Source: Candidatus Pacearchaeota archaeon (GTDB lineage Archaea > Nanobdellota > Nanobdellia > Pacearchaeales > JAHJTO01). From it: a stretch of 64,000 nt of DNA. The notes beneath the pieces are model-generated. The model searched no databases. It worked only from the letters and a program-made list of their open reading frames with translations, and was not told the DNA's origin. Both the position numbers and the translations under genes were made by a program. Numbering within the stretch: the stretch's first letter is position 1; each line of letters opens with the position of its first letter. The DNA lies in contig JAWCMS010000001.1 of the NCBI GenBank assembly GCA_038849525.1, positions 296,222-360,221 of the forward strand. Reading direction: 5' to 3'. This document shows positions 1 through 64,000 of the stretch, piece by piece.

Positions 1-1840
1 AACAATACAGATTCTTGAACTTGCATTAGCGGAAACTCAATTGATAAGCAATGCAAGAGTTAGATTGCTTGATTTACCACAAACAGAAAATATACAAATA
101 AGAAACATAAGATCAAAACACTTAAATCATTTAATATGTTTTGAGGGTTTGGTAAGAATCGCGAGTGATGTTAGACCAAAAGTGGTGAATGCAAAATTTG
201 AATGCCCAAATTGCGGAAGCATAATCTCTGTTTTGCAGATAGATGAAAAGTTTTCAGAGCCAAATAGATGCTCATGCGGACGAAAAGGAAATTTTAAGTT
301 ACTTTCAAAGGATATGGTCGATGTACAGAGAATTACTGTTGAAGAATCTCCAGATACCTTAGTAGGTTCTCAACAACCAAGAAGAATTAACGTTTATCTA
401 AAAGAAGATTTAGTAGAACCTACAATGGAAGAAAGGACAACTCCCGGAAGTAAAGTGAGAGTTATAGGCATATTAAAAGAAGTTCCTATTCCACATAAAA
501 CAGGTGGAATATCAACAAGATTTGATTTAGCAATAGAAGCAAATAACATAATCCCATTAGAAGAAACATTCGAAGAACTTAATATCACAGAAGAAGATGA
601 AAGACAAATACAAGAAATTGCGGCTGATCCACAACTTTTTTTAAGATTAAGAGAGAGCATTGCACCTTCTGTCTATGGTTATGATGAAGTAAAAGAGGCT
701 CTTGCATTGCAATTATTTTCTGGATGGAAAAGACAAAGAGAAGATGGTACATCATCTAGAGGAGACATACATATCCTTTTAGTAGGAGATCCAGGTGTAG
801 CGAAGTCAGTATTGTTAAAATTTATGGCTGGAGTATCACCAAAAGGCAGATATGTTAGTGGTAAATCAGTTACTGGAGCAGGTTTAACTGCAACTGTAGT
901 TAGAGATGAATTTTTAAGAGGATGGAGTCTCGAAGCAGGAACAATGGTTTTGTCTCATAAAGGATTATGTGCTATTGATGAACTTGAAGATATGTCGGAA
1001 GAAGATAGAAGTGCGATGCATGAAGCAATGGAGCAGCAAACAGTAACAATTAGTAAAGCAAATGTTCATGCTACATTAAAAGCAGAGACTTCTGTCCTTG
1101 CTGCTGGAAATCCAAAGTTTGGAAGATTTGATTTGTATCAACCAATTGCACAGCAAATAAATATAGATGCTGCACTTCTTACAAGATTTGATTTGATTTT
1201 TATAATGAAAGATTTGCCTGAAAGAAGTAAAGATGAAGCTATAGCGACTCATGTGTTAATGGGGAGAAGACAAGACTTTGTTTCTAAAAGGGCTATAGAA
1301 CCAAATTTGCTAAAAAAGTATGTTGCATATGCAAAACAAAAAATTTTCCCAGAGTTGACAGACAAAGCAATGGACGAAATAAAAAAATTTTATGTTGAAT
1401 TAAGAAACAGGCCAACATTAAGCGAGGATTTAGTAAAACCTATTCCTATAACTGCAAGACAATTAGAAGCAATGATAAGACTTTCAGAAGCAGTAGCCAG
1501 AGCAAGATTGAGCAAAAAAGTGACAAGGGAAGATGCAAGAAGAGCAATAGACCTTTTAAAATTCTGCTTGATGCAAGTAGGATTTGATGAAGAATCAAAA
1601 CAAATAGACATAGATAAAATTTCTACTGGTGTGACTGCAAGTCAAAGAAGTAAGATAATTCTTGTAAGAGAAGCAATTACAAGACTCGAATCTAGATTAG
1701 GAAAATTAATTCCTATAGAAGAAGTTATAAAAGAATTAGGGGATAAAATGGATCAAGGAAGTATTGAAGAGGCTATAGAAAAACTTGCGCTTGCAGGTGA
1801 CATTTTTAAACCTAAAAAAGGTTTTATACAAAGAATGTGA
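1..1840 (+). CDS. mcm: MCM replicative helicase, 5'-partial (frame is open from the window edge, so the TTG start at 41 is probably not the real start)
   Basis: Zn finger CPNC..CSC, Walker A GDPGVAKS, Walker B IDELEDM, Arg finger TRFD, sensor-2 TARQLE, C-terminal winged helix; no intein-sized insertion. Confidence 0.97.
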   Translation, partial: TIQILELALAETQLISNARVRLLDLPQTENIQIRNIRSKHLNHLICFEGLVRIASDVRPKVVNAKFECPNCGSIISVLQIDEKFSEPNRCSCGRKGNFKLLSKDMVDVQRITVEESPDTLVGSQQPRRINVYLKEDLVEPTMEERTTPGSKVRVIGILKEVPIPHKTGGISTRFDLAIEANNIIPLEETFEELNITEEDERQIQEIAADPQLFLRLRESIAPSVYGYDEVKEALALQLFSGWKRQREDGTSSRGDIHILLVGDPGVAKSVLLKFMAGVSPKGRYVSGKSVTGAGLTATVVRDEFLRGWSLEAGTMVLSHKGLCAIDELEDMSEEDRSAMHEAMEQQTVTISKANVHATLKAETSVLAAGNPKFGRFDLYQPIAQQINIDAALLTRFDLIFIMKDLPERSKDEAIATHVLMGRRQDFVSKRAIEPNLLKKYVAYAKQKIFPELTDKAMDEIKKFYVELRNRPTLSEDLVKPIPITARQLEAMIRLSEAVARARLSKKVTREDARRAIDLLKFCLMQVGFDEESKQIDIDKISTGVTASQRSKIILVREAITRLESRLGKLIPIEEVIKELGDKMDQGSIEEAIEKLALAGDIFKPKKGFIQRM

Positions 1841-1865
1841 TAATGAGGCAAAAATATACATAAAA

Positions 1866-2534
1866 ATGGTTCAGCTGAGACAAGTGGCATATAAAGTACG
1901 AATTTGCGATTTGCTTAGTGGAAATATAATTTTCAATGGTGAAAGATTTTCTAGTTTGGAAATAAAAGATAAAAAAGTTTCAAGAGTAAATATTATTTGC
2001 AATGTTATTGATAAATATACTAATCCAGAAAAAAATTTTAGCTCGTTGACTGTAGATGATGGAACAGGGCAAGTTAGAATAAAAGCCTTTTCAGATTCTA
2101 TTTCTTTACTTGATGGATTAGATATAGGGGATACTATAAAAGTTATTGGATGGCTAAGATTTTTCAATGATGAACTTTACATTCTGCCTGAAATTGCTAT
2201 AAAAATAGATCCTAAATGGGGATATGTAAGAAAGCTTGAGTTGGCAAAAGAATATGGGGAGTTCAAAGAAGAAACTCAGAAAAAACCATTCGAAGAAGAA
2301 ATAAATGAAATCATAGAAAAAGAAAAAATTCTTGATGAAAATATAGAACCAGAGAAAAATGCGAAATCAATTATTCTAAAAAAAATAAAGGAAAATCCAG
2401 ACGGCATAGATGTAGAAAAGCTGATAATGGAACTTAATATATCTATAGATGAAATTAATGATTCTTTAAAAGATTTGATAGCAGAAGGCGAAATTTACGA
2501 ACCTAGACCAGGGCATCTAAGGAGCCTAGATTAA
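1866..2534 (+). CDS. OB-fold ssDNA-binding protein, RPA32/RPA2-like, with C-terminal winged helix
   Basis: SRVNII..V, LTVDDGTGQVRIKAF, G.LR.FNDELYI.PE, C-terminal GEIYEPRPG; ATG at 1866 preferred over the track start at 1785, which overlaps mcm. Confidence 0.8.
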   Translation: MVQLRQVAYKVRICDLLSGNIIFNGERFSSLEIKDKKVSRVNIICNVIDKYTNPEKNFSSLTVDDGTGQVRIKAFSDSISLLDGLDIGDTIKVIGWLRFFNDELYILPEIAIKIDPKWGYVRKLELAKEYGEFKEETQKKPFEEEINEIIEKEKILDENIEPEKNAKSIILKKIKENPDGIDVEKLIMELNISIDEINDSLKDLIAEGEIYEPRPGHLRSLD

Positions 2535-2637
2535 TTAACTTTCATTGAATCAGCAGTTTTAAAAAGCACATTTTTCTTAAATTTTGATAGAAGTATGTGT
2601 ATTTATAGCATACTGGAATAAGTAGGAGGATTTTTTC

Positions 2638-3045
2638 ATGACGGAATATGAAAAACTTTTGGAAAAAGCATACAAGGAAATAAAGCCTGTAGAAACAGGT
2701 TCAAGATTTGAAATTCCAAAAGTCAAAGGACATGTCGAAGGTACAAAAACAATAATAACAAATTTCAATGAAATATGTAGCATACTTAGAAGAGATAAAG
2801 AACATGTTATTAAATTTTTATTCAAAGAATTAGCAACTTCGGGAGTTATCGAAGGAGAAAGATTAATTTTGAATAGTAAACTTACATCAGTAAAGATTAA
2901 TGAGAAAATAGAGGCGTATGTCAATGAGTTTGTAATCTGTCCTGAATGTAAAAAACCAGATACTGAGTTAATAAAGGAAAATAGACTAATGTTTATTCAT
3001 TGTCTTGCATGCGGAGCAAAAAAGACAGTAAGAACAAAGATTTAA
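2638..3045 (+). CDS. eif2b: Translation initiation factor 2 beta subunit
   Basis: RFEIP, GTKTII.NF, KELAT.G, C-terminal CPECKKPDT...CLACGA zinc ribbon. Confidence 0.96.
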   Translation: MTEYEKLLEKAYKEIKPVETGSRFEIPKVKGHVEGTKTIITNFNEICSILRRDKEHVIKFLFKELATSGVIEGERLILNSKLTSVKINEKIEAYVNEFVICPECKKPDTELIKENRLMFIHCLACGAKKTVRTKI

Positions 3046-3056
3046 TTGAGACTAAA

Positions 3057-3365
3057 ATGGTATTGAAAATAAAAATTCATAATGCATATAGGAACATAGT
3101 TGCATTATGTGATGCTGAGCTGATAGGGAAAAAATTTGTTGACGAAAAAACAGGCTTGCAATTAGATTTAAAAGAAAGTTTTTATGATGGCAAAGAAATT
3201 AATGAGGAAGAGGCAATTAATATAATAAAAACTGCAAATAGTGATGATGCAACATTCAATATTGTTGGAGAAAAAGCAATTTCGGTGGCATTAAAAGCAG
3301 GAATTATCAGTAAAAAAGGAATTATTAAAGTTAAAGGCATACCACATGCATTAGGATTGTTATAA
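3057..3365 (+). CDS. DUF424 family protein
   Basis: VALCD.ELIGK.F...L.L...FY.G, N.VGE.A, GIPHA motifs; usual neighbour of aIF-2beta; ATG at 3057 preferred. Confidence 0.85.
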   Translation: MVLKIKIHNAYRNIVALCDAELIGKKFVDEKTGLQLDLKESFYDGKEINEEEAINIIKTANSDDATFNIVGEKAISVALKAGIISKKGIIKVKGIPHALGLL

Positions 3366-3374
3366 ATAATTAAA

Positions 3375-3698
3375 ATGTATGATAATGAAAATGAACAAAA
3401 TGAAGAGGGGGAAATTCAAAGAGTAAGACTACCAAGAGGAAGAGAAGTTTTAGGAATATTGGAGCAGAGGTTGGGTGCTAGCAGAATGATGGTAAAATGC
3501 TTTGACGGAAAAACACGAACATGTAGAGTGCCCGGAAGACTTAAAAGGAAGTTATGGTTGAGAGAAGGGGACATTGTTCTTGTCGAGCCATGGGAATTTC
3601 AACCTGATGAAAAAGGAGATATTGTCTATAAATATAATCCTACTGCAGCTGAATGGCTCAAGAAAAAAGGTTTTATCAAAATAGAAGAAGAATTCTGA
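3375..3698 (+). CDS. eif1a: Translation initiation factor 1A
   Basis: RVRLP..EVLG..QRLGASRM.V.C.DGKTR.CRVPGRLKRKLWLREGD.VLVEPW. Confidence 0.97.
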   Translation: MYDNENEQNEEGEIQRVRLPRGREVLGILEQRLGASRMMVKCFDGKTRTCRVPGRLKRKLWLREGDIVLVEPWEFQPDEKGDIVYKYNPTAAEWLKKKGFIKIEEEF

Positions 3699-3701
3699 AG
3701 A

Positions 3702-4217
3702 ATGGAAGAAATTTTTATAAGGAGTCCTGGAAAATTAAGAAAATTGAAAAATAAAATTGAAAAGACATTAGATATTTCTATTAAAATAGAAAAAGAGAGT
3801 GTTATTATTAAAAGTAAACAAGAAAATATGCTTTCTGAATATGTTGCAAAGAAAATTATTGAAGCGATTGATTTCGGTTTTGATTTTGATGAAGTAGTAC
3901 AACTTAAGGAAGAAGACTGCATGTTTGAAAAGATAAACCTGAAAGATTATGTAAGACAGAGTAGGCTTAAGGATGTTCTTGGCAGGATTATAGGAAAAAA
4001 AGGAAAGGCAATAAGAACTTTATCTGATTTGTCTGATTGTTTTATTAAAATAAAAGGACATAATATTGCAATTATCGGAAAGACAGAAGATGTCAAAACT
4101 GCTTTACTTTCGCTGAAAAAGCTGATAAGAGGGGCTCCACATAGCAAGGTTTATGCATATCTTGAGAGAGGTAGAAGATTAAGGTCTCATGAAGAAGATT
4201 TGGAATTGAAAGAATAA
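3702..4217 (+). CDS. KH-domain ribosome-biogenesis protein (Dim2/Pno1/Krr1-like)
   Basis: AIDFGFDFD, GRIIGKKGK KH loop, GAPHSKVY.YL. Confidence 0.9.
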   Translation: MEEIFIRSPGKLRKLKNKIEKTLDISIKIEKESVIIKSKQENMLSEYVAKKIIEAIDFGFDFDEVVQLKEEDCMFEKINLKDYVRQSRLKDVLGRIIGKKGKAIRTLSDLSDCFIKIKGHNIAIIGKTEDVKTALLSLKKLIRGAPHSKVYAYLERGRRLRSHEEDLELKE

Positions 4218-4253
4218 TTTTTTGTTATTTTTCTAATTTGCTAAATACTTTAA

Positions 4254-4326
4254 CGCCTCAGGTTGGACTCGAACCAACGACCCACTGATTAACAGTCAGT
4301 TGCTCTACCTGCTGAGCTACTGAGGC
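4254..4326 (-). tRNA. tRNA-Asn(GTT)
   Basis: GCCTCAG..AGCTCAG..GGTAGAGC, stem CTGAC/GTCAG-type arm around loop CTGTTAA, T-arm GTTGG TTCGAGT CCAAC; 73 nt, no CCA. Confidence 0.97.
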
Positions 4327-4405
4327 ATGGTATAATTAATAAAAAGAACATTAAAAAGCTTTTCTGCAAGTTAGTTTCAATCGTTCACCGAGTAAAAAAT
4401 TTATC

Positions 4406-5218
4406 TTAAATTTTTACTCTATCTTTATAGAATATAGCACGGTTAATTTCTTCTTTTTTTATGCCTTTTGTAAAAAAGTTTTTAATTTTTGCAAAGAATC
4501 TTGGATCTTTATACTCTTCACCTATCAATGCACCAGCAAGTTTTCTATATTCTATTCCTATACTGCTTTTAGGGGCATATAAAGAAACAGGTATTGTTTC
4601 TGAAAGAGCTTTAAGCACTTTAACATCATCTTTTAATACAGCAAGAACAGGAACTCCTGCTAATTCTTCGATATCCTCTATTGAAAGTTCAAAGTCCATA
4701 TTTCTTTTTTTGTTTAAAATCAAACCTAAAATAGGTGTATTTTTTGATTTTGCAAGTTTTACTGCACGAATAGTGCAACTTAATGTTGGATAATCTGGAC
4801 TTGTTACTACAAGTAACTCCTCGCTTGCAATAATCACAGAAAGCATTTCTGCATTTAAAGTAGGAGCCGAATCAAGAAAAATAATATCATAATTATTCTT
4901 TATTTCCTTCAATTTTTTTTTCAAAGCAAAGACATCAAACTTACCCGATGCATTAAGCGCTCCAGGAACAAAATGAAAACCAGAATCATGCACGTAAATT
5001 GCTTTTTCAAAGTCCGTTTTGCCTGAAATAATTTCATGCATTGTTGCCTGAGGTTTTACCAAACCAAAATGCAAAGCAAGATTTGGAGCAGAAAAATTTG
5101 CATCTACAAGCAAAACTTTCTTATTAAATTCTTTTGCTATTACTGCACCAAGATTTGTTGTTACAGTAGTTTTACCTACACCACCTTTGATAGAAATTAT
5201 ACCAATAACCTTACCCAT
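4406..5218 (-). CDS. minD: MinD/ParA family ATPase (archaeal MinD-like), copy 1
   Basis: Deviant Walker A SIKGGVGKTT, LVDANF..PNL, DSAP, VT.PD. Confidence 0.9.
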   Translation of the reverse strand: MGKVIGIISIKGGVGKTTVTTNLGAVIAKEFNKKVLLVDANFSAPNLALHFGLVKPQATMHEIISGKTDFEKAIYVHDSGFHFVPGALNASGKFDVFALKKKLKEIKNNYDIIFLDSAPTLNAEMLSVIIASEELLVVTSPDYPTLSCTIRAVKLAKSKNTPILGLILNKKRNMDFELSIEDIEELAGVPVLAVLKDDVKVLKALSETIPVSLYAPKSSIGIEYRKLAGALIGEEYKDPRFFAKIKNFFTKGIKKEEINRAIFYKDRVKI

Positions 5219-5226
5219 TTTTAATT

Positions 5227-5967
5227 TTAATTATAAACCTCTTTTAATTCGCTAAGCATGAACTCTTTTATAGGGGATATTTCTTGTTTTTTATAAGAAT
5301 TTTTATTTAATAAATCTTTCTGCTCTCTTTTAATTATACTTTTTTCTGTTCTCTTTTTGGGCTTTATATTTTCAATATATTCATTAAAATTTTCAATAAA
5401 TCTATTAAGCCTGTTTTTCTTTGACTTTTTTTGTACAGACATAGAAATTTTTATATCCTCTTTTATTTTTTTTCCAATTAATATAATACTTTTGGCTCTT
5501 TTAAGCTTTTTCATCGCTAAAAGAATAAGAATTAATGCTATAAAAATAATAGTTGCAAGAGTCCAGGATATCCAAGCAAGATTAGGTAAAGGAGCAGCCT
5601 GAATCTTTATCTCTTCTAGTATGCATGTATTCTTAATACAAGAACCGATAATACAATCATCGTTTCTAAAACAGGATTTTTCAAGATTACATTTATCACA
5701 AATTTTTCCACCACAATCTACATCTGTTTCATCTTGATTTTGCACTCCGTCAAAACATAGTTGCCATATTTCTTTACAGTCTGCTGATTCAAAAGGTTTT
5801 TTGGTGTATGTTCCACATGAATTAATATCAAAGCAGCGCCTTTCTGTGATTCCATTAATGCAATGGCTCCAATCAAAGCATTGCCAGTTTTCTACACATT
5901 GGGCTGTAATTGAAGAAATAAGTATTAGAGAAAATGCAATTAAGCCGCTAATAAAAAATAATCTCAT
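5227..5967 (-). CDS. Secreted/membrane Cys-rich protein: signal peptide, TSP1-like module, CxDG..NQDETDVDCGG repeat, one TM helix, basic cytoplasmic tail
   Basis: Hydrophobic N-terminus ending SITA-Q, CVENWQCFDWSHC module, TM ISWTLATIIFIALILILL. Confidence 0.8.
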   Translation of the reverse strand: MRLFFISGLIAFSLILISSITAQCVENWQCFDWSHCINGITERRCFDINSCGTYTKKPFESADCKEIWQLCFDGVQNQDETDVDCGGKICDKCNLEKSCFRNDDCIIGSCIKNTCILEEIKIQAAPLPNLAWISWTLATIIFIALILILLAMKKLKRAKSIILIGKKIKEDIKISMSVQKKSKKNRLNRFIENFNEYIENIKPKKRTEKSIIKREQKDLLNKNSYKKQEISPIKEFMLSELKEVYN

Positions 5968-6101
5968 TTTTCTTCTTCTGCCATCATCTCTATGGCTTTT
6001 TCTATTATGTGAGATTTATTGCGATACTTTCTTTTTTTTAATATTTTATTTATTAATTCAATTGTTTTTTTGTCTACGGTAGCGGATATTCTTTCTTTCA
6101 T
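5964..6101 (-). CDS. 45-aa CopG/MetJ/Arc-type ribbon-helix-helix regulator (not in ORF track)
   Basis: Hand translation MKERISATVDKKTIELINKILKKRKYRNKSHIIEKAIEMMAEEEK; alternating beta strand RISATVD followed by two helices with Y.NKSHIIE.AI; its TGA overlaps the next ATG (ATGA). Confidence 0.85.
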   Translation of the reverse strand: MKERISATVDKKTIELINKILKKRKYRNKSHIIEKAIEMMAEEEK

Positions 6102-6202
6102 AGTATTACCTAATAATATTAAGTTTTATTTAATATTCTTAAGTAATCTAAAATAATACTATTTATATATCTTTCTTTTAAACTTATATCCTTAAAGAAA
6201 AA

Positions 6203-6916
6203 TCACTTTCTCTTATTAAAAAGATTTTTTAAAAAACTGTTTATTTTTCTTTGGAATGTTAAAATGTATTTTTTTCTATTCTTTTCTTTTGAAGGGGAGG
6301 GTATCGGTATGTGCTTTACAACTTCAAATTTTTTTTTCTTTAGACTTTTTTTCTTAGAAATCTTTATTTTTGGCAATCTAATGCTCGTAAAGAACTTGCC
6401 TATTTTTCTTATTGTTCTATCAAATGCTTCTTTTCTTCTTTCAGCAGCCTTTAATCTCTGAGCTTTTATTATTTGCTTTATTCTTTCTTTTCTTTCTTCT
6501 TCTCTCTTTTTCTGGGCAATTTTCTCTAATTCTTCTTTTCTTTTTCTTTTTTTTTCTGCTGAAATCTCAGAGACTGTTTTCTTTAGTTTTAAAGGAATAC
6601 CAAAAATGTAATAGATTCCTCTTTTCTTTGCTTCTTCTTTTTTTCTTTTTTCAGCTGCTTTTTCTTCTGAACTTTTTAGTTTGAAAAATAGAAATTTTTT
6701 CTTTTCTTTTTTGAAAGTTTCTTTTTCTATTTTCTTGACTTCTTGTTTTAATTCTTTTTTTTTAAGGCCAAGACGATGTAATTTCAAAAGTTCTATTCTT
6801 TCCAAAGTCAAAATCTTATTAAACCATATTAAAAATAATATAAATAAAATGATAAGTGCTACAAGAATTAAAATAATAAGTTCTATTAATGGAATATCAA
6901 AACCGAAAATATACAT
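6203..6916 (-). CDS. Hypothetical membrane-anchored, very Lys-rich coiled-coil protein
   Basis: N-terminal TM (FGFDIPLIELIILILVALIILFILFLIW) followed by a K/E/R-rich body. Confidence 0.65.
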   Translation of the reverse strand: MYIFGFDIPLIELIILILVALIILFILFLIWFNKILTLERIELLKLHRLGLKKKELKQEVKKIEKETFKKEKKKFLFFKLKSSEEKAAEKRKKEEAKKRGIYYIFGIPLKLKKTVSEISAEKKRKRKEELEKIAQKKREEERKERIKQIIKAQRLKAAERRKEAFDRTIRKIGKFFTSIRLPKIKISKKKSLKKKKFEVVKHIPIPSPSKEKNRKKYILTFQRKINSFLKNLFNKRK

Positions 6917-6976
6917 CTTATCTCTTTTTTTTTCCTTATAAGCAATTTAACTTTTTTAAACCTTTCTTTGTATTAT

Positions 6977-9900
6977 CTATAATAAAGTACTCGCTTCTGC
7001 TATTGTTTTGCTTTTTTCTTGAAGCTTAAGTTTTAAAGTCAGATTTTTTTCTTTTGCAAGCCTGTTTGAAAGCTCATATTTTTGTGCTATGAATAACTTG
7101 CCATTTTTCGCAATAGTGTAAGGGCCGAGATAGTCCATCGCAAGAATGTTTTTATCTTTATTTATGGTGAATTCAATGTTAACCTTCTTTTCATCCTGAT
7201 TTTCATTGTCATAGCCTATGAATATGTCTCTTAAGTTACTGCCCTTGTTTTTTGAAATTACGAAAAATTTGTCATATGTTATCTCTATAGGCATTATATA
7301 TTCCAGTATAATAGTGTTATTCTCAATTATCTCTATTTTTATTTTCTGCTCCTTTTCCTTGAAGGCGGGAGTCGTCATTTCTATAGGAATATTAAGCTCT
7401 TCTCCCGGCATAATTTTGTCATAGTGTAGAGGCTGAAGATTCCATGTAATACTTTTATAATCAACTTTATCTTTTATACTTATTCCCCCAATTACCTTTG
7501 ATATTCCCCATCCTATTTTAGGATATTGGTGTATTTCTTGCGGCATGCAATCTGGTTTAGGAGTCTCTATTTTTATATCAACATTTGTTAACTGTCTATT
7601 CAAATTGTTTTTAAGTATTATAACTGTGTTTACCTTTTCAAGAACAGGGAGTATCATTGCTTTTGGAGCGCTTAATGAAACAATTTCATTTCCTATTGTT
7701 GCATAACCTTCAAGAGGAGTTATAGGTTGGGGAGCAGGAAAAATCTCTACATATAATATGCATGGCTGTGATTCAGCAGGCTTTCCATCCAAAGTTGTGC
7801 AATTATTCAAATCTATGCAATTTCTTGTTTGTGTGTTATTAATACATTTACTCCATTCCGAACACTGCCAATTTGGAATGCATTTTTTTCTATCATACTT
7901 GATTTGAGTATATTCTAAAACAGTTAAAGTCACATTGTTTGAATATGCGATATCTTCAGAGTCATTTGCTGTAAATACGACATATTCTGTTCCTGTCCAG
8001 TCTGAAGGTTTGGAAAAGCTTACATTACCATTTGAATTTATAGAAACAGTTATATTTACTGTTCCAGTTGAAGCAAAAGTTAATAAGTCCCTATCAACAT
8101 CACTGAAATAATCATACAAATTAAATACATCTGTCTTGTTTTGGTTTGAGTACCATGATTGATCAGGAATCGTTCCTGAGAATTGAGGAGGGGAATTTGA
8201 AATTGTTCTTGTTGTGTTTACAGCATTTCCTGAGAAATTGTGCTCGTCTGTTGGAGTCTGTTCGCATGTTATAACATCATTTTTGATGCAGTTTAAAGTG
8301 CTGCAGTTGAATGTACTTGCTGTCTGTCCTGAAATCCAGACAGAATTCTTGAACCATCTATAGCTTGAAGTTACAGAATCAGAATCAGAATCCAAATAAG
8401 TTGCTGAGCAAGTCAAGACATCATTTATGTAAGCTGTTAAAGGAGTTATTGACGCAGTCAAAATCGAAGGCCTATGATTAACTTCAAAAATTCCTGACGA
8501 AGTGCCGGAGCACAATCCAGAGTCATCGCATATAGCAATGTAGTATACATTTGTTGTATTGTCAGATTCTAAGGCGGTATAATTGCAGCTGATAGGGTCA
8601 TCTGATGAGTTAATCTTTGAGCAGAATGTTTTTTCTGAGCAGCCAGCAGCTGTTATTGTTGATGTATTACAGACATACAAGGAGATATTTTCATTGGGCT
8701 GATCTAAATCTATCCAGTCCACTGTAAATGTTATATCTTCACCAACATTTTTTGGGGAAGTTGAATTTGAATTTGCTGAGTAACTTACAATGGAGGGATT
8801 ACTTCCACCTATTATTTCCGTAGTAGAGTTTACCGCATTTCCAAAATCATAGCCATCTTTAGGAGTAACTTCGCACATCCATACCTCATTATCATTTGTA
8901 TAAGTGTTTGAGATTGCTTTAGTAGTCAAGCTTGGCTGGAGTATGTAATCTTTAAACCATTTAAATGTTGTTTCTGATTCTGGATCATTGTCAGCATCTG
9001 AATATGTGTAGTTGCAGTATAAATCATCTGTTGTTATAGGGTTGTCTGGCTTTATGTCAACATTACTTATTGTAGGAGGAGTATTGGCAATCGTTGTATT
9101 CCAAATGTCTGTCTGATTATAATTGCCAACAGAGTCATTAAACCACCAATACCATCTTATTGTCTGACCGCGTGTTGCTGTTATTGTTTTTGTTTTAGTT
9201 ATTTCATTACTGTTTGTCCATAAACCAGATTCATTTACAAATCCTGTTCCATTGTCATATGAAAATATATAAGATCCGGGATTTGCATCGTTTAGAGTTA
9301 TATTGAAATAAACTATATCATTATATTTTGTTGATGCATTTGCATTTGTTTTATTGTTTGTCCAGTATGGTGCTATAGAATCTATAAAGAATGTTACATA
9401 AGCGGTGTTTATTGTACCTGCAGAATTGTTCGTGAAAGCATAAAGAGTATTTGTACCTTCATTAAAAGTTATATAAGTTTCTGTGATGTAAGTTTGATTT
9501 GTTCCATTCCAGTTGAACCACGTATATTCTCCACTTGACGAAATATTGACAAGCAAAATTTTGTTTGTGTAGGTTAAGTTCGAAGGAGATATTATATCGA
9601 TTGAAGGGACTGTTGTGTCAACTGAAAATGTTACTGTTGCATTGGCAATATTATTCACTGAGTCATTTGCATATGCTTTTATTGTATGGCTTCCATCTGC
9701 AAAATAATAATTTATTGCTTCAGAATAAGTAAGATTCGTTGTTCCATTATTCCACCAAATATAAATTCCATCAGATGAGATATTCACAAGTATTGTATTG
9801 TTATTATATGTTTTATTTATTGGCGAAATAAATAAGATTGAGGGCGGAATAGTGTCTTTAAAGAAAGTTACTGATGAATAATTTAAATTTCCAGCAGAAT

Positions 9901-12900
9901 CATTTGCATAAACAATCCAAGTATTACTTCCTTCTGCTGATGTCATACCAGTAATATTTTGGCCGCAAATTACTGTTGTATTTGTTACGCCTAAATTTGT
10001 TGAATACCAGCATGCTTGGAGATTTATATCTGAGACAGTATAATTTAGTTCATTTACATTATAATTGTAGGATATATTTTGAGGATAAGTTATCTGAATA
10101 TGTGGGGCTATAGAATCTATAAAAAATGTTACATTAGTAAAATTTGTATTCCCAGATGTATCATTAGTATAAGCATAAAGAGTATTTGTACCTTCATTAA
10201 AAGTTATATAAGTTTCTGTGATGTAAGTTTGATTTGTTCCATTCCAGTTGAACCATATTTTATCTACGGCAACATTATCAGTTACAGAAATATTAACGAG
10301 CAATATCTTGTTATTATAATTTGTGTTTATAGGACTTATAATATAAATTTCTGGGTAAATATTGTCTACAGAAATATTTGCTGTATCATTTGTTGTTAGG
10401 GTTTGAAAGCCTGACGCTGAGCATGTGACATTCCAGTCAAATATTCCTGGCGAAGAAAAGCTTCTATTGTATTCATAATATGTCGATGTTGTATTGTAAG
10501 TCATTGTGTCTGTTAAATCAAAAAATCTGACTGTGCAGTTTGCTCCTGTTATTGGTTGGCCATTATTTTTTCTTGAATAATTAACAAAGAATTTTGTCTG
10601 CTGATTTTTGTATTTTATTTTATCAGCATAAGGCATTCCTGTATCTGTTTCGTCCCATATTATCATCTGGGAATTTCCTTGCGTGACATAAGAAGTAAAA
10701 TGTGTCACATTAAAACTTAAAATTCCATTAATATTGTCATAATAATTTATTATACACTCTGTTTCTGAACATATTTCATTATCTTTATAAATCAAAGGCT
10801 CTGCATCCCATGTCAGGTTTCTCATTATTATTGTTGCCGATGAATTAAATGAAGAATGCATATTTTCAGTTAAGATTGTAACATTGTTATTTTCAAGAAT
10901 AACATTTAATGTAAAGTTTTGTCCAATAGCATTAATGCAGTTATGCCATATAATCATATCTGTTAGAGGATTGTCTAAAATTGCAGTTGAATTGCAAACA
11001 TTACTCAAGTCAGGGACAGCTGACCAGTTTGTTGTGTTTCCACTAAATATGGCTGGATTGTAAGAAGGAACTGCCGAAACATTTACTGTGAAGTACCTTG
11101 TTAAGCTTGCGTTTGTGTTTGTTGAAATGTCTGTAGCGCTGCAGCTCCAATTGTAGTTTCCATTCACAAGATTTAATGAAAAGGATGTTTGATTGTTTAA
11201 TCCAGAGACAGAGTTTGTTTGATTTAATATGCCATTCAAAATTAAGGATATACTCGCAAGTCCCTTATCATCAGCAGCAGAACAATTAAATTCAACAAAA
11301 CCATCGCCATCAACGGCATTATTATTAGGCGATAATAATGTTACTGAAAAAGGAGGCTCATCTTCATTTACATTTACATAATAGGTTTCATATGATGTTG
11401 AGTAGTTTTGTGTTTCTATATAGATACAGGTTATATTAAATAAGCCTGCTGAGCTGAATGTTGTCAAGTTGCCTATAGGCGAATTTCCAGAATTAATTAA
11501 GCTTTCATTGTTGTAGAGAGCAAGCATTCCTAAAGAGGGGGTAATTAGTGAACAATTAATGTTAATAGTCATGCCTTGGTTTATTGTCATGTTGTCTTTT
11601 GTGCTATTTATGGTTAAATTAACTTGAGATGGTGCTTTGTTTATAAATAAATAATAAGTCAATCCAGTTTCATTGTCAGTATAATTTGCATTTCCTGTTG
11701 AATTAACTTTGTAAGCGTAGGTTCCTGCCGCCAAGCTAATATTTATTCCACTTTCATTAGTAACATCATTTCCGTTTCTGTAAAGTTTATGCATTCCTGA
11801 AAGCGAATAAGCTGTTGCGTTAACTTGCTGAGGATATGTTATTGAGATGTTTTGATTTAATAATCCATTTAATCTTAAATTTACAACATCATTTGCTTTT
11901 GAAATATTTGCAAATCTTGATAAAGTAAATGCAGTATAATTCTGATTTTCTGGAACATACAATGTGAAATTATAATATCCTACTTCAAGATTTTGATATT
12001 GGTTGTTAAGATTTGTTATATCTTCACCATTTCTGTATAAAATGGCCGTTGATGAATTTGTGAATGATGCGTTAACTTGAGATGGATAAATTAAGTTAAT
12101 GTCTCCTACTGTTCCATTCAGTAGTAATGTTCCAGTATTTGCTCCTTTAGTCACATTTGCGAAAAGAGTCTTAGACATGCTTGTATAATTTTGATTTCCA
12201 GTAATATTATAGTCGAATCTGTAATAACCTACTCCTAATGTGTAATTTGCTCCATTTGTTATTAAAGTCCCATCTCTGTAAATGGCTAAAGTTCCACCAA
12301 CATTTGTTGCAGATGCGTTGATTTGCTGAGGATATTGCACAGTTAGGTTTTGAGTCAAACCATTCAAGTAATAATTCAAGGTTGGTGTTGCTTGGTTTAT
12401 TGTAAATGTCCAAGATGCTGAGGAATTGCCTTGATTTGAAGTGTCATTAGCCCAGCTTTTCCAGTAAAAAGTTCCTGCAGGTAGTGTTGCATTATAATGA
12501 TAAACACCGTTTGTAGCTGTTCCAGAAATTATGTTCATAGTGTAATTTATTGTATTGCCTGAATAATTGCTTTCTAAATAGACTTTATCAATTCCTATAT
12601 CATCTTGCCAAGTTATATTAAATAAGCTGAAAGTTGTTGGGGAGTAGGTTGTCACAATGCTTGTTTGATTATTGCTCCAGTAAGGATTGTTATCATAAAT
12701 CGAGATCGGAATAATTACATTTGACTGAACATTATCTTCCCATTGGATATAAGCATTTGTTGTTCTTGTATCTGTTACATTCAAGCATATTTGCACACCT
12801 ACCCTTTCACCTGGATATATGGTAGTCAAACTTCCTGATGGCAAGTTATAATTCCATAAAACAGCGGTTCCGGGAGAGCTCCCATCAGCGCATACATCAG

Positions 12901-15900
12901 CTGCTGATTGAGAAGTTAAGGCTATGTCATATCTGTCAGTGGAATTTAATTTAAATATATACGCTAGCAGTCTTACATCAACAGAAGTTGTGCTTCCACA
13001 ATAACCATAGACAGTAAAATTCCATGTTCCATTTACCATTACTGGAACAGTCCAATTAGGAGAAGTCCAGTTAAAATCAAAACATCTAAAGCCTAGAGAA
13101 CTCACGGAAACTCCGGGAGATGTAACTATGGAAGTATCATTTGTTGTTAATTTCAACTGCTTGTAGTTAGTAAATTGAGAATCGGACTCATTATGCATAT
13201 AATATCTTGTATTATTAACAATCCATTCCTGAACTCCCTGGATTTGTAATACGATATTCCTTTCTTCACTCATTCCAGTATTTCCAAATTCATCGGAACA
13301 TATTATTTTCCATGTATAATTTCCATTGTAGAGAAGATTTTCACTGAATGTCTGGTTTGTGTTTTTAGTTATCGTTTCGTCTTGGAAGCTTATTGCATAA
13401 CCTCCATTATTAGCTGAAAGAATAAAGAAACAGTCTTTTATTCCAGAATCATCTGAAACATTATAAGTAAATGTAGGGCTTAAAGTGTTTAGTTCAATAT
13501 ATCCATTTGTAGGAGAAACTAAAGAGATGACAGGGTTAATGTCATCTTCAAGAGTCTTTGCTGTATTTGTTACATTAGTATTATTTATATTTCCTACATT
13601 GTCTTTTGTCCAAATTTTTATTGTATGCTCTGAATTTACTGATAATCCTGTTGCATTATAGTAATTATTTGAAGTGTTAGCGACATTAACATTGTCAATA
13701 AAAATAATATTCGAATTGAAATCAACATCAGCAGGATTTGTCCAGTTCCAGTAAATCCATGTATAACCTGAAGATTGATTATTAAGATTTGTTACTGAAG
13801 ATGGAGGGGTTGTGTCAGTACTGCCTGCTGGCGCGAATGCGGCTGCAACATGAACAAGCCTGTTTGCTGACTGACTCCATCCTATAGTTGTTAATCCTGC
13901 TGTTGAAACCTCCTTTGTCGAGCCTGCTCCTTGCGATGTTGAGTTCCCTGAATCCCATCTTTCTATCTGTCCTGAATTTGCTGTAAATCCTCCAAGATTT
14001 CCTGAAACAACAACATCGATAATCCAAGAATCAGATGTCAGGGTTGTTATGCTTGTGTTAATTGATGTGCAGCCTGTGCAGTATTTTGTTGTGTAGTTTT
14101 CAGGGGCCTGTTGTTTTGCGTTGTATATTGAAATTCCTCCTGCATTACTTTCAGTCACATTTCCTGCATAATTAACTTTAATGCTCGCTGTTCCGACTGG
14201 AGGGTTTAGCAGATACCATAAACTTGCGCATGCATCTGCTCCTGAATCGTCAAAATCATAGCCTGCAATTTTAGTTAATGAAATATTGTTATATGTGACA
14301 GAAGTTGCTCTGCAATTAGCTGCAGCACTGCCTGATGCTGATGATTCAGCTGTTGCCCCTACAATCAAAATTCTATTGCTATTGTTTCCTATAGTATGAG
14401 AAAAAGTAAGGTTTCCTGCTCCTTTTGCAGAGCTGCTTGAATCGAATTGTATTTTATCTTCACCGTATAATTCGTAAGTTATGTTTAGATAAGGTCTGTT
14501 TCCTGTGCTGTGATGATTTTCTCTGTCTTCTATATCAAGCCAAGGCCCTGGATCCCAGTTTCCAAATCCTAACGTTTCATAGTATAGATAATATGCAGTA
14601 TTGGCAGGATAATCTGCATCGCAAATCCTTACAGTTGAAAAATTATTTCCTAATGCTAAGTCTGTTGAAATTACATTTTTTATGTCTATACAACCCCATC
14701 CAGGTACGTTGATATCTGACCAAGTTTCTGATGTCGTTTCATTTGTTAAGGGCATTTCATTATATTCTTCAGGAGTTATAGATTCTGTCCATGTTTGATT
14801 ATCGACACGCCAGAAAATTGCGTCTGTGTCAAATGTTCCGTCTTTTTGTACAAAGTAAACACACATTAATGCACTTGTTATGCTTGCTGTTTTTGGTATT
14901 TTTGAGATATCCCATCTTATCTGCATTGATTCATTATCTTCCCAAGAACCAGCTATCGCTAAAATGTCAGCAACATTGTAGCTATAATTTAGCAGTTCTG
15001 AATAAGCAGGGTCTTCCAAAGTTAAAGTAAAAGTGTATTCTTGTCCAGGAGTTATATCCATTATCTTTATCCATTCCCCATAACAAACTTGTTGAGAAAA
15101 ATTCCAGTCTTTGCATTTATACAATTCAGAGCCTTGAGCAGTGACTGTTATATTTGCAAATGTAAATTTAGGCATTATTGTAGGGTCAATTGCATAAGAC
15201 TGTATGAAGCCTGAAATAGAAACATTTGTGTCAATATCAATTAAATTGTCTATTGAATCATTTATGTTAATTTCATTAATTATGATTTCTTTTATTTCAC
15301 CTTCTTCGGGCTTTATTTTTATATTATACTTTCCTTTTTGGACTTTTTCTCTTTTGGCTTTTCCTGAAATTTCTTTTTTTACTTCCTTGCTTACTGGCTT
15401 CTCGAATTCAATTGTAACATCTATCGGATTTCCATTAGCATCTTTAACTTCAGCATTAACATCATATTCAGGAATTTCTCCTATTCCTATAACTTGTGAA
15501 TGCTTTCCGATCTTTATTTCAAAATATTTTGAAGGATTCCAGTTGTTTATTGTCAATGAAATATTTTCGTTTGCGGAAGATTCATTTTTGCTTAAGAAAT
15601 AGTCCAAATAATCTTCGCTGATTATTGCTATCGGCTGGATTTCATTAGATTCGTGGTGGAATGATACATTGAGAATTCCAGACTCGTTGTCATAATTTAT
15701 TGAATCTATAACTGCATTTATTTTAGAGTCTTCTTCTATTATCTCATATTCTACTATAAAGTTTGTTTCTTCGGTGATATTTGTTATGTTAATTGTGGTC
15801 AAATTTTCTATTTGGATTATTTCTTCTGTAAGATTCTCTTTTATTATGTTTTCTTCAGGAATCTCCTCTTTTTTCAAAGTGTAAATTATTTTCTGAAGCT

Positions 15901-16597
15901 TTAGCTCTGTTCCAGAATCAGTTTCAATTATAATTTTGTATTTTGTTTCGTTTAATTCAACAGAACATGTTTCAATGCAGACATCATCAAATTTTATTTT
16001 TTCTTTTTCTTCTTCTGTAATGTTTTCTTCTGCAGTTGCATTTTCTTCAGGCTGTTCTGGCTGCTCTTTTTGAGCTTCTTCTGTAGGGGCTTCTGGAGTT
16101 TCTGAAACTTTTTCTGGTTGTGATTCTTCTTTTGTTTTCTTTTCATTTGCTTTTTCAGCTTCTTTGATTTCCTTTTCAGCTTCTTCCTGCTCTTCTTCTG
16201 TAGGAGCTATTGAAAGTCCTGTTAAGATACTTGCTAAACTTTCTCCTTGGCTGCTTTCATAAATTAATTTCTTTTCTTGAGAAGTTTCAATGTAAATTTT
16301 CGCATTTCCATTTCCTGATAATTCTCCTGATACTCTTAATGAAGTTATTGTTCCAGGGTTTTCTGGAGTCCATTGATATTCGATTGATTTGTCTGTCTTA
16401 ATGTTTAAAACATCAATAAAAGTGTCTTTGCTTGTAACATAGCCAGTTATGTAAGGCCTCATTAAAAAGAATAGTATTACTGTCAAAGCTAATGTAAAAC
16501 CGATTAGCAGAATGCTTTGAGGAATTTTTATTTTTTCTTTTTTTGTTAATTGCTCTGCTAAGTAAATTTCATTCTCTTTTTTTTGTTCTTCATTCAT
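6977..16597 (-). CDS. 3206-aa giant cell-surface protein: N-terminal TM anchor, DNRLRE-like, FN3-like and many Ig-like modules, HF-T motif module, TSP1-like module
   Basis: Uninterrupted 9.6-kb ORF; TM at about aa 28-47; IRWDISKIP..ASITSA; DTTPPSSVTNL FN3 start; repeated D..P.I.I.SP.N.TY units; dense N-x-S/T sequons; no C-terminal TM. Confidence 0.9.
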   Translation of the reverse strand: MNEEQKKENEIYLAEQLTKKEKIKIPQSILLIGFTLALTVILFFLMRPYITGYVTSKDTFIDVLNIKTDKSIEYQWTPENPGTITSLRVSGELSGNGNAKIYIETSQEKKLIYESSQGESLASILTGLSIAPTEEEQEEAEKEIKEAEKANEKKTKEESQPEKVSETPEAPTEEAQKEQPEQPEENATAEENITEEEKEKIKFDDVCIETCSVELNETKYKIIIETDSGTELKLQKIIYTLKKEEIPEENIIKENLTEEIIQIENLTTINITNITEETNFIVEYEIIEEDSKINAVIDSINYDNESGILNVSFHHESNEIQPIAIISEDYLDYFLSKNESSANENISLTINNWNPSKYFEIKIGKHSQVIGIGEIPEYDVNAEVKDANGNPIDVTIEFEKPVSKEVKKEISGKAKREKVQKGKYNIKIKPEEGEIKEIIINEININDSIDNLIDIDTNVSISGFIQSYAIDPTIMPKFTFANITVTAQGSELYKCKDWNFSQQVCYGEWIKIMDITPGQEYTFTLTLEDPAYSELLNYSYNVADILAIAGSWEDNESMQIRWDISKIPKTASITSALMCVYFVQKDGTFDTDAIFWRVDNQTWTESITPEEYNEMPLTNETTSETWSDINVPGWGCIDIKNVISTDLALGNNFSTVRICDADYPANTAYYLYYETLGFGNWDPGPWLDIEDRENHHSTGNRPYLNITYELYGEDKIQFDSSSSAKGAGNLTFSHTIGNNSNRILIVGATAESSASGSAAANCRATSVTYNNISLTKIAGYDFDDSGADACASLWYLLNPPVGTASIKVNYAGNVTESNAGGISIYNAKQQAPENYTTKYCTGCTSINTSITTLTSDSWIIDVVVSGNLGGFTANSGQIERWDSGNSTSQGAGSTKEVSTAGLTTIGWSQSANRLVHVAAAFAPAGSTDTTPPSSVTNLNNQSSGYTWIYWNWTNPADVDFNSNIIFIDNVNVANTSNNYYNATGLSVNSEHTIKIWTKDNVGNINNTNVTNTAKTLEDDINPVISLVSPTNGYIELNTLSPTFTYNVSDDSGIKDCFFILSANNGGYAISFQDETITKNTNQTFSENLLYNGNYTWKIICSDEFGNTGMSEERNIVLQIQGVQEWIVNNTRYYMHNESDSQFTNYKQLKLTTNDTSIVTSPGVSVSSLGFRCFDFNWTSPNWTVPVMVNGTWNFTVYGYCGSTTSVDVRLLAYIFKLNSTDRYDIALTSQSAADVCADGSSPGTAVLWNYNLPSGSLTTIYPGERVGVQICLNVTDTRTTNAYIQWEDNVQSNVIIPISIYDNNPYWSNNQTSIVTTYSPTTFSLFNITWQDDIGIDKVYLESNYSGNTINYTMNIISGTATNGVYHYNATLPAGTFYWKSWANDTSNQGNSSASWTFTINQATPTLNYYLNGLTQNLTVQYPQQINASATNVGGTLAIYRDGTLITNGANYTLGVGYYRFDYNITGNQNYTSMSKTLFANVTKGANTGTLLLNGTVGDINLIYPSQVNASFTNSSTAILYRNGEDITNLNNQYQNLEVGYYNFTLYVPENQNYTAFTLSRFANISKANDVVNLRLNGLLNQNISITYPQQVNATAYSLSGMHKLYRNGNDVTNESGINISLAAGTYAYKVNSTGNANYTDNETGLTYYLFINKAPSQVNLTINSTKDNMTINQGMTININCSLITPSLGMLALYNNESLINSGNSPIGNLTTFSSAGLFNITCIYIETQNYSTSYETYYVNVNEDEPPFSVTLLSPNNNAVDGDGFVEFNCSAADDKGLASISLILNGILNQTNSVSGLNNQTSFSLNLVNGNYNWSCSATDISTNTNASLTRYFTVNVSAVPSYNPAIFSGNTTNWSAVPDLSNVCNSTAILDNPLTDMIIWHNCINAIGQNFTLNVILENNNVTILTENMHSSFNSSATIIMRNLTWDAEPLIYKDNEICSETECIINYYDNINGILSFNVTHFTSYVTQGNSQMIIWDETDTGMPYADKIKYKNQQTKFFVNYSRKNNGQPITGANCTVRFFDLTDTMTYNTTSTYYEYNRSFSSPGIFDWNVTCSASGFQTLTTNDTANISVDNIYPEIYIISPINTNYNNKILLVNISVTDNVAVDKIWFNWNGTNQTYITETYITFNEGTNTLYAYTNDTSGNTNFTNVTFFIDSIAPHIQITYPQNISYNYNVNELNYTVSDINLQACWYSTNLGVTNTTVICGQNITGMTSAEGSNTWIVYANDSAGNLNYSSVTFFKDTIPPSILFISPINKTYNNNTILVNISSDGIYIWWNNGTTNLTYSEAINYYFADGSHTIKAYANDSVNNIANATVTFSVDTTVPSIDIISPSNLTYTNKILLVNISSSGEYTWFNWNGTNQTYITETYITFNEGTNTLYAFTNNSAGTINTAYVTFFIDSIAPYWTNNKTNANASTKYNDIVYFNITLNDANPGSYIFSYDNGTGFVNESGLWTNSNEITKTKTITATRGQTIRWYWWFNDSVGNYNQTDIWNTTIANTPPTISNVDIKPDNPITTDDLYCNYTYSDADNDPESETTFKWFKDYILQPSLTTKAISNTYTNDNEVWMCEVTPKDGYDFGNAVNSTTEIIGGSNPSIVSYSANSNSTSPKNVGEDITFTVDWIDLDQPNENISLYVCNTSTITAAGCSEKTFCSKINSSDDPISCNYTALESDNTTNVYYIAICDDSGLCSGTSSGIFEVNHRPSILTASITPLTAYINDVLTCSATYLDSDSDSVTSSYRWFKNSVWISGQTASTFNCSTLNCIKNDVITCEQTPTDEHNFSGNAVNTTRTISNSPPQFSGTIPDQSWYSNQNKTDVFNLYDYFSDVDRDLLTFASTGTVNITVSINSNGNVSFSKPSDWTGTEYVVFTANDSEDIAYSNNVTLTVLEYTQIKYDRKKCIPNWQCSEWSKCINNTQTRNCIDLNNCTTLDGKPAESQPCILYVEIFPAPQPITPLEGYATIGNEIVSLSAPKAMILPVLEKVNTVIILKNNLNRQLTNVDIKIETPKPDCMPQEIHQYPKIGWGISKVIGGISIKDKVDYKSITWNLQPLHYDKIMPGEELNIPIEMTTPAFKEKEQKIKIEIIENNTIILEYIMPIEITYDKFFVISKNKGSNLRDIFIGYDNENQDEKKVNIEFTINKDKNILAMDYLGPYTIAKNGKLFIAQKYELSNRLAKEKNLTLKLKLQEKSKTIAEASTLL
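9436..9520. repeat. 85-bp perfect direct repeat, copy 1, inside the giant gene
   Basis: Identical to 10171-10255; encodes WFNWNGTNQTYITETYITFNEGTNTLYA. Confidence 0.95.
10171..10255. repeat. 85-bp perfect direct repeat, copy 2
   Basis: Identical to 9436-9520 (735 bp apart). Confidence 0.95.
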
Positions 16598-16615
16598 TTT
16601 CTTGTAAAATGTATG

Positions 16616-18856
16616 TTATCTCATTAAACAGTAAATGACTGTTATTATAACGATTATTATAATAATATTCACTATATTCATTAATAACAATTTTAGCTTA
16701 GATTTGTTTATATCTTCCATATAACTTACATTTTTATTTATTGGAGTTTCATGATAATACTCATGAAGATGCGTGAGCATGTATGACTTAATAATCCGAG
16801 ATTTTATTTTGTATTCTATCTTTGTTATTATCATTAATACTCCTATAAATCCAACTAGGAGACATATCAATACTGATCCATATTTTGATTTTCCTTCTTT
16901 TTCATGAAATGACACATCTATAACTTTTCCTGATAGTCTTCCAATTCCACCTCTTTTTATGTGTGATCTCTCATAGTCTATCTCTAACTCACTTCGATTT
17001 TGGATATTATTATAATATAGAGTTTTTACACAACTTTTAATTTCAATGGGTTTATTTATTGTTGTTCCGCATCTGTTTAAATCAGTGCATACTCTTACTT
17101 GGATTCCTTCTATTGAGCATTCTGTCCATTCACTACACTGCCATTTTTCAATACATGATATCAATACTTGATAGGAGAGTGAGGTTGTATTCGTCATGTT
17201 TAAATCTTGATCAGTTTTTTTCCTTACTTTCCTACTTTCGCTACTGCTTTCGTTGTTGCAAGAACCACAATCGATCAAGCATGCCGAACATGTTTCATCT
17301 GTATTACAAATTCCATCTCCACAATAAGCATAAATACATGAAACATTTTGTCTTTCGAAAAATGTTTTATTAGAAACTTCTTCACAATTATTGGAATCGT
17401 ATTGAATCATATTTCTTTCTTGTATATAATAATCTCCTGTAAGACATGCAGTAATATTATACCATTCTGTCCATGATGTGTTTATTAAATTAGGAGTACA
17501 ATAATCGCACGCTTCTATTTGTCTGTATTCAATAAAGGTTGTGTTAGAAGCGCATCCGTAAGAGTCATATTGAGTAAGATTTCTTGATTGATTCATTTTA
17601 TCATTCGGAAGACAAGAGATATTTGTCCACTCGCTCCAAGAAGTGTTAAGGTAAGAAGGCCCTACTAACTGATATTCATAATAAGTCACATTCATGAATC
17701 CGCAGTTATTTGAATCATATTCAACTTTAAAGCGAGATTGGTTCATCTGATCTCTTGAGCATGTTAAATTCTGCCAGTCGCTCCATGTCGTGTTTATAAT
17801 ATTTGCAGTGCATGCATTTACTATGGCTGTTCTTAAATCAGAAGTGTAAATAATTTCATCGAGAATATCTGTCGCGTAAACTTTGTATGTGTAAGTTCCG
17901 CTTGTTAAATTTGTAACATTATAATACCAATTGCTTCCTGTGCTGTTTAACATTGTATAATTTGTATTACCTCCGTTCATCCATTCTAATTTTGCAGACA
18001 ATACGTTTCCATTAGTCAATGAAATATTCACATAAATAGAACTTCCATTAACAGTGCTTGCATCATTTGGAGTCGGGCTGACAAAAGTTATATTTAAAGG
18101 AATTGTATAATTTATTATAAGCTTAGGCCGTATTGTACTATTTGCGTTGTCGCTTGAAGCGAACTGTTTCAAATTATTTCCAGGCTTACTTGGAGGAATT
18201 AAAATCAAGCCGTAATTTGGATATGTTCCATTGTGCCATTCTTTTATTAAATTAGTAATATCCCATTCTTTCCATCCTAACGAAGTGTTTATTGTAGTTT
18301 TTGCGTAACTAGTGTTTGCGTAATCTCCTCCCGCAGAGCTCCATAAATTTATTCCATCTCTTGAATTCCACGTTGCTCCTGATTCTGTCCATGAATTTGT
18401 AATTCTTTTAAGCTCTAATTCGAATTCTGTTCCTGTGCCAGAAGTTTGATATAATGCTAATACAGCTGACTGAATATTTGCATTTGAAGGAATGCTTGAA
18501 ATGTTAAATTCCAAAATTCCTCTTTCTATTTTTGAAGATTCTGAATCAATATCGATAGTTGTAGATGAGCCGTAATTTGTATTTGCGGAATATGCCTTCA
18601 TATAACTATCTTTACCTTCGCTGCCTGGTTGTAGTGTTAAACTCAGCGCAGTTGTTAGTGGTATAATCAATAAAATTATTGAAAATAAATAGAAAAAAAT
18701 TAATATTTTCTCTTTTTCTTTTGTGTACTTTAAAAAATTTTTAATAAAAATCTCGATTTTTTTTGAAAGTACAATAGCATTTTTTTCACAATAATCTTGA
18801 AACTCTGAATATACTTTTGAATCTAAGCTGATAGTTACCTTTTTTTTATTATTCAT
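16616..18856 (-). CDS. RHH-like N-terminus fused to signal peptide, DNRLRE/CBM96-like domain, Ig-like domain, three WSxW TSP1-like repeats, Cys-rich modules and C-terminal TM helices
   Basis: KKKVTISLDSKVYSEFQDYCEKNAIVLSKKIEIFI (RHH pattern); ILIFFYLFSIILLIIPLTTA; KDSY..NTNYG..RGILEFNISSIP..WTESGATWN..WDIT..NYGL..RPKLII. Confidence 0.85.
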   Translation of the reverse strand: MNNKKKVTISLDSKVYSEFQDYCEKNAIVLSKKIEIFIKNFLKYTKEKEKILIFFYLFSIILLIIPLTTALSLTLQPGSEGKDSYMKAYSANTNYGSSTTIDIDSESSKIERGILEFNISSIPSNANIQSAVLALYQTSGTGTEFELELKRITNSWTESGATWNSRDGINLWSSAGGDYANTSYAKTTINTSLGWKEWDITNLIKEWHNGTYPNYGLILIPPSKPGNNLKQFASSDNANSTIRPKLIINYTIPLNITFVSPTPNDASTVNGSSIYVNISLTNGNVLSAKLEWMNGGNTNYTMLNSTGSNWYYNVTNLTSGTYTYKVYATDILDEIIYTSDLRTAIVNACTANIINTTWSDWQNLTCSRDQMNQSRFKVEYDSNNCGFMNVTYYEYQLVGPSYLNTSWSEWTNISCLPNDKMNQSRNLTQYDSYGCASNTTFIEYRQIEACDYCTPNLINTSWTEWYNITACLTGDYYIQERNMIQYDSNNCEEVSNKTFFERQNVSCIYAYCGDGICNTDETCSACLIDCGSCNNESSSESRKVRKKTDQDLNMTNTTSLSYQVLISCIEKWQCSEWTECSIEGIQVRVCTDLNRCGTTINKPIEIKSCVKTLYYNNIQNRSELEIDYERSHIKRGGIGRLSGKVIDVSFHEKEGKSKYGSVLICLLVGFIGVLMIITKIEYKIKSRIIKSYMLTHLHEYYHETPINKNVSYMEDINKSKLKLLLMNIVNIIIIIVIITVIYCLMR

Positions 18857-18878
18857 GATTTAGTTAAAACTTTTATTA

Positions 18879-18947
18879 TTTATAAATGTATTTATTTATA
18901 AGTCTTTATACTTATATATACTTCTTTATACTTATAAAATTTATAAA
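18879..18947. promoter_or_regulatory. Divergent promoter: TTTATAAA boxes at 18879-18886 (minus gene) and 18940-18947 (plus gene) enclosing a phased TATACTT repeat array
   Basis: Boxes lie at -30..-23 and -29..-22 from the respective ATGs; TATACTT at 18907, 18917 and 18927. Confidence 0.75.
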
Positions 18948-18968
18948 GCTAAAAAAACTAATTAGATT

Positions 18969-19598
18969 ATGAAATGTCTAAAAAACGCATGGCCTCAATA
19001 TTGGTACGAAAAAGCCATAAAAATAAAGATTCCAAATTGGGTTAAATCTAAAGAAATAGATGTATATAAAGAAAAAGATATTAATAATAAATCTATCTAC
19101 ATCGTGGCTAAAAGTATAGAAGAACTTCTTAATGAACTTGGCTTAAATTTCAATGTTAAGATTAAAGGTAATTTTGAATTTCCTTTTAAAATGCGAGAAA
19201 TTGTCTTTAATGATTTATATGACTTAAAAAAAATTTTTACTCTTAATTCTGCAGTTTTTGTTTTATTTAAAAAATATTTTGGATTTTATACAGATTCATC
19301 GAAAATGATAAAGAAGACTGTTGGAATGAGCTCTTTTTATAGAGGAATTAGTCTTGTACAAGAACTTGACAATAAAGAGAATAATATAGGATTGAATGTT
19401 GTCATAAAACATGAACTTGCACATCTTCTTGGTTTATCGTCGCATCATTTAAATAATAAATGTCTTATGCTACCCCAATTTAATTATAAATTACTTCAAT
19501 TTAATTATAATAAGCTTTGTTACGATTGCTATTCTGCATTAATTGCGTTTTGGAGCGGAATAGAAGAAAAAACAAATAAAAAATATTTAAAATCTTAA
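18969..19598 (+). CDS. Archaemetzincin-like zinc metalloprotease, no signal peptide
   Basis: HELAHLLGLSSHH.x4.CLM...LCYDC resembles the HExxHxxGxxH-C-x4-C-x-M...CxxC archaemetzincin signature. Confidence 0.75.
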   Translation: MKCLKNAWPQYWYEKAIKIKIPNWVKSKEIDVYKEKDINNKSIYIVAKSIEELLNELGLNFNVKIKGNFEFPFKMREIVFNDLYDLKKIFTLNSAVFVLFKKYFGFYTDSSKMIKKTVGMSSFYRGISLVQELDNKENNIGLNVVIKHELAHLLGLSSHHLNNKCLMLPQFNYKLLQFNYNKLCYDCYSALIAFWSGIEEKTNKKYLKS

Positions 19599-19636
19599 AA
19601 AACTTTATAAAGAAAGTTTTTCTTTTTTACAAGAAA

Positions 19637-19711
19637 GGGCGCGTAGCTCAGTCTGGTTAGAGCACTGCTCTGATAAGGCAGGGGTCCTCAGTTCAAATCT
19701 GAGCGTGCCCA
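19637..19711 (+). tRNA. tRNA-Ile(GAT)
   Basis: GGGCGCG/CGTGCCC acceptor, anticodon arm CTGCT CTGATAA GGCAG, T-loop TTCAAAT. Confidence 0.97.
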
Positions 19712-19779
19712 TAAATACTTTTAACCAACAAAAGAAAAGTATATTTATGCCTTTAGTCTAAAGTATTTATCAAATTGTT

Positions 19780-20880
19780 TTGGATAAAATGAGGATAGTA
19801 AAAATCCCAACGTCTCCTGAAATTGTGAAAATAGCAAAAATTTTAGTGGAACATTCAGTGAGAATCAAGAAAGGCGATTATGTGCAGATTCACGCAGGAA
19901 TTCTTGCAAGAGACTTGATTTTGGAGGTTTATAAGCAATGTATTCAGAAAGGGGCTTATCCAAGAGTAAGCATAGATTTTGAAGGCTTAAATTATTTGTA
20001 TTATAAATATTCTTCTAAAGAACAATTAATGCATTTTCCTGATATTGCAATGTATGAAATGAAAAAAACAGATGCTGTGATTTATATCGCTGCTCCAGAG
20101 AACAGATATGAGCTTGCAACGATTCCTCCAGAGCTATTGACTTTAAGACAAAAAACAATTAAGAAAATAACTGATGAAAGATTAAAGAAAAAATGGGTTA
20201 TTTTTGACTATCCTGTTGAAGATTTTGCAAAAGAAGCTCATATGAGCTTGAAAGAGTACAGAAAATTTGTTTTCGAAGCATGTCAACCTGACTGGCAGAA
20301 AATGACAGCATTAATGAAAAAAGTAAAGGCAGCCATTGATAAAGGCAAAAAAGTAAGAATTAAGGCAAAAGATACTGATATTTCTTTTGGAATTAAAGGA
20401 AGGCTCGGAGCGATAGGCAACGGAACTCATAATATGCCTGATGGAGAGGTATGGACTGCTCCTGAAGAAAATACAACTGAAGGTTATATTACATTTACTT
20501 ATCCAAGAGAGTATATGGGAAGGATGATAGAAGGTATAAGACTTGAATTCAAAAAAGGTAAAGTTGTTAAGGCGAGTGCAAAAACAAATTTTGATGTTCT
20601 TGACTCAATGCTTAAGACAGATGAGGGGGCAAGAAAGTTAGGAGAGCTTGGAATAGGATGCAACTTCAAAATCCAGAGATTTACTAATAACTTGCTTTTT
20701 GATGAAAAAATTGGAGGAACGATACATCTTGCTCTCGGAAATGCTTATAAAGAATGCAGGGGCAAGAATGAATCTGCAATACATGCGGATATAATTAAAG
20801 ATCTAAGACCTAAGTTTGGGGGAGGAGAGGTTTGGATTGATGATAAGTTACTGATTAAAGATGGAAAGTTTATGATTTAA
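19780..20880 (+). CDS. Aminopeptidase, M29 (AmpS/AmpT) family
   Basis: NMPDGEVWTAP, LGELGIG.N, LFDEKIGGT.HLALG.AY, N.SAIH.D. Confidence 0.93.
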   Translation: MDKMRIVKIPTSPEIVKIAKILVEHSVRIKKGDYVQIHAGILARDLILEVYKQCIQKGAYPRVSIDFEGLNYLYYKYSSKEQLMHFPDIAMYEMKKTDAVIYIAAPENRYELATIPPELLTLRQKTIKKITDERLKKKWVIFDYPVEDFAKEAHMSLKEYRKFVFEACQPDWQKMTALMKKVKAAIDKGKKVRIKAKDTDISFGIKGRLGAIGNGTHNMPDGEVWTAPEENTTEGYITFTYPREYMGRMIEGIRLEFKKGKVVKASAKTNFDVLDSMLKTDEGARKLGELGIGCNFKIQRFTNNLLFDEKIGGTIHLALGNAYKECRGKNESAIHADIIKDLRPKFGGGEVWIDDKLLIKDGKFMI

Positions 20881-20981
20881 GAAATAAAGAAATGATTAAT
20901 TATTTTATTAGATTGCAATGACCCACGACAGTAACTCTGCTATGTCAATGGCAGCTGTAAATCAATTTCATTACTATTAAC

Positions 20982-22154
20982 ATGAAACCAACAAAATTTC
21001 TTGGATATTTATCAGGAAAACTTATAAAAGGGTGCCAGGAATGTGTTTTGGGTAGAAAGACAGTTCTTTTCATAACAGGAAAATGCTCAAGAAACTGTTA
21101 TTATTGTCCTCTTCCTGAATCAAGAAAAGAAAAAGATGTTGTTTATACCAATGAAAGAAAGCTTTCAAATGTAAATGCTGTTGGTGAGGCAATAGAGGAA
21201 GCGAAACTTTGTAGCAGTAAAGGAATAGGAATAACAGGTGGCGATCCCTTGCTTGTTTTGAAAAGAACGATTAAATTTGTTAATGCATTTAAAAAGAAAT
21301 TTGGTAAGAAATTTCATATTCATATTTATTTACCGACCGATATTGTTTCAGAGCAAAAATTAGAAAAACTTGCAAAAGCCGGTATTGATGAGATAAGATT
21401 TCATCCTTATTTTTTATCTAATGATGTAAGGGGGTTAAAAGCAATTGAATCAGCTTGGCAATTAAAGAAAAAATATCATTGGAAAGTTGGAATTGAAATC
21501 CCTGCTGTCCCTAGTACAGAAAAACAGACAATTGAATTTTTGAAAAAAGTCAAGAATTTAGATTTTTTGAATTTAAATGAGTTTGAAATGCCTTCTTTTA
21601 AGGGAGAGCAGTTAATTAAGAAAGGAATGAAGACTGTTGGCAATTCTGTAGCAATAAAAGGAAGCAGAGAAACTGCATTAAGAATATTAAAAACACTTGA
21701 AAATAAAGTTAATTATCCTATACATTACTGTTCTGCTGCAACTAAGAATTCATTTCAATTCAAAAACCGCTTAAAACGAAGAATAAAAAATGTGAAGAAG
21801 CCATATGATGTTATTACAAAAGATAATAACTTATTTCATGCAGCTATTTACTTGCAGAAAACAAAACCTCTTTTCAACTATGAGAAAAAGATTGGAGAAA
21901 TAAAAAAAGATAAAAAGCAATATTCTAAAATCATTAGGAGGTTAATTTTATTGAGAAGAAAATTTATATCTGAATTTCACATTCCTGAGAATTTAATAGA
22001 AGTCGACAAGCAATTTCTGAGAATTCTGACAACTCCTGCAATTTTAAAATTTGTAAGCGATATAAAATACAAAAATGTTAATATTGCTTTAGTTACTGAA
22101 TTACCCACTTATGATAAAATCATTTTAAATCTTGAATGGTTATATTCTAAATAG
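20982..22154 (+). CDS. Radical SAM protein (archaeal PFL-activase-related, COG2108-like)
   Basis: GC..C..G.K.VLFITG.CSRNCYYCP (CxxxCxxC), ITGGDP, DEIRFH, LNLNEFE. Confidence 0.88.
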   Translation: MKPTKFLGYLSGKLIKGCQECVLGRKTVLFITGKCSRNCYYCPLPESRKEKDVVYTNERKLSNVNAVGEAIEEAKLCSSKGIGITGGDPLLVLKRTIKFVNAFKKKFGKKFHIHIYLPTDIVSEQKLEKLAKAGIDEIRFHPYFLSNDVRGLKAIESAWQLKKKYHWKVGIEIPAVPSTEKQTIEFLKKVKNLDFLNLNEFEMPSFKGEQLIKKGMKTVGNSVAIKGSRETALRILKTLENKVNYPIHYCSAATKNSFQFKNRLKRRIKNVKKPYDVITKDNNLFHAAIYLQKTKPLFNYEKKIGEIKKDKKQYSKIIRRLILLRRKFISEFHIPENLIEVDKQFLRILTTPAILKFVSDIKYKNVNIALVTELPTYDKIILNLEWLYSK

Positions 22155-22163
22155 CAAAATCTT

Positions 22164-22814
22164 TTATTGTTCTGGTTTCAATTCGAGAATTAGCTTACCA
22201 TCTTTTAAATGAGATTTCAATATTGGTAATGAGATTGGAATAAGCTTGAAAAATGCCTTATCTTTTGTAAAAGCTTTTATCTCTATCGAATTTTGAAGTC
22301 TTGAGATTATTATATTTTCTTTTTCAACTCCAGGCATATCTATCTCATAAATTATCCTATCTGCTAATCTTCTAACGCTTGTTGAAGGTTCTTCCTTGGG
22401 CAGTTTTGATAATTTTTCCAGCTGTTTCTCAGAAAGATTCTTTTTTTGAAAACCTTCTTTTATAGCTTCTTTTTCATTTTCTTTTCTTATTTCTTTTTTA
22501 TCACCTATAGTTCGTACTTTTATAATGGGCTGTCCATTTACCGAAGAAATTGAAATGCTTATTCCTTCGGTCATTACTTTTGGCTTTTTTTCTTCTTCAG
22601 CAAATGTTGGCATTTGTTCATCTAATTCTCTAAATTGCTTTTCTATCTGTTTTTCTAATTGCTTAAAAATTGTATTAAAAGGAAAACCTATTCTAAATGA
22701 AGGCTCAAAGAAATTTTCTTTTTCTCTGAAAGAATAGCCGCAAAAAGGACAAAAGTAATGTTTCTTTGAGGTTTTTTTACCACATTGAGGACAAATTTTA
22801 TTGCTTCCAAACAT
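22164..22814 (-). CDS. Zinc-ribbon plus Hsp20/alpha-crystallin-like protein
   Basis: CPQCG..CPFCG; EEP.T.VRR...IIYEIDMPGV...I.I..L.NSIEIKA. Confidence 0.8.
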   Translation of the reverse strand: MFGSNKICPQCGKKTSKKHYFCPFCGYSFREKENFFEPSFRIGFPFNTIFKQLEKQIEKQFRELDEQMPTFAEEEKKPKVMTEGISISISSVNGQPIIKVRTIGDKKEIRKENEKEAIKEGFQKKNLSEKQLEKLSKLPKEEPSTSVRRLADRIIYEIDMPGVEKENIIISRLQNSIEIKAFTKDKAFFKLIPISLPILKSHLKDGKLILELKPEQ

Positions 22815-22903
22815 ACTTTTGTCTACCTTATAGTCTTTAAAAAGATTGCTATTCGATTCTATAGAAAATCGATTATTGAAAACTGACGTAATTTGTTATT
22901 AAT

Positions 22904-23071
22904 TTACTTAACAAGCATCTGTGCTATTTCTCTTAATTTTTCAATAAGCATCTCTGCTGTGTCTTCCTCTATCTTTCTGCCTTCTCCTACTTCAAGTTCC
23001 TCTTCTTTTAAGATTTCAATCCAGTTTATTAAATCACGAATTTTATCAGCTATTGCTCTGGTATTTACCAT
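22904..23071 (-). CDS. 55-aa hypothetical protein (not in ORF track)
   Basis: Hand translation MVNTRAIADKIRDLINWIEILKEEELEVGEGRKIEEDTAEMLIEKLREIAQMLVK; fills the gap and is co-oriented with its neighbours. Confidence 0.65.
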   Translation of the reverse strand: MVNTRAIADKIRDLINWIEILKEEELEVGEGRKIEEDTAEMLIEKLREIAQMLVK

Positions 23072-23125
23072 ATCTTATCTAATCTATAACAATTTAAAAA
23101 ACTTGTCACTTTTATAACTATTAGA

Positions 23126-23581
23126 TTATTCAAGTTTCTCAAATTTGAGTTCTTTTATTTTTTTCATTACTTTAGAGATAAATTCATCTATTTGATTTTG
23201 CTTTACTCCTTTTCTTGAAGCTATCGTCTTGACTATCAATTCCACTTTAAAGTAGTTTTTTATTTTTTCATTGAGCTCTTTCCATTTTATTCCTTGTAAA
23301 GACTGTGCAATCTTTTCATCGTAAGGTAAAATGCCTTTTAACATAAGAAAGGCAATCGAAGGATAGCCTAAGTAACCTTTATAAAAACTGCCATTGTCAT
23401 TGCTAGTAATTGCTTTTTTACCATCGAAAGTTACAGAATAAGTTTTTTCATTCGTGCTACTTTTTACCTTCGCTTTATTCTCTTTTATTTCTATTCTTTT
23501 ATCTGCTATTGTTCCTAAAGCTTCGAGAATTTTTATTCTGGGAGGTATTAACCAGAGGTTTGAATCTTTTTTTATAGGCAT
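23126..23581 (-). CDS. Hypothetical protein with conserved-looking motifs
   Basis: PP.IKILEALG.IAD.RI, SNDNGS...GYLGYPSIAFLM. Confidence 0.75.
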   Translation of the reverse strand: MPIKKDSNLWLIPPRIKILEALGTIADKRIEIKENKAKVKSSTNEKTYSVTFDGKKAITSNDNGSFYKGYLGYPSIAFLMLKGILPYDEKIAQSLQGIKWKELNEKIKNYFKVELIVKTIASRKGVKQNQIDEFISKVMKKIKELKFEKLE

Positions 23582-24911
23582 GATTATAATGGATAATAGT
23601 AAGAGAAGAGGCCAAAAATTCTTTTATTGGTTTCCATATAATTTTTAAAATAGGCTTTGCTGGTTTAACTGGCTTTACTTCTTTTATTTGAGAAAATAAA
23701 GGTGCGATAACTAAAATACGTGCTATTCCTGAAACTATAAATACAAAAAGGAAGATATTCATAAATGTTATATTTAATGATGCTAAAATACCTCCGATAG
23801 TTGCGCCTAAGAATACAGCAAATCCATTTAATATAGAAATATACGCGATACATAAATTCATTCTTTCTTTAGAAACCGCAACATAAGTAAAAGTTCCTGA
23901 TGCAAGATTAAAGCCTGCCCATACTATTCCAGAAATTACTTGTACTAATGCAAGCCAGTAAACTGATGGTGAGATAACCCATAATAAAGGAACAAAAGGG
24001 ATTGCCCATACAGTAACCGCCATTGTTCTTACACAACCATATTTATCTATAAACTTACCCCATAAAGGCATTGTAAGCAAATTTGCAGTGCCACTAATTA
24101 CTAAATTTATTAAAGTAAATGTAAAATAATCAAATTTCAGAACCTTAAGCATATAAGGTGTGAAAAAAGGAGCCGCTATATTTACTGAAAAAATTAGTAA
24201 GGCTATAAATAAAGCAAATCTTCCATAATTATTTGTTGGAGTTTTTTTTATAAATTCCCAAAATGAAAAGTAATAATCTTTCTTTAATTTTAATTTAGGT
24301 TCATATTGCTTTTTTAAGTAATGCCTTGAGATAGTTCTACCCATTGCGGCTATAAGAAAAAGAGTTGTAAATCCTAAAAAGACATAACCTGCTTCTTTGA
24401 ATTTATCAAGAATTAAACCCGCTAAAATTATTGTAATTATACTTGTTATTCCAAAAATTTTATTCCTTGCTCCAAAATACTTGCCTATATGAATTTTTTC
24501 GGTTAAATCTTTCATCCATGAATTCCATGCTGGTGAAATGAACAGTCCTGTTGAACAGTGTATTGTAAATAATGCAATTAAAAGAGTTACTGCGATTGTA
24601 GGACTTTTAAAAAGCAATAAACCTATTCCTGCAATCATTATATACATTAAAATTTGAATTAAAACTCCTACAAGAACAATTTTTTTTCTAGAAAATTTTT
24701 CCATGGCTTTTGGAGTAAATAATTCTACTGGAATAAGTGTTGGAAGAGCAGAAAGTAAACCAAGCTGGAAATTTGTTGCTCCTAAAGAAACAGCATATGC
24801 TGAAACAAAGTTATCTCCAGATCCTCCTGCAACAGTTGCTGCAATTCCGTCTTTTGTGCTATAATTTAACGCTTTTTCTATCTCTTTTTTTTCATTAAAT
24901 CTTTCTTGCAT
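23499..24911 (-). CDS. MFS transporter
   Basis: About 12 hydrophobic segments, WNSWMKDL, WGKFIDKYG motif-A-like; tail overlaps the next gene by 83 nt. Confidence 0.88.
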   Translation of the reverse strand: MQERFNEKKEIEKALNYSTKDGIAATVAGGSGDNFVSAYAVSLGATNFQLGLLSALPTLIPVELFTPKAMEKFSRKKIVLVGVLIQILMYIMIAGIGLLLFKSPTIAVTLLIALFTIHCSTGLFISPAWNSWMKDLTEKIHIGKYFGARNKIFGITSIITIILAGLILDKFKEAGYVFLGFTTLFLIAAMGRTISRHYLKKQYEPKLKLKKDYYFSFWEFIKKTPTNNYGRFALFIALLIFSVNIAAPFFTPYMLKVLKFDYFTFTLINLVISGTANLLTMPLWGKFIDKYGCVRTMAVTVWAIPFVPLLWVISPSVYWLALVQVISGIVWAGFNLASGTFTYVAVSKERMNLCIAYISILNGFAVFLGATIGGILASLNITFMNIFLFVFIVSGIARILVIAPLFSQIKEVKPVKPAKPILKIIWKPIKEFLASSLTIIHYNHAYKKRFKPLVNTSQNKNSRSFRNNSR

Positions 24912-24960
24912 ATTAATCTCTTTTTATTTTATCCAAAAAATCAATTTTAGTTTTTAAACC

Positions 24961-25590
24961 TTATTTTAAACAAATAATTCCTGAAGAGATTTCATCTAAA
25001 AATACCCTTCTAAATCCTATTTTTTTTAGATTACTTATTATTTTAGGTTTGAAATTATTTTTATTCTTTGTTTTTCCTGGAGAAGGACAGTAATGCCATA
25101 GTTTTCCATTTTTTTTTAAAACTTCCCAGATTTCTTTATAAAATTCTTTTGAATAAAGTTCTGGCGCAAGCGAGAATGTTGGTGGATCATGTATTATTGT
25201 ATCGAATGTTTCTTTAGAAAATTCTTTTATTTTTTTAGTAACATCATCGTTAATTAAAATAATCTTTTTATTTTCAAATAGTTCTTTGCTGTAGAGATTA
25301 AGTTTTGCTATTTCTATTACATTTTTGTCTTTTTCAATTGTAATTACTTTTTTTACATTTTTTAGTTGCGCAGCATAAATAGCGGTATATCCTAAACCTG
25401 TACATGTATCAAGAACGATTCCGTAAGGCTTGACAGCATTTATTTTGGTTTTAGTATCTTGTAGAGGATTCATTTTTATGTGACGATGCATAGGCACACC
25501 AGAAATTTTTAATGTTGGTGGATCTCCATATAATTGGTAGAACTTGTTTGTTTCTTTTGAGAAAAATTGTATCTTTTTTTGATTTATCAT
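24961..25590 (-). CDS. Class I SAM-dependent methyltransferase (COG2521-like archaeal family)
   Basis: PTL.ISGVPMH, VLDTCTGLGYTAI, IIHDPPTFSLAPELYS. Confidence 0.85.
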   Translation of the reverse strand: MINQKKIQFFSKETNKFYQLYGDPPTLKISGVPMHRHIKMNPLQDTKTKINAVKPYGIVLDTCTGLGYTAIYAAQLKNVKKVITIEKDKNVIEIAKLNLYSKELFENKKIILINDDVTKKIKEFSKETFDTIIHDPPTFSLAPELYSKEFYKEIWEVLKKNGKLWHYCPSPGKTKNKNNFKPKIISNLKKIGFRRVFLDEISSGIICLK

Positions 25591-25619
25591 TTTTTAATTA
25601 AAAACGTGATTTAATAATA

Positions 25620-25690
25620 TGCGCCGCCCGGGAATCGAACCCGGCTCACAAGCTTGGGAAGCTCGTATCATACCGATAGACCAGCAGCGC
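25620..25690 (-). tRNA. tRNA-Gly(CCC)
   Basis: GCGCTGC/GCGGCGC acceptor, CGAGC TTCCCAA GCTTG arm, T-loop TTCGATT. Confidence 0.96.
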
Positions 25691-25725
25691 TTAATTTAAT
25701 AATATTACTTCAGAATTATTAAATG

Positions 25726-26481
25726 TTATTTGTAATGATTATTAAGATGCTTCAAAGGCTTGAATATTTTGAAAAACCATATAAGATAGTTGATTAATCT
25801 TCTTCTCTCTTCTCTTATTTCTTTTGGCATTTTGTTTTTTGAGAATATTACTGTTATTTGTTTGTCTGTTATAGGCCTTGCGTAAGTCATCTTTCCGTAT
25901 TTTTTTGAAAAATATTTATTTGTTTTTAACCATCCATTTCTACTCTTTTTATGCTTTATAAAATCTAAAATTGCATCCTTTACAATCTTTTGCTGGTTTT
26001 CTTTAATGTAACTATAACCTTTACTTGCAATTTCGAAAAGTTTATCTTGCATTTGAGGAGAAAAATATTTTCCCATTAAATTAAGAAATTGTCTTCTTTC
26101 AACAGCTTTTTTGTATTCTTGCTTGCTGATTATACCATAATCTATTGCTTTTTTTAAATATCTGTTAATATGGCTCACTTTTTCTTTAGAGATATGGTAT
26201 TTTTTAACAAGTATTTCGATAGGAATAATTGTTTCTACATATTCTTGAGCAAATTTATCAAGTTCAAAATCAAGATTATATTTATGCGCAGGAAGAATTT
26301 TGTCAGCAAGATTTCTTGAAATTAATGCATCATAAAATGCAATATCTTCTTTTGCAACTTCCCATCTTGATTTTCCTGAATGAAATTTTTGATAATAATT
26401 TTTAAAATCATTTTCATTTAATGTTCTCCAAGGAAGATTTCTTCCTTCTTTCTTTGCCTTCATCAAATCATCAAGTGTCAT
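25726..26481 (-). CDS. Hypothetical basic protein next to tRNA-Gly
   Basis: 251-aa ORF with typical codon pattern; no family recognised. Confidence 0.6.
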   Translation of the reverse strand: MTLDDLMKAKKEGRNLPWRTLNENDFKNYYQKFHSGKSRWEVAKEDIAFYDALISRNLADKILPAHKYNLDFELDKFAQEYVETIIPIEILVKKYHISKEKVSHINRYLKKAIDYGIISKQEYKKAVERRQFLNLMGKYFSPQMQDKLFEIASKGYSYIKENQQKIVKDAILDFIKHKKSRNGWLKTNKYFSKKYGKMTYARPITDKQITVIFSKNKMPKEIREERRRLINYLIWFFKIFKPLKHLNNHYK

Positions 26482-26546
26482 TGAAAAACAAATTTCTTAT
26501 CTTTTTTTAAATTTTATGTTTGTTTTCACTAAAAAGTAATATTAAA

Positions 26547-27254
26547 TTAATGCTTTGCGATTTTCCACATATGTTCAAAAAAAATTCGATAAGAATTTGC
26601 TATTTCAGCATTTTTAATGATTATTGCCAAAGGCCTTTCCTTATTCCAGAGAATAATAGCAACTTTATCTGCATAAATGTTGATTGCAGCAGGTCCTAGA
26701 TTAGGAAGATAACGTATTTCTGATAGAGGCGCTTTTATTTTACCTTTGGCAGAGATATCTGCAATTAATTTGAGTTTGATATGTTTTTCCTGCCTTCTTT
26801 TATTATACCACTTGAAATAAAACTGAAGGATTTCTCCGGCTTCTGGGCTTGCACCCATAACTAATATTTCCTTTCCTTCCGTTATTTGGTCTTCAAATGC
26901 TGTTTTTAAGCCGTCTTTTCCTCGATAGAACAAAGTTTCTTCTTTTGCCTTTGTTTTCATAAATAACTTGATAAGTTCTGGAAGCTCTGATTTTAGTTGT
27001 TCTTCTCTTTCTTTTTCCAAATCTATCAATCTTTTAGGATTTACAGCTTCAAAATATTTTCTGTTGTTCTTTATTATGTAAGAAATCAAACCTTTTTCAG
27101 CAAGCCTGTCAAGAGCATCATAGATTGTTCTTCTATGAATCCCAGACTTTTTAGAAATCTGTCCAGCCAAGGATGGGCCAAGGTCTATTAGAGTTAGATA
27201 GACTTTTGACTCTACCCTTGTCAGGCCTGCTTTTATCAAACTCTCCCCAAGCAT
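26547..27254 (-). CDS. TrmB family transcriptional regulator
   Basis: GLT..ESKVYLTL...G...A..ISKKSGIHR..IYDAL.RL.EKGLI HTH followed by an effector-type domain. Confidence 0.9.
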   Translation of the reverse strand: MLGESLIKAGLTRVESKVYLTLIDLGPSLAGQISKKSGIHRRTIYDALDRLAEKGLISYIIKNNRKYFEAVNPKRLIDLEKEREEQLKSELPELIKLFMKTKAKEETLFYRGKDGLKTAFEDQITEGKEILVMGASPEAGEILQFYFKWYNKRRQEKHIKLKLIADISAKGKIKAPLSEIRYLPNLGPAAINIYADKVAIILWNKERPLAIIIKNAEIANSYRIFFEHMWKIAKH

Positions 27255-27287
27255 AATATTTTTCTGTTTCCAAGATTTAAATAGTTT

Positions 27288-27319
27288 ATTATTATGGTGA
27301 TATTATTCACCACAATAAT
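27288..27319. promoter_or_regulatory. Inverted repeat ATTATTRTGGTGA-N6-TCACCAYAATAAT between divergent TATA boxes
   Basis: 12 of 13 arm positions complementary; TATA-like boxes at about 27275-27282 and 27319-27326. Confidence 0.7.
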
Positions 27320-27361
27320 TTAATTATATGCTTTTTATTATTCTTTTTTAAGGAGAAAAAA

Positions 27362-27853
27362 ATGGCAAGCGAAAGAACAGAACCTGAAAAGGCAGTCAGG
27401 AAGTTGATCGCAACAAATGACTTAAGAATTCCTTTTTCAAGCATATATCAGAAGATAAAAGCTTATGAAAATAATATTGCATCAGGTGTACAAGGATATG
27501 TTAATGAAAAAGCCGATTTCGGAAATTCTGTAATTGCATATATTGAATATAAAGATAAGAATGTTGCAAGAGGAATGAGGGAAGGAATTGAAGAATTCAA
27601 AAAACAATATCCAAGATATGGCGCAATTCTTGAAGGTTTGATTCAAGAAAAAAGAATTAAAAGAGAAATCCATTTAATCTATAGATTGAATGAAGGTTAT
27701 AAACTCCACGATAATGAATATGTGTCTGTAATAAAAGATGTTGCTGGTTTGAATGATTTAGAAGCCGAAAAAATTTTTCCAGAGATTATGAAAGTTTCTG
27801 ATAGGCTTAAGAAAAAGAGAAAAGAAGGGTTAAGAGAAATTTTAATAGGCTAA
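27362..27853 (+). CDS. Hypothetical protein divergent from the TrmB-family gene
   Basis: 163-aa ORF with AGGAG Shine-Dalgarno-like site upstream. Confidence 0.75.
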   Translation: MASERTEPEKAVRKLIATNDLRIPFSSIYQKIKAYENNIASGVQGYVNEKADFGNSVIAYIEYKDKNVARGMREGIEEFKKQYPRYGAILEGLIQEKRIKREIHLIYRLNEGYKLHDNEYVSVIKDVAGLNDLEAEKIFPEIMKVSDRLKKKRKEGLREILIG

Positions 27854-27902
27854 TCTCTTTTAAGAAGGAAAACTTTTTAACTTTCTTTCTTTTTATTTTG
27901 TT

Positions 27903-29375
27903 ATGTCAAGCAGAAAAAAATTTTATATCACAACTCCTATTTACTACACAAATGATGTTCCTCATATAGGGCATTCTTACACTACTATTATTGCCGATAT
28001 TCTTGCAAGATATCACAGATTACTTGGAGAGGATGTTTTCTTTCTTACAGGAACAGATGAGCATGGAATAAAAATACAGAGGATAGCTGAGAAAAAAAAT
28101 AAAAAACCGAAACAGTTTGTGGATGAGATAGTTAATGAATTTAAGAAAGCGTGGAAGACATTAAATATTGAGTATGACAATTTTATCAGAACAACTGATG
28201 AGAAGCATATCAAAATTGTGCAGGACATTCTTCAAAAGCTTTATGATAAGAAGATGATATACAAAGGAAAGTATGAGGCATATTACTGCACAGGATGCGA
28301 GCAGTATAAGACTTCATCTGAGTTAGTAAATGGGACTTGCCCTTTGCATAATACAACTGTGGAAGTTAGGAGCGAAGAAGCTTATTTATTTAAATTAAGC
28401 AAATTCCAAAAAGAATTGAGAAAACTGATTGAAAACAATGAGTATAAAATCCTTCCTATTCAAAGAAAAAACGAAATGCTTTCGTTTCTGATAAGAGAAG
28501 ATTTGCAGGATATTTCTATAAGCAGGCCGAAATCAGAAGTTTATTGGGGTATAGAGCTTCCTTTCGACAAAAATCATACATGTTATGTGTGGATAGATGC
28601 ATTCTTGAATTACATTTCAGGATTGAACTATCCTTCTGAACAATTTAGAAAATACTGGCCTGCGGATATTCAATTAATGTCAAAGGATATCTTAAGAGTC
28701 CATTCGACAATATGGCCCAGTATTTTACTTTCCATAAATGAAAAACTGCCAAAAATGCTCTATATTCATGGTTATTTTACTGTAAATGGGCAGAAAATGT
28801 CAAAGTCACTTGGAAATGCGATAGATCCTATAAAATTGTCAGAGAAGTATGGTAGCGATGCTGTAAGATATTTTCTTATGAGACATATTCCTTTAGGAGA
28901 AGATGGAGATTTTTCAGAAGATGCATTAAAAGAAAGATATAATTCTGAATTAGCAAACAAACTTGGAAATTTAGTCTTAAGAGTTGCTGGAATGGCAAAA
29001 GGAAAAATTCCAAAATCCTCAATTGATGCTGATTTGGCATCTAATCTTAAGCTGACCGAAATTTATTCTCATATGGATAATGTCGCTCTGGACAAAGCAT
29101 TAGAAAAGATTTTTGGATTTATAGACAAATGTAATGAGTATATTCAAGAAAAACAACCATGGAAATTAGAAGGAAAAGAAAAAGAAAAGGTTCTGTACAA
29201 TCTAATTGATTCGATACGTATTATTTCAATTCTTTTATATCCATTTATGCCTGAAACATCTAAAAAAATAAACAAACAATTCAATTTTCCAAAACCTTCA
29301 ATTGAGAATGCTGTATTCGGAAAAACAAAAGAGGGAAAAATTAAGAAATTAGGAGTATTATTTGAAAAATTGTAA
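27903..29375 (+). CDS. metG: Methionyl-tRNA synthetase, catalytic and anticodon domains (bacterial MetRS1-like, single zinc knuckle)
   Basis: FYITTPIYY.ND.PHIGH.YTT, C..C..CPLH knuckle, YVWIDA..NY, KMSKSLGN. Confidence 0.95.
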   Translation: MSSRKKFYITTPIYYTNDVPHIGHSYTTIIADILARYHRLLGEDVFFLTGTDEHGIKIQRIAEKKNKKPKQFVDEIVNEFKKAWKTLNIEYDNFIRTTDEKHIKIVQDILQKLYDKKMIYKGKYEAYYCTGCEQYKTSSELVNGTCPLHNTTVEVRSEEAYLFKLSKFQKELRKLIENNEYKILPIQRKNEMLSFLIREDLQDISISRPKSEVYWGIELPFDKNHTCYVWIDAFLNYISGLNYPSEQFRKYWPADIQLMSKDILRVHSTIWPSILLSINEKLPKMLYIHGYFTVNGQKMSKSLGNAIDPIKLSEKYGSDAVRYFLMRHIPLGEDGDFSEDALKERYNSELANKLGNLVLRVAGMAKGKIPKSSIDADLASNLKLTEIYSHMDNVALDKALEKIFGFIDKCNEYIQEKQPWKLEGKEKEKVLYNLIDSIRIISILLYPFMPETSKKINKQFNFPKPSIENAVFGKTKEGKIKKLGVLFEKL

Positions 29376-29379
29376 TAAA

Positions 29380-29553
29380 ATGGACAATATCGAGAAAATT
29401 GTTAGTTATACATCTTGTGCAGTATTAGTGGGTGCTGCAAGTTATGTAATGGGTTGTATTATATACAGTTTTTTCAGTAAAAATGATAATAAATATAAAA
29501 AGGAAGAAAATAAAAAAATTAATAATTACACTCTAAATAAAAAAAATGACTGA
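29380..29553 (+). CDS. Small single-TM hypothetical protein
   Basis: Hydrophobic core SYTSCAVLVGAASYVMGCIIYSFF; start could be TTG 29362 or ATG 29380. Confidence 0.5.
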   Translation: MDNIEKIVSYTSCAVLVGAASYVMGCIIYSFFSKNDNKYKKEENKKINNYTLNKKND

Positions 29554-29881
29554 GACATTAAGATTCGATGAATGGAAAAAATTAGACTTAAGAGTAGGAA
29601 AAATTATTTCTGTAGAAGAACATCCAAATGCAGACAAACTTTATATCCTTGAAATTGATCTTGGAACAGAAAAAAGAAAGCTTGTAGCAGGATTAAAACA
29701 ATATTACAAACCTTCTGAATTAAAAGGAAAATTATGTATCATAATTGCTAATCTTGAACCTACAACAATTCGTGGTATAAAATCAGAAGGGATGATTCTT
29801 GCAGCAGTCTCTGAAGATAAGACTGAGGTCAGATTGATAAGGCCTGACAAAGATATAAATGTAGGAACAAAGATAGCTTAA
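29546..29881 (+). CDS. Stand-alone tRNA-binding OB-fold protein (MetRS C-terminal domain/Trbp111-like)
   Basis: KLDLRVGKI..VEEHPNADKLY.L.IDLG.E.R..VAG, NLEP..IRG..SEGMILA. Confidence 0.92.
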   Translation: MTETLRFDEWKKLDLRVGKIISVEEHPNADKLYILEIDLGTEKRKLVAGLKQYYKPSELKGKLCIIIANLEPTTIRGIKSEGMILAAVSEDKTEVRLIRPDKDINVGTKIA

Positions 29882-29882
29882 T

Positions 29883-30296
29883 CTATTTTTTATAATATTT
29901 CGCGCATTCTAACATACAGTTACGCACATCTTTATATTCTTTAGAAAAACTGCTATAAAATATTTTATCTTTAGAATTAAATCCTATATGCCATTCTTTA
30001 TTTCCTGCGATGATTTCTAGTTTAGTAGGATAGACTTTCAATTCACATTTTTCTTTATTCACATCAAAAAATATCTTTGGATTAATAGGTTTTTTTCTAT
30101 TTGAAACACTAAAATAAAACACCCCTTTTGCACTTGAACCAAAATGAATAGTCGTGTCTTTATTAGTAATTATAAGTTTATTTCCTATCATTTTTATTTC
30201 ATATCCTAGTTTATAGAGTTTTTTTCTTGCTTTATAATCAAGAAATGCTTCGTGCAACAAATCTTCTTCTTCGCTAATTTTTTTTATTAAACTCAT
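29883..30296 (-). CDS. Hypothetical protein
   Basis: 137-aa ORF filling the gap; no family recognised. Confidence 0.55.
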   Translation of the reverse strand: MSLIKKISEEEDLLHEAFLDYKARKKLYKLGYEIKMIGNKLIITNKDTTIHFGSSAKGVFYFSVSNRKKPINPKIFFDVNKEKCELKVYPTKLEIIAGNKEWHIGFNSKDKIFYSSFSKEYKDVRNCMLECAKYYKK

Positions 30297-30386
30297 TTTA
30301 TTCTTTTTTATTAAGTGTAGTTAGATTTTAATTTTATTTATAAATTTTGTTGACTAAAATCAAGTAGTGTCATTTATTCTAAATAA

Positions 30387-30459
30387 TGGGGCTGCTGGGA
30401 TTCGAACCCAGGTCGCACGCTCCCTAAGCGCGTATACTACCAGGCTATACTACAGCCCC
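30387..30459 (-). tRNA. tRNA-Pro with anticodon AGG
   Basis: GGGGCTG/CAGCCCC acceptor, A73, D-loop AGCCTGG, anticodon arm CGCGC TTAGGGA GCGTG, 4-nt variable loop, CTGGG TTCGAAT CCCAG. Confidence 0.92.
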
Positions 30460-30460
30460 A

Positions 30461-30531
30461 TGGGCGTAACAGGAATCGAACCTGTCTCCTATCGACGTGA
30501 ACGATATGTCCTACCAATGAACGATACGCCC
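30461..30531 (-). tRNA. tRNA-Val(CAC)
   Basis: GGGCGTA/TACGCCC acceptor, perfect arm TATCG TTCACGT CGATA, ACAGG TTCGATT CCTGT; 1 nt upstream of tRNA-Pro. Confidence 0.9.
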
Positions 30532-30570
30532 ATTTTCATTTAAAATTTCTAAGAATTGAAGGTTAAAAAA

Positions 30571-30726
30571 TTATTCTTCTAGTTCCTCTTCTTCATATTT
30601 ACTTCTACTTTTGATTATGGGCTCTTCAGAATATTTACTTTTTTGTAATATTTTTGGCTCTGGTTCTGCTTCAGGAGGTAGTTTTTGTATTTTCTTTTTT
30701 TTTATTCTCTTTTTTTGTTTTTTCAT
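30571..30726 (-). CDS. 51-aa small protein with basic N-terminus and acidic C-terminus (not in ORF track)
   Basis: MKKQKKRIKKKKIQKLPPEAEPEPKILQKSKYSEEPIIKSRSKYEEEELEE; co-oriented, fills the gap. Confidence 0.55.
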   Translation of the reverse strand: MKKQKKRIKKKKIQKLPPEAEPEPKILQKSKYSEEPIIKSRSKYEEEELEE

Positions 30727-30746
30727 GTTTTTAATACTAAGTTAAA

Positions 30747-31292
30747 TTATCTATTAATTTTTTTCATTATTTTATCGAGTTGCTTGAATAAATATTTTTT
30801 GTCTTTTGAATTATCAACTTTATAGTCGGCCATGGAGAATGTCTTTTTAAGATTAAAGAATCTTTCTTCTTGTTTTTCTTCTTTTCTGAATATTTCAAAA
30901 GTCTTTGGAAAATCTGTTCTTCTTCTTGCTTTCATTCTTTTAAATCTTATTTCTGGTTTTGCATCTATAAGAATTAGAATAGCTTTTATTTTTTGTTTTG
31001 CAAGTTTTGCTTGATTAGGTTTTCTTATTCCATCAAGAATTACTGGTTTTTTACTTTGTTTGGCTTTTTCTAAGGCATGTTCGATTACAAAATCTGTCTT
31101 ATAAATCTTAGAATATTTTTCACCAATCTTTTCAAGATTTTTGCGAGTTGGTTTTAATTTTTCTTTTTTTGCCAATGCACGAACAATATTTCCCATATTT
31201 ATTATTTTATAATTGTATTTTCGAGCGATATATTTAGCAGCAACACCTTTTCCGCTTCCTGCTGGGCCAAATATTCCAAGATTTTTTTTCAT
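30747..31292 (-). CDS. P-loop nucleotide kinase (UPF0200/dephospho-CoA kinase-like)
   Basis: FGPAGSGKG, MG..VR, ILDGIR, IRFKR..AR.R.D, ADY.VDN. Confidence 0.8.
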   Translation of the reverse strand: MKKNLGIFGPAGSGKGVAAKYIARKYNYKIINMGNIVRALAKKEKLKPTRKNLEKIGEKYSKIYKTDFVIEHALEKAKQSKKPVILDGIRKPNQAKLAKQKIKAILILIDAKPEIRFKRMKARRRTDFPKTFEIFRKEEKQEERFFNLKKTFSMADYKVDNSKDKKYLFKQLDKIMKKINR

Positions 31293-31304
31293 CTTATAAT
31301 ATTC

Positions 31305-32063
31305 TTATTTGTCAAATTTTATAGTAATTTTAATATTTCTTAAAGCATCTGATATTTTTTCAAGTAGATTTCTATCTTTATCTTCGATATTAAGAATTTT
31401 AAATGCAAGTTTTTTATACTCCTTAGCAGCTTTACTTTTTGGAAAATTCAATAGTGTGTCTTTTTCCATTAATGCTTGTTTTACTTTATCATCTTCAGGA
31501 ACTACTCCTATAATTGGATAACCAAGCAGGGTACTTATATCTTTTAGAGAGATTTGATTTTTTGTTTTTCGTGTTACAAGAATCCCTAAAATTGGTTTTT
31601 TTAATTTTTCAACTAGTTTTATTGTTTTCAATGCTCCTGTCATAGCAGGAAGCTCAGGATTTGTTACTATGATACATTCATCAGCAGCTTTTATTGTTGC
31701 AACTACATCTTCATTTAATCCTGCAGCTGAATCTAAAATTATAAAATCAAAATCAGTCAGTTTCTTAATTATTCTTTCGAGATTTTTAATGTCCGCATAT
31801 AACGAAAGAGAAGAAGGCATAATCTTTACTCCTGAATTATGTACATATATAGCATTTTCTGGTTTTTCTTTACCTGAAAGCACGTGCTGTAGTGATATAG
31901 GAACAACAGGAGCATTTAAACTTACACCTACATCTGGAGTATTTATATTAGCATCTATGAGAAGGACATTTTGTTTCATCTGTGAAAGAAAGACAGAAAG
32001 ATTTATCGCACTTGTTGTTTTACCAACCCCCCCTTTTCCAGAAATAATCGCAATAGTTTTCAT
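31305..32063 (-). CDS. minD: MinD/ParA family ATPase, copy 2
   Basis: SGKGGVGKTT, LIDAN..TP, LDSAAGL, VTNPE.PA. Confidence 0.9.
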   Translation of the reverse strand: MKTIAIISGKGGVGKTTSAINLSVFLSQMKQNVLLIDANINTPDVGVSLNAPVVPISLQHVLSGKEKPENAIYVHNSGVKIMPSSLSLYADIKNLERIIKKLTDFDFIILDSAAGLNEDVVATIKAADECIIVTNPELPAMTGALKTIKLVEKLKKPILGILVTRKTKNQISLKDISTLLGYPIIGVVPEDDKVKQALMEKDTLLNFPKSKAAKEYKKLAFKILNIEDKDRNLLEKISDALRNIKITIKFDK

Positions 32064-32077
32064 AATCCTTTAATTAC

Positions 32078-32512
32078 TTATGCAGTATATTTTCTAACAA
32101 ACTTTATAAAATTTTCCAGAAGTGCTTGCCATTCTTTCAGCTTTTCGAGATCAATAACCACTTCCTTTTCGTCTATTATACGCAGAGCAACATTTTTTCT
32201 AAATTCATGCTCTTTAATATGTTCTAAAGTATCAACTCTTCTAAAAAATGAATAAAGCTCGAGTGTTTCAATAACGATAGGTTCTTTTTTTAGTAGTTGA
32301 GCAAGCAAAGTAGCTTTAAGCTTAGGAGCTGTAGGTATCTCTTTTATGAGCTTTTTTTTCTTAGCTTTTTCAAGCATCATATCTATAGCATGTTCAATCA
32401 TCAATCTCCAACGGTGCATTAAATTAAGAATAACATCACCTGTTTTTGTATATTTCAAACTAACATAAAGCAGGTGTTGTGCAGCTTTCATTTCATTTTC
32501 TATTTGGTGCAT
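32078..32512 (-). CDS. Hypothetical helical protein, paralog of 32558-33040
   Basis: A.HLLYV...K...AID.ML and EF.R pattern shared with its neighbour. Confidence 0.75.
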   Translation of the reverse strand: MHQIENEMKAAQHLLYVSLKYTKTGDVILNLMHRWRLMIEHAIDMMLEKAKKKKLIKEIPTAPKLKATLLAQLLKKEPIVIETLELYSFFRRVDTLEHIKEHEFRKNVALRIIDEKEVVIDLEKLKEWQALLENFIKFVRKYTA

Positions 32513-32557
32513 GATTAGAAGTATTCTATATAAATAATGATTATTATTTATATCTTA

Positions 32558-33040
32558 CTATATGTCCTTTACAATTAAAGAATTTTCTGTTTTTCTTACT
32601 ACTTTTTTTGCTATACTAAGCATATTCTTTAGTATTGGTAATGTAATACTTTCTGTTCTTAAATCATCAGACATTATTATCAGCTTATTATGTCTTGCAA
32701 ACTCCATTGGGCTTAATTTATGGCGTTCAAATAAGTTTATTATACGTTTTATACCCTCTATTTCTTCAGCTATAAAATTATAGCGCAAAGCGCATTTTTG
32801 CTCAAATATCACCATGTTTGTCTTTGAATCCGAATAAATCTTTATTCTTTTTAATTCATATTCACGCTTTAAAATCAAATCAATTGCTATCTTAACAGCT
32901 AAATAAATTTCTTCAAGAGCTTTTAAAAGCAATCTGTTCTCCTTTAATAAAGGATAAGTTATATATACCATATGTTCTGCTGTTCTTAATGCCTTTTTTG
33001 CTTCTTCAAATTTCAGATAATAAGTAGTATCTGATAACAT
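32558..33040 (-). CDS. Hypothetical helical protein, paralog of 32078-32512
   Basis: A.HMVYI...K...AIDLIL and EFAR pattern. Confidence 0.75.
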   Translation of the reverse strand: MLSDTTYYLKFEEAKKALRTAEHMVYITYPLLKENRLLLKALEEIYLAVKIAIDLILKREYELKRIKIYSDSKTNMVIFEQKCALRYNFIAEEIEGIKRIINLFERHKLSPMEFARHNKLIIMSDDLRTESITLPILKNMLSIAKKVVRKTENSLIVKDI

Positions 33041-33068
33041 TTTCTAATCTTCTCCTTAGCCTATAAAA

Positions 33069-33386
33069 CTAATGTTTAAGTATTAATATAGCTTTTGCAA
33101 TGTCCCCATCAGCTTTTTTTAGTGCCTCTTTTGCTCTTTCTTTATTTGTGTTAGCCTGAGACATAACTGTTTTAATATCACTTTCACTAATCTCTTCTTC
33201 TATCTTTCCTGAAATCTGGAACATTTCTTGTCCAGAGAAATTGATTTTTGAAACTGAGGGCTCTTTAATGATAATATCTCCATTTTTAGTTTTAATAATT
33301 ACTTCTTCTGCCTCTATTTCAGATTGTTTGACACCAAGTTGAGACATAATTGCCTTCATTTGCTTAGGATTTAATCCACCGAACAT
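33069..33386 (-). CDS. nac: Nascent polypeptide-associated complex protein
   Basis: NPKQM..IM.QLG....I.AEEVII, C-terminal UBA-like ..AL....GDIA.AI. Confidence 0.93.
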   Translation of the reverse strand: MFGGLNPKQMKAIMSQLGVKQSEIEAEEVIIKTKNGDIIIKEPSVSKINFSGQEMFQISGKIEEEISESDIKTVMSQANTNKERAKEALKKADGDIAKAILILKH

Positions 33387-33387
33387 T

Positions 33388-33561
33388 TTAGGTTTTTAAT
33401 GGAAATAATACTGGAAATATTAAAGTGACTAGAATAATTAAGATTATAACAAAAGCAATAACATAAGTAGGTTTAATCTGGATTTTTGACTTATATTCGT
33501 CAAAATACCTCATTAACCCGCCCATGCCAGAAGGCATGCTTATTTTTCCTTCTTCTGCCAT
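33388..33561 (-). CDS. secG: Preprotein translocase subunit Sec61beta/SecG (not in ORF track)
   Basis: Hand translation MAEEGKISMPSGMGGLMRYFDEYKSKIQIKPTYVIAFVIILII...; GGLMRYF.E..SKI.I.P followed by a TM helix. Confidence 0.92.
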   Translation of the reverse strand: MAEEGKISMPSGMGGLMRYFDEYKSKIQIKPTYVIAFVIILIILVTLIFPVLFPLKT

Positions 33562-33625
33562 GTTTATTTTTTGTTTTAATCATATAAAAAGTTAACTATT
33601 TAAGCCTTTAAACAAATGAGTAATC

Positions 33626-34306
33626 ATGAGACTTGGAGTACTGTTTTCGGGTGGAAAAGATTCTACATTTGCCATGTATAAATTAATCAAACACAATAAA
33701 ATAGCTTGCTTAATTTCGATAGTTTCTAAAAACCCTGAGAGTTTTATGTTTCATACCCCTAATATTCATCTTGTTGAGCTTCAAGCTAAGGCATTAGGAA
33801 TTCCTTTAATACTAAAGGAAACACAAGGAAAAAAAGAGAGAGAACTAAAAGATTTGAAAAATGCAATTATCGAAGCACAAGAAAAATATAAAATCGATGG
33901 AATAGTCACAGGAGCCGTTGCTTCTAAATACCAAAAAGAAAGAATCGAAAAGATTTGCAATGAATTGAAGTTAAAATGTATTAGTCCTTTATGGTTAAAA
34001 GAACAGATTGAATTATTAAATGAAATTATTGATTCAGGATTTAACATTATAATATCTGGAGTATTTGCTTATCCTTTAGATGAAAAATGGCTCGGTAAGG
34101 AAATCGATAGAGAAATAATCGATAAATTGGCAAAATTGCAGGACAGATACAAACTTAATCCTTCTGGAGAGGGTGGTGAAATTGAAACGACCGTTCTTAA
34201 TTGCCCTATGTTCAAAAAGAAAATTGAGATTATTGAATCTGAAATAAAATTTAAAGGCAATTCAGGAGTCTATCTAATAAAAAAGGCAAGACTCATAGAA
34301 AAATGA
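33626..34306 (+). CDS. dph6: Diphthine-ammonia ligase family PP-loop ATPase (TIGR00289/290-like)
   Basis: LFSGGKDS, SFMFH.PN, GA..S.YQ..R, GEGGE.ET.V. Confidence 0.85.
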   Translation: MRLGVLFSGGKDSTFAMYKLIKHNKIACLISIVSKNPESFMFHTPNIHLVELQAKALGIPLILKETQGKKERELKDLKNAIIEAQEKYKIDGIVTGAVASKYQKERIEKICNELKLKCISPLWLKEQIELLNEIIDSGFNIIISGVFAYPLDEKWLGKEIDREIIDKLAKLQDRYKLNPSGEGGEIETTVLNCPMFKKKIEIIESEIKFKGNSGVYLIKKARLIEK

Positions 34307-34372
34307 ATAATCTACAAAAGATGGTTTAAAAATTCTCAAAATCTTTAAAAATAACTTTAATTTTATTTAAAT

Positions 34373-36742
34373 ATGGATCTTAGCAAAGATACTTATAATC
34401 CAAAAGAGGCAGAGCCAAGAATACAAAAATTCTGGGAAGATGAAAAGATTTATACTTTTGATAGAAAAAGTAAAAAGCCTGTTTATTCAATAGATACTCC
34501 ACCACCTTATATCTCAGGTAGGCCCCATATGGGTCATGCTTACTCGTATTCTTTGTTCGATGCGATTGGGAGATTCAAAAGAATGAATGGATTTAATGTT
34601 TTGTTACCAATAGGTTTTGATGATAATGGTCATCCTACAGAGAGATATGTTGAAAAAAAGTATAATATTAGATCGGCAGATTTACCACGGGAAAAATTTA
34701 TTGAGTTATGCAAGAAAGAAACTGAAATTCTTAAAAAAATAGCAAAAGCAGATTTGGTAAGGTTAGGGCTAGGATTTGATTGGAGCTTATTTTATTCAAC
34801 GATAGGAGATTTAGCTACAAAAACAGCTCAGTATTCCTTTATTGATTTATATAATAAAAAACTGGTCTACAGAAAAGAGGAACCAACTTTATGGTGCACT
34901 TACTGTAAAACAGCACTCGCGCAGGCAGATGTTGAAGATGTAAAACGAAATACTACTTTAAACTATATTAAATTTAAGCTCGAAGATGGAGGTGATATAA
35001 CAATTGCAACAACGAGGCCTGAATTTCTTCCTGCATGTGTCGGAATTTTTGTAAATCCTGAAGATAAAAAATATAAACAATTGATTGGGAAAACTGCAAT
35101 TGTTCCTATTTTTGGGCAGAAAGTTAAAATAATGGCTGATAAGAAAGTAGACCCTGAATTTGGAACAGGAATCGTTATGATATGTACTTTTGGAGACAAG
35201 ACGGATATAGAATGGTGGAAGCAGTATAATCTCCCTCTTAAAATAATAATAACTGAAGAAGGCAAGCTTAATGAAATAGCTGGAAAATATAAAGGGCTTT
35301 CATTAAGCGAAGGCAGAGAAAAAATAATAAGTGAACTAAGAGAGAAAAAATTGTTGGAAAAGCAAGAAAAAATTGAACAAATTGTAGGTGCATGCTGGAG
35401 ATGTGAGCATCCTATTGAATTCTTGATTACAAAACAATGGACACTAAAACTCCTTGAGAACAAAGACAAATTCTTAGAATTTGGAAGGAAAGTGAAGTGG
35501 CATCCAAACTTTTTTTTGAAACGATATGAAGATTGGGTAAATAATCTCAAGTGGGACTGGGTTATTGCAAGACAAAGACATTATGGAGTTCCTATACCAG
35601 TATGGTATTGTAAAAAATGTAAAAAAGAGATTATTGCAAGCGAAAAAGAAATCCCTATCAATCCTTTGAAAAATAAACCAATTAAAAAATGTTCTTGTGG
35701 GAGTAATGAATTTGAGCCTGAAACAAATGTTTTTGATACGTGGTTTACTTCATCATTAACCCCTGAGATAGTTTTAAGATGGGTAGACAACAATAAATTT
35801 TTCAAAAAAAATTTTCCTGAGGATTTAAGGCCTCAAGGATATGAAATAATAAGAACATGGGCTTTTTATACAATCGTTAAGGCATTTTATCATTTCAAAT
35901 CAATTCCTTGGAAAAATATAATGATTAATGGGATGGTTGTTGATCCACAAGGAAGGGCAATGCATAAGTCATTAGGAAATGTAATTGAGCCTTTTAATGT
36001 TCTTGAGAATTATTGTGCAGATGCAATGCGTTTTTGGAGCTTCTCAGGCAAAATAGGTGGAGACTTACCTTTTCAGGAAAAAGAACTAATTGCAGGCAAA
36101 AAAACAATAACAAAACTGTGGAATGCAGCAAAATTTTCAATGTCAAATGCATCTCCGAAAAAACCAAAAAAGCTTAAGGCATTTGATGAATGGCTTTTGA
36201 TTAAATTGAATAAGCTTATTAAAGAATGCACAAAATCTTTTAATGAGTATGACGCTGCAAAAGTTAAGGCAGAGGTAGAAAATTTCTTCTGGCATACTTT
36301 TTGTGATAATTACTTAGAGATAATAAAAGATAGAATTTATAATAATAAAGAGGGAAAAGATTCTGCTCAGTATACTCTATACATTTCATTTCTTTCGATT
36401 ATCAAAATGTTTGCGCCTATAATGCCGCACATTACAGAGGAACTTTATCAGCTGTATTTTAGAAAAAATGAAAAAATTAAAAGTATTCACATTTCAAAAT
36501 GGCCAGAAGCAGGAAAAGAAAAGGATGAAAGAATAGAAAAAGCAGGGGATAGGGCAATTGAAATAATAAAAGAAATAAGAATGTTTAAGTCAAAAGCTAA
36601 AAAATCAATGAAAACTCCTATTATCTTAACTATCGAAGAAAAAGACAAAAAACTTCTTGAGCCTTTTATAGATGATTTGAAATCTGTTGCTTCGGCTGAA
36701 AAAATAGAGATTGGAAAGTTCGGAATTAAATTAGTAGAATAG
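34373..36742 (+). CDS. valS: Valyl-tRNA synthetase (archaeal type)
   Basis: IDTPPPY.SG..HMGH, IATTRPE, WDW.I.RQR.YG, LRPQG..IIRTW, MHKS.GN. Confidence 0.95.
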   Translation: MDLSKDTYNPKEAEPRIQKFWEDEKIYTFDRKSKKPVYSIDTPPPYISGRPHMGHAYSYSLFDAIGRFKRMNGFNVLLPIGFDDNGHPTERYVEKKYNIRSADLPREKFIELCKKETEILKKIAKADLVRLGLGFDWSLFYSTIGDLATKTAQYSFIDLYNKKLVYRKEEPTLWCTYCKTALAQADVEDVKRNTTLNYIKFKLEDGGDITIATTRPEFLPACVGIFVNPEDKKYKQLIGKTAIVPIFGQKVKIMADKKVDPEFGTGIVMICTFGDKTDIEWWKQYNLPLKIIITEEGKLNEIAGKYKGLSLSEGREKIISELREKKLLEKQEKIEQIVGACWRCEHPIEFLITKQWTLKLLENKDKFLEFGRKVKWHPNFFLKRYEDWVNNLKWDWVIARQRHYGVPIPVWYCKKCKKEIIASEKEIPINPLKNKPIKKCSCGSNEFEPETNVFDTWFTSSLTPEIVLRWVDNNKFFKKNFPEDLRPQGYEIIRTWAFYTIVKAFYHFKSIPWKNIMINGMVVDPQGRAMHKSLGNVIEPFNVLENYCADAMRFWSFSGKIGGDLPFQEKELIAGKKTITKLWNAAKFSMSNASPKKPKKLKAFDEWLLIKLNKLIKECTKSFNEYDAAKVKAEVENFFWHTFCDNYLEIIKDRIYNNKEGKDSAQYTLYISFLSIIKMFAPIMPHITEELYQLYFRKNEKIKSIHISKWPEAGKEKDERIEKAGDRAIEIIKEIRMFKSKAKKSMKTPIILTIEEKDKKLLEPFIDDLKSVASAEKIEIGKFGIKLVE

Positions 36743-36788
36743 CTTATTCTTGGTAACCTTTAATAACCTCTTTTTTATAAATAAAATT

Positions 36789-37883
36789 ATGGAAGAACAA
36801 GAAAGACTAAAAATTGAAAGACTGATCGAAGAGCTTGAAAGCTATAGAGGAAGACATACAGAGCTAATTACAGTTTATATTCCTGCCGATTACAATATTA
36901 ATTTAGCTATCAAGCAGATTGATACTGAAAAGTCTACTGCTGTAAACATAAAATCAAAAAATACAAGAAAATCTGTTTTAGATGCTCTCGAAAGAATTAC
37001 AAGACAGTTAAAGCTATACAAGGAAACTCCAAAAAATGGACTTGCAATATTCTCTGGAAATATAAGTAAGACAGAAGGGCAGGAAGACATAAGAATATGG
37101 GTATATGAACCACCCGTTCCGATAAAAGTCAAGATGTACAGATGCGACCAAACATTTGTTCTTGATCCCTTAAAAGAACTTCTTGAAGCGAAAGAAGTTT
37201 ACGGCTTAGTTGTTATGGACAGAAGAGAAGCTACATTAGGGGTTTTAGAAGGTAAAAATATTAGGGTCTTAAAGAGGATGACTTCTGGAGTGCCAGGAAA
37301 ACAAAGAGCTGGAGGACAAAGCGCACAGCGTTTTGAGAGATTAACAGAACAGATGGCTGTTGATTTCTATAGAAGAGTTACAGAAGCGATGAAAGAACAA
37401 TTTTTTAATATGCCTAAACTAAAAGGAATACTCATAGGTGGTCCTGGACCGACTAAAGAAAACATGCTTGAATATGGTCAATTAGTAACTGCATTAAAAA
37501 ACAAAATTATTGCTATAAAGGATATAGGTTACACTGATGAATTTGGTTTAAGGATGCTTGTAGAAGCTTCGCAGGATATTCTAGCGAAAGAAGAAATAAC
37601 AAAGGAAAAAGAAGAAATGAAAAAGTTCTTTACTCTCTTAGCAACAAAACCAGAAAAAGTGTCTTATGGCGAAGCTGAAGTTTTAAGAGCTTTAAGTTTA
37701 GGAGCTGTTGAAAAATTATTTTTGTCCAAGAAACTTAAAAAAGAAAAAATACATGAACTTGAACAGAAAGCAGCAGAAATTTCAGCTAACGTTGTTTTAG
37801 TATCAGACGAAACAGATGAAGGCAAACAATTTTTAAATCTTGGTGGAATTGGGGCTATATTAAGATATACTATCGGAGAATAA
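36789..37883 (+). CDS. prf1: Peptide chain release factor aRF1
   Basis: NIKS, YRCDQTF, GGQS motifs; ATG at 36789 preferred. Confidence 0.97.
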   Translation: MEEQERLKIERLIEELESYRGRHTELITVYIPADYNINLAIKQIDTEKSTAVNIKSKNTRKSVLDALERITRQLKLYKETPKNGLAIFSGNISKTEGQEDIRIWVYEPPVPIKVKMYRCDQTFVLDPLKELLEAKEVYGLVVMDRREATLGVLEGKNIRVLKRMTSGVPGKQRAGGQSAQRFERLTEQMAVDFYRRVTEAMKEQFFNMPKLKGILIGGPGPTKENMLEYGQLVTALKNKIIAIKDIGYTDEFGLRMLVEASQDILAKEEITKEKEEMKKFFTLLATKPEKVSYGEAEVLRALSLGAVEKLFLSKKLKKEKIHELEQKAAEISANVVLVSDETDEGKQFLNLGGIGAILRYTIGE

Positions 37884-37925
37884 ATTTAAAATACATCAAT
37901 ATCAAAAAGTATATTACAAGATCTT

Positions 37926-38489
37926 TTGAAGATGGTAGAAGAAGAAAAAAATAACGAAGCTATTACAGAAGCAGTTCTTTTTATTGCGGGAAGATTTCTT
38001 AGTTTACAAGAGTTAGTTATGTATACTAATATAAATCCATTAACATTAAAAGAAATTCTTTTGAAACTTGAAGAGAAATACAAAAATGCAAACTCTGCAT
38101 TTACTCTTGTTGTTAGAGGAGAAAATTATAAGCTCGATGTGAAAAAAGATTATTCATGGCTTGTTAATAAATTAGCATCAGGAAAATCTGAATTCACAAG
38201 AGCAGAACAAGAAACTTTAGCAATTATTGCTTATAAGCAACCAATTTTACAATCAGTTGTTGTAAAAATAAGAGGAAATAAAGCTTATGAGCATATAAAA
38301 AAGTTAATCGAACTTGATTTAGTTAAGGGAAGAAAGATAAGACATACTTTAGAGTTAACTTTATCAGATAACTTTTATGATTATTTTAATATAAACAAAG
38401 ATAAAAATGCAGATGAATTAAGAGCAACGGTAAAGTCTATGGAAAATAGAAATCAGGGCAAAGAGTTAGGTGCTGATAAAGCAACCTAA
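37926..38489 (+). CDS. scpB: SMC-Scp complex subunit ScpB
   Basis: EAVLF.AG, ETLAIIAYKQPI.QS.VVKIRGN.AY.HIK.L. Confidence 0.92.
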   Translation: MKMVEEEKNNEAITEAVLFIAGRFLSLQELVMYTNINPLTLKEILLKLEEKYKNANSAFTLVVRGENYKLDVKKDYSWLVNKLASGKSEFTRAEQETLAIIAYKQPILQSVVVKIRGNKAYEHIKKLIELDLVKGRKIRHTLELTLSDNFYDYFNINKDKNADELRATVKSMENRNQGKELGADKAT

Positions 38490-38490
38490 A

Positions 38491-39753
38491 ATGTTATTCA
38501 AATATCTTCTGATTTATGTAACTGTATTTTTTGGGATATTTGTCGGAGTATTTCTTTTAATAACTTTGATGGAAAACTGGAAAAAAATAAAAAATCCTTC
38601 TCCAAAAAAACTTTTTTCTGTTTCTTTAATAGTTCCTGCTTATAATGAAGAGAAAAACATTGCAAAAACAATATCTTGCCTTGCAAATATAGAATATCCA
38701 AAAAATTTGCTTGAAATTCTAATCATAGATGATGGTAGTAGAGATAATACATTTAAGATTGCAAAACAAGCAGCAAGAAAAGAGCATTCAAAAGGCATTC
38801 AAATAAAAGTGTTCACAAAACCAAATGGTGGAAAAGCTAGTGCGGTGAACTTTGGAATAAAAAAATCCTTAGGAGAATTAGTAGGAACATTGGATGCAGA
38901 TTCATTTGTAACAAAAGATGCATTAATGAAAATGATTGGTTACTTTAATGATGAAAAAGTGGCTGCAGTTACATCGTCATTAAAAGTGTACAAACCGAAA
39001 GGATTTTTGCAACGAATACAGCATATTGAATATCTTTTTAGTATATTTATGAGGAAGAATTTTTCATTTCTTAATGTTATACATATAACTCCTGGTCCGT
39101 TGTCTATATACAGAAAAGCATTCTTTGAAAAATATGGTGGATTTGATGAGCATAATCTTACGGAAGATACTGAAATAGCATTTAGAATCCAATCAAAAAA
39201 TTATAAGATTGAGAACAGTATTGATGCTGTTGTTTATACTATTGCTCCTGATAAATTTAATGAGTTGTTAAAACAAAGGATAAGATGGTATTATGGGCTA
39301 TTGAAGAACCTTCAGATGTATCCTAATCTTTTGAATCCAACCTATGGTTATCTTGCTTTGTTTGCTCTTCCTGCAGCACTTATATCAGTTTTGTTATTGC
39401 TAATTGTAGTTTCATATTTTACCTATATTAGTATTGATTCAATGATAAAAACATTAACAAATTGGAGCATTGTAAATTTTGATTTAATAACATTAATGAA
39501 AGGATTTAAAATCGAATATCTTTATTATGAATTGACCTCTCCTTTAACAATTCTCCTATTAATTTCATTAAGTTTCAATTTTCTGTTTATTTTTTTGGCG
39601 AAAATAGGGAGCAAAGATAAAAAACCGATAATGCTTAGTTATGCGTATTATATGGCTGCATATGCATATCTTTATACATTTTGGTGGTTTGTTGTTATAA
39701 TCTACAAGTTGTTTGGAGGAAAGATAGGGTGGAAAGAAATTAAGTATAAATAG
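38491..39753 (+). CDS. Processive membrane glycosyltransferase family 2
   Basis: VPAYNE, DDGS.D, GKA.A.N.G, DAD, TED, QRIRW, C-terminal TM helices; ATG at 38491 follows the scpB stop. Confidence 0.9.
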   Translation: MLFKYLLIYVTVFFGIFVGVFLLITLMENWKKIKNPSPKKLFSVSLIVPAYNEEKNIAKTISCLANIEYPKNLLEILIIDDGSRDNTFKIAKQAARKEHSKGIQIKVFTKPNGGKASAVNFGIKKSLGELVGTLDADSFVTKDALMKMIGYFNDEKVAAVTSSLKVYKPKGFLQRIQHIEYLFSIFMRKNFSFLNVIHITPGPLSIYRKAFFEKYGGFDEHNLTEDTEIAFRIQSKNYKIENSIDAVVYTIAPDKFNELLKQRIRWYYGLLKNLQMYPNLLNPTYGYLALFALPAALISVLLLLIVVSYFTYISIDSMIKTLTNWSIVNFDLITLMKGFKIEYLYYELTSPLTILLLISLSFNFLFIFLAKIGSKDKKPIMLSYAYYMAAYAYLYTFWWFVVIIYKLFGGKIGWKEIKYK

Positions 39754-39793
39754 CATACTATCAAAAACACAAGAGTTTAAAAAATAGAAAAAG

Positions 39794-40474
39794 GTGACAA
39801 AAATAGCAAAAATGAAACAGATTAGTAAGGAAGAAAGAAAGGTTGACTGGATAAAAATAATTGCTGCTTTTGCACTTTCATGCTTGATTTTTATTGCAGG
39901 AATAGCTTTAGGAACATTAATAACAAAAGACAAGGTTGAAAGCATAGTCACTCTTGAAAAAGAGGCTCGGCTTGAGCTTGAAACTCTTTCATTGGAGGAA
40001 AAACTTTTTGAACAAAACCCGTGTATAGATCCTTCGCATCTTTCAAAGAAACTTGATGATCTAGGAACAAAATTAACATATCTCGAATCTCAATACAGCA
40101 AAAATAGTAAGGAAATTATGGACTTGAAGAAGCCTTATACTTTGCTTGAACTAAGGCATTATTTTGCGCTGAAAAATATGATCGAAAAATGCAATTATAA
40201 CTATACTTTGATTCTTTTCTTTTATTCCAACTCCCCTGAAAACATAAAAATTAGCGAAGAGCAAGGTTTTGTTCTTGACTATCTAAAAAAGAAGTTTGGA
40301 AATGTTAAAATCTATTCATTTGATTCAGACTTAGACCTGGATATTATAAAACTAATGAAAGAAATGTATGGCCTGACAATAATTCCAAGTATAGTGATAA
40401 ATGATAAGGTTTATGCAGGTTTCCATTCTAAAGAAGAACTTGAAAAATTGCTTGAAATTAATTCGAAGATATAG
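39794..40474 (+). CDS. Membrane-anchored hypothetical protein with C-terminal thioredoxin-like fold
   Basis: N-terminal TM; C-terminal LILFFYS...Y.FD.D.....IP.IVIN..VY.GF.S.EEL. Confidence 0.7.
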   Translation: MTKIAKMKQISKEERKVDWIKIIAAFALSCLIFIAGIALGTLITKDKVESIVTLEKEARLELETLSLEEKLFEQNPCIDPSHLSKKLDDLGTKLTYLESQYSKNSKEIMDLKKPYTLLELRHYFALKNMIEKCNYNYTLILFFYSNSPENIKISEEQGFVLDYLKKKFGNVKIYSFDSDLDLDIIKLMKEMYGLTIIPSIVINDKVYAGFHSKEELEKLLEINSKI

Positions 40475-40604
40475 ACATCTTCTCCGAATTTTTGTTTAAA
40501 CGCAAATTTTGAACTTTCGTTGATTTTACTGAAACTTGGATTTTGAGAATTGTCTTATTCTTTATTACCATAATCTTTTTATATAATTAAATATTAGAAA
40601 GTTA

Positions 40605-41021
40605 ATGACAGATGAATGCGAATATTGCGGTGAACAAGCAGAATATGATGTTCTTATTGATGGAAATTACATAAGAGTGTGCAAAAAATGCCTTAATGAC
40701 GATATGGTTATTATTGAAAAACCAACAAAAGAACAGATTAACTTCAGTTATAAAAGGCCAACAGTAAGACAAATCCTATCAAAAATGTCTGGTGCACCTA
40801 CAAATTATTTTGAAAGAATACCTAATCCTCCACCAAGCCTGAGTCTTTTGAGACAGCCTACAAAAGAAAGTATAATCAAAAAAAGACTTACAAATCTAAA
40901 ACTTGAGAGTCCAGATCAATCAAGAATCGTACAACAAAGAGAGCCTAAACAACCTTCTATTTCTTTAACTAAAGAAAAAAAAGAAGAAATTGAATCAGAA
41001 GATGACTTTTTAGATATCTAA
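40605..41021 (+). CDS. Zinc-ribbon protein resembling the N-terminal half of archaeal MBF1, no HTH visible
   Basis: CEYCG...IDG..IRVCKKC followed by low-complexity P/K/E tail. Confidence 0.6.
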   Translation: MTDECEYCGEQAEYDVLIDGNYIRVCKKCLNDDMVIIEKPTKEQINFSYKRPTVRQILSKMSGAPTNYFERIPNPPPSLSLLRQPTKESIIKKRLTNLKLESPDQSRIVQQREPKQPSISLTKEKKEEIESEDDFLDI

Positions 41022-41093
41022 AAGGTATTAAAATAGTTCTTTAGTATCATTTACTTGGAAAATCTTTAAAATCTAAATTAATTATTTTTATTT

Positions 41094-41714
41094 ATGATAA
41101 CAAAGAAACAGCTAGCGATTTTGTTGAGTAAGTTAGCAACTTTTGAAGCACCAAAAGCTGAATTAGAACAATATCCTTTAGATGGGGAAACAGCTTCTGC
41201 TATTTTATGGGATGCTTTTCAAAAAGGAGATATCCAAAACAGAACAATTGCTGATTTCGGTTGTGGAACAGGTATTCTAGGATTGGGGGCTTTACTTTTA
41301 GGAGCAAAAAAAGTTTATTTCATAGATAAAAGTGAAGGTGCTATAAGAAGAGCAAAACAAAATCTTACTTTTCTTGAAAGAGAGATGAATAAGCATTTTT
41401 ATGGAAAGGCAGTATGGCTTATTGGAGATATTTCATTGTTTAGACACAAAGTTTATACTGTACTTGAAAATCCTCCTTTTGGTACTAAACAAAAACATAT
41501 CGATCGGGTATTTTTAGAACATGCAATGGAAATAGGAAAAATTGTTTATTCTATCCATAAAACATCTACTATTGATTTTATAAAAAATTTTGTAAAAAGA
41601 AAAAGAAAAAAAATTACTTCTGAATTAAAATTGAAAATACCGCTGAAAAAGACAATGCCTTGGCATAAACATGAAATTCATAGGATAGATGTAACTTACA
41701 TAAGAGTAGAATAA
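41094..41714 (+). CDS. METTL5-like RNA methyltransferase (COG2263)
   Basis: LEQY, IADFGCGTGILG.GA, NPPFGT, D..FL..A, YSIH. Confidence 0.9.
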   Translation: MITKKQLAILLSKLATFEAPKAELEQYPLDGETASAILWDAFQKGDIQNRTIADFGCGTGILGLGALLLGAKKVYFIDKSEGAIRRAKQNLTFLEREMNKHFYGKAVWLIGDISLFRHKVYTVLENPPFGTKQKHIDRVFLEHAMEIGKIVYSIHKTSTIDFIKNFVKRKRKKITSELKLKIPLKKTMPWHKHEIHRIDVTYIRVE

Positions 41715-41761
41715 GTAAAAATAGTAAGGTTTTTAAGGTTTCTAAAAGAAATTATCTTATA

Positions 41762-42034
41762 ATGATAACTAAAATTCTTAAAAATGAAAAAAATTATATT
41801 GAATTAGAGCTAAATAATCCTACAATAGCAGAGCTTTTGAGAGTATTCTTATGGCAAGACGATTCTGTAAAACTTGCTGCATGGAAGAGAGAACATCCAA
41901 CTAAAAATCCTATACTTATAGTAAAAACAGATGGAAAAACTGCAAAAAAAGCACTTCAAGATTGCATTGAAAGGATAGATAAATTAAATGACAAGGTACT
42001 TGAAGAATTCAAAAAAGCAAAAATTACTAAATAA
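41762..42034 (+). CDS. rpoL: RNA polymerase subunit L (Rpo11)
   Basis: E.EL..PT.A.LLR..L..D..V..AA...EHP....P.L.V.T. Confidence 0.85.
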   Translation: MITKILKNEKNYIELELNNPTIAELLRVFLWQDDSVKLAAWKREHPTKNPILIVKTDGKTAKKALQDCIERIDKLNDKVLEEFKKAKITK

Positions 42035-42113
42035 ACCTTCTTAGGCAATTAAATTTAAGGGGATTATTAATCTTTAGCAAAAATTTTATAATATACCAAA
42101 TATATTAAAAAGT

Positions 42114-42734
42114 ATGTTTAGCCTAAAAGAGGGGAGAGAACTTATAAAAATTGCAAGAAGAGAACTTGAATGTTATTTTAAAAATCAAGAGATAGAAAAG
42201 TGGGATATTTCTGGTTTTAAGGAAAAAGTAGGGATTTTTGTATCTTTATATAGTTATCCTTCAAAGAAATTAAGAGGATGCATTGGTTTTCCTACTCCTC
42301 AGATGCCTTTATGGGAAAGTGTCAGGGAAGCAGCAAGGGCGGCGGCATTTGAAGATCCAAGATTTTTACCTTTGACTAAAGAGGAACTTGATAATATAAC
42401 AATAGAAATCTCTATTTTGACAAAACCAAAAATGATTGAGACAAGCGAAAATCATAAGGACAGAACGAAAAGGCATGAACAACTTCTTCATGAAATAGAA
42501 ATAGGTAAGGATGGGTTGATTTTAGAATATTCTGGATATTCTGCTTTGTTTTTGCCACAGGTTCCTGTAGAACAGAAGTGGGATGTTGAGCATTTTTTGC
42601 AAGAACTCTGCAAAAAAGCCGGAGTTTCTCCACAAACATGGAAGAATCCATCATGTAAAATCTATAAATTTCAAGCACAAATTTTTTCTGAAATTAAGCC
42701 TAATGGAGAAATAAAAGAAATTAAATTAATTTAA
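42114..42734 (+). CDS. AMMECR1 domain protein
   Basis: G.FV.L....LRGCIG, AAFEDPRF.P, E.SIL, LFLPQV..EQ.W, LC.KAG. Confidence 0.93.
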   Translation: MFSLKEGRELIKIARRELECYFKNQEIEKWDISGFKEKVGIFVSLYSYPSKKLRGCIGFPTPQMPLWESVREAARAAAFEDPRFLPLTKEELDNITIEISILTKPKMIETSENHKDRTKRHEQLLHEIEIGKDGLILEYSGYSALFLPQVPVEQKWDVEHFLQELCKKAGVSPQTWKNPSCKIYKFQAQIFSEIKPNGEIKEIKLI

Positions 42735-42812
42735 AATCTTTTTTATCTTTAATTTTTAATTATTATAAGCTTTTGCATAAATTTATTTATACTGATATAA
42801 TGAAAATTTTCT

Positions 42813-43559
42813 ATGAAAATTTCCACTGGGAATAAAGATTTTGATGATTGGCTTGAAGGAGGATACGAAACAGATATTATCACTACCTTGTATGGGCCTG
42901 CCGGAAGTGGAAAAACTAATTTATGCTTGCTTTCTGCTGTTGAACAAGCTAAAAAAGGCATGAAAGTAATTTTTATTGATACAGAAGGAAGTTTTTCTAT
43001 TGAAAGACTGAAACAACTTGCAGATGAATCTGTCATGAAAAATATTCTCTTATTAAAAGCGACTAAATTTTATGAGCAAGTCCAAATTTTTAATAAGCTT
43101 TTAGGGAAAATAAACAAGGATATTGGACTAATTATTGTTGATAGTATGGTGATGCTTTATAGACTTGAAGTGGGAATTGCGAGAGAGGAAAATGAAGAAG
43201 AAAAAGTAAGAATTCTAAATATGGCAATGGCAAAGCAGTTGAGAATTCTTAATGAAATTGCAAGGAAGAAAAATATTCCTGTGATTATAACAGACCAAGT
43301 ATATTCTGATTTTCTAAATAGCGAGAGAATACAAGAAATGAGAGAAAAAGGAATTGATATAAATGAAGAAAAATCAAAAAATGTCAAGATGGTTGGTGGC
43401 GATTTGCTTAAATATTGGAGTAAATGTATAATAGAATTGAAAAGAGATGGGAATAAAAGAAAAGCTATTCTTAAGAAGCACAGGAGTCTTCCTGAAAAAG
43501 AGTTCTCTTTTCAGATAACCGCGAAAGGTATTGAAAAAGTAGGATTCAAACTTTTTTAA
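42813..43559 (+). CDS. radB: DNA repair and recombination protein RadB
   Basis: STG..FD..L.GG, GPAGSGKT, FIDTEG, VDS...LYR, KHRS basic patch. Confidence 0.93.
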   Translation: MKISTGNKDFDDWLEGGYETDIITTLYGPAGSGKTNLCLLSAVEQAKKGMKVIFIDTEGSFSIERLKQLADESVMKNILLLKATKFYEQVQIFNKLLGKINKDIGLIIVDSMVMLYRLEVGIAREENEEEKVRILNMAMAKQLRILNEIARKKNIPVIITDQVYSDFLNSERIQEMREKGIDINEEKSKNVKMVGGDLLKYWSKCIIELKRDGNKRKAILKKHRSLPEKEFSFQITAKGIEKVGFKLF

Positions 43560-43586
43560 AAAATTTGAACTATTACGCTTAGATTT

Positions 43587-45740
43587 TTAATTTTTCTTTT
43601 TTCTTTTTGGACAATTTGGATTAAAACAAAATTCCCATGGCTTTTTACTTTTCCTTATCGCCATTAAGATTGGAAAACTACATTCGCATACCTTGTCTGT
43701 TTTTTTTATCAATCCGTAAGGCGGAAGAGAAAAAGTTGTTTTACATTCTGGATATTTATCACATGCTAAAAATTGTTGATTTTTATTATTTTTTCTTATA
43801 ACCAAAAATCCTTGATTGCATTTAGGGCACGGCATTATTCTTGATGCTATTCTATCATTTTCTTTTTTTTCTTTTTGCGCTTCCAACAATTCGCGACCTA
43901 TTTTATCTTCATTTTTCTTGAATTGTTTTATTATTTCTGTCAATACTGATTTTGCTTCTTTCAATATTCTTTCTTCTTCAATCTTACCTTTTTTTGAAGT
44001 TTGAATAGCATCCATTTCTTTCTCAAATTTTCTTGTCAATTTTTCATCAAGAATTAGTGGAGAATATTTTTCCAAGATGTTTGTAACGTTTATGCCTAAT
44101 GGAGTTGCTTTAATTTGTTTGTCTACTATGTACCCTCTTTTGTATAATGTATCTATAATTAATGCTCTTGTAGCTTTTGTTCCAAGATTGCGCTTTGCAA
44201 GTTCTGAGACTAAAGATGCTTCTGAATATCTATGAGGAGGTTGAGTTTCTTTTTCATCTATCTTTATTTCTTTTACCTTTATTTTTCCGTTTATATCTGG
44301 AATGATTTTTTCTTCGATTTTTGCTTTGTACACATTCAACCAACCTTCCTCTTTTATTTTTAGTCCTTTAGCAATAAATTTTTTTCCTTCTATTTCTGCA
44401 GTGACTGTTTTTGTTTCAAGTAAAGCATCTGCAGAAAAGCATGAAATAAATCTTCTTACTATAAGGTCATAAACTCTTTGTAAATCTCCTTCTAGTTTTG
44501 CAGTTTCTCCTGTAGGATAAATTGACGGATGGGCAGGATCACTTTTATTACCTTCTACAGGTGTTTTTCTTACTACATTTTTCGTTAAATCAGGAGAAAG
44601 CTTTTCTAATATTTTATGATAATTTATGGACGCTGGAAGTTTTTGTGAACTAGTTCTAGGATATGAAATCAATCCATTAAGATAAAGTGTTTGAGCGATT
44701 TGTAAAAGTTTAGAAGGAGTTATGCCGTAAAGTCTATATGCTTCAAGCTGCAGTGTTGTTAAATCGAATGGAAAAGGTGGAATTAATCTTTCAGACTTTT
44801 TTTCTGTTTTTGCTATTCCTTCTTTACCTTTTAATTTATTAAATTCTTCTAGTTCTTTTTTATCAAAAATATCTTTTGAATATTTGAGTAATATTTCATG
44901 TGAATTTTCAGTTAAAATAGAAATTTGCCAATATGGTTTAGGTTTAAATTTTTGAATTTCTTTTTCTTTTTTAACTACCAGAGCTAAAGCAGGGCCCTGA
45001 ACTCTGCCTATAGAAAGAATGGCAAAAGTACCTGCTTTTTTTATTGCCGACATTAATGCTCTTGATAAGTTTATACCATAAAGCCAGTCAAGATAATGAC
45101 GTGTTTCTCCTGCATAAGCAAGTCCCCAATCTAGATGAGGAATTAGATTTTCGTAAGCATTGACAATGTCCTGTTTTGTTAATGTAGAGAATTTCATTCT
45201 ATTTGCATCGCTTTGATTGCATGCAAATCTTATTATGTTCAAACCGATAACTTCGCCTTCTATATCATAATCACATGCAATTATGTATTTTGAAGCTTTT
45301 TTTGCAAGTTGCTTGATAATATCAAGATATTGCTTTGTATGTTCAGAACCCTTTTTTGAATAACTTGGAAGCCATTCTAATTCAAAAACAGGAAATTTTT
45401 TTTCTTTTTGAAATAAAGAGTATAAATGGCCTGCTGCGCAACATACAAAAATTTTTTTTCCTTTTCTTAAGCATTCATAATATGTAACTTTACCAATTTT
45501 TTTTGCTATTGGTGAGTCATCAGAAATAGCATAAGCTATTTTCATTGCCGCCTGTGGTTTTTCAGTAATTATTAATTCGATATCTTCTTTTGTTTCTTCA
45601 GCAATATTTTTTTCATTTTTGGTTTTTGAGATAATCTTTTTAGGAGGTGACTCTATTCTTATTCTTTCATCCATGCTTAATCTTCTATAAGGAACTGTTA
45701 CAACTTCTTTTGGCATAATTATTTCTTGCATCAAAGTCAT
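43587..45740 (-). CDS. topA: DNA topoisomerase IA
   Basis: TOPRIM LIITEKP..A..IA, ACDYD.EGE.IG, GRVQ.PAL, catalytic ISYPRT, GTKATR, C-terminal zinc fingers. Confidence 0.96.
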   Translation of the reverse strand: MTLMQEIIMPKEVVTVPYRRLSMDERIRIESPPKKIISKTKNEKNIAEETKEDIELIITEKPQAAMKIAYAISDDSPIAKKIGKVTYYECLRKGKKIFVCCAAGHLYSLFQKEKKFPVFELEWLPSYSKKGSEHTKQYLDIIKQLAKKASKYIIACDYDIEGEVIGLNIIRFACNQSDANRMKFSTLTKQDIVNAYENLIPHLDWGLAYAGETRHYLDWLYGINLSRALMSAIKKAGTFAILSIGRVQGPALALVVKKEKEIQKFKPKPYWQISILTENSHEILLKYSKDIFDKKELEEFNKLKGKEGIAKTEKKSERLIPPFPFDLTTLQLEAYRLYGITPSKLLQIAQTLYLNGLISYPRTSSQKLPASINYHKILEKLSPDLTKNVVRKTPVEGNKSDPAHPSIYPTGETAKLEGDLQRVYDLIVRRFISCFSADALLETKTVTAEIEGKKFIAKGLKIKEEGWLNVYKAKIEEKIIPDINGKIKVKEIKIDEKETQPPHRYSEASLVSELAKRNLGTKATRALIIDTLYKRGYIVDKQIKATPLGINVTNILEKYSPLILDEKLTRKFEKEMDAIQTSKKGKIEEERILKEAKSVLTEIIKQFKKNEDKIGRELLEAQKEKKENDRIASRIMPCPKCNQGFLVIRKNNKNQQFLACDKYPECKTTFSLPPYGLIKKTDKVCECSFPILMAIRKSKKPWEFCFNPNCPKRKKKN

Positions 45741-45787
45741 AAAAAATAATTATATAAAAATCTTTGCAAAAATAATTTTTTGATAAA

Positions 45788-45997
45788 TTATCTCCTCTTA
45801 CGTTGCCAAAATACAATATATAACATTTCAAGAATTCCTAGCGTATTTACAATTAATAGGATAGTGAACCATATCTTTTGATTGTTGCGGGCAGCTTTCC
45901 ATAGTGCAATTCCTTTCCATGGAATTGTCCAAATTATTGCCATAATAAGTAACCAAGAAGGAATTATCTCGATCGATGGAATACCAGGAATGGCCAT
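45788..45997 (-). CDS. DUF5652-like small membrane protein
   Basis: W..PWKG.ALWKAAR..Q..WF..LL.VNT.GILE..Y. Confidence 0.85.
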   Translation of the reverse strand: MAIPGIPSIEIIPSWLLIMAIIWTIPWKGIALWKAARNNQKIWFTILLIVNTLGILEMLYIVFWQRKRR

Positions 45998-46115
45998 ATA
46001 AAATTAGAATTAATAATCTCTTTTAAATCTTTGCAGAATTTTTTGTGAGTATTAAGAATATACTTTATATACACAAAACTTATAAGCCTTCTTTTTTACG
46101 CATGTTTATATAAAA

Positions 46116-46646
46116 ATGTATCAACCAGCTGAAGATTCATTATTGCTTGAAAAATATGTAGAAAAATTTGCCTTTGGAAAGGTTCTTGATATAGGTACTG
46201 GGATAGGAATACAAGCTGTTGCAGCAACAAGAAACAAGGCAGTAAAATATGTTCTCGCTATAGATATTGATAAAGAAGCAATTAATTATTGTAAAAGAAA
46301 CATCAAAAATAAAAAAATACTCTTTATGAATTCTGATCTTTTTTCTAATGTAAATGAAAAATTTGATACAATTATTTTTAACCCGCCGTACTTGCCTGAA
46401 GACAAAGATTTGGAAGATAAAGAAATTTATGGTGGTAAAAATGGAATAGAGATTATAGATCGATTTTTTTCTGAAGTTAAAAATTATCTAAATAAAAAAG
46501 GGAATATTCTCTTAGTTTTTTCTTCTATTACAGGAAAAAAGAAAGTTGATGAAATTATAAAAAAAGCAGGATTTAAATTTAAAGAATTAGGTAAGCAACA
46601 TATTTTCTTTGAGGATTTGTTTGTTTATCTTATTCAGTGGCCATAA
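46116..46646 (+). CDS. HemK/PrmC-related methyltransferase (archaeal Mtq2/N6AMT1-like)
   Basis: Y.PAEDS.LL, VLDIGTG.G, FNPPY. Confidence 0.9.
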   Translation: MYQPAEDSLLLEKYVEKFAFGKVLDIGTGIGIQAVAATRNKAVKYVLAIDIDKEAINYCKRNIKNKKILFMNSDLFSNVNEKFDTIIFNPPYLPEDKDLEDKEIYGGKNGIEIIDRFFSEVKNYLNKKGNILLVFSSITGKKKVDEIIKKAGFKFKELGKQHIFFEDLFVYLIQWP

Positions 46647-46649
46647 GCA

Positions 46650-47250
46650 ATGCTTTTGAAATCTTTTTTAACTGAATACTTATACTTTTAAGTTTTTTAT
46701 AATCTTTAAATAATTCTTCATTCAATAAAATTTTTATTATCCATTTACTATAAGAAAATTCTGTGTCATATTTTAGGTAATCAAAGCAATGGTCCACCCT
46801 TCAAGTAATTTTTAAACATCTGTAAGCTGATTATATGCTTTCAAAATTTTTTCATTATCATCATATCATTTTAATCCATAAAGAGAAGAATTTTTAATTT
46901 CAGTGTTGAAGGTTCTGTTTTTGAAGTTAATAATATATTTATTATCATTATATCTCCTTCATTAAGGTAATTCATAAACTGTCTTCTTTTGTAAATTCTA
47001 ATTAATGGAGATGGCTTTTTATCCTATTCTATCATTTGAAAACCTTTTCCACAATAATAAAAATACTTTCCTTCTTTTTTAGCTCTGTGCATGACCCAAC
47101 ATTTTCTATTTTATTTTTCTTTTTAAGCTCTTTAAGCATCTCTTTTTCCTTTGGAATCACACAAGCCCAATATCTTCACATTTCTCTATGTTTTCGGCTT
47201 AAATTGTATCTTTTCTATTTTCTTACTTCAGAATAAGTCCGAGGCTATTA
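46650..47250 (-). pseudogene. Probable decayed gene, unassigned
   Basis: Largest non-coding gap in the window; minus strand gives protein-like fragments in different frames broken by several stops and frameshifts. Confidence 0.45.
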
Positions 47251-47324
47251 TCTCAGTATAGACAATTTTAAGGATTATAAAAGCTTATATGTAATAAAAT
47301 TATTGCAATAAGATATAATGTTTT

Positions 47325-48602
47325 TTATTTACCTTTAATCTCTTTAAATCCACAATATTTATGTAAAACTTTAGGAATTTTTATACTGCCGTCAGCTTGC
47401 TGGTTATTCTCAAGAATTGCTATCATAACTCGAGAAGTTGCTATTCCTGTGTTGTTTAATGTATGTACAAACTCGCGTTCATTAGTTTTATTCCTTAAAA
47501 ATTTTATATTAAGCCTGCGAGCTTGATAGTCAGTACAATTACTATTACTTCCAGCTTCTCTATATTTGCCATCAGCCATTAAAATTTCAATATCATAGGT
47601 TTTAGATGCAACACTTCCTGTATCTGCAGAGCATAGAATACTAACTCTATAGGGCAATTTTAAAGCTTTAAACATGTCTTCAGAGTTTTTTTGCATTTCA
47701 AGAAACATTTTTTCTGAATCTTCTGGCTTGCAAAAAATAAATTGCTCTACTTTATTGAAATTATGCATTCTGAAAAGTCCTTTTGTATATTTTCCATGCG
47801 AACCTACTTCTTTTCTAAAGCATGGAGAGATTCCAACGAATTTTAATGGCAAATCTTTTTCTGCAAGAACTTCATCCATAAACATTGATGCTATTGCATG
47901 TTCAGATGTCGCTATTAAATATAAATCCTCATCTTGAATTTTATACATAACATCTTTAAAAGCATCTAGATTTGTTACTCCCTCATAAGGTTTTCTATGA
48001 AGCATAAGAGGAGGTTCTATTAATTTATAACCCTTTTTTCTTAAAAAATCAATTGCAAACTTTTGCAGAGCATGATCAAGTAGAGCGAGTTCTTCTTTTA
48101 AATAATAAAAACCATGTCCTGAAACTTTATTTGCTCTTTCTTGATCTATTATACCTAAATTTAAGGCGAGTTCGAGATGATCTTTTGGCTTGAAATTAAA
48201 TTTTTTAGCTTTTCCAAATTTTTTTATGACTTTATTATCTTCAGATGATTTTCCAAATGGTACTGATTTGTCGAGAAGATTAGGGATTTTTAATGAAAGT
48301 TCATATAATTTAAATTCTGTCTCAAAAATTTCTTTATCTAATTCTTTAATTTTTTCAGGCAATTCCTGTGCTTTTTTTATCGCATTTCTTGCTTCTTTTT
48401 CTTGTCCTAATTTTTTATATTCATTAATTTTTTCTGAGATAATATTTCTTTCGTGTCTTAACTCATCATTTCTTTTCTTGAGCTCTCGTAATTTAGAATC
48501 TAATTTAATCCATTCATCTACTATACTTTCATTTAAACCCCTTTTTTTTAAATTTTCTTTAACTAACTTTGGATTATCACGAATTAGCTTTGGGTCAAGC
48601 AT
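47325..48602 (-). CDS. serS: Seryl-tRNA synthetase
   Basis: MLD...IR.NP, LIATSEH, CFRKE.G.HG..T.GLFRMH.F.KVEQF, SNCTDYQ.RR, HTLN.T. Confidence 0.96.
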   Translation of the reverse strand: MLDPKLIRDNPKLVKENLKKRGLNESIVDEWIKLDSKLRELKKRNDELRHERNIISEKINEYKKLGQEKEARNAIKKAQELPEKIKELDKEIFETEFKLYELSLKIPNLLDKSVPFGKSSEDNKVIKKFGKAKKFNFKPKDHLELALNLGIIDQERANKVSGHGFYYLKEELALLDHALQKFAIDFLRKKGYKLIEPPLMLHRKPYEGVTNLDAFKDVMYKIQDEDLYLIATSEHAIASMFMDEVLAEKDLPLKFVGISPCFRKEVGSHGKYTKGLFRMHNFNKVEQFIFCKPEDSEKMFLEMQKNSEDMFKALKLPYRVSILCSADTGSVASKTYDIEILMADGKYREAGSNSNCTDYQARRLNIKFLRNKTNEREFVHTLNNTGIATSRVMIAILENNQQADGSIKIPKVLHKYCGFKEIKGK

Positions 48603-48633
48603 AAATGAAAAAAGAAAATACAATATTTAAAAT

Positions 48634-51624
48634 TTAGCTTTTTAATCTTTTATTTGTTATTTCATCATAGAAACTAATTATTTTTAGATAAAGAATTTTT
48701 TGTTGTTCTTCTGAGAGTATCTTTTTATGTTTTTCATAATACTTTTTTACGAAGCTATATACAAACGATGCTCTCTTAATGTCATTAAAAAGTAAAGCTT
48801 CTCTTCCCTTTATAAGTTCTTCATTGATTTTAGAAATTACTCTTTCTTTTCTTTTTCCTTTAATCAGAAGTATCAGGATTATCATTATAGCTATTGTTGC
48901 CAATAATGCAGAAGCATAAAGTATGTATTCTCTTGGGGGAGCGAAAAGAAATGTTCTTTTTTTCAAAGTACAAATATTGTTAATACAGACTTCATCTATA
49001 GGACAAGGGCAGTCAATACAACAACTCAAGAAAGACTCAGACATTTCACATATATTATTGCCACATGCAAAAATTTTCTTAAAGATTAATTTCACTGTAC
49101 TATCTTCTATAGACAAAAGGGTAACTGCTAAATCTATAATACCATCTTGATTTGCGTCTATGACTTTTGTTTCGTTGATTGCTAAAGTTATATTAAAAGG
49201 TTCTGATGAAATCTGAAGGGTTACTGTCTTATTTATTAAATCAATATCAATAATAGTGATAGTATGATTCTCGATTTCTGTAGGAGTTATTATTCTAAAA
49301 TTAAATATTGTATTTTTTGAAGCAGCAAGGAAAGTTTCTTCATAATTATTGAAAGTTTCAATCTCATTTAAATTATAACTTTCTTTAGGCACTTCTGGTA
49401 TTTTGGCAGGTGGTTGAGAGATGGGGAGAACGCTTGGCGGGACTTCACCACCTCTTTCTCTACCACCTTTGCTAGGAGCAGTTGGAGAAGCAATACTAAA
49501 TGTATGCATTGTTGAATTTTCATTTATATTTCCATGGGAATCATTACATTTGTAATATAAAGTATAAGTTTGGCCATTACTTAATCCTGTAAACAAAAAT
49601 GAATGTTCAAGTGCATTCGTATTAGTAAATTCTATTCCATCAGAAAAGTTGAAAGTTGAATTTGTTAAATTGTATCTGCATGTAGCAATTTCATCTGTAC
49701 TTATATTTATTAAAGTTTCAGATGTTTCTGCCGGAAATTCAGAGTTTTGAGAAGGATAGATTATTGTTATTAAAGGAGCAAGAGTATCAGCAATACTGAA
49801 ATATCTTTTCTCGGAAATATTGCTTAATTCACCGTCGTCACATTCAATAGACCAATTATGCATGCCATAACTTATTCCTTCAATTAAAAAGTTTGTTAGC
49901 GTATTATTTTTTGTTGTTGAATTTGTTTGATTCAGAATCTCATCAAGATAAATTGAACAGCTTAATGTTTCATTTAAGTCATCAGTTGCAGTAAAATTAA
50001 AGCTAATTTCTTGGATATTGTTAAATTGGGTATTGTTTAATGGTTGGTTTAGAATAATTTGAGGTGCTTGATTTAAGAATATTGTAAAACTAACTTTTTC
50101 TGTATTATTTATATTACCAACAGTATCATTACACCAAAATTTTGCTAAATAGTTTCCTTTATTTAGCGATGTTATATTGTAGAAATAAGTAGAGTTTAAT
50201 TCTGTCATTGTAATATTTGTTTGCCAATTATCTACAGTGTAAAAACAGTGAGACAAGTTTTCATTGCCGCTGATATTAAAATCAATTACATTTGTGAAAT
50301 AAGTTTTGTTTAAAGGGGAAATTATTGTTATTAAAGGAGCAAGAGTATCAGAAAATGTCAAACTCCAATTTTCATTTGCAAATGCAAAATTTCCAACAGT
50401 GTCATTTGCCAAGCAGTTCCATTTGTATATATCATTATAAGGCAAAGTGACATTAAATTCTGTTTCATTGAAAGTTCCTGAAACAGGATTGATTGTTTCA
50501 TTAATTATGCTGTCAGTTGAATTCCATAAATAGAAAGTTATGTTGCTTAATTGAATGTCATCAGTCGCATTACATCTGAATGTCTGTAAAGATTGAGTAA
50601 CAAAAGAATTATTTGCAGGAAAGATAAGAGAAACATTTGGTGGTAAAGGTTGTAGCGTAGTTAAAGGCAAGTAATCAATATTTGTCATTGTTTGATTATG
50701 TATATTATAAGAATTCAAGCAAAATCCCTCGCTTGAAGGATTGCATAAAGTTCTATTTTCAGAAAAGCCGTTTCCGTCAGGCTGAGCCCAAAAGTTTCCT
50801 CCTAAATAAGGGCCACCAACTATATTTGTTCCTGCTGTTTTTGTTGTATTAAAATAATTCGCCTGAAAATATGTATCTGCATTTAAGCTGTTATTTAAAT
50901 AATTGTTATAGATAAGATTGTTTTCCTGATACCACAAATTAATTCCTATCCTGCTGCAGTTTGCTATTGTATTATTTGTAATAATACCTGAAGAATTGCC
51001 TGGCATAATTCCATCGACGCTCATTGAATGTATTGTATTTCCAATTATTCTATAGTTTGGTGTATGGGCTATATTTATTCCGATCCCACCGAAACTTATG
51101 CTGTTGTTTATAACAGATGAGTTTGGAACTTGGAATATTCTAATTCCACCCCATATATTATTGTTTATAATTGTAGTATTTGAAGTATAATCTGATCTAA
51201 TTCCCCAATAATAGCCTTGTATATTACAATTTTTGATTATAGCATTTTCTGCCCCAAATATTTGAATTCCATAAGTATAATCTTGTTCTGAACCATTAAT
51301 CCAGTAACCTTTACAGTCTAAAGTTATATTAGCTTCAGATATTGTAAAACAGGTGCCGGTTGAAGAAACACTTTGATTTAAATAATAAATTGCATTTGAA
51401 ACATTCAGGGTTTGGCATGAACTAATATTATACTCTAATTGCTGGATTTCAGGAGCAGGACTTTCTATTGTGGTAACAGTAATTTTTCCTGTTAAGAAAG
51501 AATAAATCTGACAGAAAATATTGCACTCTTTTGCCCAAGTTAGCGATAAAAGAGAAAGGATTAAGATAAAGATAACTATAAGAAAAAAAGTTTCTTTAGA
51601 AGCATTTTTGCTTCTTTTTTTCAT
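48634..51624 (-). CDS. 996-aa surface protein: signal peptide, parallel beta-helix (NosD-like), Ig-like repeats, DxNxDG Ca-binding-like module, Cys-rich module, C-terminal TM
   Basis: NITLDC.G..I.G, N.I.NN repeats, IYNN.., GG..LGGNFW..P.G; DTLAP.I.I..P repeats; DANQDGIID; YILYASALLATIAIMIILILLI. Confidence 0.85.
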   Translation of the reverse strand: MKKRSKNASKETFFLIVIFILILSLLSLTWAKECNIFCQIYSFLTGKITVTTIESPAPEIQQLEYNISSCQTLNVSNAIYYLNQSVSSTGTCFTISEANITLDCKGYWINGSEQDYTYGIQIFGAENAIIKNCNIQGYYWGIRSDYTSNTTIINNNIWGGIRIFQVPNSSVINNSISFGGIGINIAHTPNYRIIGNTIHSMSVDGIMPGNSSGIITNNTIANCSRIGINLWYQENNLIYNNYLNNSLNADTYFQANYFNTTKTAGTNIVGGPYLGGNFWAQPDGNGFSENRTLCNPSSEGFCLNSYNIHNQTMTNIDYLPLTTLQPLPPNVSLIFPANNSFVTQSLQTFRCNATDDIQLSNITFYLWNSTDSIINETINPVSGTFNETEFNVTLPYNDIYKWNCLANDTVGNFAFANENWSLTFSDTLAPLITIISPLNKTYFTNVIDFNISGNENLSHCFYTVDNWQTNITMTELNSTYFYNITSLNKGNYLAKFWCNDTVGNINNTEKVSFTIFLNQAPQIILNQPLNNTQFNNIQEISFNFTATDDLNETLSCSIYLDEILNQTNSTTKNNTLTNFLIEGISYGMHNWSIECDDGELSNISEKRYFSIADTLAPLITIIYPSQNSEFPAETSETLINISTDEIATCRYNLTNSTFNFSDGIEFTNTNALEHSFLFTGLSNGQTYTLYYKCNDSHGNINENSTMHTFSIASPTAPSKGGRERGGEVPPSVLPISQPPAKIPEVPKESYNLNEIETFNNYEETFLAASKNTIFNFRIITPTEIENHTITIIDIDLINKTVTLQISSEPFNITLAINETKVIDANQDGIIDLAVTLLSIEDSTVKLIFKKIFACGNNICEMSESFLSCCIDCPCPIDEVCINNICTLKKRTFLFAPPREYILYASALLATIAIMIILILLIKGKRKERVISKINEELIKGREALLFNDIKRASFVYSFVKKYYEKHKKILSEEQQKILYLKIISFYDEITNKRLKS
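49760..50351. repeat. 31-bp identical direct repeats (49760-49790 and 50321-50351) at Ig-module starts
   Basis: attattgttattaaaggagcaagagtatcag twice; encodes DTLAPLITII. Confidence 0.9.
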
Positions 51625-51697
51625 TTTATTATGAATAAAAGAGAATACTTAAATTTTATCTTTAGATAGTATTTTATATTCTTTTGTTCTTTTTAAA

Positions 51698-52327
51698 ATG
51701 ATGTTTAAAGATAGGAAAGATGCGGGTAGAAAGCTGGCAAGAGAGTTAATTAAACAGAAAATTAAGGCAGATATAGTGCTGGCTATTCCAAGAGGAGGTA
51801 TTCCTGTCGCTTTTGAGGTTGCTAAAGCTTTAAAGATAAAACTTGATGTTATTATTCCAAGAAAATTGCCGATCCCTTATGATCCTGAAGCAGGCTTCGG
51901 TGCTGTAATTGATAATGAAGTCAGTCTAAATTATAATTTATTAAAATATCTGAAATTAAATAAAAAAGAGATTAATAAAATTGTAAAAGAAGTGAAGCAA
52001 GAGATTAAGAGGAGAATGGAAGTTTATAGAGGCAAAAAACCTTTATCAAAAGTAAAAGGAAAAACAGTAATTGTTGTTGATGATGGTTTAGCCTCTGGAT
52101 TTACAATGCTTGCCGCTGTAAAGCATTTGCAGAGAAAAAAAGCAAATGTTATAATTGCTGTTCCTGTAGCAAGCTTGTCTGCTTATCAGTTATTAAGAGA
52201 CAAAGCAAAGTTAATTTGCTTGAATGTTTCTGATGAGGCAATTTTTGCTGTCGCAAACTTTTACAAAGAATGGAGAGATTTAAGTGATGATGAAGTAATT
52301 AGTTATTTAGAAAAAGCTGAAAAATGA
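51698..52327 (+). CDS. Phosphoribosyltransferase-fold protein (COG1926-like)
   Basis: F.DR..AG..LA, VLAIPRGG.PVA, VIVVDDGLASG.TM.AA, AVPV. Confidence 0.9.
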   Translation: MMFKDRKDAGRKLARELIKQKIKADIVLAIPRGGIPVAFEVAKALKIKLDVIIPRKLPIPYDPEAGFGAVIDNEVSLNYNLLKYLKLNKKEINKIVKEVKQEIKRRMEVYRGKKPLSKVKGKTVIVVDDGLASGFTMLAAVKHLQRKKANVIIAVPVASLSAYQLLRDKAKLICLNVSDEAIFAVANFYKEWRDLSDDEVISYLEKAEK

Positions 52328-52366
52328 AAAAATAAGATTTATTAACAAAGAAGTATTAATTGAATT

Positions 52367-53017
52367 ATGACAAAAAAAGAGATGCTTGAATCAGTTCTTG
52401 AAAACAATAAAGATAGAAATAATATAGATAAAATAATAGAAGCGATGGAAAAAGTTGATAGGAGAGATTTTGTTTCTGTTAAAGATCCATATATAGATGC
52501 ACCTTTATCTATTGGCTACGGGCAAACAATATCACAACCAACTACTGTTGCAAGAATGCTCTCTTTGCTTGATTTAAAGAAAAAACAAGATGTTCTAGAG
52601 ATTGGCTCCGGAAGCGGATGGAATGCTGCATTAGTTGCTTATCTTGTCAAGCCAGGAAAGGTAGTTTCTGTAGAAAGAATTAAAGAACTAAATGAAATGG
52701 CGCAAAAAAATTATGATTCTATAAAAAATAAGCTTAAGCTTGATAATATTGAATTTGTTTTTGCTGATGCTTTTGATAGAAAAGGAAAAATATGGAAAAT
52801 AAAATATGATCGAATAATAACAACTGCTGCTGCAGATTCGATGTTCAAAGAAGATTTAATGGAGATGGGCAAGACTCTATTGAAAGATAAAGGATTATTA
52901 TTGTTTCCAACAGAAGAAGGAGAAATGGAACTATGGCAGAAAAAAGACAAAAAAATGATAAAAATTTATTCGGAGTATGGTTATAGTTTCGTTCCGCTGA
53001 TTAGGGGAATAGAGTAA
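52367..53017 (+). CDS. pcm: Protein-L-isoaspartate O-methyltransferase
   Basis: V.R..FV, Y.D.PL.IG.GQTISQP, VLEIGSGSGWNAAL, YDRI..TAA, FVPL. Confidence 0.9.
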   Translation: MTKKEMLESVLENNKDRNNIDKIIEAMEKVDRRDFVSVKDPYIDAPLSIGYGQTISQPTTVARMLSLLDLKKKQDVLEIGSGSGWNAALVAYLVKPGKVVSVERIKELNEMAQKNYDSIKNKLKLDNIEFVFADAFDRKGKIWKIKYDRIITTAAADSMFKEDLMEMGKTLLKDKGLLLFPTEEGEMELWQKKDKKMIKIYSEYGYSFVPLIRGIE

Positions 53018-53080
53018 TCACTTTATCATAGTAACAAAGGAAAGATTTAAATATAACCTTTTAATTAAAGAAATAGTAAA

Positions 53081-54193
53081 ATGAGAAAAAATTTGTTAAA
53101 ATTAATATTCCCTGTAGTTTTAGGATTATCTACATTATCGCCTAAAGCAGGAGGAGAGGCAAGTATCGCTGCAGGAATTAATCAAAATAATGTAACAAAA
53201 ATTTCAAGGGTATTTTTTGATTTTTCTTTAAATCAAAATAAACCTTATCTTTATCTTGAATCTGGATTAAATGAAAATCATTTTGGATTTTTTGGAGAAT
53301 ATAAATTTGATGCAGATAATTTTTCTCTTAAGCCTATTTTTAATTTTCAATCAAAAAATTATGAAAGCAAATTAGAGAAAGGTACTTTTGACAGCACAAT
53401 TGCAGGCATTGAATTTAATAAAAATTTTGGCGATTTTTATATTAAATTTGATTGTGCAAGTGCTAATGATATAAATTCAAGCAAAACTACAGAAAGTACA
53501 ACTGATATAGATAGTGAAAATGGCAGCAATTATAATTTAACTACTACTGTAACTGCAGTTACTTCTGCAGACATTAAAGCAAAAACAACAAATCTAGGTA
53601 ATCTTTTAACTTTAGAATACAAAAATTTTGAATTATCTGCAGAAGGTTCGTTTATTGACTCAGATATTAAAGGAAATTTAAGTACAGATATAACAGAAGT
53701 AGTTGAGGGCAATATTTCTGGAGTTCCTATTTATAACAGAAATGTAAGTACGATTATATCTCCTATATCTGAAAAAAAGAAAATGCAACAGTCTTCTTTA
53801 TCAGCTTCTTATTATTTTAAGCATGGAACTTTAAATCTCGGGACAGAAAAAAGCGGTTTAGAGTTTGTAATAGATACTGCTTATAAAAATGATTATGAAA
53901 CTGAAGATAAAATTGAAAAGGCTAAGGAAATAAATCGAATAAGAAAATCTTTGGGTTATAGAGATATAATAAATCAAAGGATATGGGAAAAGAAAAAAGA
54001 AGGATATATTAATTCTATTGTACTTTATTTAGATACAAGTAACACTTTTAGTGGGGAATATATAAGCGAAAAATTTAGTGCAGGAATAAAATATGAGAAA
54101 GGTGATTTTGCTATAACTGGTGGATACAAAGGATTTAATTTAGAATTAAGCAATAAAAATATTAATTTAAACTATAAAACTGAATTAGAATGA
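53081..54193 (+). CDS. Secreted hypothetical protein rich in amphipathic beta strands
   Basis: Signal peptide MRKNLLKLIFPVVLGLSTLSPKA; many alternating hydrophobic/polar strands; no TM helix. Confidence 0.7.
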   Translation: MRKNLLKLIFPVVLGLSTLSPKAGGEASIAAGINQNNVTKISRVFFDFSLNQNKPYLYLESGLNENHFGFFGEYKFDADNFSLKPIFNFQSKNYESKLEKGTFDSTIAGIEFNKNFGDFYIKFDCASANDINSSKTTESTTDIDSENGSNYNLTTTVTAVTSADIKAKTTNLGNLLTLEYKNFELSAEGSFIDSDIKGNLSTDITEVVEGNISGVPIYNRNVSTIISPISEKKKMQQSSLSASYYFKHGTLNLGTEKSGLEFVIDTAYKNDYETEDKIEKAKEINRIRKSLGYRDIINQRIWEKKKEGYINSIVLYLDTSNTFSGEYISEKFSAGIKYEKGDFAITGGYKGFNLELSNKNINLNYKTELE

Positions 54194-56736
54194 AAATAGT
54201 AAAAATTTTGATAATTTGCATGATTTTAGTGCTTGTAGCTATAACAGTTAGTTCTTATTCTCTTCCAGATTTAAAACCAATCCTTATTTTCAATTTCACT
54301 TCGCAAGAAACAGTAGCTGTCTTGACTGCTGTGGCTACCGATTCTTTGACTAATGCAGGCATTTTAAGCATAGAAATTTATGAGGACAATCAAAAAATTG
54401 CAGAAAAGGAATGCAAAGGGATGAAAACATGTACATTGACAAAGACTATTGTAAAATCAGAGCCGATTACAAAAAGCTATTATGCTAAAGCTATTGATTT
54501 AGGTGGCAATACTGTTCAATCAGAAATAATAACAATTAAATTTAAAGGTATTTTTGAATCTATAAATATCCCTCCTATAATTAATAGTTCTAGATTATTG
54601 ATTTCTCCAATTGGTGGCTCTTTTTATTGGGAGTTTGACCCTTCGCTTGAAACTTATGCTTACACTTATTATGAACAAGAAAAGATAATTGAATTGGTTA
54701 AGGGAAGAGCTATAGGAGGTTATTTAGATTCTATAATAAATATTGATAATGATATTCTTACTTATAAATGGTTTGTCAATGGAGAAGAAATCTCAAATGA
54801 AAGAAATTTTAATTATAATTTCACAAAAGAAGGTCAGTATAATATCACCTATGAAGTCTTTGATGGAAAAGAAAAAGCAATTGGCGGATGGTTTTTCTCT
54901 ATTGTAAAACCTAATATACAAGGAATAGTAACTGATATTGATATAGGAACACCATTAGATGGATTAAACATAAGCATCTATCCTTCAAGCTTATTTAATG
55001 CTGAAACAAATGACACAAATGCAGCAGCTACTTATGATTTATTGCAACCTAAATTTATTCCAGATGCGGTAACAGATAAGAATGGTAATTACTCTCTTAA
55101 TTTGCCTGATGGGGTGTATCATATTGTTGTGCAAGGCTCAAAAGAGATAGATTTTGCTATTTACGTAAATTCAAGCAAGGAAGCAACTAAACATAATATT
55201 GAAGTCAGTAAAAAAGTTGATTCAACAATATTTAATGCAGAAGGGCATATTGTACATTCAGGAAAATATGCTGATTCAAATAACTATACTGTTGGGAATA
55301 TTGTTTACTTTACAATGTTTGGAGTAAATAATGGCGGAACAAATGAGACTATAACATTTGCTGTACAAGATCATACAAGTATAGGTGGACCAAATGCTCC
55401 GATTGTTTATTATGGAAGTATAGATAATCCTAATGAATCCTTGACGATTCCTGCAGGACAAAAATTAAATAAAATGTTCAAGTTTAGAATACCTGCAAAT
55501 TATTCTGCAGGAAGATATGACATACATGTTTTATGGAACAATGAAACATGGCACAAAATAGGAAACTTTTTTGTTGTGCCTGACACAACTGCGCCTTATG
55601 TATTTGGCTGGGATTCATTGACAACTTACACAAACAGCTCAACAAGAATTCCTTATGATGGAGAAAATGTTCCTCAGCCAGGAACTATAGGCTATAACGA
55701 AATTCAGTTTTATTATATGATGGAAGGATTTAACGAGCCAAAATGGGGCGTAAAAGTATGCGCCGATAAAGATATTGCAACGGATGAAGATAATGACGGA
55801 ATAGCTGATAATGATGAGGACACATGCATGATTAATCCTCCAAGATTTGTTGGCTCAGAAGACATACCTCGTGTAAATTATACAAAGAGTGGGCATTATA
55901 TAGCAAAAATAACTGCAACAGATGATGCTGGAAATACTAACTCGACTTATACTAATATAACTGTTTATGCTATTGAAGAAGAAGTTGATGCAATTGCAAC
56001 TGCTATTTACGGCATGTTTGTGCCTGGATGGCTGCCGTTGCACAAAAACAGAACTCTGCCTATGACATGGTTCTCTCCTGTTAGCTATGGAGCTCCTGAT
56101 GCTTGGGACAGGACAACTATAGATGATAGTTGCGGAGACGAATACATGACTCCATGGGATGGATTGAATGGAACTAATGGAATAAACTGGGCACAGATAG
56201 GAGCATTGGAATATCGGATAGTCGATCGCGTCTTCCCAAGCGCAAAAGCGATATTTCCAATGACAGGAGAAGAATATAATTATACTCTTTCAAGTTTCTT
56301 GTTGACATTAAATTGTGTTTACAACAATTACGGCCCTGATGTTTCATGCAACTACAGGCAATTTGCGCCTGAAATTTATACTTGCACGCCAAATTCAGTT
56401 TCATCCCCTTATTACAGTATAATGCCTTGCTATCCTCAATCTAAGTCAATAAACATAACTGCTTCTCAAGTTTATACCATTGCAGTAAGGGATCCAAACA
56501 ATGACCCTTACAAAATTCATTGGTATGTTAATGGAATTGAGATTTTGAATACAGAAGATCATAACCAGCACTATATGTCGGGAGGCAAGAATGAAACACT
56601 TGTATTTATAGCAAATTCAACTTTAATAGGAAATCATAAAATAAAGGCAGCTGCTTGGGATGAAAGCGGAATGAACATAAGCATTGTTAATGGACCAAAT
56701 AACATCTATGAATGGAATTTAACTATTACTGCTTGA
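54190..56736 (+). CDS. 848-aa secreted protein with Ig/PKD-like and carboxypeptidase-regulatory-like beta modules
   Basis: Signal peptide; YKWFVNG..IS...F.Y.F..EG.Y.IT..V.DG; TD.NG.YS..LPDG.Y; acidic DEDNDGIADND loop; ATGA overlap with the upstream gene. Confidence 0.8.
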   Translation: MKIVKILIICMILVLVAITVSSYSLPDLKPILIFNFTSQETVAVLTAVATDSLTNAGILSIEIYEDNQKIAEKECKGMKTCTLTKTIVKSEPITKSYYAKAIDLGGNTVQSEIITIKFKGIFESINIPPIINSSRLLISPIGGSFYWEFDPSLETYAYTYYEQEKIIELVKGRAIGGYLDSIINIDNDILTYKWFVNGEEISNERNFNYNFTKEGQYNITYEVFDGKEKAIGGWFFSIVKPNIQGIVTDIDIGTPLDGLNISIYPSSLFNAETNDTNAAATYDLLQPKFIPDAVTDKNGNYSLNLPDGVYHIVVQGSKEIDFAIYVNSSKEATKHNIEVSKKVDSTIFNAEGHIVHSGKYADSNNYTVGNIVYFTMFGVNNGGTNETITFAVQDHTSIGGPNAPIVYYGSIDNPNESLTIPAGQKLNKMFKFRIPANYSAGRYDIHVLWNNETWHKIGNFFVVPDTTAPYVFGWDSLTTYTNSSTRIPYDGENVPQPGTIGYNEIQFYYMMEGFNEPKWGVKVCADKDIATDEDNDGIADNDEDTCMINPPRFVGSEDIPRVNYTKSGHYIAKITATDDAGNTNSTYTNITVYAIEEEVDAIATAIYGMFVPGWLPLHKNRTLPMTWFSPVSYGAPDAWDRTTIDDSCGDEYMTPWDGLNGTNGINWAQIGALEYRIVDRVFPSAKAIFPMTGEEYNYTLSSFLLTLNCVYNNYGPDVSCNYRQFAPEIYTCTPNSVSSPYYSIMPCYPQSKSINITASQVYTIAVRDPNNDPYKIHWYVNGIEILNTEDHNQHYMSGGKNETLVFIANSTLIGNHKIKAAAWDESGMNISIVNGPNNIYEWNLTITA

Positions 56737-56740
56737 TAAT

Positions 56741-57283
56741 ATGAAACGTCAAATTCTTCTAAAAGTTTTAGTTTTTATTATTTTTCTAACATTAGTTGTG
56801 AATATCTTATTTTTAACAAATCCTGGATTGAGAGATATAAAGTTTTTAGAAATTAAAAGTGCTGTAGTAGAAATAATTAATGATGCAAAGGAAAATATAC
56901 AAAAAAATTTTGTAGTAGATAAGAAATCTTCTGATGGTAAAGAAGATCGGGCTAATTATTCTAATCTAACTAATACCCCATTAGTAAATTTTGATGCCAA
57001 AAATAATGAAGGATGTCTTAACAAATTTAATTTATCAAGGAATACAATAATATTTTATCATCTTGATGAGTTACATAGCAATAATATGAAGCCTATCGTA
57101 AGAGAACTAGAAAAAAATTATAGTTTTTATTGGAATAATAATCTTTCAAATAATGAGTTTAATAATTGTTTTGGATATTCGAGTGGCTCTATTCCAACGT
57201 TTATCTGTGCAGGAACAAAACAACAAATTGTTGGTGAGATATCAAAATCAGTTCTTGAATCATTCGCAATCGCATGTCAGTAA
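56741..57283 (+). CDS. Membrane-anchored thioredoxin-fold-like protein lacking CxxC
   Basis: N-terminal TM; IIFYHLDELHSNNMKPIVRELEK aligns to FY...CxxC..MKP; cis-Pro-like IPTF. Confidence 0.6.
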   Translation: MKRQILLKVLVFIIFLTLVVNILFLTNPGLRDIKFLEIKSAVVEIINDAKENIQKNFVVDKKSSDGKEDRANYSNLTNTPLVNFDAKNNEGCLNKFNLSRNTIIFYHLDELHSNNMKPIVRELEKNYSFYWNNNLSNNEFNNCFGYSSGSIPTFICAGTKQQIVGEISKSVLESFAIACQ

Positions 57284-57316
57284 TATTTAAATAATTCTTT
57301 ACTTTTTAGTAAAATT

Positions 57317-60300
57317 ATGTTTAAGAAAAAAAAGAGGATAATAAAAATAGAGCATGTTATTATTCTTTTCTCAATTTTTTATATTCTAATTTTTTTTCTT
57401 TCAACTATAGAAGAATCAAGAATGGTTATCACAGGTCTTCCTGTAGCAGATGAAATTATTCAAGAAATAAATGAAAATAATGAAGCAGGCGTTATTGTAA
57501 TATTAAACTCAGAACTATCTACTCAAGATATTCTTTTAACTTTAAATGAAGATGAATTCAAGTTGAAATATCAATATAACATAATAAATGGTTTTTCAGG
57601 AAATGTTACTCTTGCTGGACTAAAAAAATTATCAAAAAATTCAAATGTTATAGGAATTTATCCTGATGAGAAATATGAGTTCTTTTTGGATAAGTCAGCT
57701 TATTTGATAAATGCTACAAAAGTTTGGCAAATGCAATACAATGGAATTAATTTGACTGGTAAAGATGTTTCTATTTGCGTTATAGATAGCGGAGTTAACG
57801 ATTCTCATCCTGCTTTGGCTGGAAAAGTTATCGAGGGTTATAATTTTGTAAATAATACAACTGATTATACAGATATTTTAGGTCATGGTACAAAAGTCGC
57901 AGGAATTATTGTATCTAATGATGCAGTTTATAGGGGCATAGCTCCAGATGCAAAAATTATAGCGATGAAAGTAAGTAGCGATAGCGAGATTATTGCAGCA
58001 ATTGAGTGGTGCTTGAATAATGCTTCAAAGTATAATATCTCTGTTATTTCAATGAGTATGGGAAATGGATTTTATAATAATCAGACCTTGTGCGATTCTC
58101 TTCCAGTCTCTCTAGCAGCAAATAAGGCGAAAGCTAAAAATGTTCTTTTTGTTGCAGCTTCTGGAAATAATGGTTTAGACAATAAAAATGTGATTGCAAG
58201 GCCTGCGTGTGCTTCAAATGTTACATCTGTTTCGGCAACTTTACAAGATGATTCTGTATGGGAAAAATCACAAACAGCACTATTTTTGGATTTATTTGCT
58301 CCAGGAAATGCAACCTCAACGGATATTAATGGTGGGTTTTCTTCAGGATGCGGAACTTCTATGGCAACACCGCATGTAGCTGGAGCAGCAGCTTTAATCT
58401 ATCAATATGAAAAATTAATGAATCTTAATGCAACTCCTGATGAAGTTGAAAAACTTCTTAAATTAGGCGGAAAACCAATTTATGATCCTGCTAGTGAAAT
58501 AAACTTTTCAAGAATAGATATCTTTAATTCGATAAATCTTGTTTATATAATCAATGTTTCAGATAATTCCTTTTCAAATAATAATGCAAAAGTAAAATTC
58601 AATTCACAAACAGATTTAACCGGGATCATAGATGCTTTTAACCTTTCTTATAATTTAATAAGCCTTAATTCAGATGGCTATCAAAAATTCAATAAATCAG
58701 CTACCTTAACATTGTACAATCTGAATTTTACAAAAACACCATTGATTTTAAAAAATAGCGATTTATGTCTCGATTGTTCTATTATTTCTTACAATGGAAA
58801 TCTTACATTTTATGTTCCTCATTTTACAAATTATTCTGCAGAAGAAAATTCTAAATTAGAAATATGGGATTCTTTTGATCCTGGAATGCCTTATTATTCT
58901 GGCAATTCTACTTCTAGAATAAATCAAACAGTTTATTTCTTTGCGAACTATACAAACAGGACTTCTAACCAAATTGATAATACTGCGTCCTGCAACATAA
59001 CTTTTGCAGATTCTTCTGGATTGATGTGGTTCAATGAAACAAAAAATATTTTTGAGTATTCAAGGAATTTTTCATCATTAGGGCAGAAATTATATAGCAT
59101 TTCATGTAATTCAACGCAACTTGAGCCTTTAATTTTGTCAGATTTTATATGGGTAACAGGGTGCATTTATCCTGGTCCAAATATAAATTGGACAATTAAT
59201 GAGAGCACAGGAGATGTTTATTGTAAATCAGAAGCTCTTTTAATTAATAATACTGACATCCTAGTCCAAGATGGATATTCTTTAACTTTAGAAAATGTCA
59301 ATCTGACTTTGATTGCAGTGACTAATAAAATTAATATCTCGGCAAATGCGAATTTTACAGTTAAAAATTCAACACTTGCTGGAATGAATGGAGGCAATGA
59401 GCTAGCGATATATAATTTAGGGAGGATGAATTTATCTCAATCAACTTTTACTTATACTTTTTTGGATGTCAGTGGGAAGAATACAAATTATATTGATTTC
59501 TCTTTCTTTTATGGTCCAGTTAATTTCAAAGAGAATTCTACAAATTATATATACGGTTCTTATTTTAATGATACTGTAGATTTTAGGGAAAATTCTAATA
59601 GCATAGTTTCAAGTTGTATGCTTGAAGGTTGGGGATATGTTTATTTTAGGAATAATGCTGTGATAAACTTTTCATACTCAAACATAACAAAAGTCAATCC
59701 TTCACTATTTTATGTTAATCCCCTTATATTTGGAAATGTGAATTTCTCTTCGGTTGACATAATTATTGGAAATGTAACAAGATATTATCCTGTCTTAGTA
59801 AGATATTCAGGGACAGGAAATCCTGTTGTGAACAAGTCAGTCAATATAACAAATTACTTTGGAAATTTGGTTTGGAGTGGGACAACTGATTCAACTGGAA
59901 GGGTTATAGCAATCTTAAATTTAAACAGAACAAATTTCGGAGAAGGAAATTTCACAATTTCAGTCAATCCGTCATCAGATATTTCATTGTCAACTGATAC
60001 ACCTATTATTTTAGAAGTTTCAGATTTAGAACCTCCAATATGGTATGGAAATAATACTATCCCAGACTCAGGCGCAGTTTATGATCCTTATTTACCCTAT
60101 CAGTTAATAATAAGATGGGATGATAACAATGCTCTTTCAGATGTATGGTTTGAACATAACTTTTTTGGGAATATGAAAAATTATTCAACTTCTAGTATTT
60201 CAGGTAATAGTTATTATTATAATTTTAATAATCTCGCCGCAGGAAGTTACCTGTGGAAAAGTTGCGCAAATGACATTTCTGGAAATTCAAACTGTTCTGA

Positions 60301-61120
60301 TCAGTGGAATTTTATTGTAAATAAGGCATCTTCTTCCTGTTCGCTTGTTTTTGATAAAACTTCTCCACAATCTTTTGGGACAGAAATAAATGTTTCTTGT
60401 TCTTGTAGCAATCCAGAAGCAGAAACTAAACTATTTAGAGATAATGAAGACGTAACAGTGACTGAAAATAACAAATTAGTTATATTGGCAGAAGGGATAC
60501 ATAATTATGTTTGTAATGTTTCTTCAAGTCAAAATTATTCTGATTATAGTATTACTGGCAACTTTATAATTTTAAGAAGCCAACAACAACCGGCTGGAGG
60601 AGGCGGTGGAGGCGGACAACAATCTTTGATATGCAAGGAAAATTGGCAGTGCTCAGAATGGAGTGAATGCATCAATGGAATGCAGAAAAGAATCTGCAAT
60701 GATTTAAATAATTGCAATACAACAATAAACAAACCATTGGATGAAATATATTGTTCAAATAGAAAAAATTCTAATGTTCCTTTAATTGAAAAAATAGAAA
60801 ATATATATAAAAAAGAAACAGAAAATTTACTTGCACCTAGAGAAGAATGTAAAATAAATTGGCTTTTTATTTTTGCTAATTTATTAATTTTAATAATTTA
60901 TTGCATTTCTTTTACCAAATGGAAAAGCAAAAAACAGAAAAAATGGTTAATTAATTCTTTAATAAGCATTACTGCTTTTGTTGTTATTGCTTTGTTTTCT
61001 TATCTTGACTGCAATAAAAGTTTATGGTTTATACTCGGATTGCTTTTTCTTGCAATTGTTTTTACTTTTTCTATTATAAAAATTAAAAAAAGAAAAGTTA
61101 ATAGAAAGATTTATAAATAA
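57317..61120 (+). CDS. Membrane-anchored subtilisin-like (S8) serine protease with I9-like propeptide and long C-terminal stalk
   Basis: Catalytic triad VIDSG, GHGTKVAG, GTSMATPHVAG; oxyanion AASGN; Gly7 linker, TSP1-like module, C-terminal TM helices. Confidence 0.95.
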   Translation: MFKKKKRIIKIEHVIILFSIFYILIFFLSTIEESRMVITGLPVADEIIQEINENNEAGVIVILNSELSTQDILLTLNEDEFKLKYQYNIINGFSGNVTLAGLKKLSKNSNVIGIYPDEKYEFFLDKSAYLINATKVWQMQYNGINLTGKDVSICVIDSGVNDSHPALAGKVIEGYNFVNNTTDYTDILGHGTKVAGIIVSNDAVYRGIAPDAKIIAMKVSSDSEIIAAIEWCLNNASKYNISVISMSMGNGFYNNQTLCDSLPVSLAANKAKAKNVLFVAASGNNGLDNKNVIARPACASNVTSVSATLQDDSVWEKSQTALFLDLFAPGNATSTDINGGFSSGCGTSMATPHVAGAAALIYQYEKLMNLNATPDEVEKLLKLGGKPIYDPASEINFSRIDIFNSINLVYIINVSDNSFSNNNAKVKFNSQTDLTGIIDAFNLSYNLISLNSDGYQKFNKSATLTLYNLNFTKTPLILKNSDLCLDCSIISYNGNLTFYVPHFTNYSAEENSKLEIWDSFDPGMPYYSGNSTSRINQTVYFFANYTNRTSNQIDNTASCNITFADSSGLMWFNETKNIFEYSRNFSSLGQKLYSISCNSTQLEPLILSDFIWVTGCIYPGPNINWTINESTGDVYCKSEALLINNTDILVQDGYSLTLENVNLTLIAVTNKINISANANFTVKNSTLAGMNGGNELAIYNLGRMNLSQSTFTYTFLDVSGKNTNYIDFSFFYGPVNFKENSTNYIYGSYFNDTVDFRENSNSIVSSCMLEGWGYVYFRNNAVINFSYSNITKVNPSLFYVNPLIFGNVNFSSVDIIIGNVTRYYPVLVRYSGTGNPVVNKSVNITNYFGNLVWSGTTDSTGRVIAILNLNRTNFGEGNFTISVNPSSDISLSTDTPIILEVSDLEPPIWYGNNTIPDSGAVYDPYLPYQLIIRWDDNNALSDVWFEHNFFGNMKNYSTSSISGNSYYYNFNNLAAGSYLWKSCANDISGNSNCSDQWNFIVNKASSSCSLVFDKTSPQSFGTEINVSCSCSNPEAETKLFRDNEDVTVTENNKLVILAEGIHNYVCNVSSSQNYSDYSITGNFIILRSQQQPAGGGGGGGQQSLICKENWQCSEWSECINGMQKRICNDLNNCNTTINKPLDEIYCSNRKNSNVPLIEKIENIYKKETENLLAPREECKINWLFIFANLLILIIYCISFTKWKSKKQKKWLINSLISITAFVVIALFSYLDCNKSLWFILGLLFLAIVFTFSIIKIKKRKVNRKIYK

Positions 61121-61175
61121 AAATACCAATTTGAAATATAGTTTTTGATATAATTGTTATAAGGCTAAGGAAAAA

Positions 61176-61448
61176 ATGACTGGAAAAGATTTATTTGATG
61201 TATTCTTTAGAAAAAAGCCAGCACTGATGCTTATAGCCCTAAAACGTTCTGGAAGGGCGAGGTATGGAAGCATTCTGGCAAAAGAAGTTGATTGCACTTA
61301 CAGTCACGCAGTGAAAATTTTACAGAGTCTCGAAAAAATAGGCCTTGTTGTTTTTGAGAAAAAAGGAAGAATAAAGCTGATAAAGCTCACAAAGAAAGGC
61401 TTAGAAATTGCAGACCATATCGAGAAAGTAAAAGAATTACTTTCTTAA
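61176..61448 (+). CDS. Small winged-helix (MarR-like) DNA-binding protein
   Basis: Y.S.LAKEVDCTYSH.VKIL..LE..GLV.F.K.GR.K.I.LT.KG. Confidence 0.85.
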   Translation: MTGKDLFDVFFRKKPALMLIALKRSGRARYGSILAKEVDCTYSHAVKILQSLEKIGLVVFEKKGRIKLIKLTKKGLEIADHIEKVKELLS

Positions 61449-61521
61449 ATTTAAATAAGCATCGGTTCTTGAGAGGTGATGCCTTATTCAGAACTATATC
61501 TCATTTAAATAGAAATTCTTG

Positions 61522-62091
61522 CTAAGCTCTGCTTTTACTTTCTCCAAGAATAATTCCAGACGCTATAATATGAGAAATGCGGATTGGCTCTGGAATTAAT
61601 GAATGTGTTGTTGAGATTTTGATGATTTCAGATGCTTTTTTATCTGAAATTCCTGCAGTTTGGAAATAAATCTTTTTTCCTTTTATCTTTTCAGAATAAA
61701 CTTGTCCAGCCTTTTTTATTAAATTCATTTTTTCCTGCTGATTTATCTTTTTTAATGCTTTCTGAATTTTTTTGAAATTAGGTTTTTTTCTTATTACGAC
61801 TATAACTGGTAGTTTTGTTTTTTTCCATAACTCATGTATGTTTATAACATTAAAACCTCCGACTGCTATTCCATTTAGCATTATGCACTGAAGCTGACCA
61901 AAATGCTTTGATTTTCTTATTAACTCTATAATTTTCTTTGTGCTATCATTACCGTCTACTTTGCAAAAAGTTCTTATAACACCATCAAGCCATTCTCCGC
62001 CTCTGAAAATAGTACCTACGACGAGAGTATTTTTGTCTCCAAGTTTATATGAGTCGTCTATTCCAAGGATTCTGAATTCACGCTTTATCAT
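61522..62091 (-). CDS. DUF99 family endonuclease V-like nuclease
   Basis: RILGIDD, VDG.DST, GIAVGGFNV, IPEP.R.SH.IASG. Confidence 0.9.
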   Translation of the reverse strand: MIKREFRILGIDDSYKLGDKNTLVVGTIFRGGEWLDGVIRTFCKVDGNDSTKKIIELIRKSKHFGQLQCIMLNGIAVGGFNVINIHELWKKTKLPVIVVIRKKPNFKKIQKALKKINQQEKMNLIKKAGQVYSEKIKGKKIYFQTAGISDKKASEIIKISTTHSLIPEPIRISHIIASGIILGESKSRA

Positions 62092-62099
62092 CTCTTAAG

Positions 62100-62201
62100 C
62101 GGGCCCGATGGGATTTGAACCCACGACACCCTGATAACTTTGTCACAGGAAAACCTGCGAATTAAGAGTCAGGTGCTCTATCCAGGCTGAGCTACGGGCC
62201 C
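62100..62201 (-). tRNA. tRNA-Lys(CTT) with 27-nt intron at 37/38 (intron 62136-62162)
   Basis: GGGCCCG/CGGGCCC acceptor, CCTGA CT CTT A^A TCAGG after intron removal; intron hairpin GCAGG-TTTT-CCTGT. Confidence 0.93.
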
Positions 62202-62228
62202 TTAATAATCGAAAAATAAAATAGCTAT

Positions 62229-62531
62229 TTAAGTATATTGCCGCCAAGTATGCTTACATTTTGTACATCTGAAAAAATTTGTCGGAGATTCGTCTGCGCC
62301 TCTTGTTTGTATTTGCCAGAAATATGCTTTTTTATTGCCACATTTTTCGCATTGTATGTCTATTTCTGGAAGAGATGATTCTTCTTTTTCAATTATAGAA
62401 ATAGATTTTTTTTCTGGAATTTTTTCAGAAGTTTTAATGCTTACTGCCCCTTTTGTATAACCGCATTTTAGACAGATAAATTTTTCTTCTTTCTTTTTCA
62501 GCAGTATTCCGCATTTTGGACAGAATTCCAT
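62229..62531 (-). CDS. tfs: Transcription factor S (TFIIS/Rpo12-M-like), copy A
   Basis: FCPKCG...CLKCG; CEKCG..AYFW.IQTRGADE..T.FFRCTKC..W. Confidence 0.93.
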   Translation of the reverse strand: MEFCPKCGILLKKKEEKFICLKCGYTKGAVSIKTSEKIPEKKSISIIEKEESSLPEIDIQCEKCGNKKAYFWQIQTRGADESPTNFFRCTKCKHTWRQYT

Positions 62532-62552
62532 TTTTTATTGGTATAGATCATT

Positions 62553-62861
62553 TTAGGCATATTCACGCCACGTATATTTACACTTTGTGCATCTAAAAAA
62601 TCTTGTTTCAGCTTCGTCTGTTGCCCTCATTTGAGTTTCCCAAAAATATGCTGTTTTATTTCCACATTTCGGACATACAGCAGAAGTTACAGGCCATACA
62701 CTTGCTTCTTTTTCCTTAAACAAACCTATTTTAGTTTTTTCGCCCATCCTTTCAGAAGAAGTTATTTTAACTTTTTCTTTGGCTGCTCTACCACATTTAG
62801 GACAAGAAAATTTCTTTCTTTTTTGTACGAGCAGTAAACCGCATTTAGGACAAAATTGCAT
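62553..62861 (-). CDS. tfs: Transcription factor S, copy B
   Basis: FCPKCG...CPKCG; CPKCG..AYFW..QMRATDE.ETRFFRCTKC..W. Confidence 0.93.
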   Translation of the reverse strand: MQFCPKCGLLLVQKRKKFSCPKCGRAAKEKVKITSSERMGEKTKIGLFKEKEASVWPVTSAVCPKCGNKTAYFWETQMRATDEAETRFFRCTKCKYTWREYA

Positions 62862-62948
62862 TTTATCTGTTTTTTTATTTATTTCACCTATTTTTTTAAT
62901 TTAAAAATCTAACGTTTTATTAGATTATAAAATAAATTAAGCATTTGA

Positions 62949-63509
62949 TTAAAACATCTTAAAAAAATCGACAAATATAAGCTTAATCCATCCTAACCAA
63001 GGAATTCTAGCTATTGCTTTTCCAACTACTTGTTCTTTTTTTATCTCTTTTTCATAACTCAGTTGGTAAGGATTATGATCTCCTTTTGTTGAATAAGTAT
63101 CATTGGTTTTATTAATAATCCTATGAATTATTGGAGTAGGCTGCTGATGGATCCTGAAAACTATTACATCGCCCACTTCATAATCTTTTTTACCTTGAAT
63201 AATCATTATATCCCCTTTATCAAAGCCATTTTTTAATGGAAAATTAATAAATGATTCTTTTGTGATGCCAATTTTTTCATAAAAACTTCCATATTGTTGC
63301 CAAAATTGGTCAAAATTTGTTTCATGAAGCATGCTTGTTGATTCTACTACAACCATTGGTAGTGAGGAAGCAAAAATTAGACTTAATAAAGGAAAGAAAA
63401 TAAACTTTACAATAATAAATGCTAAAATCAAATCAGCAATCCAACTTAAAAGAGAATTAGATTCCCATAGAAAATACCATATTTTTTTTAAGGTATTATT
63501 TTTTACCAT
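62949..63509 (-). CDS. sec11: Signal peptidase I (archaeal Sec11-type)
   Basis: VV.STSM.H, GD, PIIHR, TKGDHN, IP.LG.IK. Confidence 0.9.
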   Translation of the reverse strand: MVKNNTLKKIWYFLWESNSLLSWIADLILAFIIVKFIFFPLLSLIFASSLPMVVVESTSMLHETNFDQFWQQYGSFYEKIGITKESFINFPLKNGFDKGDIMIIQGKKDYEVGDVIVFRIHQQPTPIIHRIINKTNDTYSTKGDHNPYQLSYEKEIKKEQVVGKAIARIPWLGWIKLIFVDFFKMF

Positions 63510-63635
63510 ATTAATACGAAGGAAATAATAGTTTTAAACTTTTTTAGTCCGTATTCAAAAAACGAAAGATTTAAATAGTAGATACATTTATGTATACACA
63601 GCAAAAATATACATTATTGTGTTCACTAACCAAAA

Positions 63636-64000
63636 ATGGATTTATTTGAAAATATTGTTTTGTGTAAGGATTGTGGCAAGAAGATGAAGCCGGATTTTGT
63701 TGAGAAAGAAGGCTTTAAAATAAGGGCATTAAAATGCCCTTCTTGCAGTAATAAAATCTTACACCCTTCCGATTTAAATGAATATAATAAGTTTAATTCT
63801 CTAAAAAACAGACAATTCCATGTTAAGTTACGGCTCGTTGGAAATTCTTATACTGTTTCAATTCCAAGAGAGATTGTCAATTTTATTAAAAATGATGAAA
63901 CTGAAAATATTCATCAAAAAATGCAAGAACATGTTAAGAAGCAAATGCGTGCTATGGAAAAAATGGTTACTTTAGCGATGGAAGAAGCTAATAAAATTGC
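63636..64000 (+). CDS. Zinc-ribbon plus AbrB/SpoVT-like DNA-binding protein, 3'-partial (not in ORF track)
   Basis: Hand translation MDLFENIVLCKDCGKKM...CPSC...VKLRLVGNSYTVSIPREIV; frame open to the window edge. Confidence 0.8.
   Translation, partial: MDLFENIVLCKDCGKKMKPDFVEKEGFKIRALKCPSCSNKILHPSDLNEYNKFNSLKNRQFHVKLRLVGNSYTVSIPREIVNFIKNDETENIHQKMQEHVKKQMRAMEKMVTLAMEEANKI

What the first reader, a model, noticed from the sequence alone, without database searches (positions are those of the whole stretch)
16616..18856. Transcription-factor-in-a-signal-peptide: RHH domain fused ahead of the export signal of a glycan-binding surface protein
Seen: aa 1-43 show an RHH pattern (KKVTISLD strand, two helices), followed by a basic linker, a hydrophobic helix ending in a signal-peptidase-like site (LTTA/LS), then DNRLRE/CBM96-like, TSP1-like repeats and C-terminal TM helices. 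There is no internal Met between the RHH and the hydrophobic helix, and a TATA box at -30..-23 supports the first ATG. Established: RHH proteins (CopG, Arc, MetJ) are cytoplasmic dimeric repressors of their own promoters. Inference: a previously undescribed feedback circuit in which export and cleavage of the surface protein leaves a membrane-tethered or protease-released RHH that regulates the locus.
Basis: partly seen in the sequence, partly recalled or inferred. Interest (0 to 1): 0.8.

Follow-up and report, generated by a model that had tools for sequence, protein, structure and literature searches.

The report
DNA-binding domain fused to export signal
A tiny hot-spring archaeon makes a cell-surface sugar-binding protein whose export signal is preceded, in the same polypeptide, by a small CopG-type DNA-binding repressor domain; the same join recurs in about twenty related species and sits behind a conserved array of binding sites, so production of the surface protein is probably wired directly to control of its own gene.

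Summary
ORF 16616-18856(-), 746 aa, starts with a 45-aa ribbon-helix-helix (RHH) module. The evidence is profile hits to RHH families only, an AF2 model with pLDDT 94, and Foldseek top hits to CopG, SvtR and Arc. The module runs without stop or alternative start into a Sec-type signal peptide. The mature part has CBM96, Cys/Trp-rich repeats and C-terminal TM helices. Contigs from a second sample show the same junction.

The fusion is not a one-off. It occurs in 23 of the 150 best cluster representatives. Among 67 species loci, all labelled DPANN apart from a few labelled Methanosarcinales, 19 are fused. In 47 of the others the same RHH is a separate 44-144-aa gene. In most of these (31 of 45 with a downstream ORF) its stop overlaps or abuts the next ORF, usually a signal-peptide protein.

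A homologue of the mature part (P0161) aligns from its Met1 to window residue 42. The window protein is therefore an RHH plus a complete ordinary preprotein.

Upstream of fused and split genes lies a conserved box, ATAyTTCTATrTA, in 10-bp-phased arrays abutting the TATA box. At least two sites occur in 50/68 loci against 2/301 controls. The window has four, at 18888-18931, the only cluster in 64 kb.

Best reading: an autoregulatory RHH fused to the signal peptide. Whether cleavage tethers or releases it is untested. I found no paper on it.

The parts
16616..18856 (-). Whole ORF, 746 aa: RHH, linker, signal peptide, CBM96, Ig-like region, Cys/Trp repeats, two C-terminal TM helices
18713..18856 (-). 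RHH module (aa 1-48): beta-strand KKVTISLD (aa 5-12), helix A 13-25, helix B 30-47. Family-conserved residues are K6, V7, T8, S10, Y16, C23 (invariant), S31, K32 and E35.
18707..18730 (-). Basic linker KYTKEKEK (aa 43-50). It serves as the n-region of the signal peptide. Met1 of homologue P0161 aligns with aa 42.
18647..18706 (-). Signal-peptide h/c-region ILIFFYLFSIILLIIPLTTA (aa 51-70). Predicted signal peptidase I site is TTA|LS, between aa 70 and 71.
18110..18613 (-). CBM96 / disaggregatase-related (DNRLRE-type) carbohydrate-binding domain, aa 82-249
   Evidence: E 5e-21; E 3e-15
17342..17812 (-). Three Cys/Trp-rich repeats (C..N(T)SWS(D/E)W.N..C...NQSR..YD..C), aa 349-505. No Pfam model matches them.
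17030..17155 (-). Six-Cys module CIEKWQCSEWTEC...C, aa 568-609
16817..16882 (-). C-terminal TM helix 1 (aa 659-680)
16619..16696 (-). C-terminal TM helix 2 (aa 721-746)
18888..18931 (.). Array of four operator-like boxes at an exact 10-bp period. 18918-18931 is ATACTTCTTTATAC (16.0 bits). 18908-18921 is ATACTTATATATAC (14.7 bits). 18898-18911 scores 10.5 bits and 18888-18901 scores 11.3 bits. This is the only cluster of such sites in the 64-kb window.
18879..18886 (-). TATA box TTTATAAA at -30..-23 of the RHH-fusion gene. The proximal box abuts it.
18940..18947 (+). TATA box TTTATAAA at -29..-22 of the divergent gene 18969-19598 (M54/M10-like Zn-metalloprotease). It lies on the other side of the box array.
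6977..16597 (-). 3206-aa giant surface protein gene, 18 nt downstream on the same strand. It is a probable second gene of the same transcription unit.

Best explanation
The first 45 residues are a CopG/Arc-type ribbon-helix-helix DNA-binding domain. It belongs to a DPANN-specific family whose normal form is a free 44-60-aa protein. That protein is encoded directly in front of a gene for a secreted surface protein, usually overlapping or abutting its start. In this genome, and in about twenty other sampled species, the stop codon between the two genes is gone. The RHH is then made as the extreme N-terminus of the preprotein, joined through a short basic linker to an otherwise ordinary Sec signal peptide.

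Shown: the fold and family membership; the fused and split forms; the homology of the hydrophobic segment to a real signal peptide; equal conservation of the RHH in fused and split forms; and a conserved 10-bp-phased box array that abuts the TATA/BRE region.

Inferred: RHH dimers bind cooperatively to the ATAyTTCTATrTA boxes at 18888-18931. They thereby control, most likely repress, the promoter of their own operon (the 746-aa CBM96 protein and probably the 3206-aa giant protein). They may also control the divergent metalloprotease gene.

Inferred: the RHH stays on the cytoplasmic side, as the positive-inside rule predicts. Signal peptidase cuts after TTA70 and frees the mature protein, which remains anchored by its C-terminal helices. 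A stub of about 70 aa (RHH plus signal peptide) is left in the membrane. One regulator molecule is thus made for each surface-protein molecule.

Whether the stub works while tethered, after release, or is simply degraded is not known.
For: RHH identity. Tandem family members fold like the double-RHH proteins TraY and AvtR, with the beta strands formed.

Signal peptide: all 23 fused representatives show a basic patch, an uncharged run of about 15-21 residues, and then a short c-region, in most of them with small residues at -3/-1. The -3/-1 rule is met in 19/20 fused proteins against 38/45 bona fide N-terminal signal peptides of the split partners. P0161 aligns from Met1 to residue 42, with matching cleavage sites.

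Recurrence: 246 family members. Of the 67 GTDB species loci, 19 are fused, giving proteins of 1036-1707 aa where complete. In 47 of the others the RHH is a separate gene, and in 31 of 45 with a downstream ORF that ORF overlaps or abuts the RHH stop; most begin with a signal peptide.

Constraint: the module is 62% identical among fused proteins, against 28% for the signal segment and 23% for the first 120 mature residues. K6, T8, S10, C23, S31, K32 and E35 are as conserved in fused as in split forms. The window and P0002 share 56% identity in the module and nothing else.

Operator: unbiased k-mer enrichment, for example TAGAAATA in 30/68 against 8/301 (p 3e-18) and CTATGTA in 15/68 against 0/301. 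With the PWM, at least two sites occur in 50/68 against 2/301. Cross-validated, the figures are 26/34 and 25/34 against 2-4/301. Spacing peaks at 10, 14 and 20 bp. Fused loci score 16/21 and split loci 35/47. The proximal site abuts the TATA box in 13 loci. The window has a single four-site cluster, against 0.05 expected.

Integrity: contigs from two samples agree.
Against: - No experiment shows DNA binding, cleavage or topology.
- The window's own sequence scores below Pfam's cut-off for every RHH family.
- The box array could belong to another factor that co-occurs with these promoters.
- Part of the enrichment (AGAAATA next to TTTATA) may be BRE/TATA of strong promoters rather than operator.
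- The boxes lie upstream of and abutting the TATA box, a position compatible with activation as well as repression.
- The linker between helix B and the membrane segment is only about 8 residues. RHH helix B ends point apart in known dimers (my own knowledge), so a tethered dimer may be strained.
- The window's cleavage motif (TTA|LS) is less canonical than the AxA motif of most relatives.
- I could not search the rest of the genome for a free paralogue that might serve the operator, because the genome tools were shut.
Confidence: 0.6

Rival explanations
1. Uncleaved signal anchor. The protein is a ToxR/CadC-like one-component membrane regulator, with a cytoplasmic RHH, one membrane helix and an extracellular sensing domain (CBM96). 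Ligand or host-glycan binding outside changes RHH dimerisation and DNA binding inside.
For: The topology is the same as in membrane-bound transcription factors. The window's TTA|LS site is weak. The h-regions of fused proteins are long and Phe-rich (F 0.27 against 0.14 in split partners). DPANN cells are tiny, so DNA is always close to the membrane (my own knowledge).
Against: The -3/-1 site is kept in 19/20 fused proteins. The segment is homologous to a true N-terminal signal peptide with an aligned cleavage site. The same RHH-signal module heads unrelated ectodomains (CBM96, Laminin_G_3 and the FSDGFESG-type domain), which argues against a dedicated sensor. The proteins already have C-terminal anchors.
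Confidence: 0.18
2. Tolerated fusion without function in the fused state. Loss of the stop codon in an overlapping gene pair joined the two ORFs. The RHH is a harmless cytoplasmic extension, and regulation, if any, is done by a free paralogue elsewhere in the genome.
For: Split pairs often overlap by 1-20 nt, so a small indel can fuse them. Several fused genes keep a Met just before the h-region, which could be a relic or an internal start. None of the 102 homologues of the mature part has the RHH.
Against: The fused state is inherited across a large part of the family tree: 8 changes against 18 in shuffles, 0/500. The fused modules keep the same residues as free ones, while the rest of the protein diverges beyond recognition. 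Operator arrays are retained in 16/21 fused loci. No second family member occurs in the 64-kb window or within 5 kb in 19 fused loci. The window gene has no internal start.
Confidence: 0.12
3. Artefact. A sequencing or assembly error, for instance in the A/T homopolymers near the junction, hides a stop or frameshift, and the locus is really the split form.
For: The junction DNA holds runs of A and T. The split form is the commoner state.
Against: Contigs from run X1 (0 differences over the whole stretch) and from a second sample X2 (18400-18761, no gaps) agree. No ATG, GTG or TTG in any position could start a separate signal-peptide protein before the h-region. The same in-frame join occurs in 19 species loci and 23 cluster representatives.
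Confidence: 0.02

Closest known systems
CopG (pMV158), Arc/Mnt (P22), SvtR (SIRV1) and aCcr1 (Sulfolobales; PMC9976892): minimal 45-60-aa RHH transcription factors
   Same: Same fold and size. There is a beta-strand with alternating polar residues (K-x-T-x-S) and a conserved Ser/Lys at the start of helix B. The gene sits at the head of the operon it controls, with repeated phased sites at its own promoter.
   Different: The known proteins are free cytoplasmic proteins. Here the domain is the N-terminus of a secretory preprotein. The family has an invariant Cys in helix A, and it falls below the Pfam cut-offs of the named families.
TraY (F plasmid) and AvtR (archaeal lipothrixvirus): natural tandem RHH proteins
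   Same: Tandem members of this family (P0003, P0004) are predicted to fold the same way, with prob 1.00 and TM 0.63-0.69 to TraY chains of 9f0x-9f12 and a match to 4hv0 AvtR.
   Different: The window protein has a single module and must pair with a second chain.
ToxR, TcpP and CadC: membrane-bound one-component transcription regulators
   Same: An N-terminal cytoplasmic DNA-binding domain, a single membrane-spanning segment and an extracytoplasmic domain.
   Different: Those use winged-helix OmpR-type domains, long linkers and true uncleaved anchors with dedicated sensor domains. Here there is an RHH, a linker of about 8 residues, a signal-peptidase motif and interchangeable adhesin-like ectodomains.
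Long viral signal peptides with a function after targeting: MMTV Rem/Env SP (my own knowledge) and the 13-kDa HERV-K(HML-2) Env SP, released into the cytosol (PMC2649029)
   Same: A folded, functional, nucleic-acid-related module lies in the n-region of a cleavable signal peptide. One copy is made per exported protein.
   Different: Those are eukaryotic ER systems, and their modules act on RNA export or in the nucleolus. No prokaryotic example with a DNA-binding domain was found in the literature searches.
RsiV/sigmaV and other regulated-intramembrane-proteolysis circuits (my own knowledge)
   Same: Signal peptidase followed by an intramembrane protease acts on a type II segment to change gene expression.
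   Different: There an anti-sigma factor is destroyed. Here the transcription factor itself would be the stub. No protease partner has been identified.

Membership tests
Ribbon-helix-helix (MetJ/Arc/CopG) superfamily | Beta-alpha-alpha fold of about 45 residues | tested here: met
   AF2 pLDDT 94 with helices 13-25 and 30-47. Foldseek top hits are CopG 2cpg/1b01/1ea4, CopA-SO 6iya and SvtR 2kel, with TM 0.65-0.81.
Ribbon-helix-helix (MetJ/Arc/CopG) superfamily | Sequence-profile match to curated RHH families | tested here: inconclusive
   The window sequence alone matches DUF6364 at E 0.005, 17.5 bits against a cut-off of 27.3. At family level the test is met: 57/74 members hit DUF6364, and others hit RepB-RCR_reg, ParG, CcdA, RHH_1/3/5/9 and RelB. 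The profile also hits SvtR and ParG in the PDB.
Ribbon-helix-helix (MetJ/Arc/CopG) superfamily | Dimer with an antiparallel two-stranded ribbon | tested here: inconclusive
   Only single chains could be folded. Tandem family members form both strands (E5-13, E61-69) and match TraY and AvtR. No dimer model of the window protein was possible.
Ribbon-helix-helix (MetJ/Arc/CopG) superfamily | Sequence-specific binding to repeated operator sites | not testable with these tools
   Indirect only: the conserved 10-bp-phased box array at family promoters.
Sec-type (class 1) cleavable signal peptide | Positive n-region, an uncharged h-region of about 12-20 residues, and small residues at -3/-1 | tested here: met
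   The window has KYTKEKEK, then a 20-residue run, then TTA|LS. Of fused proteins, 19/20 have a -3/-1 site, like 38/45 split partners. This was a heuristic test; SignalP was not available.
Sec-type (class 1) cleavable signal peptide | Homology to an N-terminal signal peptide of a relative | tested here: met
   P0161 residues 1-217 align with window residues 42-251 (E 4e-42). VSA|DTLTLQP lies opposite TTA|LSLTLQP.
Sec-type (class 1) cleavable signal peptide | Actual cleavage by signal peptidase I | not testable with these tools
   This needs N-terminal sequencing or proteomics.
Class 3 (prepilin-type) signal peptide | [KR]-[GAS] cleavage motif directly before the h-region | tested here: not met
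   The window has KEK|ILIFF. Only one of the 23 fused representatives (KKA|LILF) has a fitting motif.
CBM96 / DNRLRE carbohydrate-binding module | Match to PF24517 above the curated cut-off | tested here: met
   75.6 bits against a cut-off of 26, aa 82-249.
Thrombospondin type-1 repeat | Match to a TSP1 family model | tested here: not met
   No TSP_1 hit at E <= 10 in Pfam. The repeats are a separate Cys/Trp-rich module of DPANN surface proteins.
ToxR-like membrane-bound transcription factors | Uncleaved anchor and a dedicated periplasmic sensor domain | tested here: inconclusive
   A cleavage motif is present and the ectodomains are interchangeable. Cleavage itself was not tested.

The most novel reading that the evidence does not exclude
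A transcription factor is delivered as part of a cleavable prokaryotic signal peptide. Every surface-protein molecule that passes through Sec and is cut by signal peptidase leaves one RHH-signal-peptide stub. Clearance of the stub by an SppA-, S2P- or presenilin-type protease, or its dimerisation in the membrane, determines how much active repressor reaches the phased operator. The cell would then count successfully exported molecules rather than translated ones. This would be a prokaryotic counterpart of the MMTV Rem and HERV-K signal-peptide factors.
Probability: 0.12. Interest if true: 0.85.

Novelty: new variant of a known kind. Interest (0 to 1): 0.62.

Why it matters
DPANN archaea live attached to hosts and devote much of their small genomes to huge, fast-evolving surface proteins. 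How these genes are controlled is unknown.

This finding gives three things. The first is a concrete candidate regulator family, its DNA box, and a testable operator at 18888-18931. The second is a natural series of split and fused forms that links a repressor physically to the secretion signal of the protein it controls. The third is a promoter-RHH-signal module that is conserved while the passenger ectodomain is exchanged.

If the fused RHH is active only after signal-peptide processing, it would be the first prokaryotic case of a signal peptide with a gene-regulatory function after targeting. It would also be a very economical one-to-one feedback device. Even the conservative reading is useful for annotation, because these N-termini are currently unannotated in the source records listed for the homologues.

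Tried and rejected
1. tblastn of the module against the window found no second family member. An HMM over six-frame translations of the window and all loci found second copies in only 3 loci and none in the window.
2. The RHH at 5964-6101 noted by another reader is real (RHH_1, E 6e-6), but it belongs to a different family and has no box array.
3. Prepilin-type cleavage, which would release the RHH directly, was rejected because the motif is absent.
4. The divergent metalloprotease as a conserved partner or releasing protease was rejected. No HExxH protein lies upstream in the other fused loci.
5. Homologues of the mature part were checked for RHH N-termini. The count was 0/102, and the upstream genes of P0161 and P0216 are not RHH.
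6. Helix-breaking residues in fused against split h-regions, as a hint of intramembrane proteolysis, showed no difference (0.14 against 0.16). Only a Phe excess appeared.
7. Single-box matches with up to 2 mismatches are not enriched in the window as a whole (68 against 54 expected). Only the cluster is significant.
8. The first attempt at search for related loci with the broad alignment failed because no conserved stretch was present. A narrower alignment worked.
9. The genome search and the fetch from genomes were shut. I could not search the genome for free paralogues, signal peptidase or SppA/S2P.
10. The one RNA run of the study holds none of the stretch's words, so there are no expression data.
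11. Five literature searches found no description of the fusion.
Full report
**1. What is in the sequence**

The minus strand holds an uninterrupted 746-codon ORF at 16616-18856. Its product begins MNNKKKVTISLDSKVYSEFQDYCEKNAIVLSKKIEIFIKNFLKYTKEKEK. This is followed by ILIFFYLFSIILLIIPLTTA|LSLTLQPGSEGKD.

Pfam finds CBM96 (aa 82-249, E 5e-21) and the overlapping disaggregatase repeat. It also finds weak Ig-like hits at 254-334 and, for the N-terminus, only a sub-threshold hit to DUF6364. Two hydrophobic helices close the protein, at aa 659-680 and 721-746.

TTTATAAA lies at -30..-23 of the first ATG. Between codon 1 and Leu63, which is already inside the hydrophobic stretch, there is no in-frame ATG, GTG or TTG. 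A product with a working signal sequence must therefore carry the N-terminal module.

Contigs assembled independently from three runs of a hot-spring metagenome study match the window. X1 matches over the whole 601 bases. X2, from another sample, matches over 18400-18761 with no gap. A hidden stop or frameshift is therefore very unlikely.

**2. The N-terminal module is a ribbon-helix-helix domain**

A search restricted to residues 1-80 found P0002. This is a 1071-aa Laminin_G_3 protein that shares 56% identity over the first 59 residues and nothing else.

A profile of the two N-termini was scored against 1.84 billion representative proteins. It gave 246 hits at E <= 1e-3, most of them 44-110 aa long.

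A 74-member alignment (A2) gave the following results:
- Member-wise hits fell essentially only in RHH-clan Pfam families. These were DUF6364 (57/74), RepB-RCR_reg (29), ParG (12), then CcdA, RHH_1, RHH_3, RHH_5, RHH_9, RelB and BrnA.
- As a profile, it hit the solved RHH proteins SvtR (2kel, E 7e-4) and ParG (1p94, E 8e-3).
- AlphaFold2 on this alignment gave pLDDT 94, with helices at 13-25 and 30-47 and an extended N-terminal segment.
- Foldseek against the PDB returned CopG, CopA-SO, SvtR, the RHH of MatP, Arc, PutA, AmrZ, ParD and NikR.

Four family members carry two modules in tandem. Their model forms both beta strands and matches the natural double-RHH proteins TraY (F relaxosome, prob 1.00) and AvtR.

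The strand KVTLS has polar residues (K6, T8, S10) alternating with hydrophobic ones. S31 and K32 sit at the start of helix B. In known RHH proteins these are the positions that read bases and grip the phosphate backbone (my own knowledge of CopG, Arc and MetJ).

**3. The hydrophobic segment is a real signal peptide**

All 23 fused representatives show the same order. The module is followed by a basic patch and an uncharged run of about 15-21 residues, then a short c-region. In most of them it ends in small -3/-1 residues such as VFA|D, ASA|A, VNA|A, GSA|V or ISA|A.

By a simple rule-based measure the fused segments look like the N-terminal signal peptides of the unfused partner proteins:

| Measure | Fused | Unfused partners |
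|---|---|---|
| -3/-1 site present | 19/20 | 38/45 |
| Median n-region charge | +3 | +2 |

.

The strongest point comes from homologues of the mature part. None of 102 carries the module. The CBM96 protein P0161 aligns from its own Met1 to window residue 42 (E 4e-42). Its signal peptide MLHHKQTDALLVVLAFALAVLLPSIVSA|DTLTLQP lies opposite LKYTKEKEKILIFFYLFSIILLIIPLTTA|LSLTLQP.

The window protein is therefore an RHH placed in front of a complete, ordinary preprotein. A prepilin-type site is absent.

**4. The fusion is one state of a conserved two-part unit**

A scan of one genome per prokaryotic species found 67 loci. Apart from a few records labelled Methanosarcinales, all are in Woesearchaeota, Pacearchaeota or Nanoarchaeota MAGs.
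- In 19 loci the module is fused to a large protein. These are 1036-1707 aa where complete, usually with a C-terminal anchor.
- In 47 of the others it is a separate 44-144-aa gene.
- Of the 45 with a downstream ORF of at least 100 aa, 31 have that ORF overlapping or directly abutting the RHH stop. Most of these ORFs begin with a classical signal peptide and run to as much as 1,660 aa.
- Some partner proteins belong to the same ectodomain families as the fused ones.

On a tree of the 68 modules, which is poorly resolved because it has only 42 columns, the fused state is strongly clustered. It needs 8 changes against 18 in shuffles (0 of 500 as low), and 20 of 21 fused sequences fall in one half. 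It is therefore inherited, and a single origin is not excluded.

Among fused proteins the module is 62% identical. The signal segment is 28% identical and the first 120 mature residues 23%. K6, V7, T8, S10, Y16, C23, S31, K32 and E35 are as conserved in fused as in free forms. This is what one expects if the fused domain still does the job of the free one.

**5. A conserved operator-like array**

I compared the 150 nt upstream of the 68 family genes with 301 other upstream regions from the same loci.
- Unbiased k-mer counts single out TAGAAATA (30/68 against 8/301, p 3e-18), GAAGTATA (26 against 7) and CTATGTA (15 against 0).
- These assemble into a 13-14-nt box, ATAyTTCTATrTA.
- At least two boxes of 10 bits or more occur in 50/68 targets and 2/301 controls.
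- With the matrix trained on one half and tested on the other, the figures are 26/34 and 25/34 against 2-4/301.
- Neighbouring boxes are most often 10 bp apart (40 pairs), then 14 (19 pairs) and 20 (12 pairs). Both orientations occur.
- Fused loci (16/21) and split loci (35/47) carry arrays alike.
- A TATA-like box lies at a median of -29 from the start codon. In 13 loci the proximal box ends exactly at it, covering the BRE position.

The window has four boxes with an exact 10-bp period at 18888-18931. They score 11.3, 10.5, 14.7 and 16.0 bits. They fill the space between the TATA box of the fusion gene (18879-18886) and that of the divergent M54/M10-like metalloprotease gene (18940-18947).

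This is the only cluster of boxes in 64 kb, with 0.05 clusters of at least 3 expected. It also holds the only perfect match to the consensus. Single degenerate matches are not enriched (68 against 54).

Phased tandem sites are typical of cooperative RHH binding, as in CopG, omega, ParR and MetJ (my own knowledge). That this RHH binds these boxes is an inference from co-occurrence. It has not been demonstrated.

**6. Mechanism**

Most likely (0.6), the RHH is the autoregulator of a surface-protein operon. That operon comprises the 746-aa CBM96 protein and, 18 nt downstream, the 3206-aa giant protein. Here the RHH is made as the n-region of the signal peptide.

The positive-inside rule keeps the RHH in the cytoplasm. 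Signal peptidase would cut at TTA|LS, leaving an RHH-signal-peptide stub of about 70 aa in type II orientation. This gives one regulator per surface-protein molecule, the same ratio that translational coupling approximates in the split form.

Three questions remain open:
- Is the segment cut at all? The rival is a ToxR-like anchor (0.18).
- Is the stub active while tethered, only after release, or merely degraded?
- Is the sign of regulation negative? The boxes lie upstream of and against BRE/TATA.

A purely passive fusion (0.12) fits poorly with the conservation data. An artefact (0.02) is excluded for practical purposes.

**7. Comparison with what is known, and novelty**

The domain is an ordinary member of the RHH superfamily. 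It works like CopG, SvtR or aCcr1.

The new element is its position inside a secretory presequence, together with the conserved promoter-RHH-signal module that heads interchangeable ectodomains.

The closest architectural parallels are ToxR-type membrane regulators, which have a different domain and are not cleaved. Another parallel is the long signal peptides of MMTV Rem and HERV-K Env, which act after release (PMC2649029). A third is RIP circuits such as RsiV.

Five full-text searches found no paper describing RHH-signal-peptide fusions. One review of archaeal dark matter mentions RHH antitoxins and signal peptides only separately.

Earlier AI notes of this scan report the same fusion and its split form in other genomes, including two loci that are in my own set. 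They also priced the cleavage-coupled reading of a bacterial analogue low. I used them as leads only.

I rate the finding a new variant of a known kind, with interest 0.62. The export-counting reading has a probability of about 0.12 and would deserve about 0.85 if true.

**8. Limits**

- The genome-wide tools were shut.
- No dimer or DNA complex could be modelled.
- No SignalP-type predictor was available.
- The only RNA run of the study does not hold the locus.

Noticed in passing
window 5964-6101 (-) and 5227-5967 (-): There is a second, unrelated RHH gene (45 aa, Pfam RHH_1, E 6e-6, above the cut-off). Its TGA overlaps the ATG of a 246-aa signal-peptide protein. This is a split regulator/secreted-protein pair from a different RHH family in the same genome, with no ATAyTTCTATrTA boxes upstream.
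   Followed up: partly
L014, L041, L063, L068, P0146; L025:4713-9194: A variant carries a domain of about 95 aa in front of the RHH. The motif pattern ...PDF(I/L)M...VELE... suggests a PD-(D/E)xK nuclease fold. In L025 this two-domain cytoplasmic part runs on into a membrane segment and a 1493-aa surface protein. Pfam gives no significant hit.
   Followed up: partly
P0003, P0004, P0094, P0103: These family members have two RHH modules in one chain. The AF2 model (pLDDT 83) matches TraY of the F relaxosome and AvtR.
   Followed up: yes
window 18969-19598 (+): The divergent neighbour is a small Zn-metalloprotease-like protein with weak M54 archaemetzincin and M10 hits. Its TATA box lies on the far side of the box array, so it may be co-regulated. 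It is not conserved next to the other fused loci.
   Followed up: partly
window 6977-16597 (-): A 3206-aa surface protein gene starts 18 nt after the stop of the fusion gene on the same strand, probably in the same transcript. It has its own N-terminal pre-TM extension of about 28 aa but no RHH.
   Followed up: no
window 17342-17812 and 17030-17155 (-): Cys/Trp-rich repeats (NTSWSEW..C...NQSR..YD..C) match no Pfam model. They recur in about 100 DPANN surface proteins with many different other domains. They are the main source of similarity among homologues of the mature part.
   Followed up: partly
RHH family alignment A2, column of window residue C23: A Cys in helix A is the only invariant residue of the family (74/74). 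This is unusual for RHH proteins. A redox or metal role, or mere core packing, was not examined.
   Followed up: no
fused loci L003, L010, L016, L026, L032, L034, L040, L050, L054, L065: Most fused genes are preceded on the same strand by a 460-540-aa ORF. In the two loci whose upstream DNA reaches its end (L003, L016), that ORF ends in a ...(C)RVDNV... motif like the one that follows the signal peptide in many fused proteins. The loci thus look like rows of related surface-protein genes.
   Followed up: no
signal segments of fused vs split partners: The h-regions of fused proteins are about twice as rich in Phe (0.27 against 0.14). The tails after helix B are Lys-rich in fused forms but Glu-rich in free forms, which fits adaptation to the positive-inside rule.
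   Followed up: partly
L035, L039, L047: In three loci two separate RHH genes of the family lie in tandem in front of the secreted-protein gene.
   Followed up: no

Follow-up and report, generated by a model that had tools for sequence, protein, structure and literature searches.

A 10-bp grid of short boxes upstream of a DPANN surface-protein gene as the probable operator of its N-terminal RHH domain

The divergent promoters and the array between them

The window, that is the whole stretch of 64,000 nucleotides analysed here, belongs to the 660-kb genome of a DPANN-type archaeon (30% G+C, 9 contigs). Two divergent genes are separated in it by a spacer of 112 bp (18857-18968). The gene leftward of this spacer encodes a surface protein of 746 aa whose first residues match an RHH domain, and it is followed 18 bp downstream by the gene of a giant surface protein; judged solely by this 18-bp gap, the two genes probably share a transcription unit. 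The gene rightward of the spacer encodes a metallopeptidase that displays the motif HELAHLLGLSSH in its translation and matches Peptidase_M54 over nearly its full length (E = 6.7e-4) as well as M10 (E = 4e-4), both matches staying under the curated Pfam cut-offs. Among public reads, the locus was found only in DNA runs of one hot-spring study and in no RNA runs; the DNA reads over it are identical in sequence and display no variants. The genes and their domains are as follows.

6977-16597, reverse strand: gene of the giant surface protein, 3206 aa (ORF list)
16616-18856, reverse strand: gene of the 746-aa surface protein, with RHH domain, signal and CBM96/disaggregatase repeats (translation and domain matches)
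18632-18712, reverse strand: Lys-rich linker, hydrophobic segment and A-x-S/A site directly after the RHH domain, a predicted export signal or signal anchor (translation)
18713-18856, reverse strand: RHH domain, aa 1-48 of the 746-aa protein (fold model, Foldseek and profiles)
18969-19598, forward strand: gene of a HExxHxxGxxH metallopeptidase, 209 aa, archaemetzincin-like and without signal peptide

An analysis of 337 upstream regions of this genome placed the peak of TTTATA/TTTAAA at -29 from the ATG, preceded by A-rich positions from -36 to -30, a pattern characteristic of leaderless archaeal BRE/TATA promoters. The two divergent TATA boxes proposed at this locus by an earlier sequence-only reading hold up by this standard of the genome itself, since both genes carry TTTATAAA at the genome-wide peak position. 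The promoter elements and the boxes between them, the latter scored with a position weight matrix (PWM) of the homologous family described below, are the following.

18879-18886, reverse strand: TATA box of the RHH-surface-protein gene, TTTATAAA, -30 from the ATG (leaderless type)
18887-18894, reverse strand: degenerate grid position, TAAATACA, centre 18891.5, 3.0 bits, on the BRE position of the RHH gene
18897-18906, no strand assigned: degenerate grid position, GACTTATA/TAAGTCTT, centre 18901.5, 1.6-1.8 bits in either orientation
18907-18914, reverse strand: box A, TAAGTATA, centre 18911.5, 12.9 bits, 10 bp from box B
18917-18924, reverse strand: box B, the best box, GAAGTATA, centre 18921.5, 15.0 bits
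18927-18934, reverse strand: box C, TAAGTATA, centre 18931.5, 11.4 bits, 10 bp from box B
18940-18947, forward strand: TATA box of the divergent metallopeptidase gene, TTTATAAA, -29 from the ATG

The repeats noticed in the sequence-only reading are all present by direct reading. TATACTT occurs at 18907, 18917 and 18927 with a spacing of exactly 10 bp, the 14-mer TCTTTATACTTATA is directly repeated at 18903 and 18923, and the inverted pair TATAAGT-N6-ACTTATA spans 18897-18916. The array can be recast as two tandem 20-bp units, 18897-18916 and 18917-18936, identical at 18/20 positions and each composed of two 10-bp units. It thereby displays five grid centres, from 18891.5 to 18931.5, of which the three on the peptidase side are strong and the two on the RHH-gene side degenerate. 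Box B is identical to the consensus 8-mer of the family.

This grid extends from the RHH-gene BRE to that of the divergent metallopeptidase, in agreement with the earlier claim that the array abuts both BRE positions. The distance from its first centre, 18891.5, to the RHH-gene TATA start is 5.5 bp, and the distance from its last centre, 18931.5, to the peptidase TATA start is 8.5 bp; box C is 5 bp away from the peptidase TATA box at 18940 and touches the BRE position of this promoter. Seen from the RHH gene, the strong boxes A-C are situated 20-50 bp upstream of the TATA box, in a register (-25.5, -35.5 and -45.5 from the TATA start) common to the homologue loci L022 and L024.

How unusual is such an arrangement in this genome? 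A non-trivial 7-mer occurring three times at period 10 is found at one locus of the 660 kb, which is this array. The genome-scale null, dinucleotide shuffles in 100-bp blocks, contains 0.33 such triples per genome when the period is 10 and 1.0 when it may be 9-11; over periods 7-30 the genome contains 15 triple-7-mer loci and the shuffles 5.1. When the 112-bp spacer itself is shuffled, a triple of this kind arises with P = 1.5e-4 at period 10, with 3e-4 at periods 9-11 and with 3e-3 if any period of 7-30 is accepted. With the family PWM, boxes of at least 11 bits average 0.03 per spacer shuffle, and three or more were obtained in 0/2000 shuffles. Exact 14-bp repeats within 50 bp number 15 in the genome and 3.6 in shuffles, so that small local duplications form a class in this genome. 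The comparison with shuffled DNA, by which the sequence-only reading proposed to judge the periodicity, thus gave a mixed answer: the triple is unique and its P in the spacer low, but 0.33 such triples are expected per genome. Within-genome statistics alone mark the array as unusual and are not decisive; what carries it beyond chance is the comparison of homologous sequences.

The RHH domain and its family in DPANN archaea

An AF2 model of aa 1-48, computed as a monomer from 65 sequences, reached a pLDDT of 90.9, with residues 1-12 extended, a first helix at 13-25 and a second one at 30-47. In Foldseek, CopG-DNA complexes come out on top, ahead of MatP, CdbA, Arc, VapB, TacA and AmrZ; E-values are weak and the domain is very small, and most matches, the best included, are RHH proteins. 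The best PDB sequence match of the domain is SvtR (2kel, E = 0.04-0.16). Among Pfam families, DUF6364 matches 65/65 family members (best 4e-7), the domain of this locus reaching E = 0.006 and 17.5 bits, below the cut-off of 27.3. Other families matched by members are RepB-RCR_reg (33), CcdA (11), ParG (4) and RHH_1/3/9 (1-2 each), and most of the better-supported matches belong to RHH-type families. The N-terminal 48 residues of the 746-aa protein are thus predicted, from model and profiles, to form a CopG-like RHH domain. The residues predicted to point outwards from its ribbon, K6, T8 and S10, are invariant or nearly so in the family and are kept in the 746-aa protein.

A profile search of 1.84 billion representatives returned 205 matches at E <= 1e-3, mostly proteins of 44-110 aa. 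About 12 of them are surface proteins of 660-1465 aa, in which similarity is confined to the first 60-75 residues. Moreover, using aa 1-75 as query retrieved a protein of 1071 aa with an N-terminus 54% identical and an ectodomain of the Laminin_G_3 type. All fused forms display the same layout, KKKVTLSIDSKVY..F.KYCEENAIMLSKKIEL and then a linker rich in Lys, a stretch of hydrophobic residues and an A-x-A site; this RHH-signal layout with A-x-A sites was seen in 17 fused homologues. About 5 residues separate the fused RHH from the membrane segment.

We collected 74 homologue loci, labelled Woese-, Pace- and Nanoarchaeota, by scanning one genome per species with a trimmed 7-sequence alignment. 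According to the ORF parse, the RHH is fused to a long protein in 19 of them and is a standalone gene of 43-66 aa in 49. A nuclease-like N-terminal extension is present in four short ORFs (L062 and L072-L074) and in L019, one of the 19 long ORFs, and two loci have no assignable start. Nearly all of the 49 standalone genes overlap the start of the downstream gene by 3-19 bases, and the product of the latter begins with a signal peptide. In the window, the fused form thus represents such a conserved pair of RHH and secreted protein joined in frame. A tblastn search of a phage and virus collection found no relative of the RHH, and our literature search found no paper on this RHH family or on RHH-signal-peptide fusions in DPANN.

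Boxes and grid upstream of the homologous genes

The sequence-only reading had suggested looking for phased repeats upstream of homologous RHH genes. The box of our locus is indeed enriched 19-52-fold upstream of 63-72 of them: taking the 140 bp that precede each of 72 homologues, AAGTATA/TATACTT shows a 19-fold and GAAGTATA/TATACTTC a 52-fold enrichment over the rest of the loci. Examples are TATACTTCTATGGAAGTATA and TTTCTTTATACTTC, and the family consensus is tA-GAAGTATA, of about 8 bp. Counted with a PWM seeded from the box of this locus and built from the same upstream set, box density is 2.13 per 90 bp, compared to 0.085 in 59 control upstream regions taken from these loci (Mann-Whitney p = 5e-19), and each homologue region contains 2.1-2.7 boxes (63-64 regions scored); the exact-word counts above and the autocorrelation below are unaffected by this construction. 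As the homologue loci are related by descent, these counts are not fully independent. Homologue start codons were chosen by rule, and the phased analyses do not include 9 loci in which the start was doubtful or an N-terminal extension was present.

The boxes obey a strict spacing. Pairs in the same orientation lie 10 bp (33 pairs), 20 bp (20), 30 bp (7) or 40 bp (5) apart, any other distance being represented at most three times. Inverted pairs follow rules of their own, TATACTTC..GAAGTATA being 12, 22, 32 or 42 bp apart (12+10n) and GAAGTATA..TATACTTC 8, 18 or 28 bp apart (8+10n), and all these distances fall on one 10-bp grid once the box centre is set between A2 and G3. The inverted pair of our locus, formed by box A and the degenerate position 18897-18906 as its left arm, obeys the 8+10n rule. 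The periodicity is also visible by motif-free autocorrelation: over 63 upstream regions, it amounts to 0.466 at lag 10, compared to 0.343 in shuffled sequences (z = 21.5), with z = 11.6 at lag 20 and z = 5.6 at lag 30, while the curve stays flat for 163 control regions from this genome and for 59 from the homologue loci.

In many loci the register of the grid is fixed to the TATA start, with centres at -3.5, -13.5, -23.5, -33.5 and -43.5. In many homologues, a box or BRE adjoins the TATA box at the equivalent of 18887-18894, a degenerate position with which the box variant GAAATACA, enriched 37-fold in the family, can be compared. In seven loci a further box follows the TATA box immediately, between it and the start site.

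A test in the reverse direction gave a consistent picture. Across 301 genomes of the order, the exact palindrome TATACTTC-N4-GAAGTATA occurs twice, each time with a family RHH gene about 100 bp downstream. When one mismatch is allowed, matches are found in 16/301 genomes, no more than with the reversed-pattern control, and most of them trace back to a single conserved 20-mer within the coding sequence of a zinc-ribbon gene, probably that of an IS element; the informative matches are therefore the two exact ones.

Box and protein also vary together. Only L036, with A, and L002, with N, depart from S10, and the boxes of these two loci read (G/T)CTGTATA instead of (G/T)AAGTATA in 4/4 cases, the L002 pair being on the grid, 32 bp apart. 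Only 3 of about 90 boxes at loci with S10 are of the CTGTATA type. Since L036 and L002 may share one ancestral change, this covariation represents one or two events. It is of the kind expected if the RHH reads the box, and would offer a natural specificity switch, with S10 to A or N as the protein side and AAGTATA to CTGTATA as the DNA side.

In our genome, phased boxes are present in no other intergenic region, so that the array is not one of many similar ones in unrelated spacers, a situation that would have spoken against the sequence-only reading. Whole-genome searches with the 13/14-mer, paired boxes and the inverted pair, allowing up to 2-3 mismatches, detected no other convincing site. 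A pair TATACTT-N15-AAGTATA at C2:70846 was dismissed since it lies between convergent gene ends. The paralogue of this genome, a standalone RHH on C7 (37% identical), has no such boxes upstream, and a further paralogue match, at C1:105097, proved spurious, being ribosomal protein S19. A lone cluster of phased boxes is as expected if the RHH is a dedicated autoregulator.

Operator reading, alternatives and related systems

Their recurrence, on the 10-bp grid, ahead of about 60 related genes in other DPANN archaea makes it very probable that the boxes are RHH sites. We consider it highly probable, from these sequence comparisons, that the array is the operator of the RHH domain with which the adjacent 746-aa surface protein begins (aa 1-48). 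It contains at least two short boxes, separated by a fixed whole-turn spacing and placed at the promoter of the regulator itself, which are among the features of RHH autoregulatory operators of the CopG, Arc or omega type. The sequence-only reading had assigned the array to this fused RHH and had made it co-regulate surface protein and peptidase. Homologue boxes, grid and covariation speak for the first part; the second is not a family trait. Indeed, the upstream neighbour is divergent in only 23/63 homologue loci and the peptidase has no homologue among 60 relatives, and control of the peptidase would thus be a consequence of local gene order. At our locus, co-control would follow from geometry, the last strong box being 5 bp from the peptidase TATA box.

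According to the model that we propose, each box of about 8 bp would take one RHH dimer, whose two-stranded beta-ribbon (K6, T8, S10) would enter the major groove. Since the boxes are exactly 10 bp apart, the dimers would align on one face of the helix, where they could bind cooperatively in a CopG-like manner. The filled array would compete with TFB/TBP at both promoters and, because the end grid positions overlap both BREs, exclude them. The outcome would be a negative feedback on the surface-protein operon, repression of the peptidase being a by-product. Binding, cooperativity and autorepression are what we infer from this arrangement, and the fused RHH could act on DNA either tethered to the membrane or after being cut free.

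The direction of this control deserves discussion. RHH dimers on the array might instead recruit or stabilise TBP/TFB, making it an upstream activating site in a positive autoregulation, a reading that we find unlikely, if the most serious of the alternatives. Known archaeal activators bind the zone upstream of the BRE, and activation keeps some plausibility because the strong boxes lie there: relative to the RHH-gene TATA start their centres are at -25 to -45, those of homologues mostly at -13 to -50, and the two grid positions closest to the RHH-gene promoter reach no more than 1.7-3 bits. The RHH autoregulators characterised so far mostly act as repressors. Many homologue grids reach -3.5, on the BRE, and the seven loci with a box between TATA and start likewise display repressor positions; in our locus, box C touches the BRE of the divergent promoter. 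These observations speak against an activator. On the other side, aCcr1, an archaeal RHH protein whose core motif is similar, acts on its targets both as repressor and as inducer (PMC9976892). From the BRE grid positions, the homologue boxes downstream of TATA and, by analogy, the known habits of RHH autoregulators, repression appears to be the most likely outcome.

It is improbable that the boxes are not RHH sites at all, and correspond to reiterated BRE/TATA-like promoter elements or to sites of another conserved factor controlling the operon. TATA is contained in every box, and the position adjacent to the TATA box (AGAAAT) would also fit a BRE. However, TATACT and ATACTT show no positional peak in the 337 upstream regions of this genome, and control regions contain 25-fold fewer boxes. 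The presence of both orientations on one 10-bp grid points to a symmetric dimer rather than to a directional BRE/TATA, and the box sequence changes with the ribbon residue of the RHH. Moreover, arrays accompany the RHH gene regardless of the downstream gene.

RHH partition proteins bind phased repeat arrays, and a membrane-anchored RHH could hold the locus at the membrane in the manner of ParR, ParG or omega, the array being then a centromere-like or tethering site and regulation secondary. The membrane segment about 5 residues from the fused RHH and the presence of ParG among the weak Pfam matches would suit this proposal, which is nevertheless very improbable: the 49 standalone homologues carry the same arrays without any membrane segment, the grid is fixed relative to the RHH-gene TATA box, and the genes adjoining this locus include no ParA. 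Finally, a functionless chance or replication-slippage duplication in an AT-rich spacer, suggested by the 0.33 triples expected per genome and by the 15 short local duplications, one of which lies 570 bp away inside the peptidase gene, is hardly credible given that box, 10-bp spacing and TATA-relative position recur upstream of dozens of homologues in other species, in arrays too different in sequence for one recently transferred segment, and that no spacer shuffle out of 2000 produced three boxes of at least 11 bits.

Phased sub-sites are a textbook feature of RHH operators, and the operator proposed here shares features with several of them. CopG (RepA) of plasmid pMV158 is the best structural match (1ea4 and 1b01, TM 0.61-0.69, 24-25% identity) and, like our domain, a minimal RHH (about 45 aa). 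Autoregulation of its operon involves several dimers bound at successive turns along one face of the DNA. However, CopG is bacterial and acts at a sigma-70 promoter through a 13-bp pseudo-symmetric core element, whereas the present promoter is of the archaeal BRE/TATA type, and the boxes are discrete, polar, of 8 bp and in either orientation on the 10-bp grid. Also unlike CopG, the regulator is joined to an export signal, in 19/74 homologue loci and in the gene of the 746-aa protein itself. Omega repressor of pSM19035 and ParG/ParR resemble our system by their arrays of short repeats, direct or inverted, on which consecutive dimers bind cooperatively. The omega heptads are 7 bp apart, so that dimers spiral around the DNA, whereas a 10-bp spacing would place all of them on one face; in addition, omega, ParG and ParR also serve partition, while no partition context was seen here.

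Among archaeal systems, aCcr1 and SvtR are likewise small RHH transcription factors, but of Sulfolobales and their viruses, whereas ours is a DPANN family. aCcr1 (SiL_0190 / SIRV2 gp21) binds AGTATTA in promoters (PMC9976892). This motif resembles the AGTATA core of our box, and the resemblance, which is the only link between the two, makes aCcr1 the closest archaeal case as a lead. aCcr1 promoters have one or two sites and belong to a cell-cycle regulon, compared to 2-6 phased boxes and no regulon found here, and the pairing with a secreted-protein gene is a distinctive feature of our family. ToxR and CadC share with the 746-aa protein a topology, and only that: a cytoplasmic N-terminal DNA-binding domain, one membrane segment and an extracytoplasmic part. 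They are bacterial winged-helix proteins with sensor ectodomains, whereas here an RHH precedes the apparently cleavable signal peptide of a structural surface protein.

In the searchable literature we did not find this RHH family, its box, a TATA-locked 10-bp grid, the pairing with secreted proteins in DPANN or the fusion to an export signal. DPANN archaea cannot be grown alone, and to our knowledge almost nothing is known about their gene regulation. The 48-aa domain and the 8-bp box on its 10-bp grid provide a concrete, synthesisable candidate regulator-operator pair. This pair is conserved across Woese-, Pace- and Nanoarchaeota and tied to genes of secreted or giant surface proteins, which are thought to mediate host contact.

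The fused form raises the question of how a transcription factor works within an export signal. One possibility, which we put forward tentatively and would not yet favour, is a feedback loop coupled to export, in which the RHH is an N-terminal extension of the signal peptide. Cleavage by signal peptidase would leave an RHH-membrane stub, or intramembrane proteolysis would free the RHH, and either product would act as repressor, one being generated for each surface protein exported. The 10-bp grid on one face would allow several tethered dimers to bind the same DNA from the membrane side, thereby pulling the locus to the membrane. In this scheme the unfused, translationally coupled pairs of RHH and secreted protein would represent the ancestral form. 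If true, such a loop would constitute a circuit of the regulated-proteolysis or transertion type in DPANN archaea.

Conserved and variable parts of the fused surface proteins

In nine fused homologues (P0002, P0008, P0012, P0026, P0042, P0053, P0055, P0063 and P0078), the giant surface protein that follows the RHH-signal module has a C-terminal part common to all of them. It consists of a Gly/Ser run, some 200 aa containing …NxGxxFLNxC…, one transmembrane helix and a basic tail, in that order. The central regions of these proteins are dissimilar. Head and tail are conserved, then, and the body between them varies.

RHH domains in other settings

At five RHH-family loci (L019, L062 and L072-L074), the same RHH domain lies C-terminal to another domain of about 55-95 aa. 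The latter carries …DGKEVRVELETVSSNFI.HKH..D.VDEIICL… and looks like a small nuclease of the PD-(D/E)xK type.

Unfused RHH or RHH-like genes are also present in the genome under study, one on its contig C7:

C7:4338-4502 (1477-1641 of locus L005), standalone RHH paralogue, 54 aa, 37% identity to the window domain

Downstream are a short ORF and a gene resembling N6-adenine methyltransferases (DPACGSGAFL), and the paralogue looks like the controller protein of a restriction-modification system. Boxes of the GAAGTATA type are absent upstream of it.

Another RHH-like gene is found in the window, with two neighbors:

5964-6101, -, unfused RHH-like gene, 45 aa, MKERISATVDKKTIELINK...
5227-5967, Cys-rich signal-peptide protein gene, its start overlapped by the stop of the RHH-like gene
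4406-5218, ParA/MinD-like ATPase gene, next after the Cys-rich protein gene

AGTATTA occurs 5′ of the RHH-like gene (6160-6154) and its inverse, TAATACT, immediately 5′ of the ATG (6108-6102). AGTATTA is the motif of the RHH regulator aCcr1 in Sulfolobales (PMC9976892).

Repeated sequences

The divergent metallopeptidase gene contains a short duplication:

19476-19517 (genome C1:315697), tandem duplication of 21 bp, with CAATTTAATTATAA recurring at offset 21

It produces the two occurrences of KLLQFNY in the protein, and is one of the 15 exact 14-bp near-repeats of the genome, vs 3.6 in shuffles.

Among the matches of the palindrome search, a near-identical DNA stretch recurs in several genera of the order (L081, L086, L088, L089, L090, L092 and L094), at about position 1500 of each locus except L092 (position 27). 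As a match to the palindrome pattern, it was rejected as due to chance. The stretch is the beginning of a gene (ATGAAATCCAAAGATATAATTCAGCAGAAGTATAAAAATGTAACCTGTCCTAAATGTAAT..., translated MKSKDIIQQKYKNVTCPKCNSNQIKKDGKRK) encoding a zinc-ribbon N-terminus and probably represents an insertion sequence of wide distribution.

Follow-up and report, generated by a model that had tools for sequence, protein, structure and literature searches.

The window analysed here is a 64-kb stretch, about 30% G+C, cut from a contig that measures 400 kb or more. Its minus strand carries a tRNA-Pro gene with the anticodon AGG, and hence with A at wobble position 34. This gene follows a tRNA-Val(CAC) gene, and the pair lies downstream of a gene for a 181-aa P-loop kinase. 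In the direction of reading, the features of the locus are:

30747–31292, minus strand: gene for the 181-aa P-loop kinase (ADK/AAA_17/AAA_18; open reading frame and Pfam matches), the syntenic anchor
30561–30573, minus strand: A/T-rich TATA-like element, ATAATTTTTTAAC, a putative archaeal promoter (sequence)
30461–30531, minus strand: tRNA-Val(CAC), the upstream partner in a probable dicistronic tRNA unit (ARAGORN; Rfam, 56.6 bits)
30460, minus strand: spacer of 1 nt (U) between tRNA-Val and tRNA-Pro (sequence)
30387–30459, minus strand: tRNA-Pro, anticodon AGG (A34), intronless and with CCA not encoded (ARAGORN, Rfam, sequence)
30425, minus strand: wobble position 34, A in the RNA (linear position 35) and T on the plus strand (sequence)
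30381–30386, minus strand: T-rich tract TTATTT right after A73, a probable archaeal oligo-T terminator (sequence)

The tRNA-Pro was called by ARAGORN at 30386–30460 (minus strand) and by Rfam (RF00005) at 30387–30459 (minus strand) with 59.5 bits (E = 2.5e-10; gathering score 29). Its sequence is GGGGCTGTAGTATAGCCTGGTAGTATACGCGCTTAGGGAGCGTGCGACCTGGGTTCGAATCCCAGCAGCCCCA. The acceptor stem has 7 bp (GGGGCUG/CAGCCCC), with G1:C72 and the discriminator A73, the anticodon stem has 5 bp (CGCGC/GCGUG; in DNA, CGCGC/GCGTG), and the T-arm is CUGGG-UUCGAAU-CCCAG (in DNA, CTGGG/TTCGAAT/CCCAG). The anticodon loop of 7 nt reads U32 U33 A34 G35 G36 G37 A38 (UUAGGGA). ARAGORN, Rfam and the sequence all agree with an earlier, sequence-only reading of this DNA, which had seen an archaeal-style tRNA-Pro with the loop TTAGGGA and A34 given by the T at 30425 of the plus strand. 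G35, G36, G37, A73 and G1:C72, which we take from studies of M. jannaschii ProRS to be the archaeal ProRS recognition set, are all present. ProRS recognises its tRNA without the involvement of position 34, so charging is expected to be unaffected by A34.

The context of the window is confirmed to be archaeal, both by the genes near tRNA-Pro(AGG), which encode NAC, diphthamide synthase, an aRF1/Pelota-type protein, ValRS and MetRS (the last accompanied by a separate tRNA_bind protein), and by a tRNA intron of the BHB type. The intron is in tRNA-Lys(CTT) at 62100–62201, a gene missed by ARAGORN, which called five tRNAs in the window. Apart from tRNA-Pro(AGG), the tRNAs have ordinary anticodons (Ile(GAT), Asn(GTT), Gly(CCC), Val(CAC) and Lys(CTT)), and the retention of GAT in tRNA-Ile, also noted in the sequence-only reading, was confirmed with ARAGORN. 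ARAGORN and Rfam gave no second A34 tRNA in the 64 kb.

Is A34 genuine? A single base separates AGG from GGG, and contigs with GGG and CGG tRNA-Pro genes about 88% identical to that of the window (9 differences) occur in the same metagenomes. Support at 30425 was checked in assembled k-mer contigs (Logan) of the runs X1, X2 and X5, all of which keep A34. X1 (SRR27730043) and X2 are hot-spring metagenome runs of the same study, and X1 may be the source sample; X6, the study's only metatranscriptome, gave no contig for the locus. A 25,638-nt contig of X1 (k-mer depth 13.8) is identical to the window over 30200–30700, as is a 408-nt contig of X2 over 30423–30700. X5 comes from a different study, and its 356-nt contig, which spans 30299–30647, belongs to a strain about 94% identical to the window. 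Between 30340 and 30600, about 116 nt of flank account for all the differences of this strain, 6 substitutions and 1 indel, whereas the 145 nt of tRNA-Val and tRNA-Pro have none; position 30425 is unchanged. Intact tRNAs between diverged flanks point to purifying selection on both genes at the strain level.

The flanks of the GGG and CGG contigs do not match those of the window, and the ratio of their depth to that of the window contig shifts from 0.6 in X1 to 1.7 in X2. On both counts these contigs come from another, related organism, and they were rejected as proline isoacceptors of this genome. The search at 80–85% likeness that retrieved them also missed the UGG gene, which must exist, and is therefore silent on GGG. 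An error of sequencing or assembly, or a variant confined to this assembly, which the sequence-only reading had thought possible, is refuted by the X1, X2 and X5 contigs together with the AGG anticodons of eight syntenic orthologues described below, and has next to no chance of being correct.

These orthologues come from an anticodon-blind sample, in which loci were collected through homologues of the 181-aa kinase (33–76% amino-acid identity). The loci were gathered by tblastn against the loci of a pattern scan (below), by a metagenome scan with a three-sequence alignment, and by a homologue search with contig look-ups. Several of their tRNAs have long introns, so calling combined ARAGORN and Rfam with inspection by eye. 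At ten loci, the window included, a tRNA-Pro adjoins the kinase gene, and its anticodon is AGG in nine, CGG in one and GGG in none (kinase identity to the window is given first):

Window: 100%; AGG
L081: 72%; AGG, 55-nt intron
L035: 70%; AGG
L034: 69%; AGG, 44-nt intron
L085: 66%; AGG, 52-nt intron
L086: 63%; AGG
L087: 63%; AGG, 44-nt intron
L031: 51%; AGG
L037: 45%; CGG
L014: 33%; AGG, D-arm intron

The allele is not private: the same locus in sister genomes has AGG in eight syntenic cases besides the window. The exons of the L085 gene are 97% identical to the window tRNA, the sole difference being one compensatory pair in the T-stem, and the remaining kinase-adjacent tRNA-Pro genes are 71–82% identical to it. 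Among the syntenic AGG tRNAs, loop positions 32 and 38 vary (U/A, C/C, C/U) and A34 is constant; an intron is present in some of the genes and absent from others. The pairing of Val(CAC) with Pro is found again in L034, L035, L037, L081, L086 and L087. TATA-like elements occur in L034 and L035 at a distance comparable to that in the window, where the element is about 36 nt upstream of G1 of tRNA-Val. The tRNA-Pro(AGG) of the window is a real gene with a conserved cloverleaf, and AGG persists across deep divergence.

The Val(CAC)-Pro(CGG) pair of L037 was considered as an orthologue that would record a switch from C34 to A34, and was set aside; the body of its tRNA-Pro is just 71% identical to the window tRNA, which leaves orthology unsupported. 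At several other kinase loci the tRNAs have been relocated away from the kinase gene, and L040 (kinase identity 37%) has TGG and GGG tRNAs 1.8 kb from it. Among the nine AGG genes in synteny, four escape standard tRNA finders on account of long introns. Because such finders miss intron-bearing AGG genes, tRNA surveys undercount these genes.

The wider distribution of the gene was assessed with an exact-pattern scan (TTAGGGA, a gap of 12–13 nt, GGTTCRANTCC, 7 nt, CCCA) of one genome per prokaryotic species. Among 185,579 GTDB species genomes there were 32 matches, 31 of them in DPANN archaea (Woese-, Pace-, Nano-, Aenigmat-, Micr- and Iainarchaeota, and Huberarchaeum). The 32nd, in Actinoplanes, was discarded as there is no tRNA at that site. 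The 31 DPANN species are a lower bound, as the narrow pattern misses the AGG genes of L034, L035, L081, L085, L086 and L087.

An AGG gene could also have entered these genomes from outside, with a virus or mobile element or from a eukaryote-like donor. Eukaryotes use tRNA-Pro(AGG), 11 IMG/VR contigs match the pattern, and in L087 17 nt of the tRNA 3′ end are repeated about 90 nt further downstream. However, the nine IMG/VR matches examined with ARAGORN and by reading the sequence include no clean tRNA-Pro(AGG) and consist of tRNA-like elements located on phage contigs. The window tRNA has an archaeal-type body (G1G2G3...A73) similar to those of other DPANN proline isoacceptors, the AGG and TGG tRNAs of one pattern-scan locus (L032) are identical outside the anticodon arm, and the synteny among core translation genes is conserved. 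A foreign source thus has only a very slim chance of being the explanation.

In an alignment of 32 AGG tRNAs, standard pairs fill 97.5% of cells and two-sided compensatory changes occur in 14 of 21 pairs (127 cells). None of 500 shuffles gave covariation as high, and no slid register came close. G35, G36, G37, A73 and G1:C72 are invariant across all 32. Most rows of this alignment were selected by the pattern for AGG, and the anticodon-independent support for A34 is that of the kinase-locus sample. Taken together, the pairing data argue that these are functional tRNAs, held to the cloverleaf while retaining AGG. They also weigh against the gene being a decaying or unused pseudogene, with a normal GGG gene elsewhere doing the decoding. 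So do the perfect cloverleaf with all of its identity elements, the lack of any tRNA substitution between the diverged flanks of the X5 strain, the survival of the locus at 33–76% identity of the neighbouring kinase, and the maintenance of introns in some orthologues. We regard decay as highly improbable.

What, then, does the tRNA read? In 52 long open reading frames of the window, proline is encoded by CCT (54%), CCA (36%), CCG (5.7%) and CCC (4.7%), a CCU:CCC ratio of about 12 to 1. G+C at the AGG loci ranges from 24 to 45%; with these loci pooled, CCT:CCC is 3.7. L032 has AGG, CGG and TGG tRNA-Pro genes within 8 kb, and L016 has AGG beside CGG; tRNA-Pro(GGG) was found at none of the AGG loci of the pattern scan. 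These sets are consistent with AGG serving as reader of CCU and CCC, as in the archaea ARMAN-4 and ARMAN-5 (PMC3239211). In the window the proline and leucine boxes favour U-ending codons, and those of threonine, alanine and glycine A-ending ones. As there were no matched GGG-type control genomes, the preference for U-ending codons was set aside as a signature of A34.

Work in bacteria indicates what a bare A34 can do in the proline box. In E. coli, an orthogonal tRNA(AGG) derived from M. jannaschii keeps an authentic A34, with no inosine, and reassigns CCU at 12.9%, CCC at 10.3% and CCA/CCG at about 1% (PMC11066159). For the genomic proL G34A change in E. coli, a recent preprint describes a Pro-tRNA(AGG) that is unmodified and expressed as strongly as in the wild type, and it cites Chen 2002 for Salmonella Pro-tRNA(AGG) having no cost in fitness or elongation rate (bioRxiv 10.64898/2026.05.15.725136). 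These precedents for reading CCC with unmodified A34 are bacterial, not archaeal. The sequence-only reading had proposed an A34 superwobble suited to frequent CCT codons. The codon use fits (CCT far above CCC), but "superwobble" is overstated, because unmodified tRNA-Pro(AGG) reads CCU and CCC about equally, and CCA and CCG weakly (PMC11066159).

By analogy with these systems, we favour the reading that tRNA-Pro(AGG) takes the role of CCU/CCC reader that normally belongs to the GGG tRNA, and that it does so with A34 unmodified; this is probably, though far from certainly, the case. The gene would be fixed in a sub-lineage of Pace-/Woesearchaeota-type DPANN, as an elongator tRNA with A in place of the usual archaeal G34. 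It would be co-transcribed with tRNA-Val(CAC) from the A/T-rich promoter, and the tRNA would be cleaved free by RNase P and RNase Z and receive its CCA enzymatically. ProRS would charge it through G35, G36, A73 and G1:C72, and G37 is presumably methylated to m1G37. On the ribosome, A34 would pair in Watson-Crick fashion with the dominant codon CCU, and the rare CCC would be read by a tolerated A:C contact, aided by two G:C pairs at codon positions 1 and 2. CCA and CCG would fall to isoacceptors with UGG and CGG, whose genes would lie elsewhere. We infer, in short, expression, charging, this codon range and an unmodified A34. The change from G to A at position 34 may have been favoured by an AT-biased genome in which CCU is about 12 times as frequent as CCC, and tolerated because the proline box seems the most permissive for A34. 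A34 could then persist from AT mutation bias, rather than from selection for A.

Alternatively, the pairing of A34 could be tuned by a modification other than inosine. Wobble bases in archaea often carry modifications, and the repertoires of DPANN are essentially unstudied. There is no known enzyme or precedent for such a modification of A34 in a cytosolic tRNA, and a tRNA with a bare A34 is functional in bacteria (PMC11066159). We consider such a modification very unlikely.

A further alternative is that an unrecognised deaminase, or one acquired laterally, converts A34 to inosine (IGG), which would give a eukaryote-like reading of CCU, CCC and CCA. The sequence-only reading had likewise named an unknown A34 deaminase, for which the present data offer no support. 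The conservation of A34 across deep divergence speaks for this, as does the rule that an encoded A34 elsewhere almost always becomes I34 (PMC11066159, PMC8007984). [quoted passage not shown] Genes with the cytidine-deaminase fold (CDA fold) occur in relatives, one example being P0046 in the close relative L088. However, a motif scan found no CDA-fold deaminase gene or motif within the 64-kb window.

P0046 is a 160-aa PF00383 gene that lies directly after the MetRS-Trbp111 genes, a setting that made it a candidate for the A34 deaminase. It scores 23.7 bits against ComEB and 16.3 bits against TadA, both far below the cut-offs, and the PDB entry that it matches best is 4p9c, a dCMP deaminase from a phage. 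It carries a long GYN..C..C..HAE segment with ComEB-type spacing, which we take to be typical of dCMP deaminases. Its detectable homologues number 16, none of which is on the 400-kb contig of the window. Given its dCMP-deaminase architecture and best matches, its few homologues and their absence from that contig, P0046, being of the dCMP-deaminase rather than the TadA type, was rejected as the A34 deaminase. When all loci were scanned, motifs of the dCMP-deaminase type (HAExNA...PCxxC) were also seen beside the distant kinase homologues of L043, L050 and L059. Literature matches for TadA in DPANN came down to the name of an author and the ATPase of the Tad pilus.

Other evidence also runs against inosine. 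An A34-specific deaminase is not known from archaea (PMC8007984). Acquisition of a standard TadA would be insufficient, because the E. coli enzyme leaves tRNA-Pro(AGG) unmodified (PMC11066159; bioRxiv 10.64898/2026.05.15.725136). L032 retains UGG beside AGG. Deamination of A34 in the window tRNA is therefore unlikely, but it is the alternative that we take most seriously. In its wider form, the idea is that DPANN archaea of the Pace-/Woesearchaeota type and others turn A34 of both tRNA-Pro(AGG) and tRNA-Leu(AAG) into inosine with a deaminase so far unrecognised in Archaea; this is distinctly unlikely.

How does the unmodified tRNA-Pro(AGG) that we favour compare with known systems? It shares with the canonical archaeal tRNA-Pro(GGG) its cloverleaf, G35, G36, G37, A73 and G1:C72, and its presumed decoding role. 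The two differ in that A34 would read CCU by an A:U pair and not by G:U wobble, and CCC by A:C and not by G:C. The bacterial G34A mutants and orthogonal tRNA(AGG) likewise place A34 in the proline box and are the best mechanistic model for the window gene; they are mutant or engineered, whereas the window allele occurs naturally in an archaeal clade, in which it is fixed. If A34 is bare, this would be a natural, clade-wide case of decoding with unmodified A34, and would bear on why ANN anticodons are avoided elsewhere.

Some reduced genomes use an unmodified A34 tRNA in a four-codon box beside a U34 isoacceptor, as with Mycoplasma tRNA-Thr(AGU). The Mycoplasma genome is likewise small and AT-rich, but is bacterial, and the box is that of another amino acid; the AGG of the window places A34 in a four-codon box with G at the other two anticodon positions. 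Discussion related to the unmodified-A34 family-box tRNAs of reduced genomes can be found in PMC3711424.

Eukaryotic tRNA-Pro(AGG) has the same encoded anticodon, is converted to IGG by ADAT2/ADAT3 and has no G34 isoacceptor beside it. In contrast, the body of the window tRNA is archaeal, and the 64-kb window has no ADAT/TadA homologue. Should A34 prove to be inosine after all, this would be the first archaeal wobble-inosine system, with a bearing on the origin of eukaryotic decoding; multi-substrate I34 decoding would then either have arisen here apart from the ADAT system of eukaryotes or be ancestral to it.

Among archaea, reviews hold that anticodons starting with A (ANN) and a wobble-adenosine deaminase are both lacking (PMC8007984, PMC11066159), and the latest survey counts 3 A34 tRNAs among 10,517 archaeal tRNAs in 220 genomes (bioRxiv 10.64898/2026.05.15.725136). 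The sequence-only reading had likewise stated that archaea essentially lack A34 tRNAs, which matches the reviews but overlooks ARMAN-4 and ARMAN-5, which carry tRNA-Pro(AGG) and tRNA-Leu(AAG) without G34 versions (Fujishima et al. 2011, NAR 39:9695, PMC3239211). An A34 proline tRNA has therefore been known in DPANN since 2011, and the window gene is a further case in another lineage. In both, a DPANN archaeon has A34 in place of G34 in the proline four-codon box, and in ARMAN in the leucine box as well. The absence of G34 versions is genome-wide in ARMAN-4 and ARMAN-5, whereas here the absence of GGG is read at the AGG loci of relatives only. The ARMAN report devotes a single paragraph to two acid-mine genomes from a Parvarchaeota-type lineage (PMC3239211), whereas the present case is of the Pace-/Woesearchaeota type, from hot springs, and comes with synteny, covariation and 31 further species. 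What it adds is this lineage's gene, the anticodon-blind sample, the covariation, the strain-level purifying selection and the intron polymorphism. With the gene kept through deep divergence, rearrangements and the gain or loss of introns, tRNA-Pro(AGG) is, contrary to the statements of the reviews, the conserved normal state in part of the DPANN radiation.

Introns of 44-55 nt were found at position 37/38 in the tRNA-Pro(AGG) orthologues of four relatives, and all four genes were overlooked by ARAGORN:

L034:1890-2010, intron-bearing tRNA-Pro(AGG)
L081:4353-4481, intron-bearing tRNA-Pro(AGG)
L085:3550-3674, intron-bearing tRNA-Pro(AGG)
L087:3941-4063, intron-bearing tRNA-Pro(AGG)

The introns of L081 and L085 have a gaaaccaaggtttc-type hairpin in common. 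The window gene (30387-30459) has no intron and is 97% identical to the exons of L085; the orthologues of L035, L086 and L031 are likewise intronless. In a further relative, L014, a roughly 21-nt insert lengthens the D-arm region of the tRNA-Pro(AGG) gene, and ARAGORN labelled this gene wrongly as tRNA-Trp(cca). With the insert removed, it is close to the tRNA of locus L001.

L014:2520-2614, minus strand, tRNA-Pro(AGG) with D-arm-region insert

Two other sets of tRNA genes were noted:

window 62100-62201, minus strand, tRNA-Lys(CUU), interrupted at 37/38 by a 27-nt intron
L032:4249-4321, tRNA-Pro(AGG)
L032:4528-4601, tRNA-Pro(TGG)

The tRNA-Lys gene was detected by Rfam and overlooked by ARAGORN. 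The two Pro isoacceptors, from the same genome, are identical except in the anticodon arm, which suggests that they evolved in concert or were recently duplicated.

Downstream of the L087 gene, by about 90 nt, lies a 17-nt exact copy of the tRNA-Pro(AGG) 3' end (GAATCCCAGCAGCCCCA, 4133-4150), which could be an integration (att-like) scar. Phage contigs from IMG/VR (L068-L078), mostly of about 100 kb and in that case from one metagenome, contain tRNA-like elements that combine the TTAGGGA loop with a T-arm/acceptor 3' half, and their 5' halves are aberrant or interrupted. In L076 the element borders an array of 19 tRNAs, Arg(ACG) among them.

The window encodes a split MetRS, an arrangement kept in relatives, and in the close relative L088 a divergent gene of the cytidine-deaminase (CDA) fold directly follows the MetRS, 65-aa and tRNA_bind genes:

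window 27903-29375, plus strand, MetRS core, 490 aa
window 29546-29881, plus strand, separate tRNA_bind (Trbp111-like) gene, 111 aa
L088:9233-9715, minus strand, divergent CDA-fold (PF00383) gene, 160 aa

The architecture of the L088 protein is dCMP-deaminase-like, it scores far under both the ComEB and TadA cut-offs, and a homologue search returned only 16. Genes of dCMP-deaminase type (HAEMNAL...PCKIC) also adjoin distant homologues of the 181-aa kinase (L043, L050 and L059), and these neighbours suggest a role for the kinase family in (deoxy)nucleotide metabolism.

Two further ORFs lie in the window:

window 30571-30726, minus strand, 51-aa ORF between the kinase and the tRNAs
window 6977-16597, minus strand, ORF for a giant protein of 3206 aa

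The 51-aa product, which had zero matches in a Pfam search, has a basic N-terminus and an acidic C-terminus (MKKQKKRIKKKK...PPEAEPEP...YSEEP...EEEELEE). L031, L033, L034, L035 and most of the Logan/JGI relatives likewise have a comparable small ORF after the kinase gene. The giant protein has a weak match in L029.

Across the 52 long ORFs of the window, the preferred third base varied among four-codon boxes: U in the Pro (CCT 54%) and Leu (CTT 61%) boxes, and A (>50%) in the Thr, Ala and Gly boxes. The U-preferring boxes, Pro and Leu, are the same two for which A34 tRNAs, with anticodons starting with A, have been reported in DPANN.
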